This document shows, one piece after another, positions 1 to 64,000 of a stretch of DNA of 64,000 nucleotides. This DNA is from Patescibacteria group bacterium (lineage in GTDB: Bacteria; Patescibacteriota; Minisyncoccia; Phycocordibacterales; PALSA-1337), in the NCBI GenBank assembly GCA_018971685.1, contig JAGXAG010000001.1, positions 19,162 through 83,161 of the forward strand. Reading direction: 5' to 3'. A program made the position numbers and the translations under genes. Numbering within the stretch: the stretch's first letter is position 1; each line of letters begins with the position of its first letter. The notes beneath the pieces were generated by a model. That model was given only the letters and a program-made list of their open reading frames with translations, was not told where the DNA came from and did not search any database.

Positions 1-1017
1 ATTATCTCAATTATCATTGGCCGAGAGTTAAGTAAAACTGTCGGATTAATGAAATTGGAGAGAGCAAGTATGATGAACATGAGTAACAGGGTCCAAATAA
101 ACAAGATAAGATAGTAACCAAGATTCCGCTTAGTCATATCGATGTCAGCTTTGAGAAGCGAAATGAACTTGGTCTCCGAACTGATTGCCATAATGAGAGG
201 GGTGAAGATGAATAGCACTACGAAAATTGGGTGAAAATAATATGCGATCCAGCTTAGATTTGAAAACAGCAAGTTGTTAAAAGTAATCATACTGCCAGGC
301 ATTATCATGTGCAGATAATTCGGAAGCAGAATAACCTGATTAACGAAATTCGTTGATATGAAATAAAGCACCAGATTGAATATAAATAATGGCCTGAAGA
401 ATTTTACAGAATGTTCAGATAGGAGTTCGAAAGATATTGGTTCACGTGACAGTAATCTCGAGAGAAGTGCAATAAAAGCTGATTCGACAATTGTCAGTAG
501 CAGAATGGATAGAACCCCTATGCTGACCAGAGCTATTAGGCTTCCCAATAATACCAATATCTGACTCCCTAAAAAGAAGAGAGCAATAAGAGTTATTACC
601 GCCCCAACTAACAGTGCAAGTGCAGAGTAGAGGGCAGTTTTCTTGATAAAACCTGTCGATCGTAAAATCTTAATTTTCTTGAAGAAAAGTAGAAAAGCGA
701 CTACGAGTCCCAGAACACCGAAAAGCGCCGGAAAGGTAGTTGAGCCCAATACACTCAAAGGGTGAATGGAATGAGTAGCATAGAACAACTTTGCAGTAAT
801 TGATTGCTGGACATATTGATTCACCCCGTTGTTAATTATCGTATTCCCGAGTGTTTGAGTAAGCAGAAATTTCTGTCCTATCAGCGAAGGAATTTTGAAA
901 ATAACGTCGCATGCCACGAAAAATAATATCGTGCCATAAAGCCACTTATTATCGATAATTAGCGCGAAAGATTTTTTGTAATCGGCTACGAGTTCCTTTA
1001 GTATGCTGGCGTTCATT
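1..1017 (-). CDS. hypothetical polytopic membrane protein (C-terminal part; continues past the window start)
   Basis: Uninterrupted minus-strand reading frame from ATG near 1017 to position 1 (MNASILKELVADYKKSF...). Many hydrophobic segments. Absent from the ORF track because no stop lies inside the window. Confidence 0.5.
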
Positions 1018-1095
1018 GCTGTATACAGTACATCGCGAATCGATATAAGTAAAGCGCCAATCTTTTAATTATGTTTCAAACGTGGCATAATCGCA

Positions 1096-1578
1096 GTGAT
1101 GAAAATCCGTGTTAAGAAGTCAATTAGGGTGATATTCGCTCTTATCACAGGAGTCTGGATTTTCTTATTCTTAAGTTCGCTTTACTCATCACTCTGGGAG
1201 TTGCCGATCTTGTTAGGAGTGTTAGGTCTATTTTGGATAATTTTGTTCAAAAAGGTCTTGGTTGATTCGAAGATTGAAATCAATGGAAACAAAATAACCA
1301 TTGTCACGCCAAAATTATTTCGGGTGGCGGCTTATAGGAACTTCACACTTGAAAAATATGAATGGCCCTTGGCCGAAATTAAGTCATTGATACTGAAAAG
1401 AGTTAAGAAGCCTATTCAGAATGAAGCAAGCTATATTGGATACGGTCAATTATCTCTGATTGTCAGTACCTCAACCGGTGAGCATATTATTCCGGTAGAT
1501 ACATTTAGTTATGACGCAATGGTTAGATTATTTAAACCTTTTCCGATTTTCAAAGAAGAAAACCCCACCGGTCGGTGA
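1096..1578 (+). CDS. hypothetical small membrane protein (2 TM helices plus soluble domain)
   Basis: 160-aa ORF. The stop codon lies inside a palindromic repeat copy (1559-1584) that encodes the C-terminal PTGR. Confidence 0.45.
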   Translation: MMKIRVKKSIRVIFALITGVWIFLFLSSLYSSLWELPILLGVLGLFWIILFKKVLVDSKIEINGNKITIVTPKLFRVAAYRNFTLEKYEWPLAEIKSLILKRVKKPIQNEASYIGYGQLSLIVSTSTGEHIIPVDTFSYDAMVRLFKPFPIFKEENPTGR

Positions 1579-1584
1579 GGTTTT
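1559..1584. repeat. GC-rich palindromic element, short variant (AAAACCCCACCGGTCGGTGAGGTTTT); likely terminator
   Basis: Near-perfect palindrome sharing the CACCGGTCGG core with six other copies in the window. Overlaps the stop of the 1096..1578 ORF. Confidence 0.6.
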
Positions 1585-1601
1585 GTGGATCAGTGCCGCA
1601 G

Positions 1602-2165
1602 TCAGGCTGTGCCAATTTCAATGCACGCCATTTTCTGGGGATGATTTGCTAAGCTAATCTTTTTCGAAAGGGCTTCGATCTCTTTTTCAAAACCGACGCT
1701 TGTATGTTCCAGGTCCGGGATCTGAAGGACTTTAACAGGTTCTGGCAATATAATCTCTACCTCCGGACCAGCCTTGCTTTTGACCGCGGAGATGAAGCTT
1801 CGTCTTTGCGTGCAGAAGGGCTCCGGCATTGAATCCCATCCATGGCCCCAGCACTCCATTTCTAACTTTCTCAAAGGCAGGTAGCGGATGAGTAGCTTTG
1901 AAGAAGATATGCGAAGCTCGACATCTTCTCGAGGGTAAAACCTCTGCACCGCAACCTTCATTAAGGTCCGAGGATCACACGTAGCCACTGTGCGGCAATA
2001 CGGACCACCCGGCTCGATGGTTGAGAAAACCAGACCCGGGAAGTGTTTGGTCAAGAGGTCCTTGATTTCAGTCATCGTCAGCACCTCCCGATCGGAATCC
2101 TTTTGACACGAGTCGTCTACGAACTCCTTTAGTCTTGGCAGTAACATTGAATTTTCAATTTTCAT
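1602..2165 (-). CDS. hypothetical protein (island cargo, gene 2 of a two-gene minus-strand operon)
   Basis: Start chosen at MKIENSML, which is preceded by AAGGAG; the track ORF extends to 2198. About 52% GC, unlike the AT-rich left flank. No recognisable motif. Confidence 0.5.
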   Translation of the reverse strand: MKIENSMLLPRLKEFVDDSCQKDSDREVLTMTEIKDLLTKHFPGLVFSTIEPGGPYCRTVATCDPRTLMKVAVQRFYPREDVELRISSSKLLIRYLPLRKLEMECWGHGWDSMPEPFCTQRRSFISAVKSKAGPEVEIILPEPVKVLQIPDLEHTSVGFEKEIEALSKKISLANHPQKMACIEIGTA

Positions 2166-2175
2166 ACAAGTCTCC

Positions 2176-2814
2176 TTATGACGGTTTGACCAGCCCACCT
2201 TCTACCCATTCGATGACACGATAATCGCCGAAGCAACTATCGTTACGCCATTCATTGCAATCCGATAGGGAGCTCCACTCCCAGTTGATTCCATGCCATC
2301 TCATGCAGCGAATGTCCTGCCGGTGTTGCAGACCCAACATCGCTCCATTGGACGTGAAGCCCAGCACTGTTCCGAAGAAGTAGATTTCAAACTCTCTCCA
2401 CTCGACGGGAATCAGGTATGGGTATTGAAGCAGATAATCCAAAAGGTTTGTGTTACATGTAGGCCTGCCGCGAAGCACAGGAATCATTTGACCGATCGTG
2501 GGGAACTTATTTCCTCTTTTCGGTTCAGGTAGACATTCCGGAATGCTTAACCGGACTGCGTCGGGAGCCCAAGTGCGACGCCCCTGCTTCACGTGTTCAT
2601 CAACTCCAAACTGATTCGGAACAAACGGATCAGCATCGCAGTCGATCGTGTGAACGATGTTTTCCCAGCACGGCTGCTTACGTAGGTATCGATTGAGTTG
2701 GTATTCATATTCTGGACCATCTTCACCTGTCACTTTGATCATCAGGTCAGTAAACGGTCCGCGCCAGAACTTGCGGAGCGTTTCTGGATTACCGAGTATG
2801 TTGGTAGACATAGT
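2176..2814 (-). CDS. hypothetical Cys/His/Trp-rich protein (island cargo, gene 1 of the operon)
   Basis: Start chosen at MSTNILGNPETL behind a GGAA RBS; the track ORF runs to 2895. Lies 10 nt upstream of the next gene. No recognisable family. Confidence 0.45.
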   Translation of the reverse strand, partial: TMSTNILGNPETLRKFWRGPFTDLMIKVTGEDGPEYEYQLNRYLRKQPCWENIVHTIDCDADPFVPNQFGVDEHVKQGRRTWAPDAVRLSIPECLPEPKRGNKFPTIGQMIPVLRGRPTCNTNLLDYLLQYPYLIPVEWREFEIYFFGTVLGFTSNGAMLGLQHRQDIRCMRWHGINWEWSSLSDCNEWRNDSCFGDYRVIEWVEGGLVKPS

Positions 2815-3098
2815 CAGTTCCTTTCGTTTTTCGAGGTTCTTGTTGCTGGACTCTTCGCCACAGCGGAAGCTTAACTTCTGACATAACAATACCATTTCTG
2901 TAAGGAATCGTCAATCCCACCCTGTTTTGTACCCCGTTATTGCCACCTGTTCGCCCCTGTGTGCGCTTTTCAGTGCGGAATTGGCCGTTTCCACGCCTTC
3001 GGGCAAGTTCATGCCGGTGTGCCCGAATTTTGCCTAAGTTGCCTATTGCGGAAAAGCTCGGTCGAGAGTTAGGATGGATTTACGTAAAAGAACGCCAT

Positions 3099-3374
3099 AT
3101 GACTACGAACGCCAATGACATCGATGCCGGTATTAAACTCCTTTTAGAAAAGCTATCTGAAGAATTTGAGATAGTAAAAAGGCAGGGTTTTCCTGCAAAA
3201 GCATATTTTCGTTCGTATCCGCCTCGAACGTGTGATGTAAGCATTCCAAGTCCGAGGTGGCATGCCTGGGCTCGTGAGCTCGATGTTGATGAAGTCCGAT
3301 TCGAAGCGTTGATAAAAATTCTGGCAAAAGAAGGTTTTCTGGAAGGTTATAAATTTATCTCTGAAAGCCAATGA
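3099..3374 (+). CDS. hypothetical small protein (possible winged-helix); start uncertain (alternative 2940)
   Basis: ORF 2940..3374; internal start MTTNANDIDAG chosen because the upstream part is Arg/Cys-rich and low-complexity. Its stop overlaps the start of the next gene. Confidence 0.3.
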   Translation: MTTNANDIDAGIKLLLEKLSEEFEIVKRQGFPAKAYFRSYPPRTCDVSIPSPRWHAWARELDVDEVRFEALIKILAKEGFLEGYKFISESQ

Positions 3375-4372
3375 TTAATCTTGAATTATGGTTTCCAGAA
3401 GATTTCGACAAGCGATATGCAAAATATCGTGAGGATCATGTTGAAAATAAAATGCCGGAACCTTTCTTTTCCGAACGTTTGCAGAATGAACGAAAAAATA
3501 TCTTATCTATAAAAACCGAAGATGATTTCCGAAATGAAATTGAAAAGTGGAGTCCCCTTAAAACCATTATTGATGCCATTCATAAAGACCTCTCTCCATT
3601 TTTGCCTAGTAGCGCTCAAGTAATAAATATCGACCTTACAAAATTGGGAATCTCTGAAAAGGAAGCTGGTCATATTTTGATGATGCTGGCCTACGAGCGA
3701 ATTTGCAGATGGAAAATAAATAAGAGCTCGGCAGTCATATCAACAGAGGCTCTGGCGGGGTATTTAGGCGGAAACGGCATCGTCATTCCTGACTACGATA
3801 AATTTCAAGGATTTAGGAAAGAGGTTATGGATTTCTATGAATTTTTAGAGGATCAGAGAAACCAGAAATTTCCGAAAAGTAATGCGGCGAAGGCGGAAAA
3901 TGTGAAGAATAATAAACAGGAATCTGCGGCTGATTCCGACGTAATTGATGAGACTGTAAAAAGAGTGGCCGTATGGGGCGGAGAAACTGTATCCGATTTA
4001 CCACTGATTACCTATAACGAGGTCACTGGCAAAGGTGAGGTTATTGGTAAAAAGAAATTCAAGTTTAAAGACGGTAGCCCGGAGTATAAGATTTTCAATA
4101 TGCTTTATGCCAAGCTGGCTAAAAAGACCGCCAAACTCGAGCGGCAGGACGTGCTGATAGCCGGTGGTTTTTACAAGGATTATGAGGAGCCTGACCCGAC
4201 ACGAAAAACAAACGAAACAGCATTCATAAACGAGGTAGCTAAATCTATCAGAGAAAAGACTGGTTTGGATACCGAGGAGCTCGTGAATAATAACGGCAGT
4301 TTAACCTTGCTCGTCTTGCGGCAGGATAAGAATCCACCAAAAGTCACCAAGTTCGTCCCGGTCTGGGGCTAA
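3371..4372 (+). CDS. hypothetical protein, 333 aa (island cargo)
   Basis: Long ORF translationally coupled to the upstream gene (ATGA overlap at 3371-3374). No recognisable motif. Confidence 0.5.
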   Translation: MINLELWFPEDFDKRYAKYREDHVENKMPEPFFSERLQNERKNILSIKTEDDFRNEIEKWSPLKTIIDAIHKDLSPFLPSSAQVINIDLTKLGISEKEAGHILMMLAYERICRWKINKSSAVISTEALAGYLGGNGIVIPDYDKFQGFRKEVMDFYEFLEDQRNQKFPKSNAAKAENVKNNKQESAADSDVIDETVKRVAVWGGETVSDLPLITYNEVTGKGEVIGKKKFKFKDGSPEYKIFNMLYAKLAKKTAKLERQDVLIAGGFYKDYEEPDPTRKTNETAFINEVAKSIREKTGLDTEELVNNNGSLTLLVLRQDKNPPKVTKFVPVWG

Positions 4373-4452
4373 ATCGCACCAGATTGCCTCTAAATTAAAA
4401 GCTTGCTCAAGAACATAATCTGGCAAGCCCAGCTTTTTTCATTCAGCCAAAT

Positions 4453-4526
4453 CCGAACGCCATGCGGAGAAGTCAATTTTTTGCATAGTCCGTCCTTACT
4501 GGCGTTCGGAACGGATTATGCAAAAA
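4453..4526. promoter_or_regulatory. two interleaved inverted repeats (CCGAACGCCA/TGGCGTTCGG and TTTTTGCATA/TATGCAAAAA) upstream of the excisionase-like gene
   Basis: Read directly from the sequence. Lies in the 170-nt gap between the cargo genes and the int/xis module. Confidence 0.4.
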
Positions 4527-4539
4527 GCGGGCTTCTTAC

Positions 4540-4722
4540 ATGCTGCCACAAGAAGCCATAGATGAGTTCAAAAAGCTCTATAAGGCACGCTTCGGGGTCG
4601 ATCTCACCAATGAGGAAGCGTCTTTCCGAGCCAATAACCTCGTGAATCTGTACGAGGCTGTTTATGATACTTCCTGTGGCAAGCAAAGCGAGGCTCCTGA
4701 ATCTAAACCATGCCAGCCATGA
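4540..4722 (+). CDS. hypothetical small protein (60 aa)
   Basis: ORF-track entry immediately downstream of the inverted repeats. Overlaps the start of the next gene. Confidence 0.3.
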   Translation: MLPQEAIDEFKKLYKARFGVDLTNEEASFRANNLVNLYEAVYDTSCGKQSEAPESKPCQP

Positions 4723-5135
4723 CCAGATTCAACCCTCAAATTATCAGCCGACATTTGAGCTACACCTTGCCGGAAATTGCAGCGAAACTCCACATGACCA
4801 AGAAATCTCTATATCGATGGATTGACGAGGGTCTGCCGATCGTTCCGGGCCAGAGGAAACCCATCCTGATCCATGGCGATGACCTCAAGACGTTCATCAA
4901 TGCCCGCAATTCGAGACATAAAGTGAAGCTGAAAAGACACGAGTTCTACTGCTTCAGATGCAGGGCTCCGAGGCAAGCAAAGAGGGGTACGATAACAAAG
5001 TCCGGCTATACGAGAAGTGGTGAGTGCAGTGTTTGTAACGGCAAAATGCAGAGGAAATTTAGACCCTATCAAAAGGACTATCACATATCCTCATCTCCCG
5101 TCCAAATGTCCACATTGTTCGATAATCTGACATAA
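4710..5135 (+). CDS. excisionase-like HTH (MerR/HTH_17-type) DNA-binding protein with C-terminal Cys4 zinc ribbon
   Basis: LPEIAAKLHMTKKSLYRWIDEGLPIV is a helix-turn-helix. CFRC...CSVC is a zinc ribbon. Sits directly upstream of the integrase. Confidence 0.5.
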   Translation: MPAMTRFNPQIISRHLSYTLPEIAAKLHMTKKSLYRWIDEGLPIVPGQRKPILIHGDDLKTFINARNSRHKVKLKRHEFYCFRCRAPRQAKRGTITKSGYTRSGECSVCNGKMQRKFRPYQKDYHISSSPVQMSTLFDNLT

Positions 5136-5142
5136 CACCAAA

Positions 5143-6291
5143 ATGACAAAAATTAGTGAGAAAAATGAGCCTGAAAAGCTCACCGAGGATACTTCGATTC
5201 CGTACCGAAATGAGCAGGCCAAAAGACGCTTCTTCGAGCACCTTTCTGGCGGTGAAGGGTTCGCCGGTGAGTCGGTTTCAACCTTTGCCGAGGCTGTCGG
5301 CCAATGGCAGCAGTTCTCCAAAAATGATGACTTTGTTAATTTCGATAGAAGTAAGGCAACGGAGTTCGTGGCTTGGCAGAAAACGCGTCCGACCAAAGCC
5401 AAAGGCGGAAAGCTCGCATTGCAGACGCAATATAATTATCTTCGCCGCATCAAGCGATTCTTTATGTGGCTTGCGGAGCAGAAAGATTACAAGAAAATTA
5501 AGAAGGATGACATCGATTATCTGCGCCTGCCAAGAAAAGAGGCTCGAATGGCCACTGCCGGCACGACCAGAGTGATGCCGACGTTCGAGGAAGTGAAGCG
5601 GATCATAATGAGTATCCATCCGAAGAATGAAATCGATGAGCGTGATCGCGCCATATTGAGCTTAGCTTTGATAACTGGCATGCGCATATCGGCCATAGCA
5701 ACCTTGAAGATGAAGAACTTCAACCGAGCAGATAAGCTCTTTGATCAGAACCCAGGCGATGGCGTGTTGACCAAGAACTCAAAGAAAATCCTGACCACGT
5801 TCTTTCCGATCGGCTGGGATGAGCCGGAGCGATTCTTTCTCGACTGGTATGACCACTTGGTATCAAAAGGAGCAAAGCCAGATAGCCCGATATTTCCATC
5901 GACTCTCAAAGGATTTTCGGGCAAGAATGATTACAGCAAGACTCTTGTAAGCGATGAGAGCTGGGCCAGCTCGAGCGGTGCCAGGAAGATATTTGAGAAG
6001 CGATGTAAGGCTGCCGGTGTAACTTACTTCAATCCGCATTCGTTCCGGCATCTCATCGTAAACTATATGAGCAAGGCCAGATTGACTGAGGAAGAAAAGA
6101 AAGCCATCAGTATGAACCTCGGACATGAGAATGTCGGCACAACATTCGGTTCCTATGGTTACGGAAATATGACACCCATTGATGCCGTTCATATCGTGCA
6201 GAAGCTAACGATGACTCCGACCAACGGCCAGAGCGTCATTATTACTCCCGAGGAAAAAGCTGCACTCGAGAAATTATTGAAACGTCTATGA
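5143..6291 (+). CDS. int: tyrosine site-specific recombinase / integrase
   Basis: Catalytic-domain motifs: R in GMRISA, HSFRH, LGHENVGTTFGSYGY (catalytic Tyr). Adjacent to a tRNA gene. Confidence 0.8.
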   Translation: MTKISEKNEPEKLTEDTSIPYRNEQAKRRFFEHLSGGEGFAGESVSTFAEAVGQWQQFSKNDDFVNFDRSKATEFVAWQKTRPTKAKGGKLALQTQYNYLRRIKRFFMWLAEQKDYKKIKKDDIDYLRLPRKEARMATAGTTRVMPTFEEVKRIIMSIHPKNEIDERDRAILSLALITGMRISAIATLKMKNFNRADKLFDQNPGDGVLTKNSKKILTTFFPIGWDEPERFFLDWYDHLVSKGAKPDSPIFPSTLKGFSGKNDYSKTLVSDESWASSSGARKIFEKRCKAAGVTYFNPHSFRHLIVNYMSKARLTEEEKKAISMNLGHENVGTTFGSYGYGNMTPIDAVHIVQKLTMTPTNGQSVIITPEEKAALEKLLKRL

Positions 6292-6337
6292 AGAAAATCA
6301 GCTTGGCTTCCATGCCAAATAAGCACATAATATCAAC

Positions 6338-7963
6338 ATGAAGAACGCCAAGGAAACGCCAGTCAAATACTTCCTGTATGCCAGGAAATCGACCGAATCA
6401 GAAGACCGGCAGGTGCTTTCGATTGAGTCGCAAATCGACGAGCTGAAAGCTATCGCTGACCGAGAGAACATAAAAATTATCGAAGTGCTCCACGAATCGC
6501 GGTCCGCTAAGGCTCTTGGCCGACCAGTATTCAACGATATGATTGACCGCATCAATCGTGGAGAGGCTACCGGCATCCTATGCTGGAAGCTCGATCGCCT
6601 GGCTCGTAATTTCATTGACGCGGGCAAGGTCATCGAGATGTTGCAGCACAGCGTCATTCGGCACATCCGAAGCTATGAAAAAAGCTACTATCCGCAAGAT
6701 AACGTGCTCATGATGAGCCTCGAGTTCGGCGTGGCCAACCAATTCTCCCGCGACCTTGCGGTGAATGTGAACCGAGGCATGAAGAAAAAGGCCGAAATGG
6801 GCTGGTATCCGGTCCAACCACCAATCGGCTATCTGAACAGTAAGAATAAGGGCAAAGGCAAGAACGACATCTCAAAAGACACCGAGCGATACGACATCGT
6901 GCGAAAAGTCTTTGATCTTATGTTGACTGGCACGATGTCAGCTCATCAAGTCTGGCTGACTGCTACGGAAAAATATGGACTGCGAACACGGAAAGATAAG
7001 CTGATTTGCCGCAGCTCGATTTACTACGTGCTGACCAATCCTTTTTACTACGGCATGTTTGAGTGGCCACGAGGAAGCGGGACGTGGTATCGAGGAGCGC
7101 ATGAACCGATGATTACTGAAGAAGAATACGATCGCATTCAGATATTGCTCGGCAGAAAGGGCAAGCCTCGCCCAAAGAGTCACATCTTCGACTTCACCGG
7201 CATGTTTCGATGTGGAGAGTGCGGCGGCGTCATCACGGCAGAGGAGAAGATAAAGCGACCAAAGAACGGAAACGTGCATCGCTACATTTATTATCACTGC
7301 ACAAAGCGTGTCCATCCCGACTGCACGCAAGGCTCTATTGAAGTGACGGAGCTGAAGAAGCAGATCATCAAAAAGATTGAATCCTTGGAGATTCCTCCAG
7401 AGTTCCACACCTATGCCTTAAAATGGTTCAGGAAGAAGAACGAAAAGGACGTTGAGACGAATACAACGATTCTATCCGCGCAACAGAAGGCCTACGATGC
7501 CTGCGTACGAAAAATCGGCGCATTGATTGATATGCGTGCCACCAACGAGATTACATCCGAGGAGTTCGCCGATAGGAAGACATACCTCGTAAAGGAAAAG
7601 AGTCGACTTGAAGAGCTCCTGAACGATACCGGCGATCGCGTCAATAAACAACTTCAGAACGCCGATGATCTATTCACGTTCCTGCGCGATGTTGTCGAAA
7701 AGTTCAATACCAAAGGTTTTGAGACCAGAAGACGCATACTTTCGACACTTGGTCAGAACCTTTTGCTAAAGGACAAAATACTAAGCATTGACTGGGAGAA
7801 ATCGCTGTTGCCATCACAAAAGCTCGCCGGTGAAGTGAAGAAAATCCACGAACGGTTAGAACCTACAAAAAACAAGATGTCACAAGGAGATTTGGAAGAA
7901 ATCTACTCCAAAAATCCAATAGTGTGCGCCCAGTTGGAGTCGAACCAACGACCCACTCCTTAA
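6338..7963 (+). CDS. large serine recombinase (resolvase domain, recombinase domain and zinc ribbon)
   Basis: N-terminal YARKSTESEDRQVLSIESQ with catalytic Ser. CGECGG...YYHC zinc ribbon. Coiled-coil C-terminus. The last ~13 codons overlap tRNA-Lys. Confidence 0.8.
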   Translation: MKNAKETPVKYFLYARKSTESEDRQVLSIESQIDELKAIADRENIKIIEVLHESRSAKALGRPVFNDMIDRINRGEATGILCWKLDRLARNFIDAGKVIEMLQHSVIRHIRSYEKSYYPQDNVLMMSLEFGVANQFSRDLAVNVNRGMKKKAEMGWYPVQPPIGYLNSKNKGKGKNDISKDTERYDIVRKVFDLMLTGTMSAHQVWLTATEKYGLRTRKDKLICRSSIYYVLTNPFYYGMFEWPRGSGTWYRGAHEPMITEEEYDRIQILLGRKGKPRPKSHIFDFTGMFRCGECGGVITAEEKIKRPKNGNVHRYIYYHCTKRVHPDCTQGSIEVTELKKQIIKKIESLEIPPEFHTYALKWFRKKNEKDVETNTTILSAQQKAYDACVRKIGALIDMRATNEITSEEFADRKTYLVKEKSRLEELLNDTGDRVNKQLQNADDLFTFLRDVVEKFNTKGFETRRRILSTLGQNLLLKDKILSIDWEKSLLPSQKLAGEVKKIHERLEPTKNKMSQGDLEEIYSKNPIVCAQLESNQRPTP

Positions 7964-7997
7964 AAGGGAGTTGCTCTACCAGCTGAGCTATGGGCGC
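7925..7997 (-). tRNA. tRNA-Lys (anticodon UUU)
   Basis: Manual fold: GCGCCCA acceptor, GCTC/GAGC D-stem, ACTCC-CTTTTAA-GGAGT anticodon arm, GTTGG-TTCGACT-CCAAC T-arm. 73 nt; CCA not encoded. Confidence 0.75.
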
Positions 7998-8087
7998 ATA
8001 CATTACATGTTCAACAATAACACGGGTTCCGCACTCGATCAAACCAATGCGCGATCAGACACAATAGTCAGATCAGTCAACACGCCG

Positions 8088-8825
8088 TCACAACTCCGAT
8101 TTAATCCCGAGCAACAGTCTTTCGATGCCAAGTTCAAGGTCAATAGCGCCGCGATGAGCGTCGTGGTAGAGAACGGTCAAATTCCGAAGGAGTGAGTGCA
8201 GTTCGACCGACGAATAATTGGCGGCATACCTTTTCGATTTGTTGAAAACGAACGGGTTCATGTCCGATTCGACGACACTTTTTGATTTTGCCGCGACCGC
8301 CATCGATTTTGCTTGCCAGAATAAAGTGCCGACAATATTTTCCGGCTCAGTGCCGGCACCGATCGCTTCGCAGTAGAGCGACCAGGCCTTGAATGAATCG
8401 CGCGCGCCGAGCGCGTCCGCGAGCGCAAATATGCTTTTGCCGTCGGCTTTTCCGGCGCCAAACGAGACGGCATCGTCGTTTTCAACTGACCTTTCCGCGT
8501 GTTTTTCGAACGCTTTTTTCAATTCCGCGTTCAATCTGCCCTCGAGCACGATAAATATGTTCGCCGATTCATTCATAGCCTCGGCAAAACCGGCAATTTG
8601 TTCCTTGGCCTCGATGTTTTCCGCAACCCGGTCTAGGAATATTATGTATTTATTCGAGAACAGCCCTTGGCCGTCCAAGTGTTCCTCTATTGTCGCCGGA
8701 CTCCAATGATCCGCATCGATTGCCACAAAAGCCGCGTCGGGACGCTTGCTTTTCAGTGAATTCAAAAGTGTGTGCGCCTTTTTCGCGCTTAACTCCGTGT
8801 TTTGGCCGTGAAAAACATATAACAT
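8088..8825 (-). CDS. holA: DNA polymerase III delta subunit-like (HolA N-terminal domain pattern)
   Basis: MLYVFHGQN...GLFSNKYIIFLDRV matches the delta-subunit N-terminal pattern. Short at 245 aa. Confidence 0.5.
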   Translation of the reverse strand: MLYVFHGQNTELSAKKAHTLLNSLKSKRPDAAFVAIDADHWSPATIEEHLDGQGLFSNKYIIFLDRVAENIEAKEQIAGFAEAMNESANIFIVLEGRLNAELKKAFEKHAERSVENDDAVSFGAGKADGKSIFALADALGARDSFKAWSLYCEAIGAGTEPENIVGTLFWQAKSMAVAAKSKSVVESDMNPFVFNKSKRYAANYSSVELHSLLRNLTVLYHDAHRGAIDLELGIERLLLGIKSEL

Positions 8826-8833
8826 GGCGGCTA

Positions 8834-9289
8834 TTATTTGTGCATGTCCGACATGTGTATCGATCTGTCGTTTTCGCCGACAGCTTCAAACTCGATCAGG
8901 CGTGTATTGTTCGGCAATATTTCTTTTACTTTTTCCATCCACTCGATCAAGATCAGATTGCCTTCGTCTGCCACAATGTCTTCGAAACCAAGCACCGCCA
9001 GCTCCCTGCCCTCTTCCAATCTATAAGCGTCTATGTGAACCAGTTTTTTCCAAGGTCCGATCTTGGGATCATACAACTTCATGATGACGAAAGTCGGACT
9101 GGTTACCTGTTCGACCACTCCCAATTCCGCGGCAACCGCCTGGGCAAATGCCGTCTTGCCCGAACCCAGATGGCCGGAAAGGCCTACAACTGTCGCTTCA
9201 TCCGCGCTTTTCTCGAACGAAATCACGGTCAGACAGTGGCGGGCGATTTCGCGCGTTTGTTCTGGTGAATGTGAGATGAACAATTTCAT
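8834..9289 (-). CDS. tsaE: tRNA threonylcarbamoyladenosine biosynthesis ATPase TsaE (YjeE)
   Basis: GLSGHLGSGKT P-loop. About 150 aa. Typical TsaE layout. Confidence 0.7.
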   Translation of the reverse strand: MKLFISHSPEQTREIARHCLTVISFEKSADEATVVGLSGHLGSGKTAFAQAVAAELGVVEQVTSPTFVIMKLYDPKIGPWKKLVHIDAYRLEEGRELAVLGFEDIVADEGNLILIEWMEKVKEILPNNTRLIEFEAVGENDRSIHMSDMHK

Positions 9290-9356
9290 AAAATATTTAC
9301 TCCGCTAACGGATTCTCGCTTTCACGGGAATAATAAACCCTTTCAACTATGCACAT

Positions 9357-11912
9357 TCACTTCAGCTCGCCCCAATTATCACCGACGCTCTCATGTGCCG
9401 CCAATATTATCCCTTTCGTATTCTTCGGATCAACAACCGACTCCATGATCCGTTTTATTTCCTTGGCAACCGTTTCAACTTTATCTTCTCTGATTTCGTA
9501 GATCAATTCATCGTGCACTTGCAATAACGGAAAAACTCCGCCGCCTGGATTTTCACACTCCAAATATTCATCGATCTTGACCATGGCCAGCTTGATAATA
9601 TCGGCTTCGGTACCTTGGATCGGCGCGTTGATTGCCATGCGTTCGGCCTGCGCTTTGATATAGGGGATTTTCGAATTTATGCCCTCGAAGTATCTGCGCC
9701 GCCCGAACAAGGTCTCCGTGTAACCGCGGCGCGCCGTTTCTTCCTTGATCTTGTCCAAATAAGAAGCCAGCGTGGCAAATTCCGCAAAGTAATCATTCAA
9801 GAACTTTTGCGCATCTTCCCTGCTCGCGCCCAGATTTTGCTTCAAGGCCAAGACGCCCATGCCGTATATGATGCCGAAATTGATCACTTTCGCCCGGCGT
9901 CTCATTTCCGGCGTAACATTTTCCGGCTTTACCTTGAATGTGAAGGCGGCCACGGCGGTATGGACATCTTCGCCTTTTCTGAAAATATCGATCAGTTTTT
10001 TATCACCCGACAGAAACGCTGCGATGCGTAACTCCATCTGTGAATAGTCGAAAGCCGCCAACTTGAACCCCCTCTCGGCGACAAACGCATATCTGATCGC
10101 CTTGCCGAGTTCCGATTTGACCGGAATGTTTTGCAGATTGGGATTTTCCGACGCCATGCGGCCGGTCGCCGCGCCGCTCTGGATGAAATGCGTGTGCAAT
10201 CTGTCGTTTCCATCCAGCAGCGGCGGTATGGCGTCGATATATGTAGACAACAATTTCGACAACTCACGGTAATCAAATATCATCGGCACCACCGGGTGCA
10301 TATCACGCATCTTTTCCAGCTCCGATTCGCGTGTCGACCGCGCGCCGCCGGCCGTTTTCTTGCCGTTTTTTATCTTCAGCCCCAGCTTGTCGAACAAAAA
10401 TTCGCCCAGCTGCTTCGGCGAGTTTATGTTGAATTCCCCGCCCGCCGCGTCCCAAATCTTCTTTTCGATCATTTCCAACTCGGCGTGGTATTTCTCCGAC
10501 AGTTTTTTCAGCGCGTTTTTGTCGACTTTTATGCCGCGCTGTTCCATCTTGCGCAATACCGGCGCAAGCGGCCGTTCGATCTCATTGTATATTTTACGCT
10601 GGCCGCTTTTATCCAATTCATCGAATATCACTTTTTTGGCTTCATTTAAGTTTTTCACGCCCGTAAAATTCATAATATCTTCCAACTTTGGGTTTGTCAT
10701 ATTGGAATTCACCAGCCATAAGGCGAGCGCCGCCTGTTCGAATTCGCCTTCGTTCGCCGACGCCTTCCGCAAATGAGACCCCTCGAGTTCCGCGACTCTG
10801 CCGCGAAGCAATCCGTCGCCGCGTTTCCCAACCGACAAGTCCGTGCATGTCCGAGAGGACTTGTCGGTTGTGGAAACGCCGACGGTTGCGAGCGGCATTC
10901 GCGAAACTCGAGGGGTCTCATTTGCGGAAGGCGCGGCGCCGGCGAAAGTTGATGAAATGCCAACAGCCTTTTCAAGCCTCTGCGGCAATGTCCGGAACTC
11001 CAATTCGCGCCACAGTGTATTGATTTTCTCCAAATCAAGTCCTTCCTTGAAAGATTTGTCCGGCAGCGAAAATTTGATGGGTGCGTCACGGCGAATCGTC
11101 GCCAGCATTTTACTGAATTCGGCGTCTTCTTTGCTCTCTTTCAATATCTTTAAAAGCCGCGGCGTCAGTCCGGCCTTCTTAAACTTTTCATCATGTCCGG
11201 ATTCCAATTCTCGGTAAATATCATCAATCCCGCCAAAAACGGTTATAAGAGCTGTGGCTGTTTTCTCGCCTATGCCCGCCACGCCAGGAATATTGTCCGA
11301 CGGATCGCCCCGCAGGCCTTTGTAGTCCGGAATCAATTCCGGACCAAAACCGAAACGCTTTCTCACCGCGTTCTCGTCGTACATGATCGTGTCGTTTATG
11401 CCTTTTTTGAGGGTATAAACCTTAACATCTTCGCCGTGAATTAATTGCATGGTATCCATGTCGCCGGAGGCAATAACGATCTCAACTCCATTGTTAGTCT
11501 CCTCCGCCGTCTCGACGAGAGAGGTGGTGGCCAACTGATGAACAATAGTCCCGATAATGTCATCGGCTTCAAAACCCTGCGCATCATATATGGGAATACC
11601 GAGTGCCGCAAAGATATCACGAGAACGAATGATTTGCGCGATGAGATCATCCTCTGTTTTTTTGCGGCCGGCTTTGTATTCTTTGTAAACTTCATGGCGA
11701 TATGTTGGACCTTTGACATCGTAACAGGCGATCATGTAATCCGGCTTCAAATCCTCGATGATTTTTATGAGCATGGTCGAAAGCCCGTAAATCGCGCCCG
11801 TCGGTTCACCCTTTTTAGTCGCGAAATCCGGCAAGGCGTGATAAGCGCGGTGGAGGATCGCGTGGGCGTCGAGCAATACCAAGCGTTTTTTGCCTTGAAT
11901 GGTTTGCGGCAT
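9357..11912 (-). CDS. polA: DNA polymerase I (5'-3' exonuclease plus polymerase domain; no 3'-5' exonuclease domain; palindromic in-frame insert at the domain junction)
   Basis: N-terminal FEN/5'-nuclease motifs (LVLLDAHAILHRAYHAL, EADDIIGT). C-terminal family-A pol motifs (RRRAKVINFGIIYGM, QVHDELIYE). 851 aa. Confidence 0.9.
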   Translation of the reverse strand: MPQTIQGKKRLVLLDAHAILHRAYHALPDFATKKGEPTGAIYGLSTMLIKIIEDLKPDYMIACYDVKGPTYRHEVYKEYKAGRKKTEDDLIAQIIRSRDIFAALGIPIYDAQGFEADDIIGTIVHQLATTSLVETAEETNNGVEIVIASGDMDTMQLIHGEDVKVYTLKKGINDTIMYDENAVRKRFGFGPELIPDYKGLRGDPSDNIPGVAGIGEKTATALITVFGGIDDIYRELESGHDEKFKKAGLTPRLLKILKESKEDAEFSKMLATIRRDAPIKFSLPDKSFKEGLDLEKINTLWRELEFRTLPQRLEKAVGISSTFAGAAPSANETPRVSRMPLATVGVSTTDKSSRTCTDLSVGKRGDGLLRGRVAELEGSHLRKASANEGEFEQAALALWLVNSNMTNPKLEDIMNFTGVKNLNEAKKVIFDELDKSGQRKIYNEIERPLAPVLRKMEQRGIKVDKNALKKLSEKYHAELEMIEKKIWDAAGGEFNINSPKQLGEFLFDKLGLKIKNGKKTAGGARSTRESELEKMRDMHPVVPMIFDYRELSKLLSTYIDAIPPLLDGNDRLHTHFIQSGAATGRMASENPNLQNIPVKSELGKAIRYAFVAERGFKLAAFDYSQMELRIAAFLSGDKKLIDIFRKGEDVHTAVAAFTFKVKPENVTPEMRRRAKVINFGIIYGMGVLALKQNLGASREDAQKFLNDYFAEFATLASYLDKIKEETARRGYTETLFGRRRYFEGINSKIPYIKAQAERMAINAPIQGTEADIIKLAMVKIDEYLECENPGGGVFPLLQVHDELIYEIREDKVETVAKEIKRIMESVVDPKNTKGIILAAHESVGDNWGELK
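10763..10931. repeat. 169-bp imperfect palindrome inside polA (27-bp perfect outer arms 10763-10789 / 10905-10931; 14-bp inner arms 10829-10842 / 10857-10870), kept in frame
   Basis: The outer arms (CCTTCCGCAAATGAGACCCCTCGAGTT and its reverse complement) were read directly. The six-frame track shows open frames on both strands across it. Confidence 0.7.
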
Positions 11913-11981
11913 GACTTTATCTTACACCATCAAGCGGTTGTTGCGCATTACGCGCAAGTCGGATCCGCACATCCGTGTCCA

Positions 11982-11990
11982 TGGTATAAT
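11982..11990 (+). promoter_or_regulatory. extended -10 promoter element TGGTATAAT about 9 nt upstream of the pilB ATG (leaderless or near-leaderless)
   Basis: TGnTATAAT consensus match. No Shine-Dalgarno between it and the start. Confidence 0.35.
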
Positions 11991-11999
11991 AATAATGAC

Positions 12000-13673
12000 A
12001 TGACCATCACTTTTGACGAAGACAAACAGAAGCGCAGGTTGAGTGAACTACACCTGAAAGAAGAAGAGGATCTGGTGCAATTGCTGTCGGCAAAATACGG
12101 TGTGGAGTATGTGAACCTTGCGAGTACGCCGATAAATGCCGACGCCCTGAGACTGATCAGTGAAGCGTCGGCGCGCGAAGCTCAAGCGGCCGCTTGGAGC
12201 ATAGTAGACAAAAAGGTCAAAGTAGCGGCGCGCAATCCGCAATCAGAGAAGACACGAGCCATTATTGACGAACTAAAAACCAAGGGATACCAGCCAGAAT
12301 TATATATATCCTCGATGCACGGCTTGGAAAAGGCATGGGATACTTATAAAGACTTGTCTTTCGCTTATGAAAGCCGGGCCGGTTCGCTCGAAATATCAAA
12401 CGAAGAGATCGCGGCGATCGTTGAACAGGCGAAAAGTTTGCCGACCATCGTCTCGATATTGGAAAACACTCTCGCCGCCAAGAAAAGTTATCGTGTGTCG
12501 CGAATTTTGGAAACGATCATCGCCGGCGCATTGGCTACGGACGCTTCGGATATACATTTGGAGCCAGAGGAAAGCTATGTTCGGCTCAGATACAGAATGG
12601 ACGGCGTGCTTCAAGATGTCATCCGATTCGACAACGATACTTACGGCCTGCTGTTGTCGAGAATAAAACTGCTTTCCGGCATGAAACTGAACATCAAAAA
12701 GGACTCCCAGGACGGCCGTTTCAGCATAAGGTTGCCGATCGGTGACATTGAAGTCCGCGCGTCCGTGCTTCCCGGCGCTTACAACGAATCGATCGTCTTG
12801 CGCCTGCTAAATCCGAAAACCATAAACATTCCGCTCGAAGAACTGGGCATAAACCGCAAATTACTAGATATTTTGCTAGATGAAATAACCCGACCGGATG
12901 GCATGATCCTGACTACCGGCCCGACCGGTTCCGGAAAAACAACAACTCTCTACGCTTTTTTGAAGAAAGTCTACGATCCCGGCGTGAAAATAATAACCAT
13001 CGAAGATCCTATTGAATATCACTTGCCGGGAATCGTCCAAACACAGGTCAACGACAAAGGCTACAATTTCCTGGAAGGTCTCCGCGCGGCAGTTCGCCAA
13101 GATCCGGATATTATAATGGTCGGTGAAATCAGAGATAACGAAACCGCCAACATTGCCCTCAATTCTGCCCTGACCGGACACCTCGTATTCTCGACCCTTC
13201 ACACCAATGACGCCGCAGGCACTTTCCCCCGCCTGGTTGATCTCGGCGTAAATTCAACGATTATCCCGTCGGCGCTTCGGGTCTCAATGGCACAACGGCT
13301 GGTCAGGCGCCTGTGCGATCATTGCAAGAAAGAAAAGCCCGTCGAGGGTGAATCGAAACGAGAAATCGACTTGACGATTGAATCGATCGAGGACAAATCG
13401 CTTGTGCCTCCGGAACATTCCAGAATGTGGACGGCCGTAGGTTGTGATAAGTGCAATCATACCGGCTACAAAGGCCGCATAGGCATATATGAGGCTATTT
13501 TAATGAACGAGCAGATCGAGCGCTCGATCCAATCCGGCGCTAGTAATCGCGATATCTGGCTTGCCGCCAAAGGTCAAGGCATTCTCACCATGAAGCAAGA
13601 TGGGATATTGAAAGTCCTGGCCGGAATTACTTCTTTTGAGGAATTGCAGAGGGTCATTGCGCTCGAAGATTAA
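12000..13673 (+). CDS. pilB: type IV pilus / type II secretion assembly ATPase (GspE/PilB family)
   Basis: Start at MTITFDEDK, in frame inside track ORF 11445..13673. Walker A TGPTGSGKTTT. C-terminal CDHC...CDKC Cys4 cluster. GspE N-terminal domain. Confidence 0.85.
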   Translation: MTITFDEDKQKRRLSELHLKEEEDLVQLLSAKYGVEYVNLASTPINADALRLISEASAREAQAAAWSIVDKKVKVAARNPQSEKTRAIIDELKTKGYQPELYISSMHGLEKAWDTYKDLSFAYESRAGSLEISNEEIAAIVEQAKSLPTIVSILENTLAAKKSYRVSRILETIIAGALATDASDIHLEPEESYVRLRYRMDGVLQDVIRFDNDTYGLLLSRIKLLSGMKLNIKKDSQDGRFSIRLPIGDIEVRASVLPGAYNESIVLRLLNPKTINIPLEELGINRKLLDILLDEITRPDGMILTTGPTGSGKTTTLYAFLKKVYDPGVKIITIEDPIEYHLPGIVQTQVNDKGYNFLEGLRAAVRQDPDIIMVGEIRDNETANIALNSALTGHLVFSTLHTNDAAGTFPRLVDLGVNSTIIPSALRVSMAQRLVRRLCDHCKKEKPVEGESKREIDLTIESIEDKSLVPPEHSRMWTAVGCDKCNHTGYKGRIGIYEAILMNEQIERSIQSGASNRDIWLAAKGQGILTMKQDGILKVLAGITSFEELQRVIALED

Positions 13674-13679
13674 CGCATT

Positions 13680-13708
13680 CCTACGCACCGGTCGGACCGG
13701 TGCGTAGG
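13680..13708. terminator. GC-rich palindromic element (CCTACGCACCGGTCGGACCGGTGCGTAGG), likely pilB terminator
   Basis: Perfect 14-bp arms, 7 nt after the pilB stop. Member of the repeat family. Confidence 0.55.
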
Positions 13709-13803
13709 AGTAATCCCCAGAAAAAGTTGCTTTTTAATGGGAGCGGCGGTAGTGTTGCGACAGAGATGCTCGAGAGCAAGAAAAGAGACGAAAAACGAGC
13801 CGG

Positions 13804-13951
13804 CGAATCTCTAAGCAATATCTCCCGGCGTGATGCCGGAAGTGAGGCAAGGCTTCGAGGATAGATCCAGTCATTTCTTCGTAAAAAAAGAAAACCAGAT
13901 CGTCCTTAACGCCGTGCCCGAACCTGAGTCAGGTCATTGCTTAGAGATTCG
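13804..13951. repeat. 16-bp perfect inverted repeat (CGAATCTCTAAGCAAT / ATTGCTTAGAGATTCG) enclosing about 115 bp with internal hairpins; candidate structured RNA or MITE
   Basis: Read directly from the 330-bp pilB-ruvB intergenic region. Confidence 0.4.
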
Positions 13952-14005
13952 CAAGCTCGTAAATTTATCACAATTTCTCTAACATGCTAGCATATCTATA
14001 TTAAA

Positions 14006-15037
14006 ATGTCAAGAAGTTCAAAAGATGCCGGCGGCAACCAAAAAAATGAACGGGATGACAACAAAGAAACCGGATTCCTCGATCAAACTCTGCGCCCATC
14101 TCGTTGGGATGATTATATCGGACAAAAAGGCGTCAAAAACAACTTACACATACTTCTGACTGCCGCAAAAGAGCGCAATCATCCCCCTGAACACATTCTC
14201 TTTTACGGTCCGCCGGGTTTAGGCAAGACCACCCTTGCAAATCTCATCGCCAAGGAAACCCGGGCACAAATGAAAGTAACCTCCGGGCCGGCAATCATGA
14301 AGATCGGCGATCTGGCCGCCATCCTTACAAACTTATCGGCTGGAGATATTCTTTTCATCGATGAGATCCATCGGTTGAACAAAGCCATCGAGGAGGTACT
14401 GTATCCTGCCATGGAATCTGGGACGCTTGATATCATCATAGGCAAAGGGCCTTCGGCAAGGACGATACAGCTGGAACTTCCCCATTTCACACTGATCGCC
14501 GCCACCACTCGTATCGCCATGATATCATCGCCGCTGCGCTCACGCTTCTCCGGCGGCGTTTTCAAGCTTGAATTTTACTCCATTGCGGAGATTTCGCAAA
14601 TTATCCGCCGGTCAGCGAAAATTCTTGGCGTAGACATCGACGACGATGCTATTAACGAGATCGCCGCTCGTTCAAGATTCACGCCGCGTACAGCCAATTA
14701 TCACCTAAAAAGGTGTAGAGACTACGCACAAATAAACAAAACCGCTATAGACAAGAGATCTGTCCTGGGCGCTTTGGAAATGCTCGGTGTAGATTCTTTG
14801 GGACTGACAAGTGCTGACCGTGATATTTTACGGGTCATCATCCACAAATTCAACGGCGGCCCGGTCGGCCTGAATACCATTTCCGCCGCGCTTTCGGAGG
14901 AACAGGAAACTGTCGAAGAGGTATATGAACCGTACCTTATACAACTCGGCCTTCTGGAGCGTACTCCTCGCGGCCGGACCGCCACGCATAAAGCTTACGA
15001 ACACATCAGTGGGGATGGTGCCGGGATGTTGCTTTAA
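14006..15037 (+). CDS. ruvB: Holliday junction branch-migration helicase RuvB
   Basis: LFYGPPGLGKTTLA Walker A. AAA+ and winged-helix C-terminus typical of RuvB. Confidence 0.9.
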   Translation: MSRSSKDAGGNQKNERDDNKETGFLDQTLRPSRWDDYIGQKGVKNNLHILLTAAKERNHPPEHILFYGPPGLGKTTLANLIAKETRAQMKVTSGPAIMKIGDLAAILTNLSAGDILFIDEIHRLNKAIEEVLYPAMESGTLDIIIGKGPSARTIQLELPHFTLIAATTRIAMISSPLRSRFSGGVFKLEFYSIAEISQIIRRSAKILGVDIDDDAINEIAARSRFTPRTANYHLKRCRDYAQINKTAIDKRSVLGALEMLGVDSLGLTSADRDILRVIIHKFNGGPVGLNTISAALSEEQETVEEVYEPYLIQLGLLERTPRGRTATHKAYEHISGDGAGMLL

Positions 15038-15054
15038 TTGACAATGGTGAAAAC

Positions 15055-15522
15055 ATGAAAATCATCGGAATCGATCCCGGATACGACCGCTTGGGCATCG
15101 CGGTCGTAGAAAAACCGGAAAAAGGCAAAGAGGCGGTATTGTTCTCGGAGTGCTTTTCGACTTCTTCCGAAAAACCGATATACGAAAGATTGTTGGCGAT
15201 AGGAAACGAGGCGGCCGGAATATTGGACAAGTTCAAACCCAACGCCGTAGCGCTCGAAACTTTATTTATAACCAAGAATCAAAAAACCGCCATGCGCGTC
15301 GCCGAGGCGCGCGGTATTATTATTTACGAAGCTGTCAAAAGAAGCGTCCCTTTGTTTGAATACAGTCCAATGGAAATAAAAATGGCTGTTACCGGCGACG
15401 GAACCAGTGATAAGGCGCGCATGATAAAAATGGTCCACTTGTTGGTTCCGATAACGAAGAAGAAACACGACGACGAATATGACGCCATTGCGGTCGCGCT
15501 TACACATGCCGCCAGAACATGA
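15055..15522 (+). CDS. ruvC: Holliday junction resolvase RuvC
   Basis: MKIIGIDPGYDRLGIAVVE N-terminus. 155 aa. Confidence 0.85.
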   Translation: MKIIGIDPGYDRLGIAVVEKPEKGKEAVLFSECFSTSSEKPIYERLLAIGNEAAGILDKFKPNAVALETLFITKNQKTAMRVAEARGIIIYEAVKRSVPLFEYSPMEIKMAVTGDGTSDKARMIKMVHLLVPITKKKHDDEYDAIAVALTHAART

Positions 15523-15529
15523 TTACCGT

Positions 15530-15645
15530 CCATCCGCACAATGCGCCACCCTCCCTTCACTGGCTTCGCAAGACGGAGACGATGATCGAGATAACAAAAA
15601 CTCAACTTGAAGCCAGTGAATGGCGGCGGCGCCTTGTGCGGATGG
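15530..15645. repeat. long imperfect palindrome (about 37-bp arms) downstream of ruvC, followed by a consensus DnaA box
   Basis: CCATCCGCACAATGCGCC...TTCACTGGCTTC pairs with GAAGCCAGTGAA...GGCGCCTTGTGCGGATGG. Confidence 0.45.
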
Positions 15646-15653
15646 GGATGTGG

Positions 15654-15662
15654 TTATCCACA
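15654..15662 (+). promoter_or_regulatory. perfect DnaA box TTATCCACA
   Basis: Exact match to the 9-mer consensus, within the TGTGGTTATCCACA context. Confidence 0.4.
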
Positions 15663-15746
15663 GTTTTATAATTGTACATATTGCCAAGTTTTTATCGCTT
15701 TGCTACAAATTAATCGTTTCGGTATTACAAGTTAAAAACAGCTGCC

Positions 15747-15962
15747 GTGTCCAGAGTAAAAGAAAAAACAAAAAACGCAACGATGGGTGACAGTATCGAT
15801 GAAATAAAAAAGCCGATAGATATCATTGAGATCGATGATGTCGTCGAGGAAAAGCTGGTCGATGCCGTATTGGACGAAGACGACATGGCGTCTGACAATG
15901 ACGAATCTGACGAAATAGACAGTGATATACTTGACTCTCTTCGTGATGAGTGGGAAAGTTAG
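15747..15962 (+). CDS. hypothetical highly acidic small protein (71 aa) upstream of and coupled to the PBP gene
   Basis: ORF ends 4 nt before the PBP1A start. D/E-rich sequence. Confidence 0.35.
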   Translation: MSRVKEKTKNATMGDSIDEIKKPIDIIEIDDVVEEKLVDAVLDEDDMASDNDESDEIDSDILDSLRDEWES

Positions 15963-15965
15963 CTC

Positions 15966-18497
15966 ATGGCCAAACGCCGAACCAAAAAGTATCGTGTGAT
16001 CCGTTCCGCAATCATTCTCATGGTCTCGTCAGTACTCGTTGCTACCGGCGGCGGTGCTTTGTGGGTGGCAACGCTCAAAATGCCGGATCTGAACACTTTC
16101 GATACCAGGGTTGTGGCCCAGTCGACTAAAATATACGACCGTACCGGCACAATACTCCTTTATGATATCAACACCGACGCAAAAAGAACCGTGGTACCGC
16201 TTTCTGATATCTCTCCATACATACAAAAGGCCACTGTCGCCATTGAAGACTCGAATTTTTATACCAATATCGGCATCGAGCCGACCGCCATATTGCGCGC
16301 CTTTGTGGCCGATATATTTTCCGGCGGATTTAGCCAGGGAGCTTCGACAATAACACAACAGGTAGTCAAAAATTCCCTGCTGACCCAAGATAAGACCATT
16401 ACAAGGAAGATCAAGGAGCTTATCTTATCAATAAAATTGACGCGAATGATGAGTAAAGATCAAATATTGCAGACTTATTTGAACGAATCGCCGTACGGCG
16501 GCACCATATACGGAGTCGAGGAGGCTAGTCAATCATTCTTCGGTAAACCTGCGAAAGACGACACCTTAGCGGAAGCGGCCTATTTGGCGGCTATACCGCA
16601 GGCGCCAACATATTACTCGCCATACGGATTGCATTTAGATGATCTTAAGGCCAGACAGCGATTGGTCCTTCAGAGGATGAAAGAACTCAACATGATCTCT
16701 GCCGACGAATACAACTCGGCTCTGGCGGAAAATGTAAAGTTCCTTTCGAAAAATTCATCCGGGATAAGGGCACCTCACTTTGTAATGATGGTAAGAGATT
16801 ATCTGGCGCAAAAATACGGCGAGGACGCGGTAAACAACGGCGGTTTGCGCGTCATAACCACTTTGAACATGGACATGCAACAAAAGATGGAGCAGACGGT
16901 CGCCAAATTCGCTCCGACTTTGGCGCAAAATTATAATGCCAGCAATACCGCCATGGTCGCTATAGACCCAAAAACAGGTGATGTGTTGGCGTTGATGGGT
17001 TCGCGTGATTATTTTGACCCATCAATAGACGGCAATTACAATGTTGCTTTGGGTTTAAGACAGCCGGGCTCAACATTCAAACCGTTTGTGTATGCCACGG
17101 CTTTCAAAAAAGGCTACACGCCAGATACGGCATTATTCGATGTGCGCACAGAATTTTCTACAAAGTGTACTCCGGATGGAAAACCCATCAACCCGACAGA
17201 TGACCCGAAAAAAGTTTGCTACTCGCCGGATGAATACGACAACAATTTCGAAGGCCCCATGACTATGAGATTTGCTCTTGCACAATCACGCAACATTCCG
17301 GCAGTAAAAACTCTTTACCTTGCGGGAATTCCAGATTCAATCCAAACAGCTAAAGATCTTGGTATTACCACGCTGACCGATCCCAACAGATACGGACTGA
17401 CGCTTGTTTTAGGTGGTGGTGAAGTGCGGCTTATAGACATGGTTAGCGCGTATGGTGTATTCGCCGATGACGGCGTCAGAAACCCGTGGAGAACTGTCCT
17501 CGAGGTAGATGATGCCAATGGAAATGTACTGGAAAAAGCAACAACTACCCCATCGCAAGTCCTTGATCAAAATATCGCCAGAGAAATATCCGACATACTT
17601 TCCGACAACAAGGTCCGCATGACCAGTTTGAAGCCCATAGCCAACAGTATAGGCCGCCAGGTAGCTTTAAAAACAGGCACGACCAATGACTACCGCGATG
17701 TTTGGACCATCGGTTATACGCCAAACCTGGTGGTGGGTGCGTGGGCCGGCAATAGCGACAACACACCAATGAGCCATAATATAGCCGGACTCATTATTAC
17801 GCCGCTCTGGGGTGCATATATGGACCAGGTGGCGCGTGATTTTCCTCCGGAAAACTTCCAGCCACCGGAACCGCAACCGGCAAATCTGAAGCCTACATTG
17901 AGAGGCATATGGCAAGGCGGCATATCGTATTGGAAAGACAAAATTTCTGGCAAAGTCGCTACAGAATACACTCCAAACGAAACAAAAGAGGAGGTTGTGT
18001 TCAATAGTGTTCACAGTATATTGAAATGGGTTGATCCTAACAATCCTACAGGGCCGATACCGGAACACCCTGAACAGGACCCGCAGTTTGCCAATTGGGA
18101 ATACGGCGTCCGTGACTGGTTCAAAACTTACCAGGCAGCCAATCCAGACTTCAAAGAGGCGTCTTCTTTTGATATACCAACCGCAACCGACGATGTTCAC
18201 ACCCCAGAAAAAGCTCCGAAAATAAGCGTAGTGTCTCCCGCAAACGGCACGACGGTTGATCCGCAAAAATTATTATCAGTACAGTTGAAAGATGATGGTG
18301 CTTACCCTCCGCAAAAAACAGATGTGTATGTAAACGGCAAGTTTGTGTTATCAGATTCTATCGACCCGTTAAATTTCTCGTTCGTGCCGGCGGATGTCGG
18401 CAACCTTTCTGATACCGGAAACACCTTATCGGTTATTCTTTACGATAGTGTTTTCAACAAAGACCAGGCTGTCATAAATTTCTCGATCAAAAAATAA
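15966..18497 (+). CDS. class A penicillin-binding protein (transglycosylase plus transpeptidase), PBP1A-type
   Basis: N-terminal TM. GT51 motifs (EDSNFY, GASTITQQ). Transpeptidase STFK and KTGTT motifs. C-terminal extension. Confidence 0.85.
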   Translation: MAKRRTKKYRVIRSAIILMVSSVLVATGGGALWVATLKMPDLNTFDTRVVAQSTKIYDRTGTILLYDINTDAKRTVVPLSDISPYIQKATVAIEDSNFYTNIGIEPTAILRAFVADIFSGGFSQGASTITQQVVKNSLLTQDKTITRKIKELILSIKLTRMMSKDQILQTYLNESPYGGTIYGVEEASQSFFGKPAKDDTLAEAAYLAAIPQAPTYYSPYGLHLDDLKARQRLVLQRMKELNMISADEYNSALAENVKFLSKNSSGIRAPHFVMMVRDYLAQKYGEDAVNNGGLRVITTLNMDMQQKMEQTVAKFAPTLAQNYNASNTAMVAIDPKTGDVLALMGSRDYFDPSIDGNYNVALGLRQPGSTFKPFVYATAFKKGYTPDTALFDVRTEFSTKCTPDGKPINPTDDPKKVCYSPDEYDNNFEGPMTMRFALAQSRNIPAVKTLYLAGIPDSIQTAKDLGITTLTDPNRYGLTLVLGGGEVRLIDMVSAYGVFADDGVRNPWRTVLEVDDANGNVLEKATTTPSQVLDQNIAREISDILSDNKVRMTSLKPIANSIGRQVALKTGTTNDYRDVWTIGYTPNLVVGAWAGNSDNTPMSHNIAGLIITPLWGAYMDQVARDFPPENFQPPEPQPANLKPTLRGIWQGGISYWKDKISGKVATEYTPNETKEEVVFNSVHSILKWVDPNNPTGPIPEHPEQDPQFANWEYGVRDWFKTYQAANPDFKEASSFDIPTATDDVHTPEKAPKISVVSPANGTTVDPQKLLSVQLKDDGAYPPQKTDVYVNGKFVLSDSIDPLNFSFVPADVGNLSDTGNTLSVILYDSVFNKDQAVINFSIKK

Positions 18498-18540
18498 TCT
18501 CCAGAAACACATTGTTTGACTTTCAAGTGTGTAAGTAAAA

Positions 18541-18801
18541 TTATTTTATATCTCTTATTTTATACAACTGTTGTGTTTTATTGATCAAAAAAACAATCGG
18601 TTGTTTTTTTATGAAAATTGCCGATCTGGCGGCTTGTGATATATCTTTGATGCTGATTATTCCGCCGCGAACGGAAATCGACTCGATTTTGACACCGAAC
18701 CCAACAATATCTCCGATCGCGCGTTGAACCGCCGAACGAAAAACAACTTCTTTCGCTTGGGCGTTTTGGAATTTCCCAAAAAACTCCTTTATGTTTAGCA
18801 T
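18541..18801 (-). CDS. DUF721/DciA-like small protein downstream of dnaN
   Basis: 86 aa. AVQRAIGDIVGFGVKIESI...GGIISIKD pattern resembles DUF721. DUF721 genes are commonly located at dnaA-dnaN loci. Confidence 0.35.
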   Translation of the reverse strand: MLNIKEFFGKFQNAQAKEVVFRSAVQRAIGDIVGFGVKIESISVRGGIISIKDISQAARSAIFIKKQPIVFLINKTQQLYKIRDIK

Positions 18802-18804
18802 GTT

Positions 18805-19914
18805 TTACCTGTTCATCGGCATCGCCAGATACAAGAACGATTGGTCGCCTGAGACCGGTTTTATAACCATCGGACGGTTAGGGCCGCCCAATTGCAAAGA
18901 AACACTGTCAGAGTCAATGGACTGGAAACAATCTATGATGTACTTGTAGTTGAAGTTGATTTCCATTTTTTCACCGTCTATTTTCGCATCAACCGTTGTT
19001 TTATTCTCGCCGATATCGTTGTTTCTGGTTTCTATTTCGAATACTTTTGTTTTTGGATCGATCGAAAAATGAACTTGGTTGAACTTGTCTGAAAAAATAT
19101 TCGATACTTTTAGGGCGTTAAAAAAATCGTGTTTCAACACAACTGCTTCTGCAATATATGTTTTTGGAATTATTTGTTTGTAATCAGGAAAAACACCATC
19201 AATAATGCGTGAAACCAACCGCAACTTACCATCAACTTCAAAAGATATTAAATTTTTACCAACCGTGATTGTTATATTTTCTCCAATTGCTTCTAAAGTC
19301 CTTACAACGTCGGCTACATTTTTTAACGGCAACAATATGTCATTTATTTTTAAATTACCAGGCAGTTGGACTTTCTTCTCCGCCAAACGAAACGAATCGG
19401 TTGATACAAAAACCAATTTGTCTCCATTGGTGTACAAATACACACTTGAAAGTTCCGGTTTAATACTTGATACCGACGCGCTATACCATACAGACTTTAA
19501 CCCTTTTACCAATAAATCCGGAGGTATCGATGTTTTTTGATCACCATCAAGGTTAGGTATGTTTGGAAAATCTTCATGAGGAACTGTTTTTATAACCCCT
19601 TTTGAGTTTTTGGTGGTTATTTGTATGTTGTTTGATATAGATTCGATTTTTACCGTACCATCATATTCAACAACTTGACTCAAAAAAGACGATAGGATTG
19701 AAGCCGGTACGGCAAAAACGGTTTCCGAATCAGACCTAACAGGAACCGTAACCTCTATTCCCAAATCTAAGTTTGTCGCTTTGATGATTGTGTTATTTTT
19801 TTTTACAACAAACAAAAAACATGATAGTACCGGTAATGTCATGTGTTTACCGGAAATCTTTTCCGAAAGAGATACCGCCTTTTTAAGTTCACTAAAGTTA
19901 ATTTCCATTTTCAT
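18805..19914 (-). CDS. dnaN: DNA polymerase III beta sliding clamp
   Basis: 369 aa; N-terminus MKMEINFSELKKAVSL...LPVLSCFLF; immediately downstream of dnaA. Confidence 0.85.
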   Translation of the reverse strand: MKMEINFSELKKAVSLSEKISGKHMTLPVLSCFLFVVKKNNTIIKATNLDLGIEVTVPVRSDSETVFAVPASILSSFLSQVVEYDGTVKIESISNNIQITTKNSKGVIKTVPHEDFPNIPNLDGDQKTSIPPDLLVKGLKSVWYSASVSSIKPELSSVYLYTNGDKLVFVSTDSFRLAEKKVQLPGNLKINDILLPLKNVADVVRTLEAIGENITITVGKNLISFEVDGKLRLVSRIIDGVFPDYKQIIPKTYIAEAVVLKHDFFNALKVSNIFSDKFNQVHFSIDPKTKVFEIETRNNDIGENKTTVDAKIDGEKMEINFNYKYIIDCFQSIDSDSVSLQLGGPNRPMVIKPVSGDQSFLYLAMPMNR

Positions 19915-19969
19915 AGTAATTATTGAAATTTGTTTCTACGGTATAAAATCAAACAGATTTTATTATAAG

Positions 19970-20121
19970 TGTTGATATGTTGATAATCAGATTTAATCAT
20001 TGTTTATACTTGTTAAAAATTGATCAGTAACGGCATTTAGTTTGTTGATATTTAGCTGGTTTGTTTTGCGTGCGAGGATTTTTGCTTGAGTTGTTACGGA
20101 CAAACAAACAGTTTATCAACA
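19970..20121. promoter_or_regulatory. dnaA-dnaN intergenic AT-rich region with four DnaA-box-like 9-mers (TGTTGATAT, TGTTGATAA, TGTTGATAT, TTATCAACA); candidate oriC half
   Basis: Boxes read at about 19970, 19978, 20043 and 20113. They are one mismatch from TTATCCACA. Confidence 0.5.
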
Positions 20122-20124
20122 CGA

Positions 20125-21471
20125 TTATAACATGGTTCTTATTTGCGATATTTCTTGTGATAATAATTGGTTGTTTTTAATATCGGATCTTATTTTTTCG
20201 TATGAATGTATTATGGTTGTGTGATCTCTGCCACCCAACTTGTCGCCAATAGACGGAAAAGAAATATTAAAGTCTTCGCGCAAAATATACATTATAACTT
20301 GCCGCGGTTTAACCACCTCCTTTCTTCTGGTCTTGCTGTATATACTATCTTCTTCAATGTTGTAAAAACCACACACTGTTTTCACAATCTCTTTTACAGA
20401 TAGCATCTTTTTCGGTTTTATGTTGTTTTTCAGTATAACCTTCACCTCATTCAAGTTTAACATCCTGCCTCTGTGCAGAGTGTTGTGTGCGATAACATTT
20501 ACAATACCCTCAATTTCCCTGATATTGTCTTCGATTTCATCGGCGATAAAGTCAACCAACCCGTCGTCAAGCGATATGTTGTGCGGTGTGCACTTTGCCC
20601 GCACTATAGCCATCCGCGACTCCTTATCCAACTCGGATATATCGATGATCATACCCTGATTGAAGCGGCTTCGAATGCGGTCTTCCAATTCCGGAATAAT
20701 ATTCGGATGACGGTCAGCCGAAAACACCAATTGTCTTGATGTGTCGTAAAAAGTGTTAAATAAATGAAAGAACTCTTCTTGGAATTTTTGTTTACTCGAG
20801 AAAAACTGCACATCATCCATAACGATAACATCGTATTTTCTGTATTTTTCTTTGAACTGTTGAGCTTTGTTGTTTTGCAAAGAATCGAAAAAGTCAGAAC
20901 CGAACCGTTCGGCCGTCAGATAAAAAACCTTTTTGTTTGGAAAGTCATGCTTTATCTTGTTTCCGACAGCTTGTATTAAATGTGTCTTACCTCTGCCGGT
21001 ACCACCATAAACAAACAATGGATTGTAAGCCAGTCCGGGCGTCTTGGCTACGGTTATCGCCGCGGCATGAGCCAATTCATTGAATGGTCCGACCACGAAA
21101 TTGTCAAAAGTATACCTTGAGTTCAAATTGTCTTCTTTGCTCACATAAAAATTCTCCAAAGGCATTGACATGGTCGGTGCAACAAAAGCTTGTTTTTTTG
21201 AGTTTACAGCCTTTTGTTCCTCGTCCTTCAAAACGACATATTCGAGCGCCCTAACCCCCTCATTCAATTGTCTTAATATGCGCAGTATTGAATTGTGGCA
21301 CTTTTTGAACAACCATTCGCGGGTAAATTCATTGGGCACGCCTAGATAGATCACCCCTTCCTCCTCCTTTATCAACCTTGTCGTTTTTACCCAAGTCGAG
21401 TAGTTGGCCGGAGAAACCAACGACTGTATCTCTATAAGCGCGCTTTGCCAGGTTTGTGACAAGTCGTTCAT
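20125..21471 (-). CDS. dnaA: chromosomal replication initiator DnaA
   Basis: Start set at MNDLSQTWQSAL, the typical DnaA N-terminus; the track ORF extends to 21555. Walker A GGTGRGKTHL. C-terminal DnaA-box-binding domain. Confidence 0.9.
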   Translation of the reverse strand: MNDLSQTWQSALIEIQSLVSPANYSTWVKTTRLIKEEEGVIYLGVPNEFTREWLFKKCHNSILRILRQLNEGVRALEYVVLKDEEQKAVNSKKQAFVAPTMSMPLENFYVSKEDNLNSRYTFDNFVVGPFNELAHAAAITVAKTPGLAYNPLFVYGGTGRGKTHLIQAVGNKIKHDFPNKKVFYLTAERFGSDFFDSLQNNKAQQFKEKYRKYDVIVMDDVQFFSSKQKFQEEFFHLFNTFYDTSRQLVFSADRHPNIIPELEDRIRSRFNQGMIIDISELDKESRMAIVRAKCTPHNISLDDGLVDFIADEIEDNIREIEGIVNVIAHNTLHRGRMLNLNEVKVILKNNIKPKKMLSVKEIVKTVCGFYNIEEDSIYSKTRRKEVVKPRQVIMYILREDFNISFPSIGDKLGGRDHTTIIHSYEKIRSDIKNNQLLSQEISQIRTML

Positions 21472-21529
21472 GGTGCTTTGATTATATACCTGTTTATAAA
21501 TATGGAAACTTGTGGAACCATGAAAAATA

Positions 21530-21549
21530 TGTTGATAAGTTGTTGATAA
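21530..21549. promoter_or_regulatory. two tandem DnaA-box-like 9-mers (TGTTGATAA x2) upstream of dnaA
   Basis: Read directly, within the AT-rich divergent dnaA/rpmH spacer. Confidence 0.45.
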
Positions 21550-21605
21550 CCGCACGAGATTTTGTGATCCTTGCGCAAATCAAAAAATAATGCGATACTC
21601 CACCC

Positions 21606-21740
21606 ATGTCATTTACATACAAACCAAACAAAAAGAAACGCGCCCGAACGCACGGATTCATGACCAGAATGAAATCTCCCGGCGGCAAAAAAACGATTGC
21701 ACGCCGCAGAGCCAAAGGAAGATTCAAGCTGGCTGTTTAA
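21606..21740 (+). CDS. rpmH: 50S ribosomal protein L34
   Basis: Translates to MSFTYKPNKKKRARTHGFMTRMKSPGGKKTIARRRAKGRFKLAV (44 aa). Absent from the ORF track because it is under 60 aa. Confidence 0.9.
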   Translation: MSFTYKPNKKKRARTHGFMTRMKSPGGKKTIARRRAKGRFKLAV

Positions 21741-21778
21741 ATGTGCCAAACACCAGTCCCTGTGTGTAATCTCATTTC

Positions 21779-22096
21779 ATGTTAAAAAAGTCGCGCAGAC
21801 TCGTAACCAAACAGTTTAACGAGGTTATGGCAAAAGGGCGGGTCTCGCGAACTCCCCTATTTGTGGTGCGAACGCTCGGCGGCTTCAAAGATACGCGGCT
21901 CGCGGCGGTAATGCCGCAAAAGATCGCCAAAAAAGCGGTGATTAGGAATATGGCTAAAAGGACGATATATCAAGCAGTCGAATCAATCTTCGATAAAATC
22001 AGGAACGGCACGCACGCGCTCATAATTGCCAAAACGGATATCAGCAGTGCCGACATAATGGAAGTATCAGCTGAATTACTTGAAGTTTTGCGATAA
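21779..22096 (+). CDS. rnpA: RNase P protein component
   Basis: 105 aa, basic. Classic rpmH-rnpA-yidC order. Confidence 0.8.
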   Translation: MLKKSRRLVTKQFNEVMAKGRVSRTPLFVVRTLGGFKDTRLAAVMPQKIAKKAVIRNMAKRTIYQAVESIFDKIRNGTHALIIAKTDISSADIMEVSAELLEVLR

Positions 22097-22152
22097 TATA
22101 TACCACTGCACCACAGATTAAATAGTTGTTGGAAATAGTGTATAGTTAAACA

Positions 22153-22899
22153 ATGTACAATACTTTAATCTTTGAACCGCTCTATAATGGTTTGGTCGGC
22201 ATTATGGACTTGTTGCCATGGATTGACCTTGGTATGGCAGTTATTATATTTACGATCATTGTCAAATTGGCGTTATTTCACCTATCGAAATCATCTATTT
22301 TAACTCAAGTGAAAATGAAAGAGGTCGAGCCGGAAGCCAATAAGATCAAAGCGCAATACGCGAACGATCGTCAAACACAGGCGTTAAAGATTATGGAACT
22401 GTATAAATCAAAAGGCATCAAGCCGTTTGCGGGTATTTTGCTGTTAATTATTCAATTGCCGATTTTGCTCGCGCTCTTATCTGTTTTTTACAAGATTATT
22501 CCGACTATAAATCCAGATTACCTGTATTCGTTTGTCAGTATGCCGTCGGTCAAGACAATGTTTCTCGGTTTGATAGATTTGACCAAACCAAGCTTGATTT
22601 TGGCGATTATGACGGCAGTGGCGCAATTTGTGCAGCTGCATTTTTCGTTGGCGTCGAAACAATTCAAGCCGGCTACCGTAAACAAGGACCAGACAGGCAC
22701 TCCGCCGTTGGATTTTGCGGCGTCTATGAACAAGCAAATGAAATATATGTTGCCGGCGCTGGCCTTTATATCAACTTACTGGTTGATTCCGGCCAAATTC
22801 CCGCAGGCGGCTTCCATCATTGCGCTTTATTGGTCAGTAAGCGCGCTATTTACTCTTGGACAGGAATTAGTTATCCGCAAGCGCTATCTGAAAAAGTGA
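22153..22899 (+). CDS. yidC: membrane protein insertase YidC (short form)
   Basis: 248 aa with multiple TM helices. Position after rnpA. Confidence 0.8.
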   Translation: MYNTLIFEPLYNGLVGIMDLLPWIDLGMAVIIFTIIVKLALFHLSKSSILTQVKMKEVEPEANKIKAQYANDRQTQALKIMELYKSKGIKPFAGILLLIIQLPILLALLSVFYKIIPTINPDYLYSFVSMPSVKTMFLGLIDLTKPSLILAIMTAVAQFVQLHFSLASKQFKPATVNKDQTGTPPLDFAASMNKQMKYMLPALAFISTYWLIPAKFPQAASIIALYWSVSALFTLGQELVIRKRYLKK

Positions 22900-22985
22900 C
22901 TCCAGAAACCGTACCTTGCAATTCAACGATATGAGTCCCGCAGATGCGAAAAAAGATGTTGCCTGCTCCATTACGGTTTCAACTT

Positions 22986-24344
22986 TCAATTAGAAGACAC
23001 CAAATCAAGCGACCATAATGACAGGTCGTTTTTGTTCATGAAGAACAAGTATTGATCATTTTCGTCCAACTGCAGATTAAAAGCGTCGATTATGGCGTTG
23101 CCTTGGTTGAGCAGATCGGCGACCTGGCGGACTTGGCCGGTATCGGCGTCGAGGAGCCAAATGCTGTCAATGAATGAATTCTGGCCGAGGTACCAACTGT
23201 CCGGATATGTGCCGGCCGGTATTTGCGAAGATACGCCGCAATAAACCTGTTCTTTGAATACCGCCGACCAAACACATTTGTCAGCCAGTGTCCGGAATAT
23301 GGTTGGTGCCGACTTGCCGCTCTTTATGTCATAAACGGCGGTAGTGATCTTGTTATTGCCGTCATAACTCGAATACAACACTTTGGTGGCGTCTTTGCTT
23401 ACTCTGGTGGCCAGCCCCTTGATATCTCCCATAATTTGTTTGACGACACCGGTCTTTACATTCACGAAATATAAATAGCCCGAATAATAGGCGCTGGCCT
23501 TAGTGGTTACGGCAATAGTGTTGGCTTCTGGCCATTCAACGGTCAATTGAGTAAAAGGCAGGCTGAATAATTGGGTTTGTTTTGACCCGTCAAAATTGGA
23601 GATATAGCCGACGGCACTGTCGTTTTCATCGGTCACCACCAATATTTTGTCTCGTTTTGGCGAAGCGGCGACAGCCAAAATGTCGCCCGAGACGATCTTA
23701 CCTTTTAATTCATAAGGAGTTTCGGTTATGTCAGGCAATTGGGCCGTTGAATTTAATGCCATCGAAGATGAGGCGGTTGAAGATGCGTTTGCTGAAGCTG
23801 CGGTTGGCAAATTCACGGTCGGCTTCGGCAGTGCCCTTTTCAAAACATTTGCGATCACCGTAGTTACCTGGTCGCTGTTATCTCCCAGGTATTGCCCCAC
23901 GAATGTGGTGTCGTCTTTGTTCCACCAGCTTTGGTAAACGCGCGGCAGTAGTGTATTCGAAATAGTGGTAATGTCGAGCGAATCGCCCCGCGCCTCGTAA
24001 ATATTCCCTCTCCCTCTATCTATCCACCTGACTACGGTTGTGCTGGCCGTGGTGCTGGCGGCATATCCTCCCACCGGCGTGGCGCTCAATTGCCTGATCA
24101 CCGGCAAAGGCACGCCGGCATTGCTCGTTGTTGTTGTCGTCCCGTTATTTTGACCACCATTTTCATTTTGCCCTGAATTATTTGCCGGCAGAGCGCGGTT
24201 GAAAGGCACGAATCCGTTCTGAATCTGGTTTGGCGCCGCTGTTATCGACGGTCGCGCTGTCTGGCGGATGAAGAAATACCATAAAGCGCTCAAAACAACA
24301 ATTATGATTATTACTGTGACGATTATGTTTACGGTTTTTTTCAT
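22986..24344 (-). CDS. secreted/membrane-anchored hypothetical protein (N-terminal TM, Thr/Asn-rich linker, probable beta-rich domain); last gene of the T4SS-like operon
   Basis: MKKTVNIIVTVIIIIVVLSALWYFF TM. Start overlaps the upstream gene stop (24341-24344). Confidence 0.5.
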   Translation of the reverse strand: MKKTVNIIVTVIIIIVVLSALWYFFIRQTARPSITAAPNQIQNGFVPFNRALPANNSGQNENGGQNNGTTTTTSNAGVPLPVIRQLSATPVGGYAASTTASTTVVRWIDRGRGNIYEARGDSLDITTISNTLLPRVYQSWWNKDDTTFVGQYLGDNSDQVTTVIANVLKRALPKPTVNLPTAASANASSTASSSMALNSTAQLPDITETPYELKGKIVSGDILAVAASPKRDKILVVTDENDSAVGYISNFDGSKQTQLFSLPFTQLTVEWPEANTIAVTTKASAYYSGYLYFVNVKTGVVKQIMGDIKGLATRVSKDATKVLYSSYDGNNKITTAVYDIKSGKSAPTIFRTLADKCVWSAVFKEQVYCGVSSQIPAGTYPDSWYLGQNSFIDSIWLLDADTGQVRQVADLLNQGNAIIDAFNLQLDENDQYLFFMNKNDLSLWSLDLVSSN

Positions 24345-25615
24345 TTGCCTGAAGAAAATTTTTGGCTAAACGAACTGTTTACTTTGAGCAGTTCGTCTTC
24401 CAAGTTCTGTTTTAATACTGGATCCTGGATGTCTTTTATCGATGTTTGTATTTTATTAAGCTCATCAACCGTAGTCGACTTGAAATCAGTAATTGTAAAA
24501 TAGTCTTGTCCTACCCAAACCCGAGATTGCGCTAATCCAAAAAACTGTGGATCTATGGTCGCACTGTTTATTTTAATTGATTCTCCCTGTAGCTTAAGCA
24601 TAAGCTGATCGGCGTTGGCGTTATCGTTTATACCACCGGGTTTACTTATAGAGTCATATTCTCCCAATTGCGTCAGCTGTGCATTTCGAGTATCTCTTTG
24701 TTGGTCTATAAAGTTTATACCATTGTTAATTTGCTCATCTATACTTTTTGCCGAGATCGAATTATCCAGATTTTGTGCGTTTATATTTTGAATTGTATTC
24801 GAAATACCGCCGTTACTCATGATTGATTTTCCAGTCAAAACGATCATATTTGCTTGTGCGTCGTTTATCTTTTTGTCGATTTGAGCCATCTGCACCTCTG
24901 ACGGTAAGGTGTCTATCTTACTTTGTAGATCTGTTTTCTCTTGAAGTAATTGGTTTACCGTATTTTTGGCTTGCTGAGCTTGGTCTACATATTCTTGTCC
25001 AACGGCATTATATTTTTGTGCCTCCGCATTTAACTGATCAAATAATGTTAGCGGTGACTCCTGTTGTGTAGCTGGGACAGATATGGGCGGTATGCTGGCG
25101 GGAATTGCGACGAGTTTGGGATTGACGGTCTTCAGGATGAGATAAGAGCCGAGGACCATTAGTAATCCCCAAATGGCGTTCCAGAATTTGTCTTTGCCGG
25201 CACTCTTCTTATTCCACGCGTCCGAAGTCATATATTCAAACCCGCCCCAGACCATCATGAACACGGCGGCGACGGCGGATAGGGCGATCAATAGGTTGAA
25301 TGCGTAAATAAAGAAAGTACTCAAATCAACGGTTGTCTGAGGTGCGCCGGCGCCTCCGGGACAATCTACCGTCTTACTCATTCCGCCACCGCCGGGCAGA
25401 TCAACGCTGTAAGTATATGGTATGCACGGCAACGGTTCCAATAAGGTATAACTTTTTACACCGGCAGATGTTACCGTTGGTGTAGGTGTTGGAGTTGGAG
25501 TAGGCGAGTTAGATTGTGCCGCGGATATATTCAAGGTCAATAAAAACACCGAGAGTAACAAGAAAAATGTTCTGAAAAAGCGGCGATATGTTGTTTTGTG
25601 AAGATTATATGCCAT
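24341..25615 (-). CDS. pilin-like protein: signal peptide, PT repeat, Cys pair, two-helix hydrophobic hairpin (VirB2/TrbC-like topology) fused to about 300 aa of coiled coil
   Basis: Start set at MAYNLHK; the track ORF runs to 25747. Topology LSTFFIYAFNLLIALSAVAAVFMMVWGG...FWNAIWGLLMVLGSYLIL. Confidence 0.4.
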   Translation of the reverse strand: MAYNLHKTTYRRFFRTFFLLLSVFLLTLNISAAQSNSPTPTPTPTPTVTSAGVKSYTLLEPLPCIPYTYSVDLPGGGGMSKTVDCPGGAGAPQTTVDLSTFFIYAFNLLIALSAVAAVFMMVWGGFEYMTSDAWNKKSAGKDKFWNAIWGLLMVLGSYLILKTVNPKLVAIPASIPPISVPATQQESPLTLFDQLNAEAQKYNAVGQEYVDQAQQAKNTVNQLLQEKTDLQSKIDTLPSEVQMAQIDKKINDAQANMIVLTGKSIMSNGGISNTIQNINAQNLDNSISAKSIDEQINNGINFIDQQRDTRNAQLTQLGEYDSISKPGGINDNANADQLMLKLQGESIKINSATIDPQFFGLAQSRVWVGQDYFTITDFKSTTVDELNKIQTSIKDIQDPVLKQNLEDELLKVNSSFSQKFSSGK

Positions 25616-26678
25616 TGTAGTTATTAAAAGTTGTGCTAGTGGCGGTTTGAGAACCATTGTCGGAAAAGACGGCAGAGAAACCATTAGATGCGCTTTGGAG
25701 AATATCTTTGGAGTTTTCGACGCGAAGCTGTATGTTGGAAGAGCCACTTTGGCCGGCCGGCGCGCGCAGGACGATCGACTGGCTGGCGGAAAGCGCCGCT
25801 TGAGACAAGGAATTTACCATCCAAGAAAAAGATAAATCATTCGTGTTGCCGGCCAGTCCGTTGAATCCATAAGGAACCGCCAAGACTGAAAGCTCGCCGC
25901 TGGAACCCAAACCGACACTGTTCCCTATCGCTTTATTATACAACGGTCCATATAAAGGGTCGTTATTGTAAAATTGGATGAATGGACTGCCGGCTTGCAA
26001 AATAACAGTCTTTTCAGCCGAAGCAGTGCCATCGCGGGTAGTGACCTTCAGGTTAATCATTCTGGGGCGTGGCACAACCTCGTCTGTCCAGATAAAAACT
26101 TGTTTGCCATAGCCGCTTGCGGATTGGACGACTTTTGTGTCTTTGGTCCACTGATACACCAGTGTTTTCGGATCATATTCTACGCCGGATGAATTGGCGA
26201 TATGGGGAATAGCGATTACTTTGTAGGTGTTTTGATAGACCAACGGTATTTTGCCTTGGAAGAAAGGCGGCGTATAGCCGTCGCTTTCTATAATAAAATC
26301 AATACTGCCGGTAGTTACGGTGATATTCGTGCTCAAGGTTTTGCCGTCCGGCGTGGCGGCTGATACTGCCACGGCAAGCTTTTTGCCCAGGTCGGGCGCT
26401 ATCACTTGGATCGAGGTGACGCCTATGCCTTTTTGGTATGTGTTGCCGTTCAAAGTCCAAGTGATATTGGATGAATTCAAGTCCGCAATGTAACTTTCGG
26501 CCGTAATCGTCAAATTTTGCCCGGGCGTTGGGTTATCGGTTGAAAGTTTCAGGTCTATTCCTTGAATGGAAGTCGGCACGCCTTGCGCGAAGGTGAACAA
26601 GAAAGGCAACATAACAATTGTTGTCATCCCTGCGAATGCGCTGACCCAGAATTTTACCGAAAAAACCAGAGGTCTCAT
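25605..26678 (-). CDS. secreted hypothetical protein (signal peptide; Ig-like/beta-rich)
   Basis: Start set at MRPLVFSVKFW...; the track ORF runs to 26765. Ser/Thr/Asn-rich. Confidence 0.45.
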   Translation of the reverse strand: MRPLVFSVKFWVSAFAGMTTIVMLPFLFTFAQGVPTSIQGIDLKLSTDNPTPGQNLTITAESYIADLNSSNITWTLNGNTYQKGIGVTSIQVIAPDLGKKLAVAVSAATPDGKTLSTNITVTTGSIDFIIESDGYTPPFFQGKIPLVYQNTYKVIAIPHIANSSGVEYDPKTLVYQWTKDTKVVQSASGYGKQVFIWTDEVVPRPRMINLKVTTRDGTASAEKTVILQAGSPFIQFYNNDPLYGPLYNKAIGNSVGLGSSGELSVLAVPYGFNGLAGNTNDLSFSWMVNSLSQAALSASQSIVLRAPAGQSGSSNIQLRVENSKDILQSASNGFSAVFSDNGSQTATSTTFNNYNGI

Positions 26679-26733
26679 TAACAATATTGTACCAATATCG
26701 GAAAAAACTTGCGAAGTTGGTTGTGGAGAGTAT

Positions 26734-27228
26734 TCAAGTCTTAGACGCGCGCCTGATGCCGTCATTTACCAAAGGTTTGGTATTGGCGTTTCTATATGCC
26801 GAAGGGTCGTAAGTGTTTGCCGTTTGCGTAACCATCTGTGGCTGGCGCACGCCGTCCTTATAGAGTGGTTGCTGTACCGTATTTGATAACATTTCCTCCT
26901 GTTCCTTTTGCGCTTGCAGTTCCGCGTCTTCCTGCTTGACTGACCGCTGTATATACCAAATATCGACGATCCAAAAAGAAGCAATGCCGCCGGTAAGTTC
27001 TCCTATACCTGCCACCCCAACCAGCGAGATCAATCTTCCCGGTCGTTTTATCATTGACACGCCGCGAAGCTGGAAATATACGCCGATAAGCGCGCCGCAA
27101 GCCGGATCGAATATCATATTTATTACCTCGCCTATTCCGGTGAAATCAATGACATACTGTATAATGTCTATTATTCCGGTAATTCCATATAAAAACCACC
27201 ACTCCGTTTTTCCGATTTTCGATGCCAT
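26734..27228 (-). CDS. hypothetical small membrane protein
   Basis: 164 aa, 3-4 TM helices. Inside the T4SS-like operon. Confidence 0.45.
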   Translation of the reverse strand: MASKIGKTEWWFLYGITGIIDIIQYVIDFTGIGEVINMIFDPACGALIGVYFQLRGVSMIKRPGRLISLVGVAGIGELTGGIASFWIVDIWYIQRSVKQEDAELQAQKEQEEMLSNTVQQPLYKDGVRQPQMVTQTANTYDPSAYRNANTKPLVNDGIRRASKT

Positions 27229-27251
27229 AATTCTGAATTATAGCACGGCAA

Positions 27252-29066
27252 TTATTTTCCCGATTCCTCCAATTGCCTCTTGGCCTCTTTGATATCCATA
27301 AGCTGCTGCGGATTGGTCGTGATAATCTGGTCTTCCGTGTATGATCCGACGATCTTGATCGCCACATGCTTTAGCCCCACGAAGAATATGCCTTCGCCGA
27401 CATCTGATTCAAGGAGCAAATACTTCTCTTCGTCGGTCAGGTTGAAAGTTCGCTGAATATAATCGATGACCGCCGGCGACTGCTTGAGCAAGACTTGTAT
27501 CGAAGAGTTCGTGACGATCGGCATGCCATAAGGCGATTTCAAGAAGTCGTCGACATCCTGGGTTATAGTGGCAAGTCCCAAGAAGTATTTGCGGCCTCTT
27601 TTCGCCAAACCGAATAGGAATGAAGCCGTGTCTTCGGATTTCATCATCCACCAAGCTTCGTCGATGACCAGTAGGCGCTTTTTCAGATTTTTGCGAATGG
27701 CGTTCCATATGTAGTGAGTGATCAAGTACATGGCCACCGGCTTCAGCTCATCCTCCATGTCCCGGAGCGAAAACACGACGAATTTCTTGTTAATGTCGAT
27801 GTTGGACGGACGGTTGATGAAGCCCGACCAAGTGCCCTTGGTGTACTTGGATAACCTTTCAACCAGCGAGTCTGCACCCTCCATACCGGCTAAGACAAGT
27901 TCGAAGTCGGAGAGCAGCGGCGGTTCGACACTGCGAAAATCAGAATCGGGAGTTATGTCTTTCAAGGCGTAAGTCTCAGTTATGGCGCGGTCGATGATGG
28001 CGTCTTCTTCCTGGGTCAAGCCGCCCAACATTATCCGGAACAATCCGACCAAATTGATGATGTTTGAGCGCAAGACATCTGAGGCGGACTCGTCCTCTCT
28101 CGGTATCGGCAGGTCGAATGGGTTGATATGATGCTCGGAATTGAGCGAAATGTTGAAATATTTGCCTCCGGTCGCACCCGCCATGTACTCGTATTCTTTT
28201 TCCGGGTCGATCACGATGACATCCGTATCGAACATAAGCGTGCGCAAGATTTCCAGCTTTGTGCAATACGATTTGCCAGCGCCGGCGACCGCGAAAGTCA
28301 CCGAATTGTAATTTTCGAGCGAGAAACGGTCGAAAAGCACCAGTGAAGAATTGTGGCGGTTGATGCCGTAAAGAATTCCTTTGTCGGAAGTTAGGTCGAA
28401 AGACACGAACGGGAACAAGCTGGAGAGCGGCGAAGAATTCAGCTTCGAATGTACGCTCAACTGATCGTCGCCCATGGGCAATACGCTTTTGAAGCCCTGT
28501 TCTTGCTGGAACAACGCCGGTTTCAAGTAGACAAGCTTCGATTCGAGGATCGACTTGATCTCCGATTCGAGCTTGTCCAATTCGCCTTCGGAATCGGCGA
28601 AAATCGTTATATATACGCCGACATCGAACAGCCTTTCTTGCGCCTGCATCAGCTGATCGCGCAAGGCCTCTAGGTCTTGGTAGGCGGTGTCCAGGGCCGG
28701 ATCGCGCACCAATCCGCGCTCTTCCCTTCTCGATATCTGGCTTTGAACCTCGGCTACTTTCTTCTGGAAATGGCGCAGGATTTTAGCCGTGTCTACCGGA
28801 TGGATGAATACGGAAATATTAAAGACCTTGTCCAAATTTATAATCGGCGCGAACCAGCTTTCTTGCAGGAATCTGGGATATGAAATGACGAACAGTGTGC
28901 GCCCGACCTTCTCTCCCAGATTCAGGTCTTTCGGGCTGACTTTGAGCGCCGAGGGCGCGATGATGTCTTTCAATTCAAGCACGCCGGCCTGATAGATTTC
29001 TTCGGGCAGGATTGATACTATTGGCGACTGCTCTTTTCTCTTGAATATGTTGTTGAAGAATGACAT
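27252..29066 (-). CDS. virB4: type IV secretion ATPase VirB4/TrbE/CagE family (C-terminal ATPase part)
   Basis: Walker A FAVAGAGKSYCTK. Walker B RLLVIDEAWWMM. FLGLATITQD motif. Confidence 0.85.
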   Translation of the reverse strand: MSFFNNIFKRKEQSPIVSILPEEIYQAGVLELKDIIAPSALKVSPKDLNLGEKVGRTLFVISYPRFLQESWFAPIINLDKVFNISVFIHPVDTAKILRHFQKKVAEVQSQISRREERGLVRDPALDTAYQDLEALRDQLMQAQERLFDVGVYITIFADSEGELDKLESEIKSILESKLVYLKPALFQQEQGFKSVLPMGDDQLSVHSKLNSSPLSSLFPFVSFDLTSDKGILYGINRHNSSLVLFDRFSLENYNSVTFAVAGAGKSYCTKLEILRTLMFDTDVIVIDPEKEYEYMAGATGGKYFNISLNSEHHINPFDLPIPREDESASDVLRSNIINLVGLFRIMLGGLTQEEDAIIDRAITETYALKDITPDSDFRSVEPPLLSDFELVLAGMEGADSLVERLSKYTKGTWSGFINRPSNIDINKKFVVFSLRDMEDELKPVAMYLITHYIWNAIRKNLKKRLLVIDEAWWMMKSEDTASFLFGLAKRGRKYFLGLATITQDVDDFLKSPYGMPIVTNSSIQVLLKQSPAVIDYIQRTFNLTDEEKYLLLESDVGEGIFFVGLKHVAIKIVGSYTEDQIITTNPQQLMDIKEAKRQLEESGK

Positions 29067-29069
29067 ATT

Positions 29070-29705
29070 TTATGTTATTTGTATCGGCTTCTCGGTCTCG
29101 CCGGGGTTGAATAACTTATAGAACAATTCTACCACTTCTTCCGTGCCCAATTCCGCGGTTCTGATGCCGCATCTGACCAGTCCCTGTTCGACCACTGAGA
29201 CTCTCTGTTCCAGTTGCGTGCGGTATTCATTGAACTGTTCGTCCGGGGTCGGCCCCTGGCCGCCGTTTTTCCGACCGGGCAGGAATTTTGAAACAGGGTT
29301 TTTGCTCGCGGTCATGATCGGCGGGTCATAAGGTACGACAACGAAGAAGCTCTTGGTCATAATGTTGGTGTTTTCGACGAAAGTCTTGATGAAGTCTATG
29401 TATTCGCGGACCTGGATCTTCATCAGCTCGGTAGTCTGTTCTTTGTACCGCCCTTCCAACAGGGCGATATACGGCCGTATGTCTAGCTTCTTCGATTGCA
29501 CGAATATTTGCACCGAAAAATCCAGCGAATTCAGGAAATTCTGGAACTGGAACATGATGGAATTTTGTTCATCGGCGGACTTCAGGGCGAAATTCAAGGA
29601 CGATGCCAAGACGACGGATCTCATGCCGCCGTTACGCAGGATGATCACACCGTCGCGAATTTCGCGGATTGGCACGAAGTCTTGGGTTGTTTGTGATTTG
29701 GTGGC
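29070..29705 (-). CDS. VirB4 N-terminal (CagE_TrbE_VirB) domain protein, encoded separately (split VirB4)
   Basis: Start set at MATKSQTTQDF (ATGA overlap with the PrgI-like stop); the track ORF runs to 29900. The FVPIREIRDGVIILRNGG pattern is typical of the VirB4 N-domain. Confidence 0.55.
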   Translation of the reverse strand, partial: ATKSQTTQDFVPIREIRDGVIILRNGGMRSVVLASSLNFALKSADEQNSIMFQFQNFLNSLDFSVQIFVQSKKLDIRPYIALLEGRYKEQTTELMKIQVREYIDFIKTFVENTNIMTKSFFVVVPYDPPIMTASKNPVSKFLPGRKNGGQGPTPDEQFNEYRTQLEQRVSVVEQGLVRCGIRTAELGTEEVVELFYKLFNPGETEKPIQIT

Positions 29706-29707
29706 CA

Positions 29708-30145
29708 TTATTTCTGGTTCTTGTTCGAATAAACGCTCTCTTTGATATCCAGACTCCACGCCAAGTCTTTCAATTTGCTGTCGGATATTTTCGGCACCAT
29801 TACGGAAGCGTAATTCCGGATCTCTTTTGCGGCGGCTTGGCCGCTTGCCGGCGGCTTCTTGTCTTCTTTTTTCCATATGTACAGCTTGCCCCCCCGCCAA
29901 TATTTGAACGCCGACTCGGCGACACTCAACAACGGGAAGTGGTTGTAGACTTTGTAGAAAGCGAGCGCCGCGGATACGGCCATTATTACAAGCATTGGGA
30001 TCAAAGCCAATGCCAAGTTGCCGATGATGACATAGGTTATGAATGACAAGCCTCCCCCGCCGGCCAGGTATATGAATTGCTTCAAGGTGAGCGGGCCGAA
30101 AATTTTGTCCTCTACCTCTATGAATTGGGGAACTTGGAAGCGCAT
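29708..30145 (-). CDS. PrgI/VirB3-like small T4SS membrane protein
   Basis: MRFQVPQFIEVEDKIFGPLTLKQFIYLAGGGGLSF followed by 2 TM helices. PrgI family pattern. Confidence 0.55.
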   Translation of the reverse strand: MRFQVPQFIEVEDKIFGPLTLKQFIYLAGGGGLSFITYVIIGNLALALIPMLVIMAVSAALAFYKVYNHFPLLSVAESAFKYWRGGKLYIWKKEDKKPPASGQAAAKEIRNYASVMVPKISDSKLKDLAWSLDIKESVYSNKNQK

Positions 30146-30216
30146 TGATTATATTATAGCGGAATATTCGGTTTAACGCTCTCGTTTGTTGCCGTACATG
30201 TATATTTGGTGGGGAT

Positions 30217-30987
30217 TTATTGTATGGGTTCGCGATACGGATCTTTCTCGTAAGGTTTATTTTTCACCCCTGCCTCTTTTGGTTGCTCCATTTGCTTTTT
30301 CACCTCCACCGGCAAATTCGCCGGCACGGTACCTTTTTGTTGTTCCTCATCCTCTTTCACATCCACCGCGCCCTTTTTCTCGTCCGACACAATTCTCGTA
30401 ACCTTTTCCGTGACTGTCGCGGTCGTGTTTGCCAACAAGTGGTCGACTATCGGGTCCGTATGTTCCTCATCCTTCCAAATTTTTCCATATCTACCGCCCC
30501 CGCCCCCGATTTCATTGCCGTTATCGTTGCCATTTCCGCCATCATTGTCACTCTCGTCCTTCACGATCTCAAATTCCCCCGCCCGCTCCACCGCCGCAAT
30601 ATCGCGTTCTTTCTGCGCGGTGTTCGGGGAATATATTTTTTGTTCCAGTCCATCTTCCGGAGTGATTTGTTCCTCCATTTTTTGCAGGTGCTGTCGAATA
30701 GGATTAAATACTTCCGAATTGATGTCAGTGGCGATTTCCAACGCCGTTTTTCTGTCTATTGAACATCTCGATGCCATATGGCTTGTAAAATCAGCCGATC
30801 TTGCCAAACCCAACATCACCAATCCCACTTCGTCGACCAATTCTCCCGTCTGATCTATCAACAGTCCGTGTTTTTTCGCCACAGCTTCGATTTTGTCATT
30901 CATTTCCGTAGAAGTTATTGCCTCCCGCACTTCCGCCGGGAGCTTTTCAAACTGATTTTGTATTTCTTCTGAAGTAAATTGTCTCAT
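30217..30987 (-). CDS. hypothetical acidic/Gly-Asn-rich protein
   Basis: 256 aa. Start overlaps the VirB6-like stop (30984-30987). Confidence 0.45.
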   Translation of the reverse strand: MRQFTSEEIQNQFEKLPAEVREAITSTEMNDKIEAVAKKHGLLIDQTGELVDEVGLVMLGLARSADFTSHMASRCSIDRKTALEIATDINSEVFNPIRQHLQKMEEQITPEDGLEQKIYSPNTAQKERDIAAVERAGEFEIVKDESDNDGGNGNDNGNEIGGGGGRYGKIWKDEEHTDPIVDHLLANTTATVTEKVTRIVSDEKKGAVDVKEDEEQQKGTVPANLPVEVKKQMEQPKEAGVKNKPYEKDPYREPIQ

Positions 30988-32891
30988 GTTTTTGGTTTTT
31001 CTTCTTTCCTTTCGCCTCCTCCACCCTCCTCCTCTTTCAGTTTATCTTGCAAGGCCTTTGCAAGTTTGGCCATGTCTTTTCCACCCTTCACTTTCTCGCC
31101 CTCATCTATATCCTTCTGTATTTCATCAAGCTGTTTCTGATATTTTTCTACGATTTTAGCCCTTTGTTCTTTCAGGCTCTTCACTTTTTCTAACTCAGAC
31201 TCGTCTTCTGTGGCCTCAGCGATATTCTGTGCGTACGCAATTTGCTTATCTAATTCTCCCGTCTCTTCTTTAATCTTTGCATTTATCTCAGCTCTTTTTC
31301 CATAGTTCTTTTTAAGATTATCAGCTAACGAATCGCGAGATAATTTCGTAGCTGATTCGCGAGCGCCTCTGCTAGTCAACATTCCGTAGAAGACGCTTCT
31401 CTTTGGCAGATTCTGTCTAAATCCTTCTTGTGCTCTTTCGGCTCTTTCTTTTGCCGCATTGAATTCCGCATCGGTAGTGTAATCGCTTCTTTCTACTTCT
31501 CCAAGTCTCTTATGCATAGCCTCGATATCTTTCTTTTCTTTCTTTAGGGCGGCATCATATCCGCCTTTCTTCCCACCAAATCCAGCCGAACTCACCTTCG
31601 ACAACCCCTTTGAAACCATCATGCCCGTCGCAGGACTAAAGGCCGCAAGACGAGCCACGGCGCCACTTTTATTTAATGCATAAGCAGCTTGGCCTGCAGT
31701 ATTTCTTCCAATAAATTCTCCAACCCTACTTCTGGCCCAGTTGCTGAATTTACCGGTTATTGTCCCCGATGCTCCAGAAAACTGCAGTGCGGTTGCAAGC
31801 GGAATGTTTATGAGGAAGATAGATACGGCAAAACCGACGAATAGTTGTAGATACGGCACATACCAGTAAGTGCCGGTGGTTCCGACCAAACCGGTTTGTT
31901 GTCCCAGACTGCTCAGGTTCATAGCCATCATGAGTTGTACTACCACATAGGTGAGAAAGAGATAGACCGGTAGAAAGATCAGATTGGCTTTCAAATGATT
32001 CCACCATTTTCCAGACATTTCTTTTTGTATTTGTGGTAGAACAAAACCGGCAATCCACAGAGGAGAAAATGCTAGTAGAAGGATCAGAATAACTACACGC
32101 CAAAGGGCCGCCGCGGCCGCGCCTATGAAGCTAAGTCCTGCGAAAATTGTAACCACAATTGCCGCAGAGTTGATCAAAATAAGGCGAATGCCGGCGTCTA
32201 TTCGAGTTCCCATGTTTTGTAATTGTCCTTTGTTTCCCCACCACTGCGTAACATCTAATGCACCCATGAATACATTTGCTATGCCGCCGTTTCCGTTTAT
32301 GCTCGTGATTGCCCCGATAGAGCAGGTAATATAAGTATTCACCCCAGCATTATTTTCACATGAGGATAGAGAGGCAGATGAAGACATGGCATTGTAAAAC
32401 TCCAATGACACAATATTTGAAGCGTCGATAAGCACTCTGGTAAAAAAGAAGCTGAAATTAATCAAGATGCCGGCAATGACTATATTCTTTATAAGGGTAC
32501 CCCAGCTGGCCGGTTTCAAGTCAAGGATCATCTGTATGGCGGCGATCAATATCAGAAAGATCAAAACCATTGTAGCTAGATCCCTTACAGTTCCCCATAT
32601 CTGGAATATTGCCGGAGTGTTATTTATGAATACACCCAAGTGAGTTGTAAGATACATAGCAAAATTCAAGACAACAGCAGCTAGAGAAAGTCCGAAGCTA
32701 ACTATTGTGAGAGCGAAATATATTAGATAACCGATAACTTGTAACGCGAATCCAATGGTTAAATCTTGAAGTCCTAAATATCCCGACACGGCTTGTGCCA
32801 ATTGTGCATTTGCCACATGCCAACTTCCTATCCACGCAAAAATCACCATAGATATTACGGGAACAATTTTTTTGTAATTTATCTTGGGCAT
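30984..32891 (-). CDS. VirB6/TrbL-like polytopic membrane protein with C-terminal charged coiled-coil tail
   Basis: At least 8 TM helices over about 450 aa, then a K/E-rich tail. TrbL/VirB6-like architecture. Confidence 0.55.
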   Translation of the reverse strand: MPKINYKKIVPVISMVIFAWIGSWHVANAQLAQAVSGYLGLQDLTIGFALQVIGYLIYFALTIVSFGLSLAAVVLNFAMYLTTHLGVFINNTPAIFQIWGTVRDLATMVLIFLILIAAIQMILDLKPASWGTLIKNIVIAGILINFSFFFTRVLIDASNIVSLEFYNAMSSSASLSSCENNAGVNTYITCSIGAITSINGNGGIANVFMGALDVTQWWGNKGQLQNMGTRIDAGIRLILINSAAIVVTIFAGLSFIGAAAAALWRVVILILLLAFSPLWIAGFVLPQIQKEMSGKWWNHLKANLIFLPVYLFLTYVVVQLMMAMNLSSLGQQTGLVGTTGTYWYVPYLQLFVGFAVSIFLINIPLATALQFSGASGTITGKFSNWARSRVGEFIGRNTAGQAAYALNKSGAVARLAAFSPATGMMVSKGLSKVSSAGFGGKKGGYDAALKKEKKDIEAMHKRLGEVERSDYTTDAEFNAAKERAERAQEGFRQNLPKRSVFYGMLTSRGARESATKLSRDSLADNLKKNYGKRAEINAKIKEETGELDKQIAYAQNIAEATEDESELEKVKSLKEQRAKIVEKYQKQLDEIQKDIDEGEKVKGGKDMAKLAKALQDKLKEEEGGGGERKEEKPKT

Positions 32892-32893
32892 GA

Positions 32894-34567
32894 TTATCGA
32901 TTAAACAAGAACGAACTCCCCGCGCTATCGGGGAAACTGTCGCAGGATTGCTGGAACTTAGCCGCTTCGTCGGCGAACGGCTTCAGGGCATCTTGGACGG
33001 TCTTAAGGTCAGTTTGTGAACCTTGAACATCGTCCTGTGATATGTACAAGGAAGAAACATAAGTCGAATTGTCTGATCCGCTCGCACCTGAACCGTTAAA
33101 TCGTGTAGAAATAGCATTGATATCGTCTACGGTCGAGGCTGAGTTTATGTCGGAAATCAATTGCTTCGCAGCTACGACTTTTTGGTCGGCCGCCGCCATT
33201 TTCACTCCGTAAATGGTTTCTAACGGCTCAACTTTCGTAGCAATGGCCGAATCGATAGCCGCCATCTGCCCACGCGCATAATTCAAGGCTGCCTGGTTAA
33301 CGAAGGCTGTTTGTGTTGTAGAGCCGACTTTGCCGTCAAAGCAAGTCTTTGCTGCCGAGTACTGATTTTTGGTTGCGGTGATAGAGTCGGTAATTTGCTT
33401 GTAAGTTTGGTCGTATTGTGAAGCGAGCGAATAATAGTCGTTTGCCGCGGACAAAATGGATTGTTTGGCGCTTGCGAGTTGCTCGTTTTGCGATTGTTGT
33501 TGCAATTGATAAATAGCGCCAGGCAAGCCACTACTTCCTCCCGGGCTACTGGCAGTATGCAAACCGCCGGTCAGAACTTTGGTTACTAGTTGTCCGAACA
33601 ATGCTCCGACCACTTCGTTTATGGAATTGGCCAAGTTTAGCTGATCCTGCGGAATGCCCAAGGATTTGTTGATGGAACCGGCGATAACCGATCCCGGCGT
33701 CTGTGTTTCGCAATCTTGGTAGCTGACGGTTCCGTCTTTGTTCTGTTGTCTCGTAAGCCCCGCGTTCTCGTACGACATGGCCGTGTTATAGTTATCCGGC
33801 GAGAGGTCGTTCGGGTCTATAGTATCCACCGTTTGACATTTCTGCCAGGACAAGAACCCGCCACCTTGGGCCAATTGCTCGTGATATTGTCCTTGTTTTG
33901 ACGATATCCTAGACAAAAGGTCACTTTGGGCCACGAGATATGCACCAACCGGATTATTCTGCGGCTGGGTAGTCATGGTTATGAATGCCGGCCAGCCGCC
34001 CTGCTTGAAATCACCGTTCATAAAGCCCTGAATGCTGTAACCGTTAACCGTCGAATTTGCCACGCTCTGAATGACGGTGGATAAGGTGCAAGTGTAGCGC
34101 GGATACAAGTTAGCTTGTCCCAAAGCGAGTGCCAAGCGTATGTCGACATTGAACGGCGTACACAAATTCGCCAGTATGCCGGTCTGAGCTATGAAGTCTC
34201 CAGTTACCTGATCGGCCACATCAAGGAAAAAAGCTTGTGGATTTGTCAAAAACGCCGGATTGCCTTGAAAACCAGAATTAATCCAATTGACTACGCTAGT
34301 CGTGACCTCTTGGAGCGCAATCTTCGCCACTGTCCAAGCCACGCCATCCCAGGTGCATTTGGCACTTTTCATTGCGTCAGTGCTGTTGTCTTGTACTGGT
34401 ACCCTCTGGCTGAAGCTCACATTCAGACTTTTGCAACCGAACAAGCTACCCAGTTGCGCGTGTGCTGGGACCGGGTTGAAAATTAATACTGTCGCCAGCA
34501 TAGGCATAATTGCCGCAATCAGGCACAACGAGGCAAGCAGTGAATTTTGGCCATCAGATTTGAACAT
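32894..34567 (-). CDS. large secreted hypothetical protein (signal peptide, Cys-containing, Gln/Ser-rich)
   Basis: 557 aa. MFKSDGQNSLLASLCLIAAIMPMLATVLIF signal/anchor. Abuts neighbours with 2-nt gaps. Confidence 0.5.
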   Translation of the reverse strand: MFKSDGQNSLLASLCLIAAIMPMLATVLIFNPVPAHAQLGSLFGCKSLNVSFSQRVPVQDNSTDAMKSAKCTWDGVAWTVAKIALQEVTTSVVNWINSGFQGNPAFLTNPQAFFLDVADQVTGDFIAQTGILANLCTPFNVDIRLALALGQANLYPRYTCTLSTVIQSVANSTVNGYSIQGFMNGDFKQGGWPAFITMTTQPQNNPVGAYLVAQSDLLSRISSKQGQYHEQLAQGGGFLSWQKCQTVDTIDPNDLSPDNYNTAMSYENAGLTRQQNKDGTVSYQDCETQTPGSVIAGSINKSLGIPQDQLNLANSINEVVGALFGQLVTKVLTGGLHTASSPGGSSGLPGAIYQLQQQSQNEQLASAKQSILSAANDYYSLASQYDQTYKQITDSITATKNQYSAAKTCFDGKVGSTTQTAFVNQAALNYARGQMAAIDSAIATKVEPLETIYGVKMAAADQKVVAAKQLISDINSASTVDDINAISTRFNGSGASGSDNSTYVSSLYISQDDVQGSQTDLKTVQDALKPFADEAAKFQQSCDSFPDSAGSSFLFNR

Positions 34568-34569
34568 GA

Positions 34570-35469
34570 CTATTGAATGAGTGTATTCATAATATCTTGA
34601 TTAAAATCAAACGATACACCATGTACTTTGAGCGAGTCAGTCATACCTTTTAGAGCGTCAACCAAGTCTTGTATTCCTTTCGGGTGGGCGCTTACGCCGG
34701 CCAAGCCCTTAACAGGATCAGCCGCAAGCGATCTCAATTGTTCGGCCGCGAATTCAAGCGTGGCAAAAGCGTTGATCAACGCGGCGTCTTGTGAAGACAA
34801 CTCTTGTGGTACTGGTACATTCAACAGTTCGGAAACTATGCGTTTATAAGCGACGACAATGGGATCTATCCCTCCAAGAACCGACGGATCGTTGTTCGTC
34901 AGATATTCCTGAACCACGGCCGATTCATTTTTCGTCACATCGTACGAATTGATTATGCCGACCAGCGCATTGCTGAACGCCTGCACGGAAGCAGCATCGG
35001 TCGCGCCTGTTATGCGAAGATCATCCGCGGTATAAGTCTTCGGCGGAGAATCGTTAAACGATGAGTTGACTGTATTTGCCATGGCCTGGCTTATCATATC
35101 AGAATTGGTGTCAAGCCCGGCCTGCTTCAACATCGTGTATCTGGAAAAGAAATCGCGCCCAAGCCTATCTGTATCAGTCAAAACGGCGCGGTTATTCGTG
35201 TTCGATACACTTGACCTGTAGTTTATCGTTTTTCCGGTCGAGGGAGCCGTTGTTGTACCGCTATCAAAAAATTCCTTTTGCCAATTTGCCGACGAGTTGT
35301 CCGCCGAGATTTTATAGTCGTAATGGGCCGATGCCGCCAAGTCCGGCCGGCTTTGCGCGTCCGCGGAACCTATTTGCCCGGAATTCACATAAGCAGCCAC
35401 GCCTATTACAATTGCGGCGCTTGCGACGAATACGAATATCGTTTGTCGGCGCGAGTAGAAAGACACCAT
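34570..35469 (-). CDS. membrane-anchored hypothetical protein (N-terminal TM plus about 270-aa extracytoplasmic domain; VirB8-like size and topology)
   Basis: Start at MVSFYSRRQTIFVFVASAAIVIGVAAYV; the track ORF runs to 35490. First gene of the minus-strand operon. Confidence 0.4.
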   Translation of the reverse strand: MVSFYSRRQTIFVFVASAAIVIGVAAYVNSGQIGSADAQSRPDLAASAHYDYKISADNSSANWQKEFFDSGTTTAPSTGKTINYRSSVSNTNNRAVLTDTDRLGRDFFSRYTMLKQAGLDTNSDMISQAMANTVNSSFNDSPPKTYTADDLRITGATDAASVQAFSNALVGIINSYDVTKNESAVVQEYLTNNDPSVLGGIDPIVVAYKRIVSELLNVPVPQELSSQDAALINAFATLEFAAEQLRSLAADPVKGLAGVSAHPKGIQDLVDALKGMTDSLKVHGVSFDFNQDIMNTLIQ

Positions 35470-35564
35470 AATATTATTATACCAAAGCAAGGATCAAAAC
35501 GATTGAATCGTGGGGATAACAAGCGCCGCGGCTAAATATTCTGCGGTCTGATATAATCATAGTT

Positions 35565-36623
35565 ATGGCCAAGCGCGCGCGATTTAACATACTGATAATT
35601 ATTGCGGCATGTGTTGTATTTACCGGTACGACTTACGCCTCCGGAATATTTGCGAGAAACCTGTCCATAGGCATGAGCGGCGCAGATGTCGAAAAACTGC
35701 AACAATTGCTGAATTCCGATCCTACCACAGCGGTTTCTTCTTACGGGCCCGGTTCCGCCGGCGCCGAGACTGATTATTTTGGCGCAAAAACGGCCGCGGC
35801 TGTAGCCAAATTCCAGGAAAAATACGCGCGAGATATCCTTACGCCGGCGAGATTGTCTTATGGCACCGGATATGTCGGGCCGCTGACGCGGGCAAAATTG
35901 GAGACTGTCGCCGCGAAACTGTTTCAGCCGACAGTCTCGACGGCTTCGTCAGGCCCCGCGGTGCCAGAAGCAACGGCTTACGCTGAAGCTCAAGATGTCT
36001 CGACATTGCAAAAGTCACTGGCGCGCGGTGTCATACCGCAGTGGGCAGCTTTCGCAGCTCTACATGCTGACGATTTGTTGATATTCGGACTTTCCAATGA
36101 TAAAGTAAAACCGGGCGATATACTCGTCGTTTCCGGTTTTGGCCTTGATCCCGATACGACAATTCACTTCGGCAACAAGGTTTCAACATCGGTATCAACT
36201 TCATCCGGCAACGAATTGATCGTGAAAATACCATCTATTCCCTACGGTGTGTACGATGTTTGGGTGAGCAACACGCGCGGGACAACCTTGGGTAAGACGC
36301 CGTTCAAGATAACGATTGGTGCGGTTACCGATAACAGACCTATGATTTTTTCCGTATCTCCTACACACGCGACCAGAGACGATGAAGTTACTGTGACTGC
36401 AAAAGGGCTGGATGCATCCGGCAACAATATTTACTCATCTCTTGGTATAATAAAGTCGATATCGTCCAGCGACGGCAAGACGATACGATTCAAAGTTACC
36501 GATTTGCCGAATGCTTACGGTTTTTTCAACAGCCCATCGCTCAATAAATTTACCGTAACTTTTGGAATCAGAACCGGCGACGGATTGAGTGTAAATTACG
36601 GATACTTCATCATTTCAAAATGA
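35565..36623 (+). CDS. secreted protein with peptidoglycan-binding (PG_binding_1-like) domain and beta-sandwich repeats
   Basis: GMSGADVEKLQQLLN...FGAKTAAAVAKFQEKY PG-binding motif. Signal peptide. Confidence 0.55.
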   Translation: MAKRARFNILIIIAACVVFTGTTYASGIFARNLSIGMSGADVEKLQQLLNSDPTTAVSSYGPGSAGAETDYFGAKTAAAVAKFQEKYARDILTPARLSYGTGYVGPLTRAKLETVAAKLFQPTVSTASSGPAVPEATAYAEAQDVSTLQKSLARGVIPQWAAFAALHADDLLIFGLSNDKVKPGDILVVSGFGLDPDTTIHFGNKVSTSVSTSSGNELIVKIPSIPYGVYDVWVSNTRGTTLGKTPFKITIGAVTDNRPMIFSVSPTHATRDDEVTVTAKGLDASGNNIYSSLGIIKSISSSDGKTIRFKVTDLPNAYGFFNSPSLNKFTVTFGIRTGDGLSVNYGYFIISK

Positions 36624-37153
36624 TTATAAAACAAACCTCATTTGACAGATTTTCGCAGCGAAAGGCGCGGTTTAACCGGCTGTTCGTCTTGGCAGTTATA
36701 AGCATAATGATTTTTTCTCCACTTCACACTCTGGCACAGATGAACAATTTTGACGGAGGCACCCTTCAAGGTATGGATAGCGAATGTTCGTGTTCAGGCG
36801 GCGAGACTATCAAGGTCCAAAGTTATGTAGATGATAGCCAGCATGTGTATCTGTACCAACCGGGTGTGACCACACTTGATATGAATTATAATATCATGTC
36901 AAGCGGCAATTATTTCTTGACGACACTTTTTCCTTTTGCCATGTGTCTGGATGCCAGCGAAGACTGTGAGGGCAGTAGCGGCCAACAGCCGTCAGGCATA
37001 TTTCTGGAAATTGGCACCTCTCTTAGATTCGATAAGAATTCGTTGATGGCGTTTCTGGATCAATTTCCCGGCGCAACACAGTTGTCCGGAGCTGTTACCA
37101 GGGCGTTCTCTCCAAATCAAACCACTTTTCCAAGTTTAAGTCCTCCGCTCTGA
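36620..37153 (+). CDS. secreted Cys-rich hypothetical protein
   Basis: N-terminal signal/TM. The 3' end overlaps ksgA convergently by about 59 nt, so the exact stop is questionable. Confidence 0.4.
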   Translation: MIIKQTSFDRFSQRKARFNRLFVLAVISIMIFSPLHTLAQMNNFDGGTLQGMDSECSCSGGETIKVQSYVDDSQHVYLYQPGVTTLDMNYNIMSSGNYFLTTLFPFAMCLDASEDCEGSSGQQPSGIFLEIGTSLRFDKNSLMAFLDQFPGATQLSGAVTRAFSPNQTTFPSLSPPL

Positions 37154-37901
37154 CTTTTTCGCTCAGTGACTTATCACGCCACACGGCGTCAATTCTCTCC
37201 GCGCCAAATATGCCTTCCAAATTATTGCGCAGCAACTTCCTCTTGTGCGCAAAGCCGGCCTTGACGATCCGGAAGAATTTTTCGATTGAGACGCCGTTTT
37301 CTTTGAATCGTTTATCGGAAATGTCCATTATTGAAAGTATCGCCGAATCGACATTCGGCGGCGGATAGAAAGCGCCGCGCGGCACTTTTGCCATGATTTT
37401 CGGCGTGCTGAACGCTTTTACCGAAATTGAAAGAATGCTTTCCTTGCCGTCGCGCGCGATAATTCTTTCCGCCACTTCCTTCTGGACCAACATGACCATT
37501 CTGTTCGGCCGCGGCTCTTTTTCCAAGAATTTCTCCAAGATCGCGCCGGTTATGTAATACGGAATGTTTGCGATCAGCGCATATCCTGCGTTCTCCAATC
37601 CGGTTGCCGTTGGATCAAATACCAAAACATCGCCCCGGATGATTTTAAGATGGCCGTTGGCACATTCGGCGGAGAATTGATCTTTTAGCAATTCCATGGC
37701 TCTCCCATCCTTTTCTATGGCAATAACCTCCGCGCCCGCCGCCAACAATCCACGCGTCAAAAATCCCGTTCCCGGCCCGATTTCCAATACTTTCTCACCC
37801 CGCCTGATGTCAGCCGCCGCCATGATCTGATCCAAAACATGTCTCGAACGCAAAAAATGTTGCCCCAGTGATTTTTTCGGTTTGATTTGTTTAGTTTTCA
37901 T
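37095..37901 (-). CDS. ksgA: 16S rRNA (adenine1518/1519-N6) dimethyltransferase
   Basis: SLGQHFL, LEIGPGTGFLT SAM motif, NIPYYIT. The track ORF starts at a TTG (37919). ATG at M7 chosen; it is preceded by TGTGTTATTCT. Confidence 0.85.
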   Translation of the reverse strand: MKTKQIKPKKSLGQHFLRSRHVLDQIMAAADIRRGEKVLEIGPGTGFLTRGLLAAGAEVIAIEKDGRAMELLKDQFSAECANGHLKIIRGDVLVFDPTATGLENAGYALIANIPYYITGAILEKFLEKEPRPNRMVMLVQKEVAERIIARDGKESILSISVKAFSTPKIMAKVPRGAFYPPPNVDSAILSIMDISDKRFKENGVSIEKFFRIVKAGFAHKRKLLRNNLEGIFGAERIDAVWRDKSLSEKVRAEDLNLEKWFDLERTPW

Positions 37902-37943
37902 GAAATGAGAATAACACAAACATCTAGAATTTTCGTCAGCCGC

Positions 37944-40025
37944 CTAAAAATCAATAAAAATCGCCTTGGCACCCGTCGGTTTCTCCGGGACATGTTCCTC
38001 GAGCGACTCTTTCGCGATATCATCAATAAACTCCGACGGCGCACTAACCCTCTGCGCCCCATAAATATTCCGCACGATCGCGTAGCTCAAAAACACCTTT
38101 TTCTTCGCTCTCGTCAGCGCTACATAGAAAAGCCGCCGCTCCTCTTCCTCATCCGCCCGGCTCACTTCCTTTTCGTCCGCGCGTTTGAACGGGAATAAAT
38201 CCTGTTCCAGCCCGGCGACGAAGACCGCGTCAAATTCAAGGCCTTTCGACGCATGCACTGTCATCAGCTTCACCGCATCTTCGTTTTTTTCTAGTTCGTC
38301 CTGATCCGTCGCCAGCGCCGCGTTTTCCAGGAATTTTTCTATGCCGCTTGCGCCGTCTTGCGCCGTTTGCACAGTCCCCGCATGCGCAAACGCTCCCGCG
38401 GCAGGCAGATCATCGTATTGCGTCGCCACCGAAACCAATTCTTGAATGTTCCTCAGCCGTTCCTCGTCATCAATGTCCCCTTTTTGGAATACCCGCGACA
38501 TTCCGGTTTCTTCGATGATAAATTTCACCGCCTCTGACGGCTTCTTTTCCATGATCTCTTTCTTGATATCGCCGAGCAGTTTCCAGAAGCCGGCGACTTT
38601 TTCTTTCATTGCCGGCGGCAGATCCGTCACGCCGGACGCCAGTTTTATGACCGTCGCTTTGCCTATGCCGCGCGGCGGCACATTGATGATTCTCGCTATG
38701 TCGCCCCAACTTTCGCTCGGTTCACCGGCGGGTTCGCTGAGGTCCGACTTCAGTATACTGATGTCCGACCTCAGCGAACCGTCGTGATTCAGCGCCGCGC
38801 GGACATAAGAAAGCACATCTTTTACCTCTTTCCGTTCGAAGAAGCGGGTGCCGATCAATTGGTATGGTATGTTTTTCTTTATAAACGCTTCTTCCAACGC
38901 CCTCGATTGAAAATTCGCCCGATACAGCACCGCGATTTCCCCGGGTGAAATGCCCGAAGCAATCAGCCTCTTGGCGGTGTCGGCGATCGCGCGCGCCTCG
39001 TCATTTTCGGTGTATGAAACCAGTAGTGAAATTTTTTCGCCCTCGATATTGTCCGTATAGAGCGTCTTGTCTTTGCGCAGAATGTTCTTCTTGATGATGT
39101 CATTCGCCGCCGACAGAATGATCTTCGTTGAGCGATAATTTTTCTCCAGCGTAATGACCGTCGCATCCGGATAATCTTTCTCGAAATTCAATATGTTTTC
39201 GATCGTCGCGCCGCGCCAGCCGTAAATATTCTGGTCCGCGTCGCCGACCGCGCAGATATTCGGCCGCGCCGCGCCGGCCAAGACTTGCCCGTCAGTCAGA
39301 TATTTGGCGATCTTGTATTGTACCCTATTCGTGTCTTGATATTCGTCTATATGCAGATATTGCCAAAGGCCGCCGTAATATTTGCGCATACCCTCGCGTT
39401 TTTCCAAGAATTGAGCCGTCTTCAGAAGCAAATCGTCGAAATCAAGCGCTTTTTCTTTGGCCAGAATCAATTCGTATTTTTCCCAGACGCCGGCCGCCAT
39501 TTCCTCGATGAAATCTTTGGCCGCGCCGAAATATTCGAGCCGGCCGATCCCGTCGCCTTTGGCCAGCGATATCTTGTTCAAGATAAATCCCGGATCGAAT
39601 TTTTTCGGATCGATCGACGACTGTTCCATCGCCTCTTTTATCGCCCTCTTCGAATCCGCCCGGTCGTATATCGTAAAATGCCTCGTCAAACCGAACTCTC
39701 TGGCATGCGCGCGTATGATCTGCACACCCAAGGAATGAAAAGTCGAGACGAACGGCCTTTCGCCGCGCGAATTTGACATCGAGACAGGCAAATTCAAGTC
39801 TTTGTCATTTGCGATCAGGCTCGCCACGCGGTCCCGCATCTCTCTTGCCGCCTTATTGGTGAAAGTTATTGCCAGGATGTTGTGCGGCGCCACTCCATTC
39901 CTGATCAAGTTCAATATTCGGTGCGTTATTACCCGCGTCTTGCCCGAACCCGCCCCGGCAATTATCAGCACCGGCCCATCAATCGTGTTCACCGCCTTTA
40001 ATTGTTCCGGATTTAACCCATCCAT
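37944..40025 (-). CDS. uvrD: ATP-dependent DNA helicase UvrD/PcrA family
   Basis: LNPEQLKAVNTIDGPVLIIAGAGSGKTRVITHRI, i.e. helicase motif I. SF1 motifs throughout. Confidence 0.9.
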   Translation of the reverse strand: MDGLNPEQLKAVNTIDGPVLIIAGAGSGKTRVITHRILNLIRNGVAPHNILAITFTNKAAREMRDRVASLIANDKDLNLPVSMSNSRGERPFVSTFHSLGVQIIRAHAREFGLTRHFTIYDRADSKRAIKEAMEQSSIDPKKFDPGFILNKISLAKGDGIGRLEYFGAAKDFIEEMAAGVWEKYELILAKEKALDFDDLLLKTAQFLEKREGMRKYYGGLWQYLHIDEYQDTNRVQYKIAKYLTDGQVLAGAARPNICAVGDADQNIYGWRGATIENILNFEKDYPDATVITLEKNYRSTKIILSAANDIIKKNILRKDKTLYTDNIEGEKISLLVSYTENDEARAIADTAKRLIASGISPGEIAVLYRANFQSRALEEAFIKKNIPYQLIGTRFFERKEVKDVLSYVRAALNHDGSLRSDISILKSDLSEPAGEPSESWGDIARIINVPPRGIGKATVIKLASGVTDLPPAMKEKVAGFWKLLGDIKKEIMEKKPSEAVKFIIEETGMSRVFQKGDIDDEERLRNIQELVSVATQYDDLPAAGAFAHAGTVQTAQDGASGIEKFLENAALATDQDELEKNEDAVKLMTVHASKGLEFDAVFVAGLEQDLFPFKRADEKEVSRADEEEERRLFYVALTRAKKKVFLSYAIVRNIYGAQRVSAPSEFIDDIAKESLEEHVPEKPTGAKAIFIDF

Positions 40026-40289
40026 GTTGTTGAAAATAACACAAAGCCCGTTGCTAATCTATCCTAATCTCCTTTCACCGACCATTCCGCATAAATTATT
40101 GACATCTTGGCAACAAACATGACTGTGTACAAACTCGATTGACAATTCTCTCTCACCTGCTATTCTGCACAAAGCACCCTAATGACAAATCATCATTGAG
40201 TGGCTCAACCGAGCCATTTGTTCATTAAGGAGCCACCTCCTGAAAGGATGGACGAAAGTAACGGCTGAACTCGGAAAGAAACACAATTT

Positions 40290-41423
40290 ATGCGATTTTC
40301 ATCAAATCCTCATAACAAAAATAAAAGTCATTTGAAGCGCCCATATTCATGGACAGCGACTTTAATCATAGCCATTACTACGCTTGTAGTTTCTTCAGGG
40401 ACCGCTTATGCCGGCCTCTTTTCTTTCCTGGCGCCACTCATCGAAGGTTCGCCGGTTTCGGCGCAAACTGTTACCGATAATAATCTGCAAAACCTTCAGA
40501 CCCTGGCTTTATTGCAAGCGGCTGTCAATACTGACCCAAACCCCAACAAGATTGCCGACGAAATACCGATCGAAAACAACAACACATTGTCTCCAAGCGT
40601 AGCTGCTTCCAATACTGGTACCGATTCCGACCAACTCAATACGCAAGTTACCAGTTACTCTGTCCAAGAGGGAGACAATCTCTCGGTTATCGCAAACATG
40701 TTCGACATCTCGGTTGATACAATCAAACAAGCTAATCATTTGATCGGCAATAATGTTCATGTCGGCCAATCACTGGTTATATTGCCTGTCTCTGGCGTTT
40801 TGTACGCTGTGAAAGCCGGTGATTCGATACAAAAAATTGCCGATAGGTACAAAGTAGACGAGAGTGATATTTACGCATACAACAATCTAACATCCTCGTC
40901 AGTCATAGTGAAAGGTCAAGAACTCATCATTCCTCACGGTAAACCTTCAGTTTCGGATGTCAATTCGTTCTTGGCTAGACAGAAAATGCATGTGCCTTCG
41001 TTTGAACCACTACTCGACCCTGTATGGAATTGGCCGTCGTACACCGATTATTGGACTTGTCCGGTACCCGGTGCACATCTATCTCAAGGTTTGCATGGGC
41101 ACAATGCTGTTGATTTAGCTATTGGCTTGAATACCCCTATACGCGCTGCCGCCGCCGGTACAGTCATTGTCAGCAAGTCTAATGGCTATTATGGACGCAG
41201 CTCTAACGGCGGTTATGGTAACTTCGTCATGATCGCTCATCCTAACGGCGCCGAAACCCTCTATGCCCACATGTCTAGACCGGCAGTTTCCGTCGGAGAG
41301 AGTGTTGCCCAGGGTGAAATCATCGGTTATATAGGTATGACCGGCATGACGACCGGACCCCATGTTCACTTTGAAATCCGCAATGCCGCCAATCCATTCG
41401 TCGACCCCGCGCTGTGTAAATGA
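40290..41423 (+). CDS. LysM-domain M23 family peptidase (cell-wall hydrolase)
   Basis: Two LysM repeats (YSVQEGDNLSVIA; YAVKAGDSIQKIA). M23 HxxxD/HxH motifs (GLHGHNAVDL; GPHVHFEI). Preceded by a 264-nt structured leader. Confidence 0.8.
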   Translation: MRFSSNPHNKNKSHLKRPYSWTATLIIAITTLVVSSGTAYAGLFSFLAPLIEGSPVSAQTVTDNNLQNLQTLALLQAAVNTDPNPNKIADEIPIENNNTLSPSVAASNTGTDSDQLNTQVTSYSVQEGDNLSVIANMFDISVDTIKQANHLIGNNVHVGQSLVILPVSGVLYAVKAGDSIQKIADRYKVDESDIYAYNNLTSSSVIVKGQELIIPHGKPSVSDVNSFLARQKMHVPSFEPLLDPVWNWPSYTDYWTCPVPGAHLSQGLHGHNAVDLAIGLNTPIRAAAAGTVIVSKSNGYYGRSSNGGYGNFVMIAHPNGAETLYAHMSRPAVSVGESVAQGEIIGYIGMTGMTTGPHVHFEIRNAANPFVDPALCK

Positions 41424-41425
41424 CA

Positions 41426-42943
41426 TCATAACCTTTGCCTGTATTGTAACGCCTCAAGAATATGGTCTTTTTCGACCGTCTCACTGTCCGCCAGGTCCGC
41501 AATCGTACGCGCCACTTTGATGACGCGATGGAAGGCGCGTCCGGAGAGTTCGAATCGGCCAGCCGATATTGATAATATTGAGCGCGCCTCGGAGCTCATT
41601 TCTATGCATTTTTCGATGTCTTTGGCGCCCATTTCGCTGTTATAAAATTTATCCGCGCGTAATGACTTGAATCTGTTCAGCTGTTTTTCCCTGGCGGCGG
41701 TTACGCGCCTCCTGATAACTTCTGATGGTTCGGCGTCTGATTCTCGTTGGGCTAATTTATCGTAATCAACCTTGTTAACATCGATCCAAATGTCGATACG
41801 GTCCAGAATAGGACCCGATATCCGCTTTTTATAAAATTCCAGCAGCCGTTCGGAACAATTACAACCGCGGTCTTTGCCTTTGCCGCAAGGACATGGATTC
41901 ATCGAAGCGATCAGCATGCATTGAGCCGGGAATCTGATCGTGCCCCGTGCCCGCGAAATCGTTATAAGCCGATCTTCCAGCGGCTGGCGTAAAGCTTCAA
42001 TGACGCTGCGGTCAAATTCCGGAAACTCGTCCATGAATAAGACGCCTCTGTGAGCCAGCGTGATTTCTCCGGGCCGAGGGAAAGCACCGCCGCCGACAAT
42101 CGAAGGGTATGATGCGGTATGGTGCGGCGATCGGAATGGCGGGCGCGTGATCAATCCGGATTGCAATACATGGGCCGCTGAATGAATACCTGTGACCTCG
42201 ACCGACTGTTCATAAGAAAGTGGCGGCAAGATCGAACAAAAGCTGTGTGCCAGCATTGTCTTGCCCGTTCCCGGCGGTCCGCACATGAGAATGTTATGCG
42301 CTCCGGCCGCGGCTATTTCCATGCCTCTTTTGGCGGTTTCATTGCCTCTGATTGTTCGCATGTTTATACACTCTTCCGATACTATGCTTTTATCATCGGT
42401 AGGCTTTAACGGCATAAGCTGCGCAGATCCGCCAATATGACCGATGATTTCATTGAGTGACGACGCAGCGAATATGGTTATACCGCGCGCCAGAGACGCT
42501 TCGATAGAGTTTTCTGCAGGTATGAACGCTTCTGTAAAGCCGTTCGCTGGCGCCTGACAAAGTATTGGCAGAAGCCCGGTTATTCTGCGGATATTCCCTC
42601 CCAGTGATAGCTCACCAAGGAACAATTTTCCTTTCGGATCGAATGAAATTTCTTCGGCTGCCGCAAGGTAAGCGAGCGCCATGGCCAAATCAAAAGCAGC
42701 CCCTTCCTTTCTGGCATCGGCCGGTGCCAACGATATAACAACTTTTTGGTTTTTCTGTTTGGGCGAGGCATAGCCGGAATTTTTCACTGCGGCCGAGACG
42801 CGATCTTTGGCTTCTTCCACAGCACGATCGCCCAAACCGACGATTGATAGGGCGTTAAGGCCGTTCGAGATGTCGACCTCTACGGTAACGATTTCCGACT
42901 GCAGTCCTACTAATTGCGCGCTGTATGATTTGGCGATGCTCAT
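41426..42943 (-). CDS. comM: Mg-chelatase-like AAA+ ATPase ComM/YifB
   Basis: N-terminal Lon-like domain. Walker A CGPPGTGKT. C-terminal ChlI domain. Confidence 0.85.
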   Translation of the reverse strand: MSIAKSYSAQLVGLQSEIVTVEVDISNGLNALSIVGLGDRAVEEAKDRVSAAVKNSGYASPKQKNQKVVISLAPADARKEGAAFDLAMALAYLAAAEEISFDPKGKLFLGELSLGGNIRRITGLLPILCQAPANGFTEAFIPAENSIEASLARGITIFAASSLNEIIGHIGGSAQLMPLKPTDDKSIVSEECINMRTIRGNETAKRGMEIAAAGAHNILMCGPPGTGKTMLAHSFCSILPPLSYEQSVEVTGIHSAAHVLQSGLITRPPFRSPHHTASYPSIVGGGAFPRPGEITLAHRGVLFMDEFPEFDRSVIEALRQPLEDRLITISRARGTIRFPAQCMLIASMNPCPCGKGKDRGCNCSERLLEFYKKRISGPILDRIDIWIDVNKVDYDKLAQRESDAEPSEVIRRRVTAAREKQLNRFKSLRADKFYNSEMGAKDIEKCIEMSSEARSILSISAGRFELSGRAFHRVIKVARTIADLADSETVEKDHILEALQYRQRL

Positions 42944-43062
42944 GAAAGCATCTTACCAAAGCGAGATTACAGTTTGATTACAAACTGGTTACTTTTTGAT
43001 AACAAAAGTATGACTTTTTAATGACAAGATTTTACAAAATTGTCCGTGATTATTCCTCAAAA

Positions 43063-43428
43063 TCATTTGTGGAGGTGTTTGATGGAAATTCTAGCGCTCG
43101 GGTTGGCATCCAACCGTTCTCTTTCTATCGGTTCACCGCATTTCTCGCATATTCCGTAAGTTCCATTGGCTATCCTGTCCAACGCCGAGTTTATTTCCGA
43201 TAATTGATTTTCCAATTGTCCGGCGATGCCGGCGTTTTCTTCCAGTTCCTCGAATTTGTCGGCGACTTCATTTTCGTCCGCCGCATCTACTTCTATTTTG
43301 CCGCTGGTTGCTTCCCAGCCGCCTGGTCCGCTCGAGTCTTTCTGACTGATGCCGGAAAGTTCGGCCTCGATGTCGGCCTTTTCCGCCAGCAATTTTTTCT
43401 TGAAGTATTCCAAGTCTCTTTTGGTCAT
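43063..43428 (-). CDS. DksA/TraR-family zinc-finger protein (degenerate Cys pattern)
   Basis: Coiled-coil N-terminus. C-terminal GICEKCGEPIERERLDANPSARISIKH. Confidence 0.5.
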   Translation of the reverse strand: MTKRDLEYFKKKLLAEKADIEAELSGISQKDSSGPGGWEATSGKIEVDAADENEVADKFEELEENAGIAGQLENQLSEINSALDRIANGTYGICEKCGEPIERERLDANPSARISIKHLHK

Positions 43429-43437
43429 GGCATAATC

Positions 43438-45003
43438 CTAGCGCATAAAGCTTTGTTGTTCAAGCCGCGAGACGATTTCCGACAAGGATGCCTCGCCGCC
43501 GGAGAAGACCAGCTTGCTATTATCGACGAATGAATACAGGAACAAGGTGCGTCCGTCGCCGGTCTGGAATTCTCGTACATCTTTGTTGTGCACGATTCGA
43601 TCGACGAATTTTCCGCTTGGCGGCAGGTAATATTGCATGGTAAATCCCAGGTTTGCCGCAGAAGTGTTTGTCGAAGACGCGTTTACAGTTGCGGATGTTG
43701 TCGAGGATGTTATCGTTCCTCCCATGGTTGTAGTGGCGGTTGTGCTTGCAATCGGCGATTGCGAAACGGGCAGATTTGAAGTTACTATTGGCAAATACTG
43801 TTTCAGATCATCAGTCATGACGCTTTCCCAAGCCAGCATGCCGGCGAAAGCGTTTTGGAAATAATTGGTAGTGACGATTACGAAAGGCTGTTTTGTTCCG
43901 TCGGGACCGGCATAAACGCCGAACATCCACTGATCAGTTATTGTCCGTGCCAATGAATCTGGCACTGGTATATTCATCAAGCGGAGCATTTCCGGTCCAG
44001 TTACGGCGAGCGTTTGATTTCCGCTTATCTCCGTAAAATCGAATGCTTTGACGGTATTTGGTGCCTGTGGTTTTGCGATTTCCGCCTGCACACGGCTGAT
44101 TATTTGGTTGGCCGAAAGTCCGTCAACAGATATCGATACTATGGCATCGACCGGAATCATTTCGGTATTTGCCTGTTGTATCGGTGTAACGGTTTTGGGC
44201 GAAAGCGGGCTTTGATAATAAAGGTAATATGATCCGATCGAACCGATGCCGATCAAAATCAAGCTCAGGATCAGTAGCAATAATTTTTTGCCGGTATGCG
44301 AACTTTTATGGCTCGTTTTTTCATTGGAAACCGATCCCTGCTCGCCACCCTTTTTGTTTTCGGCTACTACCATCGAAGCCACTGATGCTTTTCTGTGGGC
44401 CATAAATCCTGCCACATCGCCTTCATATGTCCGAAGTGCTTTCTGGACGAAATTACCACCTTCTTTCTCTCTAAATTTTTCGATTATCGGCTGGCCGTCT
44501 TCACCCAGCGTTAGCGGTTTCGGCTGATCAATGATCATGTCCGTAGCTGTTTTGGGAATTGTTTCCGGAGTTTTCTGTGCTTTTGCTATGGATTGCGATA
44601 AATCCGAAATGGGTATGGATTGTTTTAGCGGTTGTTTAACAGGCTGTTTTGCTGATTGCGTCGGTTGTTGGATTTGAGGCATAGCGCCTTGATTTTTGTT
44701 TGATGTGCGATGTATGACAGCCTCAATGTTCATCTTCTTTATTTCGTCTTGAAGCGCGGTATTTGGCTGATCTTCATTCTGGATAGAGTTTGGTCTGTCG
44801 GGCACCTGTTCGTCGGTATCCCCGATCGGTTTTATATCGAAGTCCGGAGAAATTTCGAATATATGTTCGGGCGGGGCATCTGTTTCTTGTTCGGTTACAT
44901 CAGCTATGCCGCTCGGCGGCACCTCCGTTTCTGATTGCGGCTGAAATTTCGTATCGGGTTTGGCTGAATATTTTGGTAATGGCCGATTTTGTTCGTTGTT
45001 CAT
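43438..45003 (-). CDS. hypothetical membrane protein (long disordered N-terminus, one TM, C-terminal domain)
   Basis: 521 aa. TM segment LLLLILSLILIGIGSIGSYYLY. Confidence 0.45.
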   Translation of the reverse strand: MNNEQNRPLPKYSAKPDTKFQPQSETEVPPSGIADVTEQETDAPPEHIFEISPDFDIKPIGDTDEQVPDRPNSIQNEDQPNTALQDEIKKMNIEAVIHRTSNKNQGAMPQIQQPTQSAKQPVKQPLKQSIPISDLSQSIAKAQKTPETIPKTATDMIIDQPKPLTLGEDGQPIIEKFREKEGGNFVQKALRTYEGDVAGFMAHRKASVASMVVAENKKGGEQGSVSNEKTSHKSSHTGKKLLLLILSLILIGIGSIGSYYLYYQSPLSPKTVTPIQQANTEMIPVDAIVSISVDGLSANQIISRVQAEIAKPQAPNTVKAFDFTEISGNQTLAVTGPEMLRLMNIPVPDSLARTITDQWMFGVYAGPDGTKQPFVIVTTNYFQNAFAGMLAWESVMTDDLKQYLPIVTSNLPVSQSPIASTTATTTMGGTITSSTTSATVNASSTNTSAANLGFTMQYYLPPSGKFVDRIVHNKDVREFQTGDGRTLFLYSFVDNSKLVFSGGEASLSEIVSRLEQQSFMR

Positions 45004-45026
45004 TAATCATATTATACAGAGAAAAT

Positions 45027-45059
45027 GAAAAGCCCGCACCTTTTCGATGCGGGCTTTTC
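45027..45059 (-). terminator. Rho-independent terminator downstream of pnp (AAAAGCCCGCA...TGCGGGCTTTT)
   Basis: 11-bp GC-rich stem flanked by A/T runs, 22 nt after the pnp stop. Bidirectional shape. Confidence 0.6.
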
Positions 45060-45080
45060 ATAAGAACGATATTTTTCGAT

Positions 45081-47234
45081 CTAATACCTCTTGCGGAATC
45101 CGCCGCCGAAGCCGTGGCGCGGCGGCTTGGGGGTTTCTTCTTTTTTGGCGAAGAAGTTGGGGTCGGCTTGTTTGACGGACAAATTGATACGACCTTTTTC
45201 GTCTATTTCTTTCACCACCACGGGTACTTTCATGCCTTCTTTGACATAGGTTTCGACTCTCTCAACTCGGAATGGAGCCATTTCCGAGACATGCACCATA
45301 CCTTCGGCGTTCGGTCCGATCTTCACGAAGAAGCCGAAGTCCATGAGTCGCGTTACTTCCCCGTCGAATCGTTCGCCGGGCATGTATTCACGGGTCATGT
45401 TGTATATGATTTCCTTGGCCTTCTCCGCGGTGCCGCCTTTGCCGGTGATGAATACCGATCCGTCGTCTTCGATTGTGATGTCTTCAACATGGGTGACATC
45501 GCGGATTTCGTTTATTGTTTTGCCGCCGGAACCGATGACTAGGCCGATCTGGTCGGGCTTTATTTTCATCGAGATGATTTCAGGCGCGTTTGGCGAGATT
45601 GATTCTCGCGGCCTGGCGATTTCTTTTTCGATCATGTCCAGGATTTGATAGCGGGCTTTCTTGGCCTTTTCGAGCGCTTCGGCTAGGATTTTGAGCGGTA
45701 TGCCGCCGACTTTGATATCCATCTGTACGGCCGTGATGCCTTCGCGCGTCCCGGCGACCTTAAAGTCCATGTCACCGTGGTGATCTTCGGGACCTTGGAT
45801 GTCGGTAAGGAGTTTGTATTCCTTGGGATTTCTCATCATAAGTCCACTGGCAATGCCCGCAACCGGCGCCTTGATAGGTACGCCCCCATCCATGAGTGCA
45901 AGAGTGGAGCCGCATACGGAACCCATAGAAGTGGAACCGTTGGATGCCATAGCTTCCGATACCAGCCGGATCGTGTAAGGGAATAGTTCTTTATTGGGGA
46001 TAACGGGTAGCAGTGCTTTTTCGGCGAGCGCGCCGTGGCCGATCATTCTCCGGTTTGTGCCGCCTATTCTGCCGGTTTCGCCGGTGGAGAACGGCGGGAA
46101 ATTGTAATGGTGCATGAAGCGCTTGTTTTCTTCAACAGTAACACCTTCGATAACCAAAGCATCGCCGGGACTGCCCAAGGTCAAAGTCGAAAGTATGTGC
46201 GTACCGCCGCGATAGAATATGCCGGAACCGTGAAGTATCGGCGACACCCCGCCTGCTTTGACGAACAGCGGTCGGATCTCATCCATTCCCCTTCCGTCGG
46301 CGCGCTTGCCGTTGTCTATAGCTTCGTCGTGGATCAATCGGTTGACGGCCTCTTCGAAAACTTCCTGCGCCATACCGGCATTGCCTTCCGGCATTTTCTC
46401 GGCGAAAGTCTCAGTCCAAATTTCATTGATCTCGGCGATCTTTTTCTTGCCGGGTTCATTCGAGAATACATATTTTTTGAGTTTTGGCGCGATCTCTTTG
46501 TCGAAAAGCTCTTGAGTACCGGGTGTCGGCTCCGGCAATTCGACCTTGGCCTTCGTTTTGCCGATTTCTTGAATGATCTGCGCTTGCCACTTTTGGATCT
46601 TCTCGATTTCCTCCGACGCTCTTGCCAATCCGTCATTCACAAGAGATTCGCCAACCTCTTTTGACGCGACTTCTATCATATTTATCATGCCGTCTTTGCC
46701 ACAGGCGACCAAATCCAGGACGATGCCGGCGTCTTCTTTGGCCTTAAAGTCGGGATTGACTATCCAATCGTGGTTTTTGCCTATTCTTACGGCCGAAACT
46801 GGTCCGTTCCAAGGGATATCGGATGTTCCGAGCGCGAGCGAAGCCGCGATGACGGATACGACATCGGGATCTTCATCGGCAATGGAGATTGTCGTCAATA
46901 CGACTTGAACTTCATTGCGCATTTTCTGGTCGAAAAGCGGCCTTATGGTGCGGTCTACGACGCGCCCTGAGAGTATGGCTTCGGTCGAGGGCCGCCCTTC
47001 CCTGCGCACGAACCGCGAACCCAAAATTCTGCCGGTGGCGTAAAATCTTTCTTCGTAATCGACGGTCAGCGGGAAAAAGTCCCCATCCTTTTTGCCGCCC
47101 ATGACGGCGGTGGCGAGAACGACGGTGTCGCCGTATCTCACCATCACGGCGCCGTTCGCCTGATCTGCGAGGTCGTTGAACTCCGCGGTCAATGTTTTGC
47201 CGCCGACCTCTATCGAGTATTCTTCTTTGGTCAT
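45081..47234 (-). CDS. pnp: polyribonucleotide nucleotidyltransferase (PNPase)
   Basis: Two RNase PH domains, KH, S1, Gly/Arg-rich C-terminal tail. 717 aa. Confidence 0.9.
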   Translation of the reverse strand: MTKEEYSIEVGGKTLTAEFNDLADQANGAVMVRYGDTVVLATAVMGGKKDGDFFPLTVDYEERFYATGRILGSRFVRREGRPSTEAILSGRVVDRTIRPLFDQKMRNEVQVVLTTISIADEDPDVVSVIAASLALGTSDIPWNGPVSAVRIGKNHDWIVNPDFKAKEDAGIVLDLVACGKDGMINMIEVASKEVGESLVNDGLARASEEIEKIQKWQAQIIQEIGKTKAKVELPEPTPGTQELFDKEIAPKLKKYVFSNEPGKKKIAEINEIWTETFAEKMPEGNAGMAQEVFEEAVNRLIHDEAIDNGKRADGRGMDEIRPLFVKAGGVSPILHGSGIFYRGGTHILSTLTLGSPGDALVIEGVTVEENKRFMHHYNFPPFSTGETGRIGGTNRRMIGHGALAEKALLPVIPNKELFPYTIRLVSEAMASNGSTSMGSVCGSTLALMDGGVPIKAPVAGIASGLMMRNPKEYKLLTDIQGPEDHHGDMDFKVAGTREGITAVQMDIKVGGIPLKILAEALEKAKKARYQILDMIEKEIARPRESISPNAPEIISMKIKPDQIGLVIGSGGKTINEIRDVTHVEDITIEDDGSVFITGKGGTAEKAKEIIYNMTREYMPGERFDGEVTRLMDFGFFVKIGPNAEGMVHVSEMAPFRVERVETYVKEGMKVPVVVKEIDEKGRINLSVKQADPNFFAKKEETPKPPRHGFGGGFRKRY

Positions 47235-47250
47235 TAGTTTTATTTGCGCG

Positions 47251-47283
47251 GCTCACCGCACCGGTCGGACCGGTGCGGTGAGC
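47251..47283. repeat. GC-rich palindromic element (GCTCACCGCACCGGTCGGACCGGTGCGGTGAGC)
   Basis: Perfect 16-bp arms. Lies between the TspO stop and the pnp start. Confidence 0.6.
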
Positions 47284-47316
47284 CGTTTTTCGCCCGCGAA
47301 TTTCAGACTTGAAGAG

Positions 47317-47337
47317 TACACCGGTCGGACCGGTGTA
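47317..47337. repeat. GC-rich palindromic element (TACACCGGTCGGACCGGTGTA)
   Basis: Second copy, 34 nt from the first. Confidence 0.6.
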
Positions 47338-47451
47338 AGCGTTCAAACCTGCCTATTCACAGGCGAATTATGCTTTTAATGTGCCCCTTACGGGTAGTTA
47401 CAATTTAGCAGATATGATGTCAGAATACCAGGATCATCGCCATCTTTTCTG

Positions 47452-48174
47452 CTATAGAGTCGATATCGAATGCCACTCCCCGAGTACCTGCACTTTTGGC
47501 GGCCAATCCACCGTGTTTATGTATTTCATTCCTACATCCGCCGGATATTTGAATGAAATGCCGGTCGCCGCGTTTGTAACCTTAGACCAACTGTTATATT
47601 GAGTGGAATCATTCATTTGCCACAAGGAATAGTTCAAGACTCCGGCGAAACTGACCCAGAGCAGATACGGCAACAACAGCCAAGCGGCCGCTCTGGAAAC
47701 ACGCCGGAAATTGACCATCACATAGACGATAGATACCCACAATGCCAACAGCCAGAAGAAAGCCAAACCCGTTTGATGATAACCGAAAAATATTATTGAC
47801 CAGAATACATTCAAGGCCAATTGCACCGCGAATACGGCTATGATATTCGCCTTTTGCCAGTCGCCGTTCCAGAATCTATCCGACCATTTGTTCCAGCTTC
47901 TCCTGGTGCCGATATCTCCATTCCCGACATCGCCGACGATATCTGATCTCACGCGCCAACCATTTTTCCACACGAGGAAAAGAGCAACACCCATGAGCAG
48001 ATATAACACCGTCCAAACAGGGCCAAATACCCAGTTGGGTGGATTGAAAGCGGGCTTTGCAAGCGTCATGTACCAACCCCCTATTGCCGGAGCGGTGAAT
48101 ATGGAGCCGATGATTCCGGCGAGTTCGGTTATGGCTATCGATATCATGAGTTTGGCGATATTGTTTGCACTCAT
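47452..48174 (-). CDS. tspO: TspO/MBR family tryptophan-rich membrane protein (with loop insertion and C-terminal extension)
   Basis: AFNPPNWVFGPVWTVLYLLMG signature. 5 TM helices. Extra roughly 80-aa C-terminal domain. Confidence 0.65.
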   Translation of the reverse strand: MSANNIAKLMISIAITELAGIIGSIFTAPAIGGWYMTLAKPAFNPPNWVFGPVWTVLYLLMGVALFLVWKNGWRVRSDIVGDVGNGDIGTRRSWNKWSDRFWNGDWQKANIIAVFAVQLALNVFWSIIFFGYHQTGLAFFWLLALWVSIVYVMVNFRRVSRAAAWLLLPYLLWVSFAGVLNYSLWQMNDSTQYNSWSKVTNAATGISFKYPADVGMKYINTVDWPPKVQVLGEWHSISTL

Positions 48175-48348
48175 AATTATTTATTTTTCTCGGCGAAAAA
48201 TCTGGTCAGATAATACGCCACATTTTTCTTCCGGTTCCATGAGGATATTATACTACATCTTTCTGCTGTCATATGCCAAATGCAATATGGCTTGTCTATG
48301 TATCGACTTGCATCAATGCGGGCCGTTTTTTCATGCTACACTACCATC

Positions 48349-48918
48349 ATGCAATACTCCGACATCATCGGCTCAATCGTATCGGGCGCGTGGTTGGTAT
48401 TCATCGCGGTTTGGCTGGTGTCGGCCATGTTCACGAAGAAGTACGCCAAGCGCTCCGGCGGACGCTTCATTGTTTTCAGGCTGATTTTCGCTGTTCTCGT
48501 AATTGCGATCCTCAAATATTACGGCCGGAACGCCTCATTCATCCTATTGCATATAGCAAATCCCGCCGTACGCTGGACCGGCGCAGTTTTTGTCATTTTG
48601 GGCATAGTTCTGGCCTTCTGGGCCCGCTATCACCTAGGCAGGAATTGGGGCCAGCCCATGTCGGTCAAAGAAGGCGCCGACCTCGTGACCACCGGACCGT
48701 ACGCTTATATACGCAACCCGATATATGCCGCCATCCTCGTGGCTTTGATCGGCTCGGCTATGGTCTACGGCCTTCTATTCCTGTTCGCTCTCGTGCTATA
48801 TATTGCCTATTTCATTCCCAGCGTTTTCGTCGAAGAAAAGATCATGCTCCGCCTATTCCCGGACAAATATCCCGAATACAAAGCCGGCACAAAGAGGCTA
48901 ATTCCTTGGATTTGGTAG
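48349..48918 (+). CDS. isoprenylcysteine carboxyl methyltransferase (ICMT)/phospholipid methyltransferase-family membrane protein
   Basis: GPYAYIRNPIYAA signature. Multiple TM helices. Start set at MQYSDIIG; the track ORF starts at 48280. Confidence 0.6.
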   Translation: MQYSDIIGSIVSGAWLVFIAVWLVSAMFTKKYAKRSGGRFIVFRLIFAVLVIAILKYYGRNASFILLHIANPAVRWTGAVFVILGIVLAFWARYHLGRNWGQPMSVKEGADLVTTGPYAYIRNPIYAAILVALIGSAMVYGLLFLFALVLYIAYFIPSVFVEEKIMLRLFPDKYPEYKAGTKRLIPWIW

Positions 48919-48919
48919 C

Positions 48920-49825
48920 TTATTCGATCCCTCTCAGCGCCTTCACCCTATCCTCCACTGGCGGGTGTGTCATAAATAGTTTTGCCATACCTTTGAAAGC
49001 ATGCGGACCGAACGGATTGGCAATGAAGAGGTGCGCGGTGGCGTTGTTGGCTTTCTTCATCGGTTCGCCGTGCGCTTGGATCTTGAGCAGAGCGGACGCC
49101 AACCCTTCGGGATAGCGGGTGAGCAAAGCGCCATCGGTGTCCGCCAACAATTCCCGCTTGCGTGATATGGCCAGCTGGATCAATTGCGCCACGATCGGCG
49201 ACAAGATGACAAAAATAATACCTACAATCGCCAAGATCGCTCCCGATTGCCCGTTCCCTTCGCCGTCGTTTTGTTTTCTGCCGCCGCCGAACCACAAACT
49301 TCTGGTGAATATATTGGCTAGAATGGCGATGAAACCGACCAGAACGACTACGACCGTTGACAATAATATGTCGCGATTGCCTATATGCGACAGCTCGTGT
49401 GCGATCACTCCTTCCAGTTCGTTTTTGTCCATCATGCCTAGAAGTCCGCTGGTTACCGCTACGGCGGCATGGTCTTTGTCTCTACCTGTCGCAAAAGCGT
49501 TCGGTGCCGGATCGTCGATGATGTAAATTTTCGGCATGGGCAAACCGGCAGTTATAGACAAGTTTTCCACCACGCGGAACAATTCAAGGTTATCTTCCCT
49601 ATCTGCCGGCTTTGCGCCTGAAATCGACAAGGCGATTTTGTCAGAATACCAGTAACTTGCGATATTCATCAGCACCGCGAATAAGATCGCGATCGCCAGT
49701 ATCCATGAATCGTTGTAGTAATAGCTTATGAACCAGCCCAAAGCCACGACAACGACCAAGAATAATCCCATCAAGAACCATGTCCGCCTGACATTCTTCG
49801 ATTGTTCAGTGTATAGAGTAGCCAT
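48920..49825 (-). CDS. htpX: HtpX-like M48 zinc metalloprotease
   Basis: HELSHIGNRD HExxH motif. 4 TM helices. Confidence 0.8.
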   Translation of the reverse strand: MATLYTEQSKNVRRTWFLMGLFLVVVVALGWFISYYYNDSWILAIAILFAVLMNIASYWYSDKIALSISGAKPADREDNLELFRVVENLSITAGLPMPKIYIIDDPAPNAFATGRDKDHAAVAVTSGLLGMMDKNELEGVIAHELSHIGNRDILLSTVVVVLVGFIAILANIFTRSLWFGGGRKQNDGEGNGQSGAILAIVGIIFVILSPIVAQLIQLAISRKRELLADTDGALLTRYPEGLASALLKIQAHGEPMKKANNATAHLFIANPFGPHAFKGMAKLFMTHPPVEDRVKALRGIE

Positions 49826-50412
49826 TAAAACTGCACCTTGACCGGCTCTTTGGTGGCCGCGTCACTCTCGTCCAGCTGGAAGAATTCCATGGTCGTGAAG
49901 TGGAAAGCGCCGGCGATCATGTTGCCGGGAAAGGCCTGAATATATATGTTCAAGTCGCGTACATTACCGTTGTAGAAGCGCCTGGCGGCTTGAATTTTAT
50001 CTTCGGTGTCAGTCAGTTCAGACTGCAAAGCCAGGAAGTTTTGGTTGGCTTTCAATTCCGGATACGCCTCGGCGATGGCGAAGACCGACTTCAAGGCGCC
50101 GGCCAGCGTTGCTTCCGCTTGTCCTTTCTCCGCCATATTGCCCGCGCCCATAGCCACCGCGCGCGCTTTGGTGACATTTTCGAATGCGGTTTTTTCGTGC
50201 GCGGCGTAACCCTTGACTGTATTGACCAGATTAGGTATCAGGTCGTATCGCCGTTTCAACTGCACATCGATATCGGCCCAAGCTTCTTTTGCCCTGTTGG
50301 AGAGCGAAACCAAGCGATTGAAAGCCGCTATCGCCCAGATAATCAGCAAGACTACCAATATCAGTATTGCCCAAGATATTATTGACATATTAGTGGTTAT
50401 TAACTTTCCCAA
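49825..50412 (-). CDS. lemA: LemA family protein
   Basis: N-terminal TM plus conserved LemA core (NRLVSLSNRAKEAWADIDVQLKRRYDLIPNLV). Coupled to htpX. Confidence 0.75.
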   Translation of the reverse strand: MGKLITTNMSIISWAILILVVLLIIWAIAAFNRLVSLSNRAKEAWADIDVQLKRRYDLIPNLVNTVKGYAAHEKTAFENVTKARAVAMGAGNMAEKGQAEATLAGALKSVFAIAEAYPELKANQNFLALQSELTDTEDKIQAARRFYNGNVRDLNIYIQAFPGNMIAGAFHFTTMEFFQLDESDAATKEPVKVQF

Positions 50413-50543
50413 TATTAATAACCACAGTATAGTCTACCACCTGTTAATTTTCAATTGGCTGAATGAGTGCAATATGTATCTGACCTTAGTCATCGGCAGT
50501 GCAATATGCATGCGGCCTTAGGCGTTATTTGAGAAGTTACGCC

Positions 50544-51062
50544 TCATTTCCTACTGTTTCTCAGCAGAAATTTCGCCGGACTTTCATCAAGGTCCATGAA
50601 GTGGTCGGCGGCCTCGATCAGTTTCGCCGAGGTCGATTTGCCGAATGAGACGACCTCGACTTGGCAACCTTCGTGCATCTGCAGATATTCGACCAGCGGC
50701 ACGAAGTCGCCGTCACCCGTAACCAGTATTACGGCATCCAATTTCGGCGCCAATTTTACTGCATCGACGGCCAAGCCGACATCCCAGTCCGCTTTTTTTG
50801 CGCCGGAGCCGAAGATTTGCAAGTCTTTCACCTTGGTTTCGATCTTCATTTTTGTCAGCGCCTCAAAGAAAGCGTTTTCTTCGCCCGATTCGGTAGCGAT
50901 AACATATGCCACTGCGCGCACCAAGCGCCTGCCGCCGACCGCGTCATCGACGATTTTGCCGAAATTCACCTTTGATCTGTATATATTCTTGGCGCTGTGA
51001 TAAAGGTTCTGCGTATCTATAAAGACTCCTACTCTCTGCTCCAAATGTTTTATTACTGACAT
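50544..51062 (-). CDS. NYN-domain (LabA/DUF88-like) protein
   Basis: GVFIDTQNLYH...VILVTGDGDFVPLV PIN-like acidic motifs. Confidence 0.6.
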   Translation of the reverse strand: MSVIKHLEQRVGVFIDTQNLYHSAKNIYRSKVNFGKIVDDAVGGRRLVRAVAYVIATESGEENAFFEALTKMKIETKVKDLQIFGSGAKKADWDVGLAVDAVKLAPKLDAVILVTGDGDFVPLVEYLQMHEGCQVEVVSFGKSTSAKLIEAADHFMDLDESPAKFLLRNSRK

Positions 51063-51155
51063 TTTATGAAAATGATTATTGTTTTTTTAAATATCTGGCA
51101 AAATCGCGGTCAGGCAGTCCCTCGGCCTACAAAAATTACTTACGGTTTCAAAATA

Positions 51156-51422
51156 CTATTTTTTCAACTCCAACTTTTTGGCGATCGCCGAATACCTGCG
51201 AGGATAATTTTTGCGCAAATAATTCATGTGCGTTTGCCTGTCTGCTACCATGCCTAGTAGCCCCCTTCTCGAGTGGTTGTCTTTGCGATGTTTTTTCAGG
51301 TGTGCAGTCAATTCGTCAATCTTCTTTGACAAAAGCGCTATTTGAACCTCCGGCGAGCCGGTGTCCTTGTCATGTATTCCGGTTTCTTTGATTATCTTGG
51401 CCTTTTTCTTCGGTTTAAGCAT
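51156..51422 (-). CDS. rpsO: 30S ribosomal protein S15
   Basis: 88 aa. GSPEVQIALLSKKIDELTAHLKKHRKDNHSRRGLL. Confidence 0.9.
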   Translation of the reverse strand: MLKPKKKAKIIKETGIHDKDTGSPEVQIALLSKKIDELTAHLKKHRKDNHSRRGLLGMVADRQTHMNYLRKNYPRRYSAIAKKLELKK

Positions 51423-51470
51423 GATGACTTACAATAGCATATTGCCGTTATTCCTGCAAGCGGCTACAAT

Positions 51471-52400
51471 GTGAGCATGTCGCACAATCTTAGGATTCTA
51501 AAGAGTCAATTCCTGGAATATGTGGAGATCGAAAAGGGCCGTGCCCTCAAAACCGTTGAGAATTATGATCATTATCTGAGTCGTTTTCTTCAATTCCTGA
51601 ATAGTGACAACCCGTCAGCCATTACCGGCGAAACCGTAAGCCGTTTTCGCCTCTGGCTCAACAGACAGCCCAGCAAATACAACAAACAAGGGGGCGGCAC
51701 CATGAAGAAAAGAACCCAGAATTACTATCTGATAGCTTTACGGGCTTTCCTGAAATATCTCGCCAAACGAGGCGTTCCTTCTCTCTCCGCCGAACATATC
51801 GAACTTGCCAAGGTCGGCGAACGCGAACTTGATCTTATCACCAATGAAGAGCTTCACCGTCTGATAGAATCGCCCAAAGGCAATGAACTGCGCGCTTTGC
51901 GCGATCGCGCCATCATGAAATTGCTTTTTTCGACCGGATTGCGCGTGTCGGAACTCTGTTCTCTGACTCGCGATATCAATCTAAAATCTGACAGCATGTC
52001 TATTCGTGGCAAAGGCGACAAAGTAAGGGTTGTTTTCCTATCCGACGAAGCCAAGGAAGCGGTAAAAAGGTATTTGGACAAACGAACCGACCTTGATGAT
52101 GCGCTTTTTGTCAGGATTACGGATAAACAAAACCAAAAAGGCAATTTGGCGCTTGATAAGCGCTCTGTTGAGCGCATTGTGAAGTATTGGGCGGTGCGCG
52201 CCGGCATTTCCAAGAAGGTTACGCCCCATATTCTACGCCATGTTTTCGCCACCGATCTCCTAGGCAATGGCGCCGATTTGCGCTCTGTTCAGATGCTACT
52301 TGGACATGCCAATATTTCCACTACTCAAATATATACTCATGTTACAGACGCGGAATTGAGGCGTGTTCATAAGCAGTTTCATAACAAAAGATCTGGTTAA
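51471..52400 (+). CDS. xerC: tyrosine recombinase XerC/XerD family
   Basis: R...HILRHVFAT...LLGHANISTTQIYTHV catalytic motifs. 309 aa. Confidence 0.85.
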   Translation: MSMSHNLRILKSQFLEYVEIEKGRALKTVENYDHYLSRFLQFLNSDNPSAITGETVSRFRLWLNRQPSKYNKQGGGTMKKRTQNYYLIALRAFLKYLAKRGVPSLSAEHIELAKVGERELDLITNEELHRLIESPKGNELRALRDRAIMKLLFSTGLRVSELCSLTRDINLKSDSMSIRGKGDKVRVVFLSDEAKEAVKRYLDKRTDLDDALFVRITDKQNQKGNLALDKRSVERIVKYWAVRAGISKKVTPHILRHVFATDLLGNGADLRSVQMLLGHANISTTQIYTHVTDAELRRVHKQFHNKRSG

Positions 52401-52443
52401 ACACTGCTTAATTTTTGAAATGTGCTACACTTTGATTTAGATT

Positions 52444-52629
52444 ATGAACACTATAGAGACGGAAAAAGGTATCCGAGACCTTGACCTTATGCTTGGGCCG
52501 ATACCAGATTCAACTTGTGTGCATCCTGCTCCAATGAAAGATCCTGAAGAACATGAGTTCGTCCTTGAACGATATGTCGTCGATCGGGATGGCACGATGA
52601 AAGTCTCGGTAGGTCAAGGCAACCACTAA
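52444..52629 (+). CDS. hypothetical small protein (61 aa)
   Basis: Only ORF filling the 270-nt xerC-xth spacer. No motif. Confidence 0.25.
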   Translation: MNTIETEKGIRDLDLMLGPIPDSTCVHPAPMKDPEEHEFVLERYVVDRDGTMKVSVGQGNH

Positions 52630-52673
52630 CAACTGGCCCCACTCTTTGTGTTTGGGGCCACAATTTTAATATC

Positions 52674-53462
52674 ATGCGCATCATTTCCTGGAATGTGAAT
52701 GGACTGCGGGCGAATGTCAAAAAAGGCGGGTTTGATTGGTTTTTAAATGAAAGTCCCGATATTTACTGTTTGCAAGAAACAAAGGCGAATAAAGATCAGC
52801 TCGAAGAAGGCATTGCCAATCCGCCAGGATATCACTCCTATTTTGACCACTCAAAAGGCCGTAAAGGTTACAGCGGAGTCGCCGTTTATTCCAAGATCCG
52901 ACCTTGGAAAGTTGAATATGGCTTGGGAATCGAGCAATATGACCAAGAAGGCCGATTTTTGGGACTATTCTTCGGCGAAATTATAAAGGACATTCCGAAA
53001 TTGGCGCTTTTTAATATTTACTTCCCTAACGGCGGCGGAGGTCCCGACAGATTGCAGTTCAAACTCGAATACTACGATGAATTTTTGAAATATGTTAACC
53101 GCTTGAAGAAAGACGGTTATGAAATAATATTCTGCGGCGATGTTAATACAGCCCACACGAAAATAGATTTGGCAAGACCGAAGGAGAATGCCGACAACAC
53201 CGGCTTCTTGCCGATAGAGCGCGCGTGGATGGATAAAGTTATTGACAATGGCTTCACGGATGTGTTCAGAAATATGCATCCGAATGAACCGGATAGATAC
53301 ACTTATTGGGACATGAAGACCTTCGCCAGAGAACGCAATGTCGGATGGCGTATCGACTACTTTTTCGTTACCGCCGGACTGTTAAAAAAGGTGACAAAAT
53401 CCAGAATTCTTGATCAAATACTAGGCTCTGACCATTGTCCGATAGATATTTTTGTTGGCTAA
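52674..53462 (+). CDS. xth: exodeoxyribonuclease III (AP endonuclease)
   Basis: MRIISWNVNGLRA; EEP-family motifs (QETK, GDVNTAH, SDHCP). Confidence 0.85.
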   Translation: MRIISWNVNGLRANVKKGGFDWFLNESPDIYCLQETKANKDQLEEGIANPPGYHSYFDHSKGRKGYSGVAVYSKIRPWKVEYGLGIEQYDQEGRFLGLFFGEIIKDIPKLALFNIYFPNGGGGPDRLQFKLEYYDEFLKYVNRLKKDGYEIIFCGDVNTAHTKIDLARPKENADNTGFLPIERAWMDKVIDNGFTDVFRNMHPNEPDRYTYWDMKTFARERNVGWRIDYFFVTAGLLKKVTKSRILDQILGSDHCPIDIFVG

Positions 53463-53821
53463 TATTGAAGCTCTACAGAGCCGTATTAAGTTAAATCTTC
53501 ACATAAATTTTTTTATGCGTACCCAGGTCGGACCTCAAAGATAAAACCGCGTCAATAGCGGTCTCGAGAATAATTGAGTACGCCTGACGCGGTCTCGAAG
53601 CTCGATAAAAGAACTTATCCAAGTCATTCCTTGGTAAGTGACATGCATCTTTCCTCGAATCAATGCTCTCCTGTTGGGAGGCTTATTTTTGTTGAGAAAG
53701 CATATGTCACCTTTTGTCACCAAGCAATAAGAGGACGAAAACAAACATTCGAGCTTCATGAAAAGGAGTGCGGTACTACCCTTACCGCAGAGTTTTTGAA
53801 AAGATCAATGCTCGTTTTCTC

Positions 53822-53990
53822 TGTGCTCGTCAAAATATTCACCATGCTCTATTAGCGCCGCGCCTCTCTCCTTGCAACGACGAAATATTTCCCTCCATGC
53901 CAGCTTTCGCTTGCGTCGGGAAACACCTATCGCCGGCTCGACAGTCGAGACTATGCATACCACGGTTTAATAAATATTTTGACGAGCACA
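53822..53990. ncRNA. candidate structured RNA or MITE: 18-bp perfect inverted repeat (TGTGCTCGTCAAAATATT / AATATTTTGACGAGCACA) closing about 130 nt with internal hairpins, inside a 600-bp convergent non-coding gap
   Basis: Read directly. No convincing ORF in 53463-54069. Strand unknown. Confidence 0.3.
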
Positions 53991-54069
53991 GCAGACCTCG
54001 GACAACGAACGGATCTGTCTTTATTCTATGTCCTTTACAGACTCGCGTAAAGGACATAGCTGTGGATAA

Positions 54070-55560
54070 CTAAAGGACATGATATTTCGCCCTTATTTTT
54101 CCTATGTCTTTTTGCTCCACTTCCACCTTTTTAGTCCTACCTTTTTCACCGCGCGCTCGCAATTCATTTTCCGGAAGTTTCATCAGTTCAAATGTTCTTT
54201 TTTCTAAGTATTCTTTCGTATTAAGTTCCGGATTATCCAACACTTCATCAAATAAGGCATATAAAATATAGCCAACGGCAAGTGACTGTACAAGTTCCGT
54301 AAGCTCTTTTATGCGGTCACCATTTATTTTCAACATTTTCAAAGTTACCGGATCACGCATAGCTTCTTCAACCATCGATTTATATTTTCTAAGTCGATAC
54401 GGATTTTCTTTTGGTCTGCCTGTACCAACCCTGTCGCAAATGCGTAGATTCATCAGATCCCAAACATTATCTTTACCGACATTGGAAATCAATCTCCGGA
54501 CAGCAGAAATGGTAACAATGTTGGTATCAGAGAAAAACATGTGCCAACGGACCAGTTTTGACACTTTTTCGGTTGTTTCATGTGAAAACCTCATTCTCTC
54601 TAATATTTTGCGTGTTTCACGTGAACCATACATTTCATGGTTATAAAAGGTAATTTGCCCTGTTTCATGTGAAATGTCCTTGGTAATTGGCTTAGAAATA
54701 TCATGAAATAGGGCCGCTAGACGCAATTCCAGCCCATAATCTTTGTCTGCTGCCGCTTGTAAACTTCTAAGCAAATGTTCCCAAACATCGTATTTATGAG
54801 CCTGATTTTGTGTAACACCGATGGATTTTCCCAATTCCGGCAAAAATTGATCCAAAAGTTTCAATTCAGCAAGCAATTCCAAGCCTTTTTTCGGTTGTGA
54901 TGATTTTATGATCTTTACGAATTCGTCTCGGATTCTTTCTATGGCAATCTCTTTTAGCAGGGAATTCAGCTGTCTTATGGCTTCGAAAGTACTTTTTTCA
55001 ATGCTGAAGTCAAGTTCTACCGCCAAACGAACGGCGCGCATCATTCTAAGAGCGTCTTCGTTGAATCTATCAGACGGATTACCAACGGTACGAATTTTTT
55101 TGTCCTTTAAATCATTGAAGCCGCCATGAAGATCAATAATGTCTTTTATAGCTCCTTTCGAAAGGGACACAGCCATGGCATTTACGGTAAAGTCTCGCCT
55201 TTTCAGATCGTCCTCGATCTTATCGCTGAATTTCACTTGATCGGGATGTCTACGGTCGGAATAACCCGATTCCAGTCTATACGGCGTGACCTCTATGTTT
55301 TTAACGGTTTCATCTTCAGTTAATTCATTTATAACTACCACGGTTCCATATATGTTCTCGTATACGGTTTTTGTGAATAATCCTTGAATTTGTTCCGGGT
55401 TGGCATTTGTAGTAATATCCCAATCTTTCGGTATTTTGCCTAAAAGCAAGTCTCGAACACAGCCGCCGACCAAATATGTCTGAAAACCAGCATTCTCAAG
55501 CGTTTCAACAGTGTTTATAACTTCCGCCGGAATGGCGCTTTTGTTCATCTTTTCTTTCAT
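54070..55560 (-). CDS. cca: CCA-adding tRNA nucleotidyltransferase with HD domain
   Basis: GGCVRDLLLG...DWD polymerase-beta motif and HD domain (FHDISKP). The track ORF starts at GTG 55578. ATG at M7 chosen; it is preceded by TGTGTTATTCT. Confidence 0.85.
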   Translation of the reverse strand: MKEKMNKSAIPAEVINTVETLENAGFQTYLVGGCVRDLLLGKIPKDWDITTNANPEQIQGLFTKTVYENIYGTVVVINELTEDETVKNIEVTPYRLESGYSDRRHPDQVKFSDKIEDDLKRRDFTVNAMAVSLSKGAIKDIIDLHGGFNDLKDKKIRTVGNPSDRFNEDALRMMRAVRLAVELDFSIEKSTFEAIRQLNSLLKEIAIERIRDEFVKIIKSSQPKKGLELLAELKLLDQFLPELGKSIGVTQNQAHKYDVWEHLLRSLQAAADKDYGLELRLAALFHDISKPITKDISHETGQITFYNHEMYGSRETRKILERMRFSHETTEKVSKLVRWHMFFSDTNIVTISAVRRLISNVGKDNVWDLMNLRICDRVGTGRPKENPYRLRKYKSMVEEAMRDPVTLKMLKINGDRIKELTELVQSLAVGYILYALFDEVLDNPELNTKEYLEKRTFELMKLPENELRARGEKGRTKKVEVEQKDIGKIRAKYHVL

Positions 55561-55608
55561 GTCGTAAGAATAACACACTTATGTTTTTTCATGATAGTAT
55601 GGCTTAAT

Positions 55609-55683
55609 GCCCTCGTGGTGAAACGGATATCACAGCGGTCTTCGGAACCGTTATTGCAGGTTCGATTCCTGCCGAGGGCACCA
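55609..55683 (+). tRNA. tRNA-Arg (anticodon UCG), CCA encoded
   Basis: Manual fold: GCCCTCG/CGAGGGC acceptor, GTGA/TCAC D-stem, GCGGT-CTTCGGA-ACCGT anticodon arm, GCAGG-TTCGATT-CCTGC T-arm, then ACCA. Confidence 0.65.
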
Positions 55684-55766
55684 TATAGGAAGTTGCAGTA
55701 ATTTTGCGAAAATATGATTATCGGGTATACTTGATTGTGAGAGTTGTGGTTTGTTATTGTCCGTAT

Positions 55767-55837
55767 GCGGGTATCGTTTAGTGGTAGGACGCGTCCTTGC
55801 CAAGGACGAGGTTGGAGTTCGATTCTCCATACCCGCA
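55767..55837 (+). tRNA. tRNA-Gly (anticodon GCC)
   Basis: GCGGGTA/TACCCGC acceptor, CGTCC-TTGCCAA-GGACG anticodon arm, TGGAG-TTCGATT-CTCCA T-arm. Confidence 0.7.
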
Positions 55838-56051
55838 CAAGTAAAATTTGTTGTCTTTATGTGAATATGGTCTGTATAAAATGGCTTAGGACCGTTATTT
55901 TCGGCATTGAAACTGTGGATAAGTCTGTTAACAGTGTTGATAAAAGTCACAAAAAATGGCTTTAATATGTTGACTTTGTTCTTTATTAGCCGGTCCATAA
56001 AAATTTAATGGCTTAACCGTAGAATTTATCAAGGAAATAATTTTAAAAGTC

Positions 56052-56444
56052 ATGGAAATTGTGTTGCACAAACGAGCAAAAGGGAATAAAGGTGAAGATA
56101 TTGCATGTAAATTTTTGGAACGGCATAATTTCAATGTTATTGACCGTAATTATCAGAAAAAGTGTGGAGAACTCGACATAATAGCCAAAAAGGACAAGGT
56201 TGTTCATTTCTTCGAAGTCAAAAGTGTAACCGGCGATTTTTCTGAAAAATTTTTAGACGCCCATCGTCCCGAGGATAATGTTGATCAATGGAAAATAAGG
56301 CATTTAAGGCGCATTATAGAGACTTATATTGCTGACAAGAAATTAGGTCCCGAAGCAGAATTTCATTTTCATGTTCTGTGTGTTTACATGAACTTGGATA
56401 ATAGGCGTGCCGTGGTCAAGTGGCTAAAAGACATTATTTTATGA
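56052..56444 (+). CDS. yraN: YraN/UPF0102 family PD-(D/E)xK endonuclease
   Basis: KGEDIACKFLERHNFNVIDRNYQKKCGELDIIAKKD...FFEVK motif order. Confidence 0.7.
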   Translation: MEIVLHKRAKGNKGEDIACKFLERHNFNVIDRNYQKKCGELDIIAKKDKVVHFFEVKSVTGDFSEKFLDAHRPEDNVDQWKIRHLRRIIETYIADKKLGPEAEFHFHVLCVYMNLDNRRAVVKWLKDIIL

Positions 56445-56508
56445 TAAAGTATAGTCATATACCTCGTCGTAACCTTTAACGAAATGAGAGGTTACGGCGA
56501 GGTAATAC

Positions 56509-56581
56509 CGGAGCGTGGTGTAACGGCTAACATACCTGTTTTGGGTACAGGTGACTCCGGGTTCGAATCCCGGCGCTCCGA
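56509..56581 (+). tRNA. tRNA-Pro (anticodon UGG)
   Basis: CGGAGCG/CGCTCCG acceptor, CCTGT-TTTGGGT-ACAGG anticodon arm, CCGGG-TTCGAAT-CCCGG T-arm. Confidence 0.7.
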
Positions 56582-56634
56582 CATGTGGATACAAATATGC
56601 GAATTTTACTAATGATACGAATATTACAAATAAT

Positions 56635-57084
56635 ATGAAGAAGATCGTACACTTTTTCGACAAGTTGGAAGATAGGATACGCGAGCATTTGAGCCACTAT
56701 CCTATTCTTTATACGATCATAGGGGGCGTAGCCATCGTGCTTTTCTGGAGAGGAGTATGGCATACGGCTGATATGTTGGAAGGACAAGGCGGCTGGCTCG
56801 GTTTTATATTCTATGAGCCAATAAATCTGTTGATCGTTGTCATCATACTGCTTATGACTGGTCTTTTCGTGTCATACTTTATCGGGGATACTATACTCAT
56901 GAGTGGTTTGAAACATCAGAAAAAATCCACTGAGAAAACGGAAAGAGAAGTACAGGAAGAAGAGTCAGAATTAAAAAATATAAGATCTACCATAAAAGAG
57001 ATGAAAAAGGAGGTTGATGAGATAAAGGACGCAGTTAACACCGGTCGGACCCGTGCCACCGGTCAGACCGGTGTAAGATCATGA
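56635..57084 (+). CDS. hypothetical membrane protein with C-terminal coiled coil; last about 14 codons encoded by a palindromic repeat
   Basis: Start at MKKIVHFFDK; the track ORF begins at 56551 over the tRNA-Pro 3' end, which is implausible. Two TM helices. Confidence 0.45.
   Translation: MKKIVHFFDKLEDRIREHLSHYPILYTIIGGVAIVLFWRGVWHTADMLEGQGGWLGFIFYEPINLLIVVIILLMTGLFVSYFIGDTILMSGLKHQKKSTEKTEREVQEEESELKNIRSTIKEMKKEVDEIKDAVNTGRTRATGQTGVRS
57038..57074. repeat. composite GC-rich palindromic element (ACACCGGTCGGACCCGTGCCACCGGTCAGACCGGTGT)
   Basis: Overlaps the 3' end of the upstream CDS. Identical copy at 57453-57489. Confidence 0.6.
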
Positions 57085-57449
57085 TTTCATACGAAGATTT
57101 CAAAAAAGTCGAGATAAAAGCGGGCAAGATATTGTCTGCGGAGAAAGTTCCCGATACCGATAAGCTATTGAGGCTATCAGTTGATTTTGCCGAGAATAGG
57201 GAAGTGACCGGTGAAGATGGTGTTGTCGTGGCAAAACCGCATGTCCGTCAGATAATTTCGGGCATATCTGCGTATTTTCCAGATCCGCAGTTGCTTGTAG
57301 GTAAAACATGCATGTTCGTGACCAATCTGGAGCCGAGAGTTATTCGCGGTTTAGAGAGTCAAGGCATGATATTGGCGGCGAAGACTGATACAGGCTTTTC
57401 TCTACTGGAGCCTAATGATTCTATTCATCCCGGTGCCACCGCTTCATAA
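57081..57449 (+). CDS. tRNA-binding domain protein (CsaA/YgjH, EMAP-like OB fold)
   Basis: FKKVEIKAGKILSAEKVPDTDKLLRLSVDF...GISAYFP matches the Trbp111/CsaA pattern. Start overlaps the upstream stop (ATGA). Confidence 0.6.
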   Translation: MISYEDFKKVEIKAGKILSAEKVPDTDKLLRLSVDFAENREVTGEDGVVVAKPHVRQIISGISAYFPDPQLLVGKTCMFVTNLEPRVIRGLESQGMILAAKTDTGFSLLEPNDSIHPGATAS

Positions 57450-57452
57450 ATA

Positions 57453-57489
57453 CACCGGTCGGACCCGTGCCACCGGTCAGACCGGTGTA
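57453..57489. repeat. composite GC-rich palindromic element, second copy
   Basis: Identical 37-mer, 4 nt after the CsaA-like stop. Confidence 0.6.
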
Positions 57490-57530
57490 TAATGCGCTTG
57501 TCAACGGAATCTGTTAGTATAGAAATCGCG

Positions 57531-57601
57531 CGGGATTAGTTAAATGGTATAATAACAGTTTTCCAAACTGTGGTCAGGAGTTCGATTCTCCTATCCCGCA
57601 C
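57531..57601 (+). tRNA. tRNA-Gly (anticodon UCC)
   Basis: GCGGGAT/ATCCCGC acceptor, ACAGT-TTTCCAA-ACTGT anticodon arm, AGGAG-TTCGATT-CTCCT T-arm. Confidence 0.65.
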
Positions 57602-57630
57602 AATATTTAACAATTAATAAATTTATTAAA

Positions 57631-58080
57631 ATGAACATAAATGATATTTTTAAAATACAGAATAGTAATGAAAAAATCATTGCGTTACATGAGTTTTGTA
57701 TGGGTTTAAGTCCATCTGATTTAAAAGGTGCGGAAATGGTTGTTTATTCTATTGAGAATATGGAAAATGAGGTTATGAATGGCGGATTTCGGCAGTATTT
57801 TCTAAATTCATCCGGAGATACTTGGAAAGATTGTCTAGAATCACTGAAAAAAGTTAACGCAACTAAATCTTTAGACTTGTTCCTAAAATCACTGAGTATT
57901 TTTAAAGATCACAACCCGCCTATAGATTGGTCAGCGCGAAAAATAGTAGTTGATCAATTATCAAAAGCACAAATTGACTTATTAGATGAATTGGACAAAG
58001 AGTTTTATAAGTATGAAGATAAATTGCAAGATTTAGTTCTTGCATACGCAGAAGAACACAAAGAAGATTTTAGCCGTTAA
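57631..58080 (+). CDS. DUF4375 (DMP19-like) domain protein; compositionally AT-rich (about 32% GC)
   Basis: MNGGFRQYFLNSSG matches the conserved NGG...QYF motif of DUF4375. Confidence 0.4.
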   Translation: MNINDIFKIQNSNEKIIALHEFCMGLSPSDLKGAEMVVYSIENMENEVMNGGFRQYFLNSSGDTWKDCLESLKKVNATKSLDLFLKSLSIFKDHNPPIDWSARKIVVDQLSKAQIDLLDELDKEFYKYEDKLQDLVLAYAEEHKEDFSR

Positions 58081-58102
58081 TATTGTTCAATAGAGACAAG
58101 CA

Positions 58103-58140
58103 AAAACCGCTCCGATGTACATCGGAGCGGTTTTGTATTT
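58103..58140. terminator. bidirectional Rho-independent terminator (AAAACCGCTCCGATG ta CATCGGAGCGGTTTT)
   Basis: 13-bp perfect stem with an A-run 5' and a T-run 3'. Sits between the convergent DUF4375 and hup genes. Confidence 0.7.
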
Positions 58141-58187
58141 CGGAAAGGAAATAGAGCGCTCTAATTCCGATCCGTAAAGAAGTGGTG

Positions 58188-58460
58188 TTATTTCACCGCA
58201 TCCTTGAGCGCTTTTGCGGCGCGGAACTTGGGAACCTTCATGGCCGGAACCTTGATGGCTTCGCCGGTGCGCGGATTCCTGGCCTCGCGTGCGGCACGCT
58301 GCTTGACCGAGAAGATGCCGAGACCTGCAATCGAAACCTCTTCGCCTTTCTTGAGGGCGTCGACGATCGTATTAATCATAGTCTCGACCGCCTGTTCGGC
58401 TTGAACCTTGGTTCCGCCGAGAATGCCGTGCACTGCATCGGCAATTGCTGCTTTGTTCAT
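58188..58460 (-). CDS. hup: DNA-binding protein HU
   Basis: Start at MNKAAIADAV; the track ORF runs to 58550. GLGIFSVKQRAAREARNPRTGEAIKVPA arm motif. Confidence 0.85.
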   Translation of the reverse strand: MNKAAIADAVHGILGGTKVQAEQAVETMINTIVDALKKGEEVSIAGLGIFSVKQRAAREARNPRTGEAIKVPAMKVPKFRAAKALKDAVK

Positions 58461-58652
58461 TGTTTTTATTATTAATACTGATAATTTGGTCTCGGCCCGT
58501 CCGCCGCTTGGGTAAGAGCGAACGGAATCGAGTCTCGAACCTGTACCCACTATTATATATTAAGCCGTATTTTAGGCAATGCCTTGTCAACGGGGCTGTG
58601 AACTATGCAATGATATCCAGAATCTGTCACACACCGGTCCGATCGGTACAAA

Positions 58653-60182
58653 TCATCTGGCAAATTCGACGGCGCGGGTCTCGCGAATGACATTCACTTT
58701 GATTTCGCCGGGATATTTCAAGTCCTTTTCGATTTTCATGGCTATGTCTCGGGCCAGATTTTTGGCTTCAAGATCGCCAATTGTTTCCGGTTTGACGAAG
58801 ATACGGATTTCCCGTCCAGCTTGCAGAGCATATGATTTTTCTATACCAGGGAATGAATTGGCAAGGGCTTCGAGGTCTCCCAAACGCTTCAAGTAATTCT
58901 CGATGTTGTCGCGACGGGCTCCTGGACGGGCACCGGAAATAGCGTCAGCTGTCTGTACAATGCGCGATTCGATCGTCTCGTACGGATATTCCTCATGATG
59001 CGCCTGCATGGCTTTTATCACTTCTTCGGGTGCGCCGAACTTTTGTAATATTCTGCGGCCGATTTCCACATGGGTCCCGCTAACTTCATGATCAAGAGCT
59101 TTGCCGATATCGTGCAGAAGGGCGCCGGCTTTGGCAACTTGGACATTGGCGCCCAATTCCTCGGCAATCATGCCGGCGATATGGGCCATTTCTATGGAGT
59201 GTTGCAAGACATTGTGACCGTAACTGGTTCTGAAGTTTAAGCGGCCCAAGATCAAGAGGATACGCGGATCAAGGCCCAACACGCCGCATTCATAAGCGGC
59301 CTGTTCGCCTTTTTCTTTGATTGTCTTGTTGACATCCTGCTTGGCCTTTTCGACGACTTGTTCAATCCTGGCCGGCTGGATGCGGCCGTCTTTGATGAGT
59401 TCTTCGAGCGCAACCCTGGCGACATGGCGGCGTACGGGGTCAAAGGAAGAAATTGTTATGGCGCCGGGCGTATCGTCAACAAGCACTTCGGTGCCGCTGA
59501 TACGTTCGAACGCCTTGATATTACGGCCTTCCTTGCCGATGACTTTGCCTTTGATATCGTCGGATGGTATCGGCACCACGGTCGACATGATGTCGGAAGC
59601 GACCGAGGTAGCTAGGCGTTGGATGGAGATTGCCAATATGTCCTTGGCCCGGTTCTCCAACATTTCTTCGCCTTGGGATTCCAGTTTGCCCATGCGGGCC
59701 AATAAATCCTGTTCGGATTGTTCCTCGACCAATTTTACGAGTTCGTCTCTGGCCTCGCTTGCGCTCATCTTTGATATTTTCTCGAGCTCTTGCTTTCTAT
59801 GTTCCTCGAGCTTGTCGGCTTGTTCGCGGATGGTTTTTATCTCGGCGACGCGCTGTTTGACGGCCTCAACTTCACGGTCCAAATCACCTTGGCGCTTGTC
59901 GAGCAAGTCTTCCTTTTTGATAAGTCGTTCTTCGTTTTGGTGAACCTTGTCTTCTTTGACCTTGATCTCGCTTCGGGCGTCCTCCAGAACCTTCAATCCT
60001 TTGGCCTCGGCATCCATGGTTATCTTCTTGGCCTCTTCCTTGGCGGCCAGAAGCATCTCCTTTATCTCCAGCTCCATCGAACCTTTCTTGCCGAGTGAAA
60101 TGATGAGCCGCAGGTAATAACCGATAGCGACGCCTACGACTCCGGCTATGGAGAGGAATAACGCTACTAATTTGAGTGACAT
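58653..60182 (-). CDS. rny: ribonuclease Y
   Basis: N-terminal TM, coiled coil, KH domain (GKVIGKEGRNIK) and HD domain (LLHDIGKA). Confidence 0.9.
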   Translation of the reverse strand: MSLKLVALFLSIAGVVGVAIGYYLRLIISLGKKGSMELEIKEMLLAAKEEAKKITMDAEAKGLKVLEDARSEIKVKEDKVHQNEERLIKKEDLLDKRQGDLDREVEAVKQRVAEIKTIREQADKLEEHRKQELEKISKMSASEARDELVKLVEEQSEQDLLARMGKLESQGEEMLENRAKDILAISIQRLATSVASDIMSTVVPIPSDDIKGKVIGKEGRNIKAFERISGTEVLVDDTPGAITISSFDPVRRHVARVALEELIKDGRIQPARIEQVVEKAKQDVNKTIKEKGEQAAYECGVLGLDPRILLILGRLNFRTSYGHNVLQHSIEMAHIAGMIAEELGANVQVAKAGALLHDIGKALDHEVSGTHVEIGRRILQKFGAPEEVIKAMQAHHEEYPYETIESRIVQTADAISGARPGARRDNIENYLKRLGDLEALANSFPGIEKSYALQAGREIRIFVKPETIGDLEAKNLARDIAMKIEKDLKYPGEIKVNVIRETRAVEFAR

Positions 60183-60444
60183 GGCGGTTGCGATCCGCCC
60201 TCATCTTCCTTAGGGTAAAAGTCTTGTTTTATGAATCTCTTTTGCGGTTCCCGGCCGTTTTTCGGGCGTTTTTGCGTTCTTTTTTGGAATCATAATTTTC
60301 ATTTCTTTTTGGTCACTAAGTTCGAAAAGGGTGAATCAAAAAATTTAATTTGGTAACAAACCCATCTTACGATATTTGTCCTTGAATGTAAAGCGTCCGC
60401 CCGGAGACGCTTTTGACATATAAAATTCGGCAACTTCCTAACTC

Positions 60445-61005
60445 TCAATTCTTCGCAAACCCGAATTGACCCTTTGAAGGTACCGGTTCATTCAATAGAT
60501 GTTTGATTATTTGCAAGACCTGTGCCAATTGTTTGCCTTGTTTTTCTTGTTCGTTCTCAAGGATCTGCATCTTGGCGGCCAATTCCTTGTGAGTCGAGAG
60601 TATTTCGCGTAGCTTCATGAAGGCCCTCACTATAAATACGCTTACGGTTACCGCGCGTGGACTCTTGAGAACGGCGGATAACATGGCGACACCGTGTTCA
60701 GTGAAGACGAAAGGTAAATGCGGAGAGAATTTGAGTTTGTTTAGGTTATCACAAATTGTGATAACCTCCTGTTTTTCCTGTTTCGTAAGTCTGAACATGA
60801 AATCCGAAGGGAAACGACGCAGATTTCTTTTCACCGCTTGATTGAGTTGCATTGTAGATACGCCGTACAGGTTGGCGATATCAGCGTCTAGCATAACCTT
60901 AACTCCACGAACCAAGAGTATTCTCCGTTCGATTGTTTCTACAGGTATTGTTATGGAAATGTCTTTCTCAAATGATCTGGGTGACATAGGTAAATCATAC
61001 AACAA
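60445..61005 (-). CDS. ORF6N-domain protein (phage antirepressor-like DNA-binding regulator)
   Basis: VRGVKVMLDADIANLYGVSTMQLNQAVKRNLRRFPSDFMFRLT matches the ORF6N pattern. C-terminal coiled coil. Confidence 0.5.
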   Translation of the reverse strand: MLYDLPMSPRSFEKDISITIPVETIERRILLVRGVKVMLDADIANLYGVSTMQLNQAVKRNLRRFPSDFMFRLTKQEKQEVITICDNLNKLKFSPHLPFVFTEHGVAMLSAVLKSPRAVTVSVFIVRAFMKLREILSTHKELAAKMQILENEQEKQGKQLAQVLQIIKHLLNEPVPSKGQFGFAKN

Positions 61006-61078
61006 AAAATGGATTAAACCATATTGCAGAAGCCTTACTTGTGTGTTATGTTTTCGCTATAACATTTAAGAAAAAACC

Positions 61079-61678
61079 ATGTCCATACTCATACCAACAG
61101 TCATAGAAAAGAGCAGTTTCGGGGAGAGGGCCTATGATATATATTCGCGCTTGTTGAAAGAAAACATCGTGTTTCTAGGTGGACCGATAGATGACACCGT
61201 CGCCAATATCGTCATCGCGCAACTTTTATTCTTGCAGTCGGAAGACCCAAAAAAGGAAATAAATATGTACATCAATTCGCCGGGCGGTTCGGTCACTTCG
61301 ACCTTGGCCATAGTGGACACGATGCAACATATCAAAAATGACATATCCACAGTATGCGTCGGCATCGCCGCTTCGGGCGCCGCCCTCGTACTGTCTGCCG
61401 GCACCAAAGGCAAGAGAATGTCATTGCCCAATTCCGAAGTCATGATTCATCAACCGATCGGAGGGGCGGAAGGGCAAGCTACCGATATTGAAATAAGCGC
61501 CAAGCATATCTTGAAAACCCGGGCCACGCTGAATAAAATTCTTGCGAAAAATACCGGGCAATCGTTGTCAAAGATTGAGAAAGATGTCGAACGGGACTTC
61601 TTCATGGATGCGGAAGAAGCGAAAAAATACGGCATTATCGATCAAGTCGTAATGAGTCCGAAAATTTCGGCGAAATAA
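61079..61678 (+). CDS. clpP: ATP-dependent Clp protease proteolytic subunit
   Basis: [19 protein letters not shown] (Ser), MIHQP (His). 199 aa. Confidence 0.9.
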
Positions 61679-61710
61679 TATTACACAGGTCGGACCTGTG
61701 TAATATTATT
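61674..61710. terminator. 37-bp perfect palindrome (AATAATATTACACAGGTCGGACCTGTGTAATATTATT) containing the clpP and tig stop codons; bidirectional terminator
   Basis: A-variant of the CACCGGTCGGACCGGTG core. TAA of clpP and TAA of tig (minus strand) sit symmetrically in the arms. Confidence 0.65.
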
Positions 61711-62809
61711 CGGGTTTTTCCAAAAACTGAAAAACTTTTTCGTTAGTCAGCACTGTTTCGGCGTAAATATGCGCGCCTTCTTTGTCCGAGTCTTTGTAGT
61801 GTTCAAGAACATGTTTGACTTCGTGCTCGACCTCTTCTGTCGAAGGGAACAGTTTTTCTTTCTCGGCGATCTTATTGAGCACTAGTTGCAATTTCGCTTT
61901 TTTCTCAGCATGGGGACGCCACTCTTTCTTGATATCCTCAATTGTCTTCTTGGCATGTTTGAGATAATCTTCTATTTTTACTCCCATTCTCTCTATGTCC
62001 GCCCTGAATTGGGCTTCGGTGCGATGGAGTTCGCTTTCGATCATGATTTCCGGTAATTCAACAGGGATTTGAGCCAGAATGGCATCTGCGATTTTCATCC
62101 TTGTTTTATCCTTGGCTTCAGCCCTTTTTTGTTCGATAAGCATGGCCGTTATCTTTTCACGGAAATCTGCGACATTAGAAAATGGCCCTAACTGTTTCAC
62201 GAGCGAATCAGTCAGTTCGGGCGGATTGGTCTCAACCACCTCCCTTGCTTCTGCGGGCACCGTCTTTTCGTGATCAGGGCTGTGTCCCCCGGAACCGTCG
62301 GAGGGGGCCTTCGTGTGCGGTGTTGCCGATATGACATTCTTAATCGTATTCTCAATTTCTTCAGAAGTCAACTTCACATCGTCCGGATTTTGTTTCTTAA
62401 TCTGTTCTTGTGCCAATTTATTATAATCAGGCAGGGAAATCTCCGGGACGATTGCAGTTGTGATTTTGAACTCGAGAGGATTGCCGGTTGCAAGCTTTGT
62501 CACTTGAATTGCCGGTTTTCCTATGGCATCCAGTTTGTTGTCCATAATGATATCCAGATATGCGGGTCCGAGCGCCAACTCCGCCATCTCTTCCAGTACG
62601 GCCATCTCGCCGACTTTGGCGATGAGTATGTTTTCGGGTATCATGCCTTTCCTGAAACCGTCGATCGTCACTGACTCATTGATGTTCTTTATCGCCTTTG
62701 CGCGATGTTTTTCCCATATCTCGTTCGATATTGAGCCGGTAATCTCCGCGCGCGAATTTTCCAGCCGTTTCACGGAAGCGGCTCCATAGTTTTTTGCCTG
62801 ATTTGTCAT
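61706..62809 (-). CDS. tig: trigger factor (short form, apparently without a canonical PPIase domain)
   Basis: N-terminal ribosome-binding GFRKGMIP motif. C-terminal helical domain. Start at MTNQAKN; the track ORF runs to 62845. Confidence 0.7.
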   Translation of the reverse strand: MTNQAKNYGAASVKRLENSRAEITGSISNEIWEKHRAKAIKNINESVTIDGFRKGMIPENILIAKVGEMAVLEEMAELALGPAYLDIIMDNKLDAIGKPAIQVTKLATGNPLEFKITTAIVPEISLPDYNKLAQEQIKKQNPDDVKLTSEEIENTIKNVISATPHTKAPSDGSGGHSPDHEKTVPAEAREVVETNPPELTDSLVKQLGPFSNVADFREKITAMLIEQKRAEAKDKTRMKIADAILAQIPVELPEIMIESELHRTEAQFRADIERMGVKIEDYLKHAKKTIEDIKKEWRPHAEKKAKLQLVLNKIAEKEKLFPSTEEVEHEVKHVLEHYKDSDKEGAHIYAETVLTNEKVFQFLEKPE

Positions 62810-62928
62810 GATTTGCAGTCTACCGATTTTCTTCGGTATGTGCAAGGAAAATTAAAAGGTTAGTCCTCGCTTAAACGGGGACTAACCTCTTTGTGAAACG
62901 GGTGCGGGTAAGATCGGCGGAAATCTGA

Positions 62929-63273
62929 CTAAAAATTCTGTGAATCCAACCCCTGAGTCGCCTTGTTCAGATCGGCTTGCAGAGATTGCACATCGTCCGC
63001 TTTGTTTGTAATAGGTTGCACAGATTGTTGAGGTGTCGCCGAGATCCCGACGCCAGCCGTATTTGCGGTCGAAGGCGTTTGCTGCTGATTGTTCAGGCGT
63101 GAAGCGAACAGGTACAAAGCCGCTATGATGAGTACCAATACGATAACCAGAGTCGCGATTATCGGTCCGACTTTCTTGTGACTGTTGCCGTTGCCGTTCG
63201 GCACATACGGATGGCCCGCCGTTTCGTTATTCATGCCGTTTATATTCGCTGTCGTTTGCAAATTTTGGTCCAT
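62929..63273 (-). CDS. hypothetical small membrane protein (one TM helix)
   Basis: 114 aa. TM segment IIATLVIVLVLIIAALYLF. Confidence 0.4.
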   Translation of the reverse strand: MDQNLQTTANINGMNNETAGHPYVPNGNGNSHKKVGPIIATLVIVLVLIIAALYLFASRLNNQQQTPSTANTAGVGISATPQQSVQPITNKADDVQSLQADLNKATQGLDSQNF

Positions 63274-63312
63274 AGTTTTGTTGATTATTTTTGTTTAACT
63301 GATAATTGTTAT

Positions 63313-63990
63313 TTACTGCGTTGTCGTGGTTGAAGTAACAGTCGTCGAGGCGTTTGCTGTAGTAGAAGTTGCGGTTGAAGACGACGAATCATTCGACCCC
63401 GTCTCCATTGTGCTTGTCGCCTCAATGCCCAGTTTCAATCCCATTGCGTGCGCTATCGCCCGAACGACTTGTATCAGAGCGTCTCGAGCATCCTTGATAG
63501 TTTGTATTGCTTCGGAGCCGATCCGGCGCGGTTTGGAAAGATCAACCGTAGTCGACGCATTTGCAGTGGTAGAAGCCGTTACCGCTGTCGGCGTATAATT
63601 TTGGACCGAAAGGATGGCGGCTTTGGCTACTGTTATCTTGTTTTGCGCGACTGCCAATAACTGCTTGGCCTGCGTCATGTCTATGCCGTTTGCCGACGCC
63701 GTGTCGATGCGGTCTGAAATTCTGCCCGCAATCTGCTCCAAGTTCGAGACTGCCAGACTCAACTGGCTTACCAGTTCGTCCTGATGATTTTTGAACATGT
63801 CAAAATGTTCATTTTGTCTTACCTCCCTTTGTGTTTGTGTCGATGAAGCATCACGCAGTTCGTTTGCCGTCTCGGTGTGTATCTGGGCGTTCTCACGCAA
63901 TCCGTCTGCTTTGATATTGGCGCGTTCTTCGGTCGCCGAAGCTTGTGCCTCGACTGTTTGATCGGTTGTTGATGATCTCTGCTCTAGCAT
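63313..63990 (-). CDS. hypothetical coiled-coil, Ser/Thr-rich protein (may extend beyond the window end)
   Basis: 225-aa ORF reaching within 10 nt of the window edge. Low-complexity T/S-rich ends. Confidence 0.35.
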   Translation of the reverse strand: MLEQRSSTTDQTVEAQASATEERANIKADGLRENAQIHTETANELRDASSTQTQREVRQNEHFDMFKNHQDELVSQLSLAVSNLEQIAGRISDRIDTASANGIDMTQAKQLLAVAQNKITVAKAAILSVQNYTPTAVTASTTANASTTVDLSKPRRIGSEAIQTIKDARDALIQVVRAIAHAMGLKLGIEATSTMETGSNDSSSSTATSTTANASTTVTSTTTTQ

Positions 63991-64000
63991 CTGATTGCGC

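Follow-up and report, generated by a model that had tools for sequence, protein, structure and literature searches.

A tRNA-Lys-associated integrative element of Patescibacteria that pairs a likely serine integrase with a tyrosine recombinase

Why do a large serine recombinase (LSR) gene and a tyrosine recombinase gene lie side by side next to a single tRNA gene, and which of the two enzymes, if either, brought the surrounding DNA there? This question is raised by a locus in a 64,000-nt stretch of DNA from an uncultured member of the Patescibacteria (the window; features in Table 1, with positions left of the window given as those of L003). The initial annotation had described a tRNA-Lys(UUU), an LSR, a tyrosine integrase, an HTH/Zn-ribbon gene, an inverted repeat and four or five uncharacterised ORFs. 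All of these were recovered, the integrase as a tyrosine recombinase and the last group as five ORFs without family match. In our reading, to which we assign a probability of roughly 0.7, the locus holds an integrative element of Patescibacteria (CPR), named E2, which was integrated at tRNA-Lys by its LSR and carries an accessory module together with defence-like cargo.

Table 1. Positions of features in the window, from left to right
Feature	Position	Strand	Remarks
367-aa multi-pass membrane protein gene, 3' 1016 nt	1-1016	-	Begins 87 nt left of the window (L003 8815-9918)
159-aa predicted membrane protein (cargo)	1099-1578	+	Gene call
Palindromic terminator-like hairpin	1559-1584		Between two convergent cargo genes
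187-aa ORF	1602-2165	-	Kept in related element L005, 60% aa identity
211-aa ORF	2176-2811	-	Kept in L005, 83% aa identity
91-aa ORF	3099-3374	+	Gene call
333-aa ORF	3371-4372	+	Last cargo gene ahead of the conserved recombination module
Conserved imperfect hairpin	4468-4536	+	26-nt arms, loop containing GGCGTTCGG; immediately precedes the 60-aa ORF start codon
60-aa ORF	4540-4722	+	54-88% conserved in related modules
HTH_17 (MerR/excisionase-type) protein	4710-5135	+	Pfam 3.1e-07; C-terminal CxxC...CxxC zinc ribbon
Xer-like tyrosine recombinase, 382 aa	5143-6291	+	PF00589, 9.5e-16; intact active site
LSR, integrated (tail-swapped) form, 541 aa	6338-7963	+	Pfam Resolvase, Recombinase, Zn_ribbon_recom
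attR	7857-7931		P arm (LSR 3' coding sequence) plus 8-bp core GTGCGCCC (7924-7931)
tRNA-Lys(UUU), intact	7924-7997	-	Rfam 73 bits; last 8 nt = crossover core, T arm = B' half-site

Comparison of contigs revealed two at NCBI that match the window with 100% identity and reach further left; it was this extension that allowed the att repeat left of the window to be located. E2 measures 9,474 bp in its circular form, with its left end ~1.5 kb beyond the window start and its right end at position 7931; the insertion site is flanked by holA on one side and by a DoxX-like/SpoU gene block on the other. The core GTGCGCCC, identical to the last 8 nt of tRNA-Lys, is present in three copies (L003 5796, L003 7352 and window 7924), and a conserved left end of ~74 nt follows the copies at L003 5796 and L003 7352. 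The related element L006 shares these ends, its repeat being 9 nt long. A direct repeat of the tRNA-Lys 3' end, which the initial annotation had recommended searching for, is absent within the window and was found outside it, as a 64-nt perfect repeat of the attR region at window -1606 to -1543 (L003 7296-7359). This repeat belongs to 75 nt with 96% identity to attR (L003 7285-7359), the right-end remnant of a second element, E1, and beyond the 8 tRNA nucleotides it consists of LSR coding sequence that E1 left behind. E1, a remnant or mini-element of 1,556 bp, lies in tandem with E2; besides the two element ends, it has kept no more than a gene for a PemK-like toxin and one for a protein of 271 aa. 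In this sense, as a tandem array of the complete E2 and the 1.56-kb E1, the locus is composite.

These boundaries replace the extent of 1559-7997 that had been proposed. GC content is mosaic along the island and drops left of ~1600, as had been noticed; the AT-rich DNA of 1-1560 turned out to be internal cargo. The palindrome at about 1560-1590, which had been taken as the left end, is a terminator-like hairpin separating two cargo genes that converge on it, and the element continues to the left.

A related genome without the insert was also found. In locus L093 both flanks are collinear with those seen here, with 642 nt between them in place of 11,228 nt, and the 3' end of its tRNA-Lys is unoccupied. 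It is the only empty locus found, with 62% holA identity and a tRNA that is inverted relative to holA. In other genomes the same tRNA holds related elements with different cargo. The proposal of an integrated mobile element at the tRNA-Lys 3' end is borne out by these results, and the element is probably still active. It is also conceivable, though unlikely, that the island is a fixed relic, inserted once and now immobile, in which a tail-less LSR is inactive and the genes are kept as a stable defence island. Fitting with this, the island is present in four of the four contigs encoding the exact holA protein, an exact search of JGI metagenomes for the predicted empty junction found nothing, no excised circular contig and no locus with terminal overlap was found, the neighbouring E1 is clearly degenerate, and in L006 a 1-nt deletion in the P arm, a frameshift, would truncate the excised-form LSR. 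On the other hand, both recombinase ORFs, the element ends and the in-frame LSR tail described below are intact, with divergence that is mostly synonymous, and this species has been sampled very little. Moreover, closely related modules are associated elsewhere with entirely different cargo, which implies recent turnover.

The LSR has the domains of a serine integrase. Its catalytic domain (PF00239, 1.6e-19, residues 12-155) contains the catalytic serine, S18 in YARKSTESEDRQ, which is nearly invariant among 32 homologues, and a Recombinase domain (PF07508, 5.9e-11) and a zinc ribbon (PF13408, 9.2e-09) are both present; C292, C295, C321 and C329 are invariant in the homologue alignment. A structural model of the homologue P0103 has long helices at 356-460, which fit a coiled coil inserted in the zinc ribbon, and it matches the SPbeta, Bxb1 and PhiC31 integrases in Foldseek at 1e-18 to 1e-12. 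PhiC31, Bxb1, A118/LI, SPbeta SprA, XisF and CcrB are like the LSR in three-domain architecture, catalytic serine, and zinc ribbon with long coiled coil, and the fold matches theirs over its full length. Its sequence is at most 27% identical to anything among 50,697 phage and 72,556 plasmid records.

The integrated LSR ORF covers the 3' 40 nt of tRNA-Lys on the opposite strand, and an in-frame coding sequence for the conserved C-terminal tail of the LSR lies at the far end of the element. Because of this far-end coding sequence attP is placed inside the LSR gene, where it would lie 25 codons ahead of the stop. When the LSR was joined to the far-end arm the conserved tail of the family was restored in E2, E1, L009 and L077; for the tRNA-His clade carrying the tyrosine recombinase no such reconstruction was obtained. 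Of the 12 codons in which the tails of E1 and E2 differ, 8 do so synonymously. Integration would swap a conserved C-terminal helix (LLNEVRTAVLGISGISPFGLVRSW) for 10 tRNA-derived residues; in the integrated LSR the 11 codons ahead of the stop are read from the tRNA complement. An AlphaFold model of an uninterrupted homologue puts the crossover within a helix, the 10-residue blocks of which average pLDDT 78-90. On the tRNA side, the 8-bp core copies the discriminator base and the 3' acceptor strand, and the P' arm holds a T-loop-like GTCAGAACC motif that is 5 bp more distant from the crossover than the actual T-loop of the tRNA, an offset that would correspond to the way in which large serine integrases distinguish attP from attB. 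Given this arrangement of core and P' arm, integration would leave the tRNA intact.

The same register was found throughout the family. In 40 of 86 related loci the LSR ORF overlaps the 3' end of an opposite-strand tRNA, and in ~5 more the tRNA is wholly within the LSR ORF read-through. Such junctions involve 20 tRNA species and occur both in elements that carry a tyrosine recombinase and in elements that have none, such as L009 and L095. In interrupted LSRs there are 4 residues from the anchor P.(V/L) to (D/E)(S/L)N, the translated T-loop (53/53). In uninterrupted LSRs 6 residues precede (V/I)R(T/N), encoded by GTTCGAACC or GTTAGAACC, in 35 of 36 matches, the exception, P0095, being a false match to an upstream motif. 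At the DNA level, the T-loop motif is located 14 nt past the anchor codon in the tRNA (all 53 sequences), and the T-loop-like motif 19 nt past it in the uninterrupted genes (35/36) as well as in the far-end arm of E2. Thus, the half-site motif is shifted 5 bp outward in attP relative to attB, which as a sequence pattern is that of serine integrases: an equal 5-bp shift, closer to the centre in attB, has been described for the zinc-ribbon-domain motif (Rutherford et al. 2013, PMC3783163). The VRT tail motif is present also in relatives away from tRNAs (e.g. L041) and may therefore be kept for protein reasons, so that its likeness to the T-loop may be partly coincidental.

Together, the tRNA register in relatives, the far-end tail and the 5-bp motif shift make the LSR the likely integrase of the element. 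The family of which it is a member is large, undescribed and directed at tRNA genes; in a 2020 survey the use of t(m)RNA genes by a serine integrase was given as previously unreported (PMC7192596). With the serine integrases of phages and other elements it shares short att sites with a small core and an attB half-site motif that is 5 bp closer, but it differs from them in targeting a tRNA 3' end, in an attP that would lie inside its own ORF, with exchange of the C-terminus upon integration, and, for a subset of the family, in an obligate tyrosine recombinase partner. Serine integrases integrate without cofactors and require a directionality factor for excision; none was recognised in the element.

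The tyrosine recombinase also has an intact active site, in which R181, K211/K214, H299, R302, H328 and Y340 do not vary among 24 homologues, down to 33% identity. Its N-terminal matches to XerA/XerD/XerC are weak (38-52 bits vs cut-offs of 220-335) and its gene is situated in a variable island without counterpart in L093. A chromosomal XerC/XerD dimer-resolution enzyme was therefore rejected. In 13 of 13 independent contexts the tyrosine recombinase gene is positioned 17-160 nt upstream of an LSR gene on the same strand, down to ~35% protein identity, and these contexts span LSR clades that are only ~40% identical, at different tRNAs. The family was never found without an LSR among these contexts, and the pair therefore constitutes a conserved module.

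Further components accompany the pair. The HTH_17 protein has a PHROG excisionase/regulator match at 0.001, and homologues of this HTH/Zn-ribbon protein were found only at loci with the tyrosine recombinase. The 60-aa ORF is a candidate regulator or directionality factor. The inverted repeat reported initially corresponds to the hairpin preceding this ORF (fold z-scores of -4.0 as RNA and -5.3 as DNA), the sense strand of which folds better than the antisense strand (-37 vs -28 kcal/mol). The hairpin is identical over ~85 nt in L005 and L006, where surrounding regions are 82-85% identical; it is present in L091 as a variant with compensatory stem changes, is absent from L090, and has no Rfam match. 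It probably serves the recombination operon as a leader RNA or operator. The region homologous to L005 and L006 begins just past the 333-aa ORF, at about window 4426, and the block from hairpin to LSR behaves as one unit. The module consisting of hairpin, 60-aa ORF, HTH/Zn-ribbon gene and tyrosine recombinase gene is present in about one tenth of the LSR family. The tyrosine recombinase is probably an accessory partner of the LSR, and the module would most likely control or reverse integration, by excision or by resolution of tandem copies. The LSR would cut at the att core, and the tyrosine recombinase might act at one of two candidate sites, CAATAG-8 nt-CTATTG at attP and the hairpin, the latter with a spacer of 8-17 nt where 6-8 bp is expected of such a site.

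We consider it improbable that the roles are reversed, with the tyrosine recombinase as the integrase at tRNA-Lys and the LSR as an accessory resolvase or invertase merely abutting the att site. Several features would nevertheless suit such an assignment, as t(m)RNA genes are used by 44.5% of tyrosine vs 4.9% of serine integrases (PMC7192596). The 6-bp inverted repeats flanking the 8-bp core are typical of tyrosine-recombinase core sites, the active-site residues of the tyrosine recombinase are in place, and an excisionase-like HTH gene precedes its gene. Serine integrases cross over at a 2-bp asymmetric central dinucleotide that is needed for polarity, and for this reason the palindromic GC at the apparent symmetry centre of the core is awkward for such an enzyme. 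Tycheposons and similar tyrosine-integrase elements typically form tandem arrays at tRNAs, and insertion in tandem requires that attP recombine with attR, a reaction normally disfavoured by serine integrases; this weighs against the LSR. However, the LSR-tRNA junction register is shared by L009, L095 and ~35 others that have no tyrosine recombinase, whereas the tyrosine family is accompanied by an LSR in all 13 contexts; the LSR tail is encoded by the far-end arm; the 5-bp motif shift is specific to serine integrases; and just 8 tRNA nucleotides are duplicated instead of the usual longer 3' fragment.

E2 can also be compared with tycheposons and with the tRNA-targeting genomic islands driven by tyrosine integrases. 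Like them, E2 is inserted at a tRNA 3' end with the tRNA restored, is small with variable defence or niche cargo, and forms with E1 a tandem array with a degenerate remnant beside the tRNA. They differ in relying on a tyrosine integrase and in duplicating more of the tRNA than the 8 nt shared in E2; the junction enzyme of E2 is of the serine integrase type, and its tyrosine recombinase is off the junction and lacking in most relatives. A classical Islander-type island was rejected because the tRNA-proximal gene is the LSR and the repeat includes only 8 tRNA nucleotides. The composite or nested origin suspected initially, in which chance would have placed side by side two mobile elements that are unrelated and bring one recombinase each, is very improbable: two recombinase families within 3 kb, the mosaic GC and the real tandem of E1 and E2 would agree with it, but the tyrosine gene is directly upstream of the LSR gene in all 13 contexts, across diverse LSR clades and tRNAs, a repeat search found no second repeat pair bracketing either recombinase gene, and the hairpin-to-LSR homology among related elements is that of one unit.

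For the favoured reading, with the LSR as integrase, a doubtful extension can be formulated, namely that this LSR clade is a self-sensing integrase and that the linked tyrosine recombinase and its partners supply the reverse step. As attP is placed inside the LSR gene itself, insertion into the tRNA would strip the enzyme of a conserved, structured C-terminal helix, and the function of this tail might be to switch the activity or direction of the enzyme. Excision or tandem-copy resolution would then fall to the tyrosine recombinase, aided by the HTH/Zn-ribbon and 60-aa proteins, in a system that divides the forward and the reverse step between two recombinases, and the universal T-loop would serve as a landing pad, a new tRNA being targeted by altering only the 8-bp core. 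In SSV1-type archaeal integrases the int gene is split upon integration, and in mycobacteriophage integration-dependent immunity attP is within the repressor gene; both involve tyrosine integrases. As in E2, integration gives a protein encoded by the element a C-terminus different from that of the free state, but in E2 the split gene is that of a serine integrase and only the last 24 residues are exchanged.

With respect to the cargo, the 367-aa membrane protein has no family match and its gene is AT-rich, and no Pfam, PHROG or PADLOC match was obtained for the 159-aa protein. No element gene has a structural PHROG or Pfam match, and scans of phage records and IMG/VR patterns gave no close match; a prophage was rejected, as matches to capsid, tail, terminase or lysis genes are lacking. 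At the left end of E2, outside the window, the PDC-M04 A (DUF3800) and B genes are adjacent (L003 7462-8166 and 8168-8734), matching the PADLOC profiles PDLC04353 (2e-89) and PDLC04357 (3.3e-37), respectively; the pair has the PDC-M04 arrangement of a DUF3800 protein with an adjacent partner gene. PDC-M04, of which the literature searched makes no mention, is a candidate defence system only. The cargo is variable and defence-like, with PDC-M04 in E2 and Gabija-like, type III R-M-like or toxin genes in relatives.

Contig L093, from a relative whose holA is 62% identical, was collinear with the genome studied here on both flanks, one of which contains genes for S20, RuvA, a Mur ligase, an amidase, Fpg, SpoU and a DoxX-like protein, and the other one holA and polA. 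The interval between these blocks spans 11,228 nt here and 642 nt in L093, where it contains a 116-aa ORF and a tRNA-Lys(UUU) gene that is inverted relative to holA and has an unoccupied GTGCGCCC end. This comparison, proposed in the initial annotation as a search for relatives lacking the insert, strongly indicates that the locus is an insertion. The host belongs to the Patescibacteria; the labels of holA relatives are Paceibacterota or Parcubacteria, and that of one related contig is Saccharibacteria.

Two NCBI Patescibacteria contigs (L001 and L003) are 100% identical to the window and reach further left (adding 8902 converts window into L003 coordinates). A copy of the tRNA-Lys 3' half, expected from the initial annotation, was not found in the window even at 3 mismatches; the repeat is located outside it. 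Window 7868-7931 is repeated roughly 1.5 kb beyond the left end of the window, at L003 7296-7359, as a perfect match of 64 nt (75 nt at 96%). That this 64-75-nt direct repeat is the attachment core, which would favour the tyrosine integrase, was ruled out by contig L006 and by a second left end: the repeat is the right-end remnant of a separate element. Comparison of L003 with L006 and with the second L003 site narrowed the true core to GTGCGCCC, the 3'-terminal 8 nt of tRNA-Lys. The core is present in three copies (L003 5796-5803, L003 7352-7359 and window 7924-7931), the first two of which are followed by the same left end of ~74 nt (TATTGAAYGAAGTCAGAACC...TGGTAA), so that the locus consists of two insertions in tandem: E1, a 1.56-kb remnant or mini-element, and E2, the full element ending at the tRNA gene. 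Such a tandem insertion would require an attP x attR event. The left boundary had been placed at a palindrome near 1560-1590, where composition becomes AT-rich; this palindrome turned out to be a terminator inside E2, and the stretch 1-1560 is cargo within E2.

The toxin gene of E1 is PemK/MazF-like, and no antitoxin was recognised in E1. The 271-aa protein encoded by this element contains a HEILH (HExxH) motif. E1 may be mobilisable in trans by the recombinase of the neighbouring element.

Coordinates of the elements and of the features identified in the window
Feature	Position	Strand	Remarks
E1	L003 5796-7359 (window -3106..-1543)		1,556 bp; left end, PemK-like toxin gene, 271-aa gene, last 75 nt (P arm + core) of a serine recombinase gene
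E2	L003 7360 to window 7923, plus core		9,474 bp
tRNA-Lys(UUU)	7924-7997	-	intact; ARAGORN and Rfam
Large serine recombinase (LSR)	6338-7963	+	541 aa; Resolvase, Recombinase and Zn_ribbon_recom domains
Tyrosine recombinase	5143-6291	+	382 aa; Phage_integrase
HTH_17 protein	4710-5135	+	141 aa; CxxC...CxxC tail
60-aa ORF	4540-4722	+	
Inverted repeat	4468-4536		26-nt arms; left of the 60-aa ORF
Palindrome	1559-1584		terminator between two convergent cargo genes

Gene calls and domain and tRNA searches confirmed the features listed initially, i.e. tRNA-Lys, both recombinases, the HTH/Zn-ribbon gene, the inverted repeat and the ORFs without family. No match was obtained for the 187-, 211-, 91-, 333- and 367-aa ORFs in Pfam, PHROGs, NCBIfam or PADLOC. 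The LSR, tyrosine recombinase, HTH_17 and 60-aa genes are all located left of tRNA-Lys on the plus strand, and the LSR ORF reads the complement of the tRNA gene for 40 nt. Homologues of the LSR number more than 6,000 (E below 1e-20), most of them from metagenomes and uncultured bacteria; no close relatives were found among annotated phages or plasmids, where identity did not exceed ~27%. Public annotations of the LSR in GCA_028865255.1 and GCA_028870795.1 contain only the C-terminal 302 aa, the unannotated part corresponding to window 6338-7054, and in L090, where the ORF is at 8319-9977, the public annotation shows no recombinase of any kind. As the ORFs are intact in all three cases, the LSR family is under-annotated.

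The LSR ORF overlaps the 3' end of an opposite-strand tRNA gene in 40 of 86 related loci, and in ~5 further loci of this set the tRNA gene lies wholly within the LSR read-through; twenty tRNA species are used across the 86 loci. In all interrupted LSRs (53 of 53), whose ORF runs into the tRNA gene, a conserved anchor, P.(V/L/M/W), is separated by exactly four residues from (D/E)(S/L)N, the translation of the T-loop TTCGAAC. Uninterrupted LSRs, which keep their own C-terminal tail, contain the anchor, six residues and then (V/I)R(T/N), coded mostly by GTTCGAACC or GTTAGAACC (35 of 36 matches, the remaining one, in homologue P0095, being a false match to an upstream motif). The T-loop-like motif of attP, GTCAGAACC, is therefore located 5 bp farther from the crossover than the real T-loop in the tRNA gene. 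In serine integrases the motif for the zinc-ribbon domain lies nearer to the centre by 5 bp in attB, and the attP/attB motif shift of this LSR family agrees with that rule (PMC3783163). By our reading of the sequences, a second motif (CAATAG, CTATTG and CAGTTG) is present at equal distance in the P, P' and B' arms, a placing consistent with that expected for the recombinase domain.

The less likely alternative is that the tyrosine recombinase acts as the integrase; an 8-bp core with flanking inverted hexamers also suits such an enzyme. The apparent symmetry centre of this core is a palindromic GC, and serine integrases need a central dinucleotide that is asymmetric. The identical LSR-tRNA junction was found in elements without a tyrosine recombinase, namely those of L009, L095 and most of the 86 loci. 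The catalytic serine is present in the LSR, as are four invariant cysteines of the zinc ribbon, and along its entire length the structural model of a homologue matches the integrases of SPbeta, Bxb1 and PhiC31. On the basis of the link to tRNA genes, the fixed register, the independence from the tyrosine recombinase and these enzyme features, we assign a probability of 0.7 to 0.75 to the serine recombinase being the integrase of the element.

An intact tail is also present in some family members that lie away from tRNA genes. That all uninterrupted LSRs are excised forms was ruled out, because some of them lie within long contigs between other genes. One such example is L041 7840-12178 (JGI contig Ga0208872_1000007, 276 kb), where a serine recombinase that is 40% identical and retains its whole tail is located between giant ORFs of 2606 and 2158 aa, and which is possibly a small element interrupting a giant gene.

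Excision at the 8-bp core would yield one junction in which ...AATCCAATAGTGTGCGCCC is joined to TATTGAATGAAG (LSR context) and another one in which AAATAAAAGTGCGCCC is joined to AGTTGGAG. In the circular form, the LSR ORF would pass through the core into the left end of the element, thereby gaining LLNEVRTAVLGISGISPFGLVRSW and a stop codon and encoding 555 instead of 541 aa. The predicted LLNEVRTAVLGISGISPFGLVRSW tail agrees with the one conserved among uninterrupted homologues (e.g. P0063, P0089 and P0103). Between E1 and E2, 12 of the 25 tail codons differ, 8 of these synonymously, and the similarity of their left-end DNA stops at the tail stop codon. Tail reconstruction also worked for L009, which is at tRNA-Arg and lacks a tyrosine gene, and for L077, at tRNA-Asn, and was unconvincing for the tRNA-His clade. 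The crossover maps within helix 529-543 of the AlphaFold model of P0103, where 10-residue blocks average a pLDDT of 78-90. The tRNA-derived replacement tail is not conserved, and is in another frame in L006. The reconstructed tails strongly indicate that the integrase gene spans attP; it is probably split by its own reaction, which would offer a testable way into integration-state sensing. No excised form was found by terminal overlap among 90 loci, none of which was circular by this measure, or by an exact search of JGI metagenomes for the predicted empty junction; scans of IMG/VR with the repeat and with the left-end pattern gave no matches either.

The tyrosine recombinase is Xer-like, scoring far under the Xer family cut-offs, and its six catalytic residues are invariant in 24 homologues, down to 33% identity. 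Using its own profile it was detected in 10 of the 86 LSR loci, in each case immediately before the LSR on the same strand. Its homologue list (536 proteins, mostly from Patescibacteria) provided three further contexts, each with an LSR immediately downstream, one of them missed by annotators. The HTH/Zn-ribbon protein co-occurs with the tyrosine recombinase. The initial annotation suggested a composite or nested element; the presence of an LSR directly downstream in every context examined argues instead for a conserved module and not for chance nesting. We know of no precedent for a strictly linked pair of tyrosine and serine recombinases.

A search for a DNA substrate of the tyrosine recombinase, in which the 4468-4536 hairpin was tried as a candidate, identified none. 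This hairpin is identical over ~85 nt in three elements whose flanks there are 82-85% identical, shows compensatory stem changes in the distant relative L091, folds better as the sense strand, is missing in L090, in which the tyrosine gene is present, and accompanies the 60-aa ORF. On these grounds we interpret the hairpin as a putative operon leader or operator. GGCGTTCGG is present in its loop; the hairpin matched no Rfam family, and no hairpins were found in distant modules. That it is a site for the tyrosine recombinase or an integron-like capture site was not supported in view of its spacer of 8-17 nt, the lack of a second copy in the window, its absence from L090 and its better fold as sense RNA.

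In other genomes, related elements with different cargo occupy the same tRNA gene. Among them are those of L005, whose recombination module is 85% identical at the nt level, and of L006, which encodes a Zeta toxin; the context of P0002, adjoining holA and polA, contains a Gabija-like ATPase and UvrD helicase, a reverse transcriptase and bAvd. In PADLOC, the two left-end genes of E2 match a candidate system, PDC-M04 (2e-89 and 3e-37). At the left end of each element, the stop codon of the LSR tail is immediately followed by an extended -10-like box and a gene for a defence function or a toxin. These loci show the movement of defence genes among Patescibacteria, in which routes of gene exchange are poorly known. 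L095 has a distant serine recombinase at this tRNA and no tyrosine gene; the 538-aa protein (7782-9431, active-site motif VIYCRVSTDDQ) reads into tRNA-Lys(UUU) beside holA in the same register (...CAQKDLNLRPSA). Targeting of tRNA ends may thus reach beyond the LSR family studied here.

Serine integrases are valued for genome engineering and are thought to avoid tRNA genes. According to a 2020 survey, which counted 14 such cases in 297, targeting of t(m)RNA genes by serine integrases was previously unreported and in need of proof (PMC7192596). The literature searched contained no description of a tRNA-targeting LSR family, or of the recombinase pair in Patescibacteria. The nearest analogues for tRNA-proximal tandem arrays are the tycheposons, which differ in using tyrosine recombinases. 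That members of a very large LSR family occupy, in a single fixed register, the 3' ends of 20 or more tRNA species bears on target choice by serine integrases. The attachment sites of this family appear predictable from two simple features, a core in the acceptor stem and a T-loop motif displaced by 5 bp, which, if confirmed, would provide many integrases with targets among the most conserved sequences in biology. We infer all mechanisms proposed here from sequence.

A cluster of four other tRNA genes (Arg-TCG, Gly-GCC, Pro-TGG and Gly-TCC) is located at window 55609-57601. In addition, the polA ORF (9357-11912, minus strand) contains a nested palindrome at 10761-10933, with 35-nt arms that are 97% complementary and 103 nt apart, and inner 19-nt arms. 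PolA is 851 aa long here, 793 aa in one relative and 845 and 857 aa in two others, and this difference in length suggests that the palindrome is an in-frame palindromic (MITE-like) insertion.

What the first reader, a model, noticed from the sequence alone, without database searches (positions are those of the whole stretch)
1602..2814. Two-gene cargo operon of unknown function (candidate defence or toxin-antitoxin-like module)
Two minus-strand genes (212 aa Cys/His/Trp-rich; 187 aa) are separated by 10 nt with strong RBSs. They have higher GC than the left flank and no recognisable domains. They sit at the distal end of the integrase island, a position typical for defence or anti-defence cargo.
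Basis: inference. Interest (0 to 1): 0.55.

Follow-up and report, generated by a model that had tools for sequence, protein, structure and literature searches.

The report
Island cargo operon, unknown Patescibacteria proteins
Two co-transcribed genes of unknown function sit in the middle of a small mobile DNA island in an ultra-small (Patescibacteria) bacterium. The first gene belongs to a very large, undescribed protein family with an unusually conserved RNA leader, and nothing shows that the pair is a toxin-antitoxin or defence system.

Summary
The two genes are real. A is 2811-2176 (211 aa, not 212) and B is 2165-1602 (187 aa). The gap is 10 nt, both have RBSs, and the unit has its own promoter (2914-2886) and terminator (1584-1559). 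Both genes are under purifying selection (dN/dS about 0.09).

They are cargo of an about 9.5-kb integrative element in tRNA-Lys. They lie mid-island, not at its distal end. The distal pair, just outside the window, is DUF3800 plus a partner, and it matches the PADLOC defence candidate PDC-M04.

A is not an orphan. It belongs to a family of more than 2,000 clusters, named only from Patescibacteria, with no Pfam or NCBIfam model and no significant structural neighbour (weak C-type-lectin-like hits only). Family members are mostly stand-alone chromosomal genes, and some lie in phage early regions.

B occurs only in this island lineage and evolves about four times faster than A.

The leader plus the first 25 or so codons of A are nearly frozen at the nucleotide level across divergent genomes. 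A leader helix (P2) recurs family-wide with compensatory changes, so this is a candidate cis-regulatory RNA.

Toxin-antitoxin or defence is not supported, but it is not excluded. Function remains inferred.

The parts
2886..2914 (-). Sigma-70-type promoter of the A-B operon: TTGACG (2914-2909), 17-nt spacer, TG-extended TATTGT (2891-2886). The inferred transcription start is about 2879.
   Evidence: The promoter scan found it. An equivalent TTGAC(A/G)-17-TAnnnT lies at the same alignment position in 5 of 6 orthologous loci.
2866..2878 (-). Leader hairpin P1, at the predicted 5' end of the mRNA: GAAG / CTTC stem with a TTAAG loop.
   Evidence: The stem changes in a compensatory way between loci: GAAG/CTTC, AGAG/CTCT and GGAG/CTCC. 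It is part of the MFE fold.
2845..2864 (-). Leader helix P2: GCUG-U-GGC[GAAGA]GUC-CAGC, with a GNRNA-type pentaloop.
   Evidence: RNAalifold predicts it independently. The same architecture is found in 10 of 11 leaders, including distant family members and one non-family gene. Outer-stem variants are GCUG/CAGC, ACUG/CAGU, GCUA/UGGC, GCCA/UGGC and ACUG/CGGU. It is one of only two strict motif matches in the 64-kb window (1.4 expected by chance); the other lies antisense within the serine recombinase gene and is read as chance.
2735..2864 (-). Nucleotide-frozen block: leader from P2, RBS AAAGGA (2824-2819), start codon, and about 25 codons of A. It includes the predicted start-codon hairpin (2818-2791) and the CCAGAA/UUCUGG hairpin (2787-2764).
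   Evidence: Pairwise nucleotide identity is 0.88-0.97 in the first 60 coding nt, against 0.3-0.7 later in the gene. 12 of 15 invariant degenerate codons are identical in codons 1-20, against about 4 of 40 after codon 30. dS is 0.16 for codons 1-30 and 0.95 for the rest.
2176..2811 (-). Gene A, 211 aa (GenBank MBU6426640.1, 'hypothetical protein'). It has an N-terminal three-helix module (about residues 1-50) and a roughly 130-aa alpha/beta domain shared by a large, undescribed family named only from Patescibacteria.
   Evidence: Supporting calls are 1, 18, 23, 37, 41, 43 and 91. A profile built without the close subfamily scores A at 128 bits, E 3e-32, and 21 of 24 near-invariant positions are kept. 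The AF2 model has pLDDT 82.7 and pTM 0.72.
1602..2165 (-). Gene B, 187 aa (GenBank MBU6426639.1, 'hypothetical protein'). It is translationally coupled to A and is restricted to this island lineage.
   Evidence: Only 2 clusters match among 5.8 billion proteins. It occurs only next to A in island loci. dN is 0.30, against 0.07 for A. There are no family, PDB or phage hits. The AF2 model is unusable (pLDDT 40).
1559..1584 (-). Intrinsic terminator of the operon: an 11-bp stem followed by a T-run. It overlaps the 3' end of the convergent 160-aa gene.
   Evidence: the sequence is shown.
7924..7931 (-). att core (GGGCGCAC on the tRNA strand) at the 3' end of tRNA-Lys(UUU) (7924-7997). This is the right-hand border of the island that carries A-B.
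   Evidence: The tRNA is. The junction sequences are compared.

Best explanation
A-B is a self-contained, bicistronic accessory ('moron-like') operon. It is carried in the middle of an active, about 9.5-kb integrative element inserted at the 3' end of tRNA-Lys in a Patescibacteria (CPR) genome.

What is shown:
- The operon has its own strong promoter, a roughly 68-nt leader, a coupled A-B junction and an intrinsic terminator.
- A is an island-borne, diverged member of a very large, undescribed protein family, named only from Patescibacteria where a source gives an organism. Family members are soluble and cytoplasmic, about 185-210 aa, with a helical N-terminal module and a roughly 130-aa alpha/beta domain.
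- B is a fast-evolving protein found only in this island lineage.

What is inferred:
1. A is a non-enzymatic binding or recognition protein. It has a weak C-type-lectin-like topology. Relatives occur as tandem-repeat fusions and tandem paralogues. Copies move between chromosomes, islands and phage early regions next to orphan DNA methyltransferases. That pattern suggests a role in host / mobile-element conflict rather than housekeeping.
2. Synthesis of A is controlled after transcription. The control would act through the structured leader (P1, P2) and a hairpin that buries the start codon. This would explain why the leader and the first 25 or so codons are frozen at the nucleotide level.
3. 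B is a lineage-specific partner made in fixed ratio with A by translational coupling. It most likely binds A as an adaptor or antagonist that retargets or restrains it.

The pair is not a recognisable toxin-antitoxin or defence system.
For: Operon anatomy.

Island:
- tRNA-Lys, tyrosine integrase, large serine recombinase and an HTH_17 excisionase-like gene are present.
- L035 is 100 % identical to window 1-5107 and continues through a DUF3800 gene to a pseudo-tRNA end. That end is joined to the sequence that follows tRNA-Lys in the window, giving an attP-like junction.

Module conservation: the A-B module is 74 % identical at the nucleotide level in a second island whose neighbouring cargo differs.

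Family membership.

Distribution of relatives:
- Stand-alone chromosomal copies lie between housekeeping genes, with 210-340-nt upstream spacers.
- Phage copies lie in RecT / replication / DnaC / NinB regions, or directly upstream of a DNA methyltransferase. One contig has three tandem copies.
- Multi-domain fusions exist.

Protein properties:
- A and B are soluble and lack transmembrane segments or signal peptides.

Leader.

Coding status: both genes are under purifying selection, and B's dN is four times A's.
Against: - There is no direct evidence that A and B interact. Only two diverged versions of the pair exist, so co-evolution cannot be measured.
- Within the close subfamily the leader varies too little for significant covariation: 67 of 500 shuffles reach the observed score. 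The start-codon hairpin never varies, which says nothing either way.
- The family-wide P2 comparison was made with my own pattern script on 11 leaders, not with a calibrated covariance test.
- The frozen block is also open in two antisense frames.
- The island carries a defence candidate next door, so guilt by association keeps a defence role for A-B alive.
Confidence: 0.45

Rival explanations
1. Toxin-antitoxin or addiction module, or a two-gene defence system. The most coherent version has B as the island-specific toxin or effector and A as its antidote or sensor. A would be recruited from a widespread family whose solo copies act as orphan immunity or decoy proteins.
For: - The two genes are coupled and lie in mobile-element cargo, with gene order and 10-nt spacing conserved in two island lineages.
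- B evolves fast.
- A PADLOC defence candidate (PDC-M04) lies in the same island.
- A-family copies occur solo, in tandem arrays, as fused repeats and on phages, as immunity-type families do.
Against: - Neither protein has a PADLOC, Pfam or NCBIfam hit.
- No nuclease, kinase, NTase, HTH, RHH or other toxin or antitoxin domain is present.
- Both proteins are large for type II TA (211 and 187 aa).
- B has no relatives outside the island. Toxin families are normally widespread.
- A cannot be the toxin, because its relatives are nearly always solitary.
Confidence: 0.2
2. A and B are functionally unrelated passengers. A is an autonomous family cassette, and B is an orphan gene that merely shares its transcript.
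For: - A works without B in almost every other genome.
- B has no detectable relatives and no confident fold.
- Island cargo is modular and shuffled between the two islands.
Against: - The 10-nt junction, with B's RBS overlapping A's stop codon, is kept in both island lineages despite about 26 % nucleotide divergence.
- B is under purifying selection.
- There is no separate promoter or terminator between the genes.
Confidence: 0.2
3. The frozen 130-nt block is not an RNA regulator. It would instead be a DNA-level feature: a recombination or gene-conversion hotspot that swaps 5' ends between family genes, a protein-binding operator, or an antisense coding or sRNA gene.
For: - Identity is near-complete across very different genomes and decays as a gradient into the gene.
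- The same N-terminal module type is attached to a different C-terminal domain in another genome (L029, 238-aa protein).
- Two antisense frames stay open across the block.
- In L026 and L029 the P2 5' strand is part of a long palindrome that could be an operator.
Against: - Compensatory changes keep P1 and P2 paired across loci. That is not expected for a DNA site or an antisense ORF.
- The block lies downstream of a well-placed promoter.
- No repeat of the block exists elsewhere in the window.
- No recombinase lies near the solo copies.
Confidence: 0.15

Closest known systems
tRNA-targeting integrative genomic islands with a tyrosine integrase plus excisionase (P4/HPI-type islands), here with an additional large serine recombinase
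   Same: - The island inserts at the 3' end of a tRNA gene.
- Integrase and an HTH_17 excisionase-like gene sit next to the tRNA.
- A degenerate tRNA 3' copy lies at the far end.
- A junction sequence is consistent with an excised circle.
- The cargo is modular.
   Different: - Two recombinases of different classes lie side by side.
- The serine recombinase ORF runs 40 nt into the tRNA gene.
- The shared core is only about 8 nt.
- The host is a Patescibacteria genome, and the element is very small (about 9.5 kb).
Type II toxin-antitoxin operons
   Same: It is a two-gene, translationally coupled operon on a mobile element with a fast-evolving member.
   Different: There are no toxin or antitoxin domains and no DNA-binding domain. 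The proteins are larger than usual. The upstream gene is usually found alone in other genomes.
PADLOC candidate system PDC-M04 (DUF3800 protein plus partner)
   Same: It lies in the same island and is also a two-gene cargo pair conserved in both island lineages.
   Different: It is a different gene pair, located outside the window to the left. A and B do not match its models.
C-type-lectin-like (CLec/CTLD) fold proteins, including bacterial and phage ligand-binding domains
   Same: The weak structural hits to the A model are dominated by CTLD-type domains: aerolysin APT domain, CD72, pertussis S3, intimin/invasin, FGE/EgtB. The top Foldseek hits are also CTLDs.
Autoregulatory or ligand-sensing 5' leaders (ribosomal-protein leaders, riboswitches); GNRNA pentaloop hairpins such as lambda boxB
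   Same: - The 5' UTR is conserved and structured, lies directly upstream of one gene family, and helices are kept by compensatory changes.
- The start codon lies in a predicted hairpin.
- In some members the P2 5' strand has an alternative upstream partner.
- The P2 loop GAAGA has the same sequence form as the boxB pentaloop (this comparison is from my own knowledge, not tested).
   Different: There is no Rfam match. No ligand or binding protein is known. In one genome a related hairpin also precedes unrelated hypothetical genes.

Membership tests
Undescribed protein family found here, named only from Patescibacteria where a source gives an organism (no Pfam/NCBIfam accession) | Significant match to a profile built only from distant members | tested here: met
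   A profile of 44 members, excluding the close subfamily, scores A at 128 bits, E 3.3e-32 for a 1.84-billion-sequence library. A profile seeded on A finds 2,053 representatives, 1,029 of them at E 1e-10 or better.
Undescribed protein family found here, named only from Patescibacteria where a source gives an organism (no Pfam/NCBIfam accession) | Near-invariant motif residues (I56 D57 P62 P65 H73 G77 N120 L124 D125 L127 L128 I134 P135 W138 F145 G147 T148 R168 W172 W177 and others) | tested here: met
   21 of 24 positions are kept. The exceptions are A121T, Y150L and L170M.
Type II toxin-antitoxin system | A known toxin domain and an antitoxin with a DNA-binding domain (HTH/RHH/AbrB/Phd) | tested here: not met
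   Pfam, NCBIfam and PADLOC give no hits for A or B, and PHROGs gives only a chance-level match (E 0.058) for A, at E up to 1. A PDB sequence search gives nothing better than E 0.27.
Type II toxin-antitoxin system | Obligate co-occurrence of the two genes | tested here: not met
   B is always next to A, in the island loci (the window/L035 island and the L013/L014 island). A-family genes in 9 other distinct contexts have no B-like neighbour.
Type II toxin-antitoxin system | Growth inhibition by one partner, neutralised by the other | not testable with these tools
   This needs expression experiments.
Known or candidate anti-phage defence systems (PADLOC-DB v2) | Match to a system HMM | tested here: not met
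   There is no hit for A or B. The neighbouring DUF3800 pair does match PDC-M04A/B.
C-type-lectin-like fold superfamily | Significant structural similarity of a confident model | tested here: inconclusive
tRNA-integrating mobile genomic island | Site-specific recombinase(s) adjacent to a tRNA gene | tested here: met
   tRNA-Lys is at 7924-7997. Phage_integrase scores E 9.5e-16, and Resolvase/Recombinase/Zn_ribbon_recom score E 1.6e-19.
tRNA-integrating mobile genomic island | Repeat of the tRNA 3' end at the far border, or an excision junction | tested here: met
   L035 ends with a degenerate tRNA 3' copy (GGTTCTGACTTCATTCAATAGGGCGCAC). It is fused to the 22 nt that follow tRNA-Lys in the window. 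The same pseudo-tRNA end occurs twice in L019.
Rfam RNA families | Covariance-model match to the leader | tested here: not met
   There is no match at E up to 1 in the window (1-9000) or in 9 related loci.

The most novel reading that the evidence does not exclude
The frozen leader plus early coding region would be a new class of cis-regulatory RNA. It could be riboswitch-like or an autoregulatory protein-binding leader built on the P2 helix. It would control a family of more than 2,000 clusters that is exchanged between chromosomes, integrative islands and phages. On this reading, A-B is a previously unrecognised sensor-partner module acting in phage / mobile-element conflict in CPR bacteria.
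Probability: 0.15. Interest if true: 0.7.

Novelty: new member of a known kind. Interest (0 to 1): 0.45.

Why it matters
Patescibacteria make up a large share of bacterial diversity, yet most of their lineage-specific genes have no assigned function.

This finding matters for three reasons:
- It links an island cargo gene to a family of more than 2,000 sequence clusters that no curated database describes and whose predicted fold has no significant match in the solved (PDB) or viral (BFVD) structure libraries searched.
- It shows that members of this family travel on integrative islands and phages.
- It exposes a leader RNA whose conservation exceeds that of the protein it precedes.

If the leader is a true regulator, or if the family acts in phage-host conflict, either would open a tractable entry point into CPR-specific biology. 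If not, the locus is an ordinary pair of hypothetical cargo genes.

Tried and rejected
1. Curated domain libraries for A and B (Pfam, NCBIfam, PHROGs, PADLOC) gave nothing. Typical family members and longer fusion proteins also gave nothing informative.
2. PDB sequence searches with profiles of A and B gave nothing significant.
4. The AF2 model of B from 3 sequences has pLDDT 40 and was not used.
5. tblastn of A and B against GenBank phages found no match. A scan of viral contigs for B found none. The exact nucleotide block was not found in viral contigs.
6. I considered whether the frozen block is the island's att site. I rejected this because the solo loci L001, L005 and L009 carry the block without any integrase, and the real att core lies at the tRNA-Lys 3' end.
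7. I considered whether A starts at the upstream ATG at 2895. I rejected this because that ATG lies inside the promoter spacer, just upstream of the -10 box, and all homologues start at MSTN.
8. I considered whether B is a diverged copy of the A domain or of any neighbouring gene. An hmmsearch of the B profile against all fetched loci found only B orthologues.
9. I considered a PD-(D/E)XK nuclease reading of the D57...E-H-x-K motif. The spacing does not fit and no nuclease appears among the structural hits.
10. Literature searches for PDC-M04 and for CPR tRNA-Lys islands with serine recombinases found nothing relevant. DUF3800 appears in papers on retron- and CRISPR-associated genes (titles and abstracts only were seen).
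Full report
**1. What is at 1602-2814**

The minus strand carries two adjacent ORFs.
Translating from 2814 gives an extra Thr before the Met.
- Six homologues begin with the identical MSTNILGN. In L009 the open frame extends only 6 codons upstream of that ATG.
- A ends at TAA 2178-2176. Gene B starts at ATG 2165-2163, 10 nt later. B's AAGGAG (2177-2172) overlaps A's stop codon. A has AAAGGA at 2824-2819.
- A sigma-70-type promoter lies at 2914-2886 (TTGACG, 17 nt, TG-extended TATTGT). An intrinsic terminator with an 11-bp stem and a T-run lies at 1584-1559. Together they bracket the pair.
- Against the orthologues in L014, dN/dS is 0.09 for A and 0.08 for B, so both are expressed protein-coding genes. 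B's dN (0.30) is four times A's (0.07) and six times that of the island recombinases.
- Both proteins are soluble and lack hydrophobic segments. A has 7 Cys, 9 Trp and 4 His.
- The exact sequences are already in GenBank as hypothetical proteins of a 'Patescibacteria group bacterium' (MBU6426640.1 and MBU6426639.1, present in four assemblies).

**2. Composition**

A (GC 0.498) and B (0.486) are within one standard deviation of the rest of the window (0.467, sd 0.045). The left flank at 1-1578 (0.381) is the unusual part.

**3. The island and where A-B sits in it**

To the right of A-B lie the following genes:
- a 91-aa and a 333-aa gene;
- a 60-aa gene;
- an HTH_17 excisionase-like gene;
- a tyrosine integrase;
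- a large serine recombinase, whose ORF runs 40 nt into tRNA-Lys(UUU) (7924-7997).

Contig L035 comes from an independent sequencing run. It is 100 % identical to window 1-5107 and extends 1,573 nt past the window's left edge.
- After B it carries the convergent 160-aa gene, a 367-aa membrane-protein gene (seen in the window as an ORF running off the edge), a 188-aa gene and a DUF3800 gene.
- L035 ends with a degenerate copy of a tRNA 3' end (GGTTCTGACTTCATTCAATAGGGCGCAC). This copy is joined to the 22 nt that follow tRNA-Lys in the window.
- That arrangement is the junction expected for an excised circle or a head-to-tail tandem. The shared core is GGGCGCAC.
- The overlap with the window is 30 nt, which equals k-1 if Logan's unitigs use k = 31 (the k value is from my own knowledge). 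This suggests the integrated and joined forms coexisted in that sample.

The element is therefore about 9.5 kb, and A-B lies in its middle.

A second island (L013 = L019, a Saccharibacteria MAG) compares as follows:
- It shares the recombinase module at 85 % nucleotide identity, the A-B module at 74 % and the DUF3800 module at 76 %.
- Its other cargo differs.

The DUF3800 protein and its 188-aa (176-aa in L013) neighbour match the PADLOC candidate system PDC-M04 (E 2e-89 and 3e-37). The island's recognisable defence candidate is thus a different pair, at the true distal end.

**4. Protein A is not an orphan**

- The word-indexed search found only five clusters (49-84 % identity). Only two of 185,579 species genomes carry this close subfamily.
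- A profile search of 1.84 billion representatives found 2,053 proteins, 1,029 of them at E 1e-10 or better.
- A second indexed search listed about 190-aa 'hypothetical proteins'. Wherever a source names an organism, it is a Patescibacteria lineage: Moranbacteria, Liptonbacteria or 'Patescibacteria group'.
- The shared part is a roughly 130-aa domain (A residues about 53-185). Its motifs are H.IDCDADPF.P.GW.V.EH.KGG and PVLNANVLDYLL..P.LIPEEWKGK.VFFWGTIYR...VR.L.W.G..W.W.
- Some proteins carry 2-4 tandem copies of the domain.
- A keeps 21 of 24 near-invariant positions. It scores 128 bits (E 3e-32) against a profile that excludes its close relatives.
- No Pfam or NCBIfam model matches typical members.
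- The AF2 model is confident (pLDDT 82.7, pTM 0.72). It shows three N-terminal helices followed by a beta4-alpha3-beta4 domain.

**5. Genomic habits of the family**

- Four typical members on long contigs are solitary genes between housekeeping genes: PBP2-[X]-greA-mraZ, argS-[X]-ileS, Wzy-[X]-radC, and one inside a cluster of hypothetical genes. Their upstream spacers are 210-340 nt, and none has a B-like neighbour.
- Solo copies of the close subfamily lie just downstream of tRNA-His (one directly, one after an intervening 211-aa gene) or between transporter genes.
- Four IMG/VR contigs also carry the domain. In one pair it lies among RecT, replication-initiator, DnaC-like and NinB/Orf genes. 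In two others it lies directly upstream of a DNA methyltransferase, once as three tandem paralogues.

Variable location, self-contained expression signals, tandem amplification and presence on phages and islands fit an accessory, conflict-related binding protein better than a core housekeeping function. This is an inference, not a demonstration.

**6. Protein B**

- B has two clusters among 5.8 billion proteins, one of them the window's own.
- It occurs only downstream of A in the island loci.
- It has no hit in any family library, in PDB, in GenBank phages or in viral contigs.
- Its structure prediction failed.

**7. An unexpected nucleotide-level feature**

Six loci whose A proteins are only 45-84 % identical to the window's share a near-invariant DNA stretch. 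It runs from about -53 to about +75 relative to the ATG (window about 2864-2735).
- Synonymous sites are frozen. 12 of 15 invariant degenerate codons are identical in codons 1-20, against about 4 of 40 after codon 30.
- dS is 0.16 for codons 1-30 and 0.95 for the rest.
- Upstream, a TTGAC(A/G)-17-TAnnnT promoter is at the same position in 5 of 6 loci.
- The transcript would start at a hairpin (P1) whose stem changes in a compensatory way: GAAG/CTTC, AGAG/CTCT and GGAG/CTCC.
- It is followed by helix P2, GCUG-U-GGC[GAAGA]GUC-CAGC.
- RNAalifold predicts P2, and also a hairpin that contains the start codon.

With my own pattern script, the P2 architecture is present in 10 of 11 leaders.
- These include distant family members, where a hairpin is inserted into the loop, and one unrelated gene in L029.
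- The outer stems are GCUG/CAGC, ACUG/CAGU, GCUA/UGGC, GCCA/UGGC and ACUG/CGGU.
- In L026 and L029 the P2 5' strand can alternatively pair with an upstream complement.

Caveats:
- Within the close subfamily the variation is too small for significance: 67 of 500 shuffles reach the observed score.
- Rfam has no match.
- In the 64-kb window the strict motif matches only twice (1.4 expected by chance). One match is A's leader. The other lies antisense within the serine recombinase gene and is read as chance.
- Two antisense frames are open across the block. An antisense product or a DNA-level role cannot be excluded.

I read this as a candidate cis-regulatory leader that extends into the coding region.

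**8. Verdict**

The pair is best described as a coupled accessory operon of an active integrative element in a Patescibacteria genome. It combines a diverged member of a large undescribed family with a lineage-specific partner.

The toxin-antitoxin or defence reading has no positive evidence and fails the tested membership criteria. The neighbourhood (PDC-M04) and the family's association with mobile elements keep a conflict-related role plausible.

The mechanism I commit to has three parts:
- A is a binding protein under post-transcriptional leader control.
- B is its stoichiometric partner.
- The pair is not a classical TA.

Overall confidence in this mechanism is about 0.45. The descriptive parts are well supported, and the functional parts are inferred.

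Noticed in passing
window 7902-7997; L035 6590-6680; L019 40-110, 9745-9830, 10925-11000: The island appears active. L035 joins the island's far end (a degenerate tRNA 3' copy) to the sequence that follows tRNA-Lys in the window, which is an attP-like or tandem junction. The shared core is GGGCGCAC. L019 has two successive pseudo-tRNA ends, which suggests a remnant of a second element.
   Followed up: partly
L035 5276-6548 (outside the window, about 170-1,440 nt left of position 1); L013 8422-9658: The DUF3800 protein and its neighbour match the PADLOC candidate defence system PDC-M04A/B (E 2e-89 and 3e-37). This pair is the true distal cargo of the island and is conserved in both island lineages.
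   Followed up: partly
window 5143-7963: A tyrosine integrase and a large serine recombinase lie side by side in one small island. The serine recombinase ORF overlaps the 3' 40 nt of tRNA-Lys, and L013 has the same arrangement.
   Followed up: no
L029 5704-9739: Six consecutive hypothetical genes include one A-family gene and a 238-aa protein with an A-like N-terminal module. Each has its own terminator, and each is preceded by a roughly 40-nt conserved element (ACTCAAYGCCGTTCTAATCTCGTTCC...GCGCACA) just upstream of its promoter. Three also carry the GCCACAGC / GCTGTGGC hairpin. This looks like a regulon of self-contained cassettes.
   Followed up: partly
L033 304-2009; L034 1218-2911; L031 5031-5552: A-family domains occur on phage-like contigs. 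L033 has three tandem paralogues. In L033 and L034 the copies lie directly upstream of a phage DNA methyltransferase. In L031 the copy lies within a RecT / replication / DnaC / NinB early region.
   Followed up: partly
window 1-1578: This is a low-GC (0.38) segment inside the island. It encodes a 160-aa membrane protein and a multi-pass membrane protein of more than 340 aa that runs off the window edge (367 aa in L035). Neither has a family match, and the segment is not shared with the related island.
   Followed up: no
window 4468-4536: An imperfect inverted repeat (26-nt arms, 81 % complementary, 17-nt spacer) lies between the 333-aa gene and the 60-aa gene upstream of the excisionase-like gene. 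It could be a regulatory or recombination-directionality site.
   Followed up: no
window 8088-11912 compared with L019 11138-15827: holA and polA lie next to the 5' side of tRNA-Lys in the window. In the related Saccharibacteria contig they lie at the opposite (far) end of the island, in inverted orientation. This implies a rearrangement around the integration site.
   Followed up: no

Follow-up and report, generated by a model that had tools for sequence, protein, structure and literature searches.

A palindromic hairpin in the DNA polymerase I linker of a small clade of Paceibacteria

Why does the gene for DNA polymerase I carry a long, near-perfect palindrome in its reading frame, and what keeps the two arms complementary? 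The question is raised by a 64-kb stretch of DNA (64,000 nt, hereafter the window) from a Patescibacteria group bacterium, a tiny, groundwater-type organism. The polA CDS (9357..11912, minus strand) was assigned from its ORF, from Pfam, and from Taq Pol I, its best solved relative (E = 2e-146), and encodes an 851-aa protein identical to NCBI KGQ27_00175. The only Pfam matches are 5_3_exonuc_N, 5_3_exonuc, and DNA_pol_A. The 5'-nuclease (FEN-like) domain spans residues 10-289 (11046..11885, minus strand; PF02739 and PF01367) and the polymerase domain spans residues 466-849 (9366..10517, minus strand; PF00476, E = 1e-134). Between them, also on the minus strand, lie a hypervariable interdomain linker (residues 313-396, 10725..10976), bounded in the ortholog alignment by the conserved motifs EFRTLPQR and ALALWL, and the remnant of a vestigial 3'-5' exonuclease-like domain (residues 397-465, 10518..10724), which leads into the polymerase domain. 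The remnant aligns with Taq residues ~372-424 and beyond and is conserved in all orthologs. The vestigial exonuclease domain of Taq is ~130 aa, and in the alignment ~60 non-insert residues of the window PolA face it. Judged from these alignments, the protein is a Taq-like DNA polymerase I with a truncated exonuclease remnant and without a recognisable proofreading domain. An earlier note on this DNA had likewise recognised no proofreading domain and had placed the palindrome at the missing domain, which agrees with the Taq alignment. The exonuclease domain is absent across the whole group, and its loss is not due to insertion of the palindrome.

The full imperfect palindrome, recognised by self-complementarity and folding and, like its parts, assigned to no strand, covers 194 nt (10753..10946) and folds into one hairpin of about 80 base pairs, in which 79 arm positions match, 5 mismatch, and 12 columns contain gaps. 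A near-perfect palindrome of 173 bp (10761-10933) lies within it, and self-complementarity also defines its arms. The outer arms (10761..10795 and 10899..10933) are 35 nt long and 97% complementary, and the first 29 nt of arm A pair perfectly; these longest perfect arms (10761-10789 and 10905-10933) exceed the 27 bp first described. The inner arms (10824..10842 and 10857..10875) are 19 nt long and 89% complementary, contain the 14-nt perfect run that had been reported, and enclose a 14-nt apical loop at the symmetry centre (10843..10856). Folded as RNA, the palindrome forms one long hairpin of -157 kcal/mol (z = -15.6), and folding as DNA gives z = -16.4; in neither case was any of 200 shuffles as stable, which confirms the palindrome at the place where it had been noticed. 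Its GC content is 0.62-0.63, as compared to about 0.36-0.55 in adjacent 150-nt windows. A 23-mer from the arm occurs at two places in the window, both within the palindrome, where none is expected by chance. The flanking GCCGGCG and GTCGGCG belong to the extended palindrome. An imperfect tandem repeat of 16 nt is present at 10736-10767, and no clear target-site duplication is visible around the element.

The polA frame runs uninterrupted through the palindrome. Of the six frames, four stay open over its length, on both strands as the note had said, yet this follows trivially from a GC-rich palindrome. About 58-65 residues are encoded, fewer than the 75 or so of the first count. The description as a 169-bp in-frame insert stands insofar as the frame is continuous and palindrome-less orthologs lack the segment; however, 169 is not a multiple of 3, and the palindrome edges are therefore not the insertion limits. 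Measured against the 33-48-aa linkers of the sister clade, the net gain is roughly 36-51 codons. In an AlphaFold2 model, residues 320-386 (10755..10955, minus strand), which coincide with the palindrome, have pLDDT values of 22-26 and no secondary structure, and helices at 309-317 and 386-401 flank them. The ~60 palindrome-encoded residues are thus predicted to form a disordered loop between the 5'-nuclease domain and the Taq-like polymerase, in keeping with the surface loop for which the note had suggested modelling. Predicted tryptic peptides of residues 320-386 include MPLATVGVSTTDK.

Some assemblers, and multiple-displacement amplification, are known to generate palindromic chimeras, and the hairpin could in principle be such a fold-back product of assembly or amplification. 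We consider this very improbable. The palindrome lies inside long contigs with the frame kept, and the longest recorded contig carrying this PolA protein measures 157,623 bp. The identical palindrome is present in two assemblies, as a 24-kb contig of GCA_028870795.1 is 100% identical to the window over 3,156 nt that include it. Moreover, the related protein P0004 is present on 9 contigs, and independent studies from ENA, JGI, and GTDB contain homologous palindromes at this site.

The linker was compared across 115 non-redundant Paceibacteria PolA orthologs (related loci and proteins are numbered with the prefixes L and P, respectively). Its length ranges from 26 to 91 aa with a median of 41, and most linkers fold no better than shuffled sequence. 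Strong hairpins are found in 12 of the 115, from several sequence families unrelated to each other, and about 90% of the orthologs have no hairpin in the linker at all. Palindrome-less orthologs have short, unrelated, unstructured linkers without a homologous peptide segment, in line with an insert as the note had read it. The density of long inverted repeats is 0.57 per kb for linkers, 0.115 per kb for the flanks, and 0.008 per kb for polA outside the linker. In the 13 hairpin-bearing linkers examined, frame 0 is free of stops in all 13, and the other two sense frames are open in 4 and 2. On the reading favoured below, no other part of polA escapes constraint at the protein level. Several of the elements that occupy it have relatives elsewhere. 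The linkers of L009 and L015 contain a doublet of the REP-like sequence GTCATCCCCGCGAAGGCGGGGATCC, which recurs at L007:3390-3488, at L015:3408, 7813 and 8167, at L001:1385-1412, and at L049:2893. The linker element of L061 recurs at L061:2432-2482, that of L079 has a copy at L079:5606-5678 (73 nt, 98.6% identical), and the PolA of P0055 holds two copies of one ~70-aa element. Within the window, a second in-frame palindrome, unrelated to the one in polA, is found in the uvrD/pcrA-like gene.

A neighbour-joining tree of PolA with the linker left out places the window polA, L003, L087, L002, L001, and L085 in one clade, and all of them have hairpins (z of -3 to -13). The sister clade (L088, L091, and L092) has linkers of 33-48 aa and no hairpin. 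The shortest relative, L166, has an internal deletion, yet retains a 19-bp GC-rich stem (z = -5). A hairpin is thus present at the same site in 7/7 sampled clade members, and in every one of them, L166 included, the GC-rich stem base adjoins the conserved helix. The left boundary of the window element aligns with that of L003 (z = 5.3, 0/300 shuffles as good), and the interior of the element diverges in step with the host. By these alignments, the window element is shared by descent at one site in a monophyletic clade. It should be noted that the inner hairpin of L003 is closest to that of L004 (z = 8.8), a locus that the tree places outside this clade, and strict vertical descent thus does not account for everything.

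These observations bear on a second reading, in which the element is one copy of a mobile, multi-copy palindromic repeat (RPE-, MITE-, or REPIN-like) that landed in frame in polA by chance, and the hairpin persists since only hairpin-forming copies propagate or since the copy is young. The dispersed palindromic repeats in the same linker elsewhere (L009, L015, L061, L079, and the doubled element of P0055) speak for it, as do the unrelated palindrome in the uvrD/pcrA-like gene and the GC content of hairpin-bearing linkers, which lies above that of their own genes by 7% on average and by 18% in L003. The outer 25-30 nt of the arms are conserved between the window and L003 beyond what saturated synonymous sites would lead one to expect, much like terminal repeats. 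Two accounts fit this conservation: the arm ends may be constrained, as the terminal repeats of transposons are, or the element may have spread laterally in more recent times. Orthology at one site across the clade, with an interior that diverges with the host, argues against mobility, and no clear target-site duplication is visible in flanks that are themselves palindromic. The search for further copies that the note had suggested also argues against it, as it returned none. No second copy of the window element or of its family core was found in the window, that is, in 64 kb of the source genome, or in related loci, of which 1.21 Mb were covered with polA linkers set aside; a family of few copies may nevertheless exist in the genome beyond these 64 kb. 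The arm as an exact 21-mer had 0 matches in JGI metagenomes, blastn of the element against phage and plasmid collections gave no match, and an HMMER search of the polA-frame peptide against 1.84 billion representative proteins revealed no second copy. The sole HMMER match, P0121, is a 270-aa tandem-repeat ORF with the motif TPR..RMP.A (E = 5e-7 summed over 5 repeats) and was judged unrelated. On balance, we regard a mobile repeat as an unlikely source of the pattern, though the most credible of the alternatives.

How the arms have changed is best seen in L001 and L002, whose PolA proteins are 85% identical and whose genes differ at 53% of the four-fold sites; the window differs from other members at 65-77% of these sites. 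On these figures, synonymous sites in the clade are evidently near saturation. Of the 7 outer-stem positions at which L001 and L002 differ, 6 have a compensating change on the opposite arm, three as transversion pairs, and a count by eye from the alignment gives 4/6 compensated for the first inner hairpin. Across the four intact members, 77 of the 80 cells pair (the arms are about 95% paired), and at 15 of the 16 stem positions that vary, at least two different Watson-Crick pairs occur. Pairing is maintained across species with 23-29% PolA divergence. Folding the sense strand yields 88 G·U pairs as compared to 104 with the antisense strand, that is, no sense-strand bias, and an mRNA structure under sense-strand selection was accordingly rejected. 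The core ATTTGCGGA, common to the window and L003, is moreover read in different frames in the two (by eye, from DNA and peptides). Compensatory swaps without a G·U strand bias point to concerted evolution at the level of DNA, not mRNA structure, probably through template switching between the arms.

The reading that we somewhat favour over the others taken together is a clade-specific resident palindrome in a disordered linker, the arms of which are kept paired by DNA self-correction and which has no new function. It would have arisen once, in the ancestor of a small Paceibacteria clade, either by insertion of a palindromic repeat or by inverted duplication of linker DNA, and would have been inherited vertically afterwards. 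A de novo origin of the palindrome is possible. One specific version, which takes the right arm for native linker and the left for an inverted copy of it, was prompted by an HLRK shared with the relative L086 and by an sLF motif; it is unsupported because L086 has no significant DNA similarity and because the window reads the core in another frame than L001-L003 do. The cell presumably translates through the palindrome to yield a floppy spacer of about 60 aa, which would be harmless because linker length is free. During replication, one arm would serve as template for the other (quasipalindrome template switching), such that a mutation in one arm would either be removed or be passed on, as its complement, to the other, and the arms would remain complementary because the DNA corrects itself. 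In Escherichia coli, template switching perfects quasipalindromes (PMC7202029), and in yeast coding DNA it homogenises the arms of inverted repeats (PMC8604942). Both describe clustered complementary changes within genes without selection, and the L001/L002 pattern matches. The inverted repeats described there are a few to a few tens of nt long, whereas the arms here are about 80 nt. Template switching also predicts occasional inversion of the spacer; in the one close pair, L001 and L002, the loops are collinear, which counts against it. Overall, the palindrome looks like tolerated selfish or self-templated DNA without benefit to the cell.

Selection for the hairpin would likewise give compensatory change. 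In such a case, the element would be a functional nucleic-acid structure. As DNA, it could be a hairpin or cruciform to which a protein binds; as RNA, it could adjust PolA expression or make the ribosome pause between the two domains. Pairing kept through saturating divergence is consistent with this, as is the GC-rich stem base beside the conserved helix in every clade member, even in the deleted L166. The arm ends add to this, since their nucleotide conservation is independent of the reading frame (by eye and in the alignment of the window with L003). Against a selected structure stand the roughly nine-tenths of orthologs that do without a hairpin, the hairpins that are unrelated in sequence and shape between lineages, and the G·U counts, which show no sense-strand bias. 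Rfam has no family for the hairpin at gathering score; the best hit of a search at E <= 5, the miRNA mir-149 (E = 1.2, 23 bits against a gathering score of 79), is a chance match. An intrinsic terminator was rejected because no U-tract follows the hairpin. We therefore hold a selected structure to be improbable. A narrower proposal, that the hairpin is a selected cis-acting site for a replication or repair protein, possibly the 5'-nuclease of Pol I itself, or a regulator of PolA output, is a shade more doubtful still. If it were true, the unrelated hairpins in this linker across Paceibacteria would represent convergent recruitment, not tolerated junk.

Of known systems, the Rickettsia palindromic elements (RPEs), to which the note had likened the segment, are in-frame palindromic segments of about 150 bp that add peptide to a host protein, and R. 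conorii has ten families with 44 insertions (PMC10969869). The window element is likewise an in-frame palindrome (173-194 nt) that forms a hairpin and adds a peptide, here in a predicted disordered loop. In contrast to RPEs, which have dozens of copies per genome, it has no second copy in the 64 kb of source genome searched and belongs to no multi-copy family that we found; its host is a member of Patescibacteria, not Rickettsia, and its arms show long-term compensatory co-evolution at an orthologous site. The RPE analogy is thus partly supported and extends no further than behaviour, in that a loop tolerates a palindrome in frame. The bacterial MITEs (ERIC, BOX, Correia, and others) are small, bounded by inverted repeats, and sometimes form in-frame fusions (PMC10969869). 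Terminal inverted repeats are present in the window element, as they trivially are in any palindrome, but MITEs are multi-copy elements with target-site duplications and a parent insertion sequence, and no copies of the window element were found. REPINs lie outside genes, reach high copy numbers, and are moved by a RAYT transposase. Like them, the window element is a long hairpin made of two inverted halves, and the L009 and L015 linkers hold doublets of a dispersed short REP-like hairpin. The window element, however, is intragenic and apparently single-copy, and its arms are not copies of any dispersed short hairpin. Mitochondrial GC clusters are GC-rich palindromes in AT-richer genomes and can be in frame within protein genes, as in yeast var1. 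The outer stem with two inner hairpins in L001-L003 resembles the GC cluster/double-hairpin elements in general plan; those elements are multi-copy and mitochondrial.

In-frame protein-coding palindromes have so far been treated as a peculiarity of Rickettsia, and the same behaviour is now seen in the Candidate Phyla Radiation. Two aspects differ from the Rickettsia case, in that unrelated palindromic elements have settled repeatedly in a single permissive linker of an essential gene, and that one palindrome is still a near-perfect hairpin across a clade with near-saturated synonymous sites. This provides a natural system for the survival and co-evolution of long palindromes in small genomes, in which template switching can be weighed against selection. 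Such palindromes are also a route to new disordered protein segments. Where PolA differs in length, the cause can be repeat DNA and not domain gain, which probably holds for other proteins of these genomes as well, and such segments should not be annotated as degenerate domains.

The earlier note described an in-frame, 169-bp palindromic insertion in polA, and a palindrome within this gene was confirmed by an arm search, fold z-scores and the open reading frame. Outer inverted arms of 35 nt with 97% complementarity (10761-10795 and 10899-10933) enclose inner arms at 10824-10842 and 10857-10875; the perfect arms reach 29 nt at longest, and imperfect complementarity spans 10753-10946. The region folds as a single hairpin (RNA fold -157 kcal/mol, z = -15.6, 0 of 200 shuffles as good; z = -16.4 when folded as DNA) and forms a GC peak of 0.62-0.63. 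It lies inside an 851-aa ORF (9357..11912, minus strand) whose frame is continuous across it; being a GC-rich palindrome, it leaves four of six frames open. The arm sequence has no further occurrence anywhere in the 64-kb window. An assembly artefact was considered as the source of the palindrome and rejected, since a contig in a second assembly is 100% identical to the window over 3,156 nt.

The host protein has an identical entry at NCBI, assigned to "Patescibacteria group bacterium". It contains Pfam 5'-nuclease (residues 10-289) and DNA_pol_A (residues 466-849) domains and no proofreading domain detectable by Pfam. Among solved structures, full-length Taq Pol I is the best match; by sequence, the protein's relatives are PolA proteins from Paceibacteria (782-943 aa, 58-71% identity). 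Reduction of the exonuclease region is common to the whole group. In an alignment of PolA orthologs, length variation is concentrated between the motifs ELEFRTLxQRLEK and ALALWL. An AlphaFold2 model built from this alignment gives residues 320-386 a pLDDT of 22-26 and no secondary structure, with helices on either side (309-317 and 386-401). These residues correspond to window positions 10755-10955, essentially the palindrome, and this coincidence predicts that the palindrome encodes a disordered spacer between the domains. The gene order around polA (T2SSE ATPase, polA, tsaE, holA-like) is kept across the group; at L166, one of the relatives' polA loci (L-numbers), polA lies ∼10 kb from dnaA-dnaN (L166:1-1588 and 10001-12352), near the presumed replication origin.

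To place the element among its relatives, polA DNA was sampled from four close relatives, 80 GTDB species, 80 metagenome contigs, and L166. The interdomain linker (residues 313-396 in the window's PolA) is 26-91 aa long in 115 non-redundant orthologs, with a median of 41. For most of these linkers, folding is no more stable than in shuffled sequences. The 12 linkers with z <= -4.5 are longer (median 72.5 aa versus 39 in the others) and have a greater GC excess over their own gene (+7% versus +1.6%). Linkers contain 0.57 long inverted repeats per kb (arms >= 18 nt, complementarity >= 88%, span <= 320 nt), compared to 0.008 in the rest of polA and 0.115 in the flanks, the last value being slightly inflated by N runs. 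The nine matches in linkers represent about six independent lineages, and the enrichment is thus real, though modest in event number. Frame 0 lacks stops in all 13 hairpin-bearing linkers examined, while of the remaining sense frames one is open in just 4 and the other in just 2 of the 13. No polA interrupted by a palindromic repeat was found in the GTDB set.

In a neighbour-joining PolA tree with the linker left out, the window's polA forms one clade with L003, L087, L002, L001, and L085, and every linker in this clade bears a hairpin. The sister clade (L088, L091, and L092) has short linkers without one. The shortest close relative, L166 (protein P0006), keeps a 19-bp GC-rich stem around the motif CTCCGAAGAGGGTTC and looks like a derivative whose interior was lost by deletion. 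The left boundaries of the window's element and the L003 element align significantly (z = 5.3; none of 300 shuffles scored as high). The architectures differ: L001, L002, and L003 have a long outer stem with two inner hairpins and the window has one continuous hairpin. The inner hairpin of L003 most resembles the one in L004, a locus outside the clade, and this hints at either lateral exchange or an older origin with later losses. A search for the family core in 1.21 Mb of sequence found no copy beyond the polA linkers. Among 1.84 billion proteins, the sole match to the palindrome-encoded peptide is P0121, a metagenomic protein of 270 aa with five tandem ∼55-aa repeats (STPRIHRMPNA versus ETPRVSRMPLA in the query), which is probably a coincidence.

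Within this clade, pairing persists while most of the arm sequence does not. The PolA proteins of L001 and L002 are 85% identical, and 53% of four-fold sites differ between the two genes. Of seven differing positions in the outer stem of L001 and L002, six have a compensating change on the other arm. Transversion pairs, for which no wobble intermediate is possible, make up three of these six. In the first inner hairpin, four of six changes are compensated, as read off the alignment by eye. When the four intact members were aligned by anchoring on the invariant CAAA/TTTG core, pairing was kept in 77 of 80 cells, and at least two Watson-Crick pair types occurred at 15 of 16 variable stem positions. 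The window differs from the other intact members at 65-77% of four-fold sites, close to saturation; therefore, the arm sequences have been almost wholly turned over with pairing kept. Over 18 linkers, G·U pairs number 88 with the sense strand folded and 104 with the antisense strand folded. The core ATTTGCGGA, common to the window and L003, is read in different frames (CAT TTG CGG and ATA TTT GCG, respectively), judging by inspection of the two sequences. The balanced G·U counts and differing frames point to a constraint at the DNA level, symmetric on both strands, and argue against one on the peptide or sense mRNA.

The same linker site is used by several hairpin families unrelated to each other. 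In the linkers of L009 and L015 (L009:4059-4201 and L015:4016-4109), a short REP-like hairpin, GTCATCCCCGCGAAGGCGGGGATCC, occurs as an inverted doublet; it is also present at L007:3390-3488, L001:1385-1412, and L049:2893-2919. It encodes the peptides VIPAKAGIQ and (L)DSR(L/F)RG(D/N)D, including DSRLRGDD, and some copies are in-frame within polA; the L001 copy falls within a 5'-nuclease domain loop, yielding LDSRFRGND in P0002. This repeat is dispersed in several Paceibacteria genomes, with three more places beyond the linker in L015. Near its linker element, L061 has a second copy that is 94% identical over 51 nt, and L079 likewise has one with 98.6% identity over 73 nt. P0055 (943 aa) carries the same ∼70-aa element, PLFQRGTLQRDSLVK.GEIQENIH.E.HGE.DGKS, twice in one PolA, once in a 5'-nuclease domain loop and once in the interdomain linker. 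From these dispersed and duplicated elements, it follows that palindromic repeats do land in-frame in PolA loops of this group.

Other palindromes and repeats were observed in the window. A second in-frame palindrome (38731-38780; 25-nt arms, no spacer, 92% complementary), unrelated in sequence to the polA element, lies in a UvrD/PcrA-like helicase gene (ORF 37947..40058, minus strand). It encodes GSLRSDISILKSDLSEP within a ∼24-aa insertion relative to PcrA, between the conserved motifs YLRxxxNPxDD and RIINVPxRGIG. Adjoining the PilB/T2SSE-like ATPase gene is an intergenic element (13795-13960, ∼166 nt) that is conserved and closed by 25-nt arms containing AATCTCTAAGC. Its alignment over five distant genomes, with homologs at L073:106-266, L084:177-339, L080:230-392, and L068:636-786, gave 56 RNAalifold pairs, 31 with both-sided covariation, and invariant internal GGAC, GGT, and ATCCT motifs. 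The element, for which no Rfam match was found even at E <= 5, is a candidate for a structured RNA not yet annotated. Two more long inverted repeats, each unique in sequence, lie between genes at 15530-15645 (116 nt, DNA-fold z -6.2) and 53821-53991 (171 nt, z -3.3). Comparable hairpins, 110-180 nt long and also unique, immediately follow polA on its downstream side in L002, L018, and L079. A 46-nt inverted repeat (57030-57075 and 57451-57496, 83% complementary, 375 nt apart) adjoins a tRNA gene (57530-57600) in a small tRNA gene cluster at 55609-57600.

The earlier note likened the polA element to Rickettsia palindromic elements (RPEs). These ∼150-bp palindromes fall into ten families; R. conorii has 44 insertions, and many are in-frame (PMC10969869). 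The note's interpretation is supported in part: the window's element is also an in-frame palindrome tolerated in a loop. However, it was not found in multiple copies within the sequence searched and is therefore not classed as an RPE, MITE, or REPIN. The best fit to the data is a resident palindrome whose arms would be homogenised by intramolecular template switching, a process that makes quasipalindromes more perfect in E. coli (PMC7202029) and that homogenises inverted-repeat arms in yeast genes, yielding clustered multi-nucleotide changes (PMC8604942). Three observations do not fit neatly: no spacer inversion was seen between L001 and L002, the arm ends are conserved above expectation for neutral sites, and the inner hairpins of L003 and L004 are alike. 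As for how the resident palindrome first arose, the GC excess favours a mobile palindromic repeat that inserted there, and so does the analogy to other lineages, where dispersed elements occupy this site; an in-situ inverted duplication may also account for it. Whichever its origin, PolA would tolerate the product because the linker is predicted to be disordered and is free in length.
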